Shown here in pieces: positions 1 to 6,085 of a DNA stretch of 6,085 nt. The number at the start of each line of letters is the position of its first letter. Positions within the stretch are counted from its first letter, which is position 1. The position numbers were made by a program, and so were the translations under genes. This DNA is from a virus. The notes beneath the pieces were generated by a model. That model did no database searches. It saw only the letters and a list, made by a program, of their open reading frames with translations, and was not told the origin of the DNA. The stretch covers positions 1 to 6,085 of IMG/VR virus record IMGVR_UViG_3300022758_000173, one strand, 5' to 3'.

Positions 1-127
1 AAAAACTATCAACTATATTACAAAATACATGTTAAAAATCGACGAAAAGCACCCAAAATTCAGAGGAAAGGTGCTTTGTTCGGCAGGAATAGGATCAGGC
101 TACCTCAAGCGAGAGGACGCCAAAAAA
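1..127. repeat. Terminal direct repeat, copy 1. This is the redundancy expected when a circular genome is assembled past its start.
   Basis: Bases 1-127 match 5959-6085 base for base by eye, at an offset of 5958 nt (a multiple of 3). The repeat is limited by the window at both ends and lies inside the Rep reading frame. Confidence 0.96.
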
Positions 128-559
128 CATGTATATATACCAGGCAAAACAAATGAATCATACCGAATGAGAAACGGAGGAAAACTCAACCTACCTATCT
201 ATTACAGAAACAAAATATTTACAGAAGAAGAACGTGAAAAATTATTCCTAGACAAAATTGAAAAAGGGATAGTATACGTACTAGGCATCAAAATAGACCT
301 AAAGACCGAAGAATCAAGATATATAGGGGTACTCGTAAGCGAACGAGAACGATGTGAAAGAATATATTACGACAATCCAAAGGATTGGGAAGAAAGAAAA
401 TATCTCAACAGACTCAAAAAACAAAGACAATGGATAGAATCTAAAGCGACTAAGATCGCCGAGAAGGAAAGGAAAAAAGAAGAAAGAAGTGAAAAACGAC
501 TAAATAACGACATTGATTTATTCGCCAATATATATTACAACAACCATTCCTATACATAA
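2..559 (+). CDS. VP4: Replication initiation protein (HUH rolling-circle Rep, VP4/gpA-like), C-terminal part. It is the same gene as 5477..6085, continued across the circular junction.
   Basis: The frame is open from base 2 and is the frame of 5477.. shifted by 5958. TAT ATT ACA AAA TAC at 14-28 encodes YITKY, the two-tyrosine motif 3 as in phiX174 gpA. The stop is TAA at 557-559. The track ORF 29..559 begins at an internal Met (about residue 171). Confidence 0.93.
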   Translation, partial: KTINYITKYMLKIDEKHPKFRGKVLCSAGIGSGYLKREDAKKHVYIPGKTNESYRMRNGGKLNLPIYYRNKIFTEEEREKLFLDKIEKGIVYVLGIKIDLKTEESRYIGVLVSERERCERIYYDNPKDWEERKYLNRLKKQRQWIESKATKIAEKERKKEERSEKRLNNDIDLFANIYYNNHSYT

Positions 560-618
560 GCTGCGCTACAGCACAGCCAGCGGCGCGACTGCGTTTTAAT
601 CAAACTACTTTGTATTTA

Positions 619-647
619 ACACCTCAAGGCCGGGCGGCCAAGGGTGT
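619..647 (+). repeat. Hairpin / inverted repeat
   Basis: ACACC(T) at 619-624 pairs with (G)GGTGT at 642-647. The inner stem pairs GGCC at 628-631 with GGCC at 636-639 around loop GGGC. A small internal loop separates the two stems. Confidence 0.7.
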
Positions 648-713
648 ATAACAGGAGGGCGAGGTATGCCTTAATCCGGGAGAAAACTACCTTAAGACCA
701 GGATAAGGAGTGA

Positions 714-743
714 CGTGCACCCGACCAAAGGTCGTGGTGTGCG
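714..743 (+). repeat. Long hairpin of 13 pairs with one bulge
   Basis: CGTGCACC CGACC at 714-726 pairs with GGTCG (T) GGTGTGCG at 730-743. The loop is AAA, T735 is a single bulge, and two of the pairs are G.T wobbles. Confidence 0.75.
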
Positions 744-774
744 GCTTCGCCGATATCAAGGTGCTAGTCGCTAA

Positions 775-793
775 GGAGGGCTATGCGCCCTCT
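775..793 (+). repeat. Hairpin. It is the second copy of the AGGAGGGC...TATGC unit.
   Basis: GGAGGGC at 775-781 pairs with GCCCTCT at 787-793 (7 pairs, one a G.T wobble) around loop TATGC. A related unit, AGGAGGGC at 653-660 with TATGC at 665-669, forms a weaker hairpin at 656-672. Confidence 0.7.
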
Positions 794-880
794 GTTACTC
801 CATCACCGTTCAAACGCCACGGAGGCTTAAAAATACTACTGCTAATTAAAGTTAAAAACAAAAGATAAATAACAGAAAAT

Positions 881-911
881 TTTGCAAAATCAAAAAAAAC
901 ACGCATATTTG
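881..911 (+). promoter_or_regulatory. Candidate Bacteroidetes-type promoter (-33 TTTG / -7 TAnnTTTG)
   Basis: TTTG lies at 881-884 and cATATTTG at 904-911 (one mismatch to TAnnTTTG), with a 19-nt spacer. It sits about 30 nt upstream of the first small ORF, in an A/T-rich leader. Confidence 0.3.
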
Positions 912-939
912 TAGTGTAATAAAAAACAAGGAGGTAAAT

Positions 940-1086
940 ATGTTAATAACAAGAACAAAAGTACGCGGATTTAAAGCGGTAACCATCAAAGATATACCGA
1001 CACGTATCGCAACAAGACACTACTTCGCATATCAAGAAGTAGAAGGAAGAGAAATAAAATTAATAATAACAAAAAAAACTTTTTAA
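940..1086 (+). CDS. Small basic hypothetical protein (48 aa). A J/VP8-like DNA-binding role is only a guess.
   Basis: ATG at 940 follows AAGGAGGT at 928-935. My hand translation is MLITRTKVRGFKAVTIKDIPTRIATRHYFAYQEVEGREIKLIITKKTF, with TAA at 1084-1086. It has 11 K/R against 4 D/E. It is absent from the track, which lists no ORF shorter than 60 aa. Confidence 0.4.
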   Translation: MLITRTKVRGFKAVTIKDIPTRIATRHYFAYQEVEGREIKLIITKKTF

Positions 1087-1088
1087 TT

Positions 1089-1289
1089 ATGGCAGCAACA
1101 AAATTTACAGCAATCTACGTAAACAATGAAGGCAAAATTATCGAAAGAGAAATTCCAGGTATGAACACGTATAAAATAGCGGAAAAATTCGCCAAAATGC
1201 TAAACGACCCGGAAGAAACCAAACTAGTATGTGTAGTAGAATCGTGGAAATTATATCCTAAAGAAAATGAAAAAACCGAAAAGAATTAG
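1089..1289 (+). CDS. Hypothetical protein (66 aa)
   Basis: This track ORF starts 2 nt after the previous stop, which is tight microvirus-style packing. I recognise no motif. Confidence 0.4.
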   Translation: MAATKFTAIYVNNEGKIIEREIPGMNTYKIAEKFAKMLNDPEETKLVCVVESWKLYPKENEKTEKN

Positions 1290-1644
1290 AAAATATACAG
1301 TAAACGGATATATTTTCGATACATTTCAAGAGTTAAAGAAATATATATATTTTCATATATCTTCAAAACAAAAGAAAATAGGTTACGAACTAGATGAAGA
1401 TGTTATTACAAAAAAATACATCTTCACAAAACAAGAAAGGAGGTTATTATGTAAAAAAACTTATGACAAAGATTTAGAAGATTTAAAAAAATGGGAAAAA
1501 AAACAATTAAAACTATTTTATCATGAAAATCAACGGGACTCAATGGGTAGAAATTATCCGAGCTATTTCGACCGCAATAATTGCGATAATTACAACTCTT
1601 TGCGTGCAAAGCTGCACAATGAGTTTAAGCGTAGCCAAGAATAA
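1267..1644 (+). CDS. Hypothetical lysine/arginine-rich protein (125 aa)
   Basis: This track ORF overlaps the upstream ORF by 23 nt. It has a basic N-terminus (MKKPKRIRKY) and no recognised motif. Confidence 0.45.
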   Translation: MKKPKRIRKYTVNGYIFDTFQELKKYIYFHISSKQKKIGYELDEDVITKKYIFTKQERRLLCKKTYDKDLEDLKKWEKKQLKLFYHENQRDSMGRNYPSYFDRNNCDNYNSLRAKLHNEFKRSQE

Positions 1645-1729
1645 TAACAACGCTTCGCAAAAAACCGAACAAACGTCTACTAGTTCAATAGACTCAACAA
1701 AAATAAATATTAATCCTAAAAACTATTAA
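1523..1729 (+). CDS. Small predicted membrane or lipoprotein-like protein (68 aa), overprinted on the 3' end of 1267..1644
   Basis: This track ORF has an N-terminal hydrophobic helix (WVEIIRAISTAIIAIITTLCV) followed by VQSC, a weak lipobox-like cysteine, and then a polar N/S/T-rich tail. It lies in the +1 frame relative to the overlapped ORF. Confidence 0.4.
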   Translation: MKINGTQWVEIIRAISTAIIAIITTLCVQSCTMSLSVAKNNNNASQKTEQTSTSSIDSTKININPKNY

Positions 1730-1734
1730 AAAAA

Positions 1735-2004
1735 ATGGAACAAGAATTTAATGACATGAGAGATGTATTCAAAGTGTTACCAACAACACAAGAAGAAAAA
1801 GAATACATGATTGTAATTGGAAATCATTTGGCAACAACAGAAAAATTTCCAACACGTGAAGCAGCAGAAGAGAAAATCAACTCTGTAGACTGGAATCTAG
1901 TTGCAGCGATGATATATGCTTGCAAAGAAGCGGACGAATACGAAAAAAAATTAAAACACTCCGCAAAAAAAGCTACAAAAAAAATTACTAACAACAATAA
2001 ATAA
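1735..2004 (+). CDS. Hypothetical protein (89 aa) immediately upstream of the capsid gene
   Basis: This is a track ORF. The segment YMIVIGNHLATTEKFPTREAAEEKINSVDWNLVAAMI resembles small ORFs I recall upstream of VP1 in gut microviruses. That recollection is unverified. Confidence 0.5.
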   Translation: MEQEFNDMRDVFKVLPTTQEEKEYMIVIGNHLATTEKFPTREAAEEKINSVDWNLVAAMIYACKEADEYEKKLKHSAKKATKKITNNNK

Positions 2005-2012
2005 AAAAAACC

Positions 2013-3947
2013 ATGGGAATACAAAGAAATATTGGTAAAAATACCATAGGAGACAATAATAAAATGTCCGTTAGTCTACATGATTACAACATGTCGACAC
2101 ACGATTTATCAACAATCGTAAGAAACACACAGAGCCCGGGAACACTAGTTCCAAACCTATGCATAGTAGGGCAAAAAGGGGATACATTCGATATCGACAT
2201 TGATTCAAACGTACTTACACATCCAACAACAGGACCTTTATTCGGTTCATTCAAACTAGAACATCACATATATACAGGACCGGTAAGACTGTATAATAGT
2301 TGGTTACACAATAACCGGACAAAAATTGGACTGAACATGGAGCAAGTAAAATTGCCACAAATAAAAGTAACTATAAAAACGTTACAGGATACTCCTTCAA
2401 ATGATGAAAAACAATGGATACAAGTAAATCCAAGTTGCCTACTAGCTTATCTAGGTATCAGAGGATACGCTAATACACCCAAGAGTGGAGAAGGAGTAAT
2501 AAATAAAAACGCGCTACCTATATTAACATATTTTGATATATTCAAAAATTACTACGCAAACACACAAGAAGAGAATTTCTATATGATTGGAACATCTCCA
2601 AAAATAACAGCGGTAGTAAATAACAATCCAATTCCAGATACTGATAATATACCGCTAAACCTAGGAGGAATAACAAACGGAAAAACAATCACAATAACTC
2701 CAATTACAATAACCGAAAAAGAGTTATTATTAAGGGTTAAAACATCAACAAACGCAAGAGAGCAAGTGATGACCCCATCACAATTAGGAAACTTTAGTTC
2801 ACAAATAGACGAAGTAGAAATTGCGATAACAAAAATACCATCAGGGCAAACATGGTATGTGACAGCAATATATTCAACAAAAAGAACATCTCTAGAAAAA
2901 TATCCGCTAGAAAATCTAGACACAATCAGAGATAAAATACTAATGACACCGGGAGATACAGTATTTGACATATCAAACGAAAACATGAGTGTTGCACCAT
3001 TAAAAAACTTTGCGAAGAGAAGCGCGCAAGGTGATCTAAACACATCCTTTACACAATACGGACTATGTCTAAAAACATACAACAGCGATGTATACCAAAA
3101 TTGGATTAACACCGAATGGATAGAAGGCACAACCGGAATCAACGAAGCAAGTGCGGTGGATGTAACAGACGGCAAACTATCCATGGACGCACTAAATTTA
3201 GCTCAAAAAGTATATAATTTCCTAAATAGAATTGCAGTAAGCGGAGGTACATATAGAGATTGGCTGGAAACAGTATACACGGGCGGAAACTACATGGAAA
3301 GATGCGAAACGCCAATGTTTGAAGGAGGTGTAAGCCAAGAAATCGTATTTCAAGAAGTAATAAGCAACAGCGCAAGCCAAGACGAACCACTAGGAACACT
3401 AGCAGGAAGAGGTGTGACAACGGGAAGACAAAAGGGCGGACACATTCGAATCAAGGTAACAGAACCATGCTATATAATGTGTATATGCTCAATCACACCA
3501 CGCATCGACTACGGACAGGGCAACACATGGGATACATATCTAGAAACCATGAATGATTGGCACAAACCAGCACTCGATGGAATCGGGTACCAAGACTCAT
3601 TAAACGGTGAAAGAGCATGGTGGACGGACTACATTGCATCCAACGGAGCAAAATTAACAAAAACAGCAGTCGGAAAGTCTGTGGCATGGATAAATTACAT
3701 GACAAATGTAAACAGAACATTCGGAAACTTTGCACCAGAAATGCCAGAAAGCTTCATGGTACTTAACCGAAATTATTCAATGAACGGACAGGGACAAATA
3801 GAGGACTTAACAACCTATATCGACCCAGTAAAATTCAATTATATATTTGCTGACACAAATCTAGACGCTATGAATTTTTGGGTACAAACAAAATTTGACA
3901 TCAAAGTAAGACGTCTAATCAGTGCAAAACAAATTCCTAACCTATAA
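2013..3947 (+). CDS. VP1: Major capsid protein (Microviridae VP1 / F-like), 644 aa
   Basis: This is the longest ORF. The N-terminal STHDLS...RNTQSPGTLVP...GDTFDID...HPTTGPLFGS and the C-terminal ...WVQTKFDIKVRRL... are patterns I recognise from Gokushovirinae/Alpavirinae VP1. The size fits Alpavirinae-like capsids. Confidence 0.93.
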   Translation: MGIQRNIGKNTIGDNNKMSVSLHDYNMSTHDLSTIVRNTQSPGTLVPNLCIVGQKGDTFDIDIDSNVLTHPTTGPLFGSFKLEHHIYTGPVRLYNSWLHNNRTKIGLNMEQVKLPQIKVTIKTLQDTPSNDEKQWIQVNPSCLLAYLGIRGYANTPKSGEGVINKNALPILTYFDIFKNYYANTQEENFYMIGTSPKITAVVNNNPIPDTDNIPLNLGGITNGKTITITPITITEKELLLRVKTSTNAREQVMTPSQLGNFSSQIDEVEIAITKIPSGQTWYVTAIYSTKRTSLEKYPLENLDTIRDKILMTPGDTVFDISNENMSVAPLKNFAKRSAQGDLNTSFTQYGLCLKTYNSDVYQNWINTEWIEGTTGINEASAVDVTDGKLSMDALNLAQKVYNFLNRIAVSGGTYRDWLETVYTGGNYMERCETPMFEGGVSQEIVFQEVISNSASQDEPLGTLAGRGVTTGRQKGGHIRIKVTEPCYIMCICSITPRIDYGQGNTWDTYLETMNDWHKPALDGIGYQDSLNGERAWWTDYIASNGAKLTKTAVGKSVAWINYMTNVNRTFGNFAPEMPESFMVLNRNYSMNGQGQIEDLTTYIDPVKFNYIFADTNLDAMNFWVQTKFDIKVRRLISAKQIPNL

Positions 3948-3960
3948 AAATTATAACATT

Positions 3961-4277
3961 ATGAATATTCAAAACCAACAAAAAACAACGGAAGACTAGA
4001 ACCTGTAGAAATATATGAAGGTGAAAGTATTGAAACAAAATGCGCAAGAGTACTAGAAAACGGGGAACCAATCACAGACACCGCACCAATAATCTATACA
4101 GCAAAAGAAGATGGAGTACTGCCAGCATACAATATCCGAACAGACAGGTTTGATATTGCAATGAACGCATACGACAAAATGACAAGAAATTCGGCAAAAA
4201 AGGAAATAGCACCTAAGCCGGAAGATTTCGGGAATGTACCTAATAAAACAGACGGAGGGTCACCAAGTGAAAACTAA
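3961..4277 (+). CDS. Small microvirus protein of unknown function, with a disrupted frame. The ATG at 3961 is in frame 1 and the protein-like body at 3957-4277 is in frame 3.
   Basis: My hand translation of frame 3 is ...RLEPVEIYEGESIETKCARVLENGEPITDTAPIIYTAKEDGVLPAYNIRTDRFDIAMNAYDKMTRNSAKKE...SEN, with TAA at 4275-4277. The frame has no ATG, GTG or TTG near its 5' end. The ATG-led frame stops at TAG 3997-3999. An A6 run at 3980-3985 lies in the overlap. I recall the (I)YT..K.DGV.P.YNIRTDR(F/W).IA motif from gut microvirus hypothetical proteins, unverified. Confidence 0.6.
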
Positions 4278-4281
4278 ACTG

Positions 4282-4301
4282 TTTGAAAAGGTATTTTCAA
4301 A
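4282..4301 (+). repeat. Perfect 8-bp hairpin (TTTGAAAA / TTTTCAAA, loop GGTA)
   Basis: Base pairing of 4282-4289 with 4294-4301 was checked by hand. Confidence 0.8.
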
Positions 4302-4304
4302 GCC

Positions 4305-4377
4305 TTGTAGGTAACAAGCACTCCGGAGTATTATCCGGTTTAATTACCGGATAATACACGAAAGTACGCACCTACAA
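4305..4377 (+). repeat. Nested stem-loop. An outer 8-bp stem encloses a 10-bp palindrome and a perfect 12-bp hairpin with an A/T loop.
   Basis: TTGTAGGT at 4305-4312 pairs with ACCTACAA at 4370-4377. ACTCCGGAGT at 4320-4329 is a perfect palindrome. GTATTATCCGGT at 4328-4339 pairs with ACCGGATAATAC at 4346-4357 around loop TTAATT. Confidence 0.8.
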
Positions 4378-4401
4378 TTTAATATCAAGTAATATGAATA
4401 T

Positions 4402-4420
4402 CGCTTTGAACATCAAAGCG
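4402..4420 (+). repeat. Perfect 8-bp hairpin (CGCTTTGA / TCAAAGCG, loop ACA)
   Basis: Pairing of 4402-4409 with 4413-4420 was checked by hand. It shares the TTTGA / TCAAA core with the hairpin at 4282-4301. Confidence 0.8.
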
Positions 4421-4437
4421 CGAAAATGTAAATAATT

Positions 4438-5328
4438 ATGATAGGAGAAATAATGGGAATAGGAGGAGCTCTAATGGGAGTACTCAATGCAAACAGTGCA
4501 AGTAACCAAAGCTGGCAAAGACAACACCAGCTAATGGAAATACAAGCTGAATTGAACAGAAAAAACGCCAAGTTCAATACAGCGCAAGCGAAAGAAATGT
4601 GGAATTACACCAACTTTGAAAACCAAATGAAACACATAAAAGAAGCAGGACTAAGTCCAGGGCTAATTTATGGAATGGGAGGACAAGGAGGTTCAACGCA
4701 AGGAGCAGGAGCAGCAAACGGAGTAGGACTACCTCAAGATCAATCCGTAGGAATGGGTCTAAGAGCACAAGAAATCGGAGTAGAAATGGCAAATGCGCTA
4801 AGCCAAATCAAACTTAACGAAAGCCAAGCCAATAAAAACGAAGCCGAAGCGAATAAAATCAAAGGCGTAGATACAGAAGCACAACAAGCTACCATTGACA
4901 ATCTGATAGCGCAGACCTCAAACGAAAAAATAAAGCGAGGGCTCATATTAGGACAAATCAGAGTAGCAGACGCCGAAGAAGAACTCAAAAGAAATACCGC
5001 AGATTGGACGAAAGAAAAAATTGAAGAAACACGCTGGAACATCAAAAGCTTACAAAAGGGAATTGATAAACTAACAGCGGAAATTGACGGAGTAGAACTC
5101 GATAACGACCTCAAAAAAAGAACAATCGACAACAAAGCCAAAGAAAGCGCTCTAACGCTTCAAAATCTAATGGCTGAAATATTACTTAAAGGAAGTCAAC
5201 AAAAAGTCAATGAAGAGCAAGCAAAAGCAATTCCGGCACAAATTCTACAAGGATGGGAAGAACTTACCAAAAAGGAAAAGCACTCATCATCCAAAGAGAA
5301 CAAATGGAAGCCTATGTACAAGACGTAA
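4438..5328 (+). CDS. VP2: Minor capsid / DNA pilot protein (VP2, H-like). It probably continues into 5274..5474 after a -1 frame change.
   Basis: The ORF has a Gly-rich hydrophobic N-terminus (IGGALMGVLNANSAS). The segment ...MWNYTNFENQMKHIKEAGLSPGLIYGMGGQGG is a pattern I recognise from microvirus VP2. A long charged segment that looks like coiled coil follows. An alternative start is ATG 4453, preceded by AGGAG at 4443-4447. Confidence 0.85.
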   Translation: MIGEIMGIGGALMGVLNANSASNQSWQRQHQLMEIQAELNRKNAKFNTAQAKEMWNYTNFENQMKHIKEAGLSPGLIYGMGGQGGSTQGAGAANGVGLPQDQSVGMGLRAQEIGVEMANALSQIKLNESQANKNEAEANKIKGVDTEAQQATIDNLIAQTSNEKIKRGLILGQIRVADAEEELKRNTADWTKEKIEETRWNIKSLQKGIDKLTAEIDGVELDNDLKKRTIDNKAKESALTLQNLMAEILLKGSQQKVNEEQAKAIPAQILQGWEELTKKEKHSSSKENKWKPMYKT

Positions 5329-5474
5329 TAAACAGATACGAACTAGGCAAAAAAGGTCTGGATATTGAAGAGCAAAAGCTCATCAAAGACATTATATTTG
5401 GAATGCTAGAAATAGCTTCAAAAGGAGCAGGAGCAGCACTAGGAGCAAAAGTAGGTAAAACAGGTTTTCAATAA
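5253..5474 (+). CDS. Either the C-terminal extension of VP2 reached by a -1 shift, or an independent 73-aa overlapping ORF
   Basis: The frame-3 ORF overlaps the VP2 end by 76 nt. It stops at TAA 5472-5474, 2 nt before the Rep ATG. Its charged helical sequence and Gly/Ala-rich tail (KGAGAALGAKVGKTGFQ) read like a continuation of VP2. C AAA AAG lies at 5268-5274 within the overlap. Confidence 0.5.
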   Translation: MGRTYQKGKALIIQREQMEAYVQDVINRYELGKKGLDIEEQKLIKDIIFGMLEIASKGAGAALGAKVGKTGFQ

Positions 5475-5476
5475 TT

Positions 5477-6085
5477 ATGTGTCTATATCCTAAACTCATA
5501 CCAAATAAGCGGTACCTACCAACAAAAAAGAATGGCGGGATACCGCCTGTTTGTCCTGACGAAAGACTACGTTATGTAACAGCAGCATGTGGAGACTGTT
5601 ACGAGTGCAGGAAACAAAAACAAAGACAATGGGTGGTAAGAATGTCAGAAGAAAACAGGCAAACACCAAACGCCTACTTTCTGACACTAACAATCGATGA
5701 TAAATCATACAAACAACTAAAACAAAAATACAAATTAAAAGATAATAACGATATTGCAACAAAAGCTATAAGACTATGCTTAGAGAGAGTACGAAAATTA
5801 ACCGGAAAATCCGTAAAGCACTGGTTTATTACAGAACTAGGACACGAGAAAACAGAAAGATTGCATCTGCATGGAATAGTATGGGGCTTGGGGAATGGAG
5901 AGAAAATAACGAACAATTGGAAATACGGAATCACATTCACCGGATATTTTGTGAATGAAAAAACTATCAACTATATTACAAAATACATGTTAAAAATCGA
6001 CGAAAAGCACCCAAAATTCAGAGGAAAGGTGCTTTGTTCGGCAGGAATAGGATCAGGCTACCTCAAGCGAGAGGACGCCAAAAAA
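5477..6085 (+). CDS. VP4: Replication initiation protein (HUH rolling-circle Rep, VP4/gpA-like), N-terminal part. It is open at the window end and continues as 2..559.
   Basis: ATG is at 5477. My hand translation is MCLYPKLIPNKRYLP...CGDCYECRKQKQRQW.... It contains FLTLT (motif 1, 5678-5692), HLHG (HUH motif 2, 5864-5875) and YITKY (motif 3, 5972-5986). The full gene is 1041 nt, or 346 aa, on the circle. The track omits it because no stop falls inside the window. Confidence 0.95.
   Translation, partial: MCLYPKLIPNKRYLPTKKNGGIPPVCPDERLRYVTAACGDCYECRKQKQRQWVVRMSEENRQTPNAYFLTLTIDDKSYKQLKQKYKLKDNNDIATKAIRLCLERVRKLTGKSVKHWFITELGHEKTERLHLHGIVWGLGNGEKITNNWKYGITFTGYFVNEKTINYITKYMLKIDEKHPKFRGKVLCSAGIGSGYLKREDAKK
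5959..6085. repeat. Terminal direct repeat, copy 2. It duplicates 1-127.
   Basis: Same comparison as copy 1. The window length of 6085 equals 5958 + 127. Confidence 0.96.

Follow-up and report, generated by a model that had tools for sequence, protein, structure and literature searches.

A structured non-coding region downstream of the rep gene

The window analysed here is the whole 6,085-nt stretch of microvirus DNA (IMG/VR record IMGVR_UViG_3300022758_000173), which has a terminal redundancy of 127 nt and thus represents a genome of 5,958 nt. Directly after the rep gene, whose stop codon is at positions 557-559, the base composition changes sharply: G+C accounts for 148 of the 270 nucleotides at 560-829 (54.6%, versus 35.8% in the remainder of the genome), which bears out an earlier report of a GC-rich island with a hand count of 147. 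The island is a real, conserved, non-coding multi-hairpin cassette of about 280 nt that starts one base past the Rep stop codon and, in a multi-genome alignment, has its ends at 561 and about 840. The preliminary description listed no ORF in this region. Mechanical ORFs of 41-52 aa do overlap it (616-759 on the - strand, 710-868 on the + strand and 781-906 on the - strand), but they are judged to be non-coding because the homologues differ by loop indels of 1-2 nt and by compensatory changes in the stems. In one GenBank relative, a hypothetical protein is annotated across the cassette, probably spuriously. Assemblies that are broken or inverted by the cassette were also noticed. The parts of the cassette are as follows.

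561-840, + strand: whole cassette, from CTGCGC... to ...GGCTTAAAAATACTAC, delimited by blastn similarity to the microvirus genome L162 and by the multi-genome alignment
619-647, + strand: P1 hairpin, ACACCTC...GGGTGT, with the inner stem GGCC-GGGC-GGCC
643-712, + strand: purine-rich 5' domain, with invariant T-N-T-A at 645-648 (alignment columns)
662-666 and 688-692, + strand: 5'-domain stem AGGTA/TACCT, read by eye
690-694 and 704-708, + strand: possible 5'-domain stem P3, CCTTA/TAAGG, inferred
714-743, + strand: long bulged hairpin (LH), 716-726 pairing with 730-741, T735 bulged, loop AAA; helix 1 of model R1
742-752, + strand: small GC hairpin (SH), CGGC-TTC-GCCG, adjoining the conserved linker; helix 2 of model R1
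753-774, + strand: conserved unpaired linker, ATAYYAWGGWGCTA(G)WCGCT(AA)
775-793, + strand: post-linker hairpin (PH), GGAGGGC-TATGC-GCCCTCT; helix 3 of model R1
806-822, + strand: 3' hairpin of class I elements, CCGT-TCAAACGCC-ACGG

The hairpins previously described at 619-647, 714-743 (13 pairs with one bulge, T735) and 775-793 are all present, as is the repeated motif AGGAGGGC...TATGC at 653-669 and 774-786. P1 is class-specific and is found in class I elements; class II elements have other upstream hairpins instead. The stem at 662-666/688-692 varies by eye among the elements, with GGTAG/CTACC in some and GGATT/AATCC in others; the P3 stem found no support on the alignment A4 and was dropped. 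The sequence GGTGTA (643-648) may pair with TACTCC (796-801) and close the element. By column counts, the invariant positions of the linker are GG.GCTA and CGCT; its opposite strand reads CCTTAGCG[T/A]CTAGC and includes the hexamer TAGCGT/A, which resembles the CS-6 sequence of plasmid single-strand origins (PMC4598088). Compensatory variants of the 3' hairpin (CCG/CGG, GCG/CGC, TCG/CGA and GCGC/GCGC) occur in the alignments, outside the formal covariation count.

The long-range pairings did not fare as well as the local hairpins. Both GCGACT (585-590) and AGTCGC (766-771) are there, but the helix proposed to form between them and to enclose about 190 nt is lost in the relatives; opposite AGTCGC, the elements of L047 and L050 carry ACAACT, and AGACGC is found in most elements. 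The suggested alternative pairing of ACACC with AGGTG of the core is not conserved and shows no covariation support. A further long-range pairing proposed by RNAalifold, CCU (691-693) with AGG (760-762), was rejected as well: it is near-invariant, and variants of the core come without compensation.

Folding and covariation

Folded as RNA, the + strand reaches -100.5 kcal/mol (z = -2.3); folded as single-stranded DNA, positions 600-840 reach -40 kcal/mol (z = -2.8), a stability that was equalled in none of 200 shuffles. The structure thus goes beyond chance, the fold being more stable than those of the shuffled sequences. The covariation check called for in the preliminary description was made with model R1 on the alignment A4, which has 80 distinct rows. 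Standard pairs are formed in 98.5% of the alignment cells, compared with 81.2% upon shuffling and 28-52% when the pairing partners are slid. Double-sided changes are found in 15 of the 22 pairs (249 cells), and no shuffle out of 500 matched the observed score. In LH, 7 of the 11 pairs changed on both sides, with 97.9% of the cells paired; in PH, all 7 pairs did (99.4% paired); and in SH, the pair 744:750 appears as C-G (43), G-C (28) or A-T (8). The three hairpins covary strongly across about 80 distinct homologues; this conservation, together with the covariation, is decisive and settles the reality of the island. The hairpin loops are mostly variable and 3 nt long rather than GNRA or UNCG tetraloops.

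The clues to the strand on which the fold is selected conflict. There are 196 cells with G.T wobbles, at three helix-end positions of which one covaries, versus 15 scattered A.C mismatches, and this excess is suggestive of folding of the A-rich + strand. Minimum free energies under RNA parameters point the same way: the + strand is the more stable of the two in 69 of the 81 elements, with a mean difference of 7.2 kcal/mol. Under DNA parameters, the asymmetry is almost gone: the strands differ by -1.6 kcal/mol for the whole cassette and not at all for the three-hairpin module. Assignment of the fold to the + strand from the wobbles and free energies was dropped, the signal having vanished with DNA parameters in this module.

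Distribution and exchange between two microvirus lineages

Over 150 genomes or contigs of microviruses carry the cassette, with one copy in each. The model gave 88 hits in 87 viral loci, the surplus copy being located in a 12.1-kb dimer, and metagenome contigs contain at least 65 further copies. All close relatives of the window keep the cassette; Dulem virus 214 and bajarodmic virus 670 have no such element, and other hairpin-rich sequence fills the gap after their rep genes. Searches of phiX174, G4, phiMH2K, SpV4 and Chp2 did not find the cassette. A scan of 185,579 bacterial and archaeal reference genomes with 16-mers of the core detected no copy of the element, and the 73 matches obtained, each only 16-25 nt long, fall below the roughly 280 expected by chance, so that derivation from host sequence or a prophage was rejected. 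Among 72,556 plasmids, there was no blastn match to either of the two cassette classes queried. The cassette is confined to microviruses.

Two gut microvirus lineages, in which the genes have opposite orientations relative to the strand asymmetry of the genome, carry the cassette. When the window is compared with L162, a genome of the inverted lineage, the only similarity detected by blastn is the cassette itself (571-840; 84% identity over 271 nt, E = 8e-80); the Rep proteins are 28-33% identical over less than 65 aa and the capsid proteins 21% identical. Identity of the module between the lineages reaches 91-92%, and the cassette tree requires at least 8 switches between them. As judged by these comparisons, the cassette is repeatedly exchanged between two lineages that have a common host but whose Rep and capsid proteins are nearly unrelated. 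Sharing of the host is indicated by a single type II CRISPR array that targets both lineages, at least 22 of its 64 spacers having matches in both; the type II CRISPR-Cas locus of this host has 47-nt repeats. A host spacer also targets the linker, which is conserved and is the broadest CRISPR target among the cassette-carrying phages. The host may belong to Bacteroidota; it is probably not a Firmicute. Within either lineage, the position of the cassette in the gene order is constant. The left junction is preceded by ...ACATAAG in one of the lineages and by ...GGGAGGA in the second, with no terminal inverted repeats, target duplication or conserved target motif.

Orientation and strand asymmetry

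The + strand of the cassette coincides with the A-rich strand in every one of 87 genomes and of a further 42, all 129 in total, including 32 in which the cassette is antisense to all genes. Its orientation is thus locked to the A-rich/T-rich asymmetry rather than to gene direction, and has remained so despite no fewer than 8 transfers. The counts for lineage and orientation lack phylogenetic independence, a concern that these exchanges lessen. In the lineage of the window, 50-53% of third codon positions are A (AT skew +0.43 to +0.58), the mirror image of the third-codon skew in phiX174, G4, Chp2, SpV4 and the other lineage (-0.30 to -0.74). The third-codon skew of phiMH2K is mirrored too. Of 81 elements, 41 have the hexamer TAGCGT or TAGCGA in their linker, always on the T-rich and never on the + strand. 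The remaining 39 elements scored contain AGCG[T/A]; such a hexamer occurs by chance in 1.3% of shuffled linkers, and a single hexamer is weak evidence.

A putative complementary-strand origin

The preliminary description offered a strand-specific complementary-strand origin as the conservative reading and a transcribed structured RNA as the more novel one. The former fits best, because it accommodates the covarying hairpins, the single copy per genome, the independence of Rep and capsid, the exchange and the asymmetry-locked orientation; the 190-nt helix and the alternative pairing of ACACC that had accompanied it did not hold up. We infer the function from the anatomy and distribution of the cassette alone and consider it somewhat more probable than otherwise that the cassette is a strand-specific complementary-strand origin dependent on host machinery, analogous but not homologous to the G4 oric and the sso of plasmids.

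Under the proposed mechanism, the GC-rich hairpins of the incoming single-stranded genome would remain folded amid protein-coated DNA and expose the conserved linker to an enzyme of the host, either primase, as at the G4 oric, or RNA polymerase, as at the M13 ori(-) or the plasmid ssoA. This enzyme would synthesise the primer of the complementary strand. Recognition by the host rather than by the phage Rep would make the cassette swappable between unrelated phages of one host, and swaps would be tolerated only in the orientation that places the cassette on the packaged strand. The functional fold could be formed by the packaged DNA, by a structured primer RNA synthesised on this DNA or by both.

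The closest parallel among microviruses is the primase-dependent oric in the F-G intergenic region of G4, likewise a non-coding, GC-enriched multi-hairpin island. The mapped oric consists of 136 nt with three hairpins and 58% G+C in a genome with 46%, compared with about 280 nt, at least 5 hairpins and 54.6% versus 35.8% for the cassette. In both cases, there is one copy per genome and the hairpins surround a short conserved single-stranded stretch; unlike the oric, the cassette is about twice as long and is common to lineages with unrelated Reps. No sequence or structure homology of the cassette to the G4 oric, the phiX174 PAS or plasmid sso elements was detected; the best match of model R1 in the G4 genome, with filters off, scores 7.0 bits (E = 0.64) and lies away from the oric, and phiX174 gave no match.

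The phiX174 PAS is in essence a single long hairpin, and it is by shape that PriA (n') recognises it. The cassette, in contrast, combines several short GC hairpins with strongly conserved unpaired sequence, which suggests sequence-specific recognition. Like the putative origin considered here, the PAS is an intergenic microvirus hairpin element that starts complementary-strand synthesis (PMC9865509). The reekeekee- and roodoodoo-microviruses have conserved intergenic hairpins with compensatory substitutions that were tentatively linked to minus-strand initiation (PMC9865509, section 3.8); these differ from the cassette in being one or two simple hairpins within single clades, and neither exchange between lineages nor an analysis of polarity is reported for them (PMC9865509).

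The CS-6 of ssoA occupies the loop of a hairpin; in the cassette, the similar hexamer is part of the linker instead and is complete in no more than 41 of the 81 elements. No block resembling RSB was seen in the cassette. The sso elements are orientation-dependent, flexible in position, host-restricting and shuffled as cassettes, and fold over about 160 nt for priming by RNA polymerase (PMC5703833). The ssoA, ssoU, ssoT and ssoW elements of plasmids thus resemble the cassette as modular, exchanged, orientation-dependent and host-restricted stretches of 150-300 nt of folded single-stranded DNA, although the replicon here is a phage and the 72,556 plasmids showed no blastn similarity. The modularity is apparent in the use of one cassette by barely alignable Reps in a shared host and in the alternative cassettes that occupy the same slot; dependence on orientation is indicated indirectly, by the constant polarity relative to the asymmetry in all 129 genomes, 32 of them gene-inverted.

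To our knowledge, the conversion of single-stranded to duplex DNA in microviruses beyond the phiX174/G4 group is essentially unknown, as are the determinants of host range in the abundant gut microviruses. The cassette is a concrete candidate for the duplex-conversion step, with sharp borders, over 150 variants found in nature and a covariance model, and its swapping between unrelated phages that share a host resembles the behaviour of the sso cassettes by which plasmid host range is set.

A possible structured non-coding RNA gene

The next best explanation, that the element is a gene for a structured non-coding RNA (regulatory, anti-defence or host-mimicking) read in the sense of the window + strand and independent of DNA priming, is disfavoured relative to a complementary-strand origin, and we consider it unlikely. 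The covarying multi-helix architecture has the size and complexity of a structured RNA, and both the wobbles and the RNA-parameter stability favour the + strand. Furthermore, in the lineage of the window, the element is sense-oriented directly after rep and hence would be transcribed anyway, and GCCCTCT can pair with either copy of AGGAGGGC (653-660 or 774-781), so that the two pairings, if mutually exclusive, could form a switch. In keeping with the preliminary description, which named no matching RNA family, cmscan against the 4,227 covariance models of Rfam returned no match at the island of the window at E<=10 and none at E<=1 in six other loci covering five other classes; ARAGORN found no tRNA or tmRNA. 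No promoter or terminator brackets the island in a scan for the sigma-70 consensus only, whereas the 32 antisense genomes would need a promoter of the element's own, and no promoter-like motif is conserved across the classes. The loops are not of the GNRA or UNCG kind, the strand asymmetry is negligible with DNA parameters, and an RNA gene would have no reason to keep a fixed polarity to strand composition through the transfers.

Region B, a candidate viral-strand origin, and replicative polarity

Outside the cassette, the window contains a second structured non-coding region, designated region B, with the following parts in the order in which they are encountered when the non-coding strand is read.

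4278-4437, - strand: region B
4402-4420, - strand: small hairpin
4393-4379, - strand: nick-like motif ACTTGATATTAA
4377-4305, - strand: long hairpin

Region B is identical in 12 of 12 bases to the phiX174 origin (CAACTTG^ATATTAATAAC) and is conserved throughout the lineage of the window, at a constant position and always on the T-rich strand. By its sequence, it is a candidate for the viral-strand origin used by Rep, hence its relevance to polarity. The long hairpin of region B (4305-4377) is more PAS-like than the island and could itself carry a complementary-strand signal. In the inverted lineage, phiX-like sites fall within coding regions and did not reveal the Rep origin.

The existence of region B bears on a further explanation, namely that it is the cassette that belongs to a Rep-dependent viral-strand origin, as a nick, termination, Rep-binding or packaging-coupled signal with the nick in the linker near the small hairpin. 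Sites of HUH nucleases typically pair a hairpin with an adjoining conserved single-stranded stretch, an arrangement found in the cassette, and in 57 of 82 elements, the linker has CACCTTGATATCG as its reverse complement, which agrees with the phiX174 sequence CAACTTGATAT in 10 of 11 positions. Such an element would be polarity-locked as well, and some genomes of the inverted lineage have no better phiX-like site in their non-coding DNA. Nevertheless, the phiX-like reading is missing in 19 of 79 elements, which come from both lineages and have GATACTATGG or GATACTAAGG, with no corresponding change elsewhere; these variants emerged upon anchor-based retrieval that did not depend on the core, and the notion that an invariant core represents the phiX174-type nick site (CAACTTG^ATA) was abandoned. 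Region B, with its hairpin-flanked, independently conserved site, is the better match in the lineage of the window and agrees with this nick site at the sequence level. Origins normally co-evolve with their Reps, whereas here barely alignable Reps use one cassette. In rolling-circle replication, two direct-repeat origins in one genome give rise to sub-genomic circles, which also argues against a second origin in the cassette, and about 280 nt with at least 5 hairpins appear elaborate for a nick site. Altogether, this explanation seems quite improbable.

In the most far-reaching interpretation, the cassette would mark replicative polarity and, given the opposite coding polarity of the two lineages relative to the shared element, one of them would have to package the strand that is antisense to all its genes. 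The region B nick motif, the third-codon skew and the CS-6-like hexamer all hint that the T-rich strand is the packaged one; thus, the lineage in question would be that of the window, which may package its non-coding strand, as hinted by the codon-position skew and the phiX174-like nick motif. We put this forward tentatively, giving it rather less than even credence. If true, an abundant human-gut lineage would be a negative-sense microvirus, and the cassette would be read from its non-coding strand, either as the folded DNA itself or as a structured primer made by copying it into RNA. Should selection act on the fold of the unpackaged strand, a purely DNA-level sso model would fail and an RNA-level one (primer or other) would be needed. 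The cassette could serve as a marker of replicative polarity obtainable from sequence only, and the opposite gene orientations make it possible to test directly whether the coding strand is packaged by all Microviridae, as has been assumed.

Mobile elements and integration sites as improbable explanations

The discreteness of the cassette, with its sharp borders, hairpins near both ends and movement between unrelated genomes, is also what would be expected of a selfish miniature mobile element without a phage function, for example, one of the IS200/IS605 type, the strand-specific insertion of which into single-stranded DNA would likewise produce the polarity lock. This appears very improbable: the copy number is always exactly one, the position in the gene order is constant within either lineage, and the left junction lacks not only inverted repeats and a target duplication but also the 4-5-nt target of IS200/IS605 elements. 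Moreover, a host transposase would also have put copies into bacterial genomes or plasmids, where the element was not found, and close relatives all retain the cassette, while distant ones fill the slot with other structured sequence.

Bacteroidales harbour microvirus prophages with dif-like sites on either side, which have been suggested to follow a single-stranded mechanism like that of CTXphi (PMC3091885). A lysogeny site, that is, a folded or duplex attP/dif-like target of the host XerC/D, would be strand-specific too, but we give this explanation hardly any credence, considering that the 185,579 reference genomes contain no copy of the element, the linker is unlike the 28-bp dif (two 11-bp arms and a 6-bp spacer) and the stems, at 4-13 bp, are too short for a XerC/D site. 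Two contigs that join microvirus and bacterial sequences, L223 and L282, were considered as prophage junctions with a possible att site; they link bacterial genes to truncated capsid/pilot genes, the joins lying inside the latter rather than in the island, and are probably chimeras.

Anatomy of the island and absence of coding potential

The window spans one full circle of a 5,958-nt microvirus genome plus a 127-nt terminal redundancy, and its + strand carries all the genes. The main features are:

5477 across the junction to 559, + strand, Rep (Pfam REP_ORF2-G2P)
561-840, + strand, GC-rich, hairpin-rich non-coding island
2013-3947, + strand, capsid protein (Pfam Phage_F)
4438-5328, + strand, pilot protein

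The gap that holds the island starts immediately 3' of the Rep stop codon. The compositional jump noted in the preliminary description is evident, with a G+C content of 54.6% (148/270 nt) at 560-829 vs 35.8% in the remaining genome. That description also listed hairpins (619-647; 714-743, with 13 pairs and one bulge; 775-793), the repeat AGGAGGGC...TATGC and the complementary GCGACT and AGTCGC, and all of these are present. Its remark that the supplied track lists no ORF here holds only for coding ones: mechanical ORFs of 41-52 aa do overlap the island but are non-coding, because the homologues vary by 1-2-nt loop indels and paired stem changes. A 'hypothetical protein' CDS annotated over the element in GenBank (UYL88422.1; OP549868.1, L004:1433-1675) is unlikely to be a real gene, since homologues carry indels that break the frame and show compensation within the stems.

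The + strand folds better than its dinucleotide shuffles, with z -2.3 under RNA folding and z -2.8 under ssDNA folding (0/200 shuffles as stable); the complement stands out less (z -1.8). The segment GCCCTCT (787-793) has two possible partners, the adjacent AGGAGGGC (774-781) and the distal copy (653-660). The distal pairing, lengthened to about 11 bp via TAACAG/CTGTTA, is a possible alternative conformation that is only partly conserved among relatives.

Conservation and covariation

The island is present in 27 microvirus records identified by blastn against GenBank phages, and among these records its nucleotide identity exceeds that of the coding regions. Additional copies were retrieved by exact-core scans of IMG/VR, by scans keyed to the arms of the long hairpin instead of the core, and by a metagenome scan. 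The 5' and 3' domains differ between element classes; the central module is common to all and consists of a long bulged hairpin, a small hairpin, a linker (window 753-774) and a post-linker hairpin. The linker, ATAYYAWGGWGCTA(G)WCGCT, is conserved, yet not invariant. A covariance model of this module (R1; 116 positions, 22 pairs) finds exactly one copy per microvirus genome examined (88 hits, 42-136 bits; window 687-802, 136 bits), and metagenome contigs add at least 65 copies.

Across 80 distinct sequences, standard pairs occupy 98.5% of the cells; shuffling lowers this share to 81.2%, and sliding the partners lowers it to 28-52%. Double-sided changes occur in 15 of the 22 pairs (249 cells). 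The observed covariation score was reached by none of 500 shuffles; the underlying alignment was fitted to R1 and is thus biased toward the structure, and the identical compensations are seen in plain MAFFT alignments. The feature is conserved and real, as the comparison proposed in the preliminary description bears out.

In line with that description, no known RNA family matches: Rfam yields nothing for the island of the window at E<=10, nor at E<=1 for six relatives representing other element classes, and no tRNA or tmRNA was found. A 16-mer search of 185,579 reference genomes gave 73 hits, all attributable to chance because only 16-25 nt match and about 280 are expected at random. The plasmids searched by blastn contain no match to the element, and it is absent from phiX174, G4, phiMH2K, SpV4 and Chlamydia phage 2 (Chp2). 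As far as a literature search could find, the element has not been described.

Exchange between two lineages with a common host

The element is also borne by a second microvirus lineage with a Phage_F capsid, a REP_ORF2-G2P Rep (556 aa) and genomes of about 6.3-6.6 kb. Genome-wide, the only nucleotide similarity between the window and L162, a member of this lineage, lies at window 571-840 (84% over 271 nt, E 8e-80); the capsids align at 21%, and the Reps only over stretches shorter than 65 residues, at 28-33%. Multi-genome alignment places the cassette borders at 561 and about 840 and reveals no terminal repeats, target duplication or conserved flanking motif there. Between-lineage identity of the module reaches 91-92%, and the module tree requires at least 8 lineage switches. 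Judged from these comparisons, the element acts as a separate unit, a cassette that does not depend on the proteins of the phage carrying it.

One type II CRISPR array (Cas9 and NMENI-type Cas1) has 64 spacers, of which at least 22 match both lineages; the two therefore have a common host. The spacer that matches the linker (spacer 55) is the broadest of all, with 41 genomes. The array (65 repeats of 47 nt, with Cas9 and NMENI-type Cas1 upstream) is located at L017:4291-9250 (IMGVR_UViG_3300008060_000094), a contig that IMG/VR files as viral and that has the appearance of host DNA.

Dulem virus 214 and bajarodmic virus 670, which are more distantly related, lack the element, and their post-Rep gap holds other hairpin-rich sequence. 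Among relatives without the element, such sequence occupies this slot at L204:4656-4877 and L205:4600-4918; the latter may be a very diverged version of the element because it includes GGTGCTAGAACGGGACGTTGCCCGT, which resembles the linker and post-linker hairpin. In the second lineage (L162, L143, L154, L008 and others), the approximately 65 nt directly 5' of the cassette fold into an extended GC-rich hairpin with almost perfect pairing, CGAGGAGCACA...CTATGCAG-CTACGCC-TGCATAGG...TGTGCTCCTCG, that adjoins the left border; the window's lineage lacks this hairpin.

Orientation and strand asymmetry

Genomes of the second lineage carry the cassette antisense to all their genes. Nevertheless, the + strand of the cassette lies on the A-rich genome strand in 87/87 cases of the first set and in 42/42 of an independent metagenome set (among the matches listed); pooled, with the same restriction on the metagenome part, 97 copies are co-oriented with the genes and 32 are inverted. 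Thus, cassette orientation follows strand asymmetry, not genes. The asymmetry is large: the coding strand has an AT skew of +0.35 in the window's lineage, against -0.18 in the second. At third codon positions, of which 50-53% are A in the genes of the window, the skew is +0.43 to +0.58, vs -0.43 to -0.74 in L162. The window thereby mirrors the range of -0.30 to -0.74 seen in the second lineage and in phiX174, G4, Chp2 and SpV4; the mirrored skew is found, too, in the cultured gokushovirus phiMH2K (+0.33 and +0.52).

Because the asymmetry is strongest at third codon positions, it stems from mutation and not from the make-up of the proteins, and host codon usage fails to explain the difference between the lineages since the host is common to both. 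The natural cause would be which strand stays single-stranded, and cassette polarity would therefore be tied to replication or packaging polarity. The third-codon pattern suggests that some microviruses may package the non-coding strand. The greatest surprise of the analysis is a by-product: measured against a single marker of replication polarity, two gut microvirus lineages have opposite coding polarity.

A second structured region and the packaged strand

A second structured non-coding region (region B) is conserved in the window's lineage and is read on the non-coding strand, opposite to every gene:

4278-4437, - strand, region B
4402-4420, - strand, covarying small hairpin
4393-4379, - strand, motif ACTTGATATTAA, identical in 12/12 bases to the phiX174 Rep origin
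4305-4377, - strand, 73-nt hairpin, the 5' arm of which always begins ...TGCGTAC in relatives

The order on the non-coding strand is hairpin, T[AT]TACTTGATA[AT][AT]A, long hairpin. Region B is likely the Rep origin of the window's lineage. Chp2 has a plausible Rep origin between VP3 and ORF8 (intergenic region, L142:2894-2945), where the coding strand forms a perfect hairpin (CTAGCGTATAACAG...CTGTTATACGCTAG) with a phiX174-like nick motif, CTACTTGATCT, in its loop.

The evidence on strandedness points in two directions. The A-rich + strand appears to be the one that folds, because G.T wobbles on it fill 196 cells at three helix-end positions, vs 15 scattered A.C and 11 other mismatch cells (one wobble position clearly covaries: G.T 42, C-G 25, A-T 10), and because RNA parameters make it the more stable strand in 69/81 elements (mean difference, 7.2 kcal/mol). 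The T-rich strand appears to be the packaged one, because it carries the region B motif, because it alone has TAGCGT or TAGCGA in the linker, and because of third-codon T-richness, which resides on the coding strand in phiX174, G4, Chp2 and SpV4 and on the non-coding strand in the window's lineage. In phiX174 and G4, the coding strand is the packaged strand. Under DNA parameters the two strands of the cassette differ by -1.6 kcal/mol and those of the three-hairpin module not at all, which, together with the mirrored skew of phiMH2K, weighs against over-reading either strand. All these lines could be reconciled, speculatively, if the T-rich strand were packaged and the cassette copied into a + sense, possibly structured, primer RNA.

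Likely function of the cassette

By analogy, the cassette is, on balance, probably a complementary-strand origin at which a host primase or RNA polymerase would recognize the conserved linker held between the GC-rich hairpins. The preliminary description gave such an origin as its conservative reading, and this remains the best explanation by properties, given the agreement with published plasmid single-strand origins (sso), the anatomy of the G4 complementary-strand origin (oric) and the hairpins of other clades; homology to G4 oric or sso was not found (R1 on G4; plasmid search). Thus, the cassette would function like these elements, but by sequence belongs to neither family. The sso are irreversible in orientation, flexible in position, shuffled as cassettes and host-range-limiting, and the stretch that folds to let RNA polymerase prime measures about 160 nt (PMC5703833). 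Similarly, the cassette would be cis-acting and is folded, present once per genome, Rep-independent, host-linked and swappable, apparently with a single polarity allowed with respect to the strand that is displaced or packaged. Microviridae offer one object of this kind, the mapped oric of G4, which spans 136 nt at 58% G+C (genome, 46%) and has three hairpins and an annotated primer. Conserved intergenic hairpins of other microvirus clades have been tentatively given a role in minus-strand initiation (PMC9865509). A CS-6-like hexamer on only one cassette strand is a weak lead toward sso.

An autonomous RNA gene is unlikely: the polarity is locked, the antisense copies have no conserved promoter, Rfam gives no match and the types of loop speak against it. 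That the cassette itself contains the Rep origin or a packaging signal is quite improbable: the phiX-like reading is lost in 19/79 elements, the element is common to unrelated Reps, and region B offers a better Rep site. A miniature transposon, for which there is no positive support, is very improbable, and an Xer/att site, equally without such support, can hardly be entertained.

Chimeric and possibly chimeric contigs

L211 (OGMX01001410.1, 10,494 nt) is an inverted-repeat chimera of a close relative of the window, in which 1-5102 is the reverse complement of 5393-10494 and the turnaround segment includes the island (5187-5303); it probably arose during amplification or assembly as an artefact of the strong hairpins. 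Two metagenome contigs, L223 (1-6026) and L282 (1-6284), fuse microvirus and bacterial genes (Hsp33, methyltransferase, PLD-type enzyme, PEP-utilising enzyme, patatin), with junctions within the capsid or pilot gene, and are either chimeric assemblies or decayed prophages.
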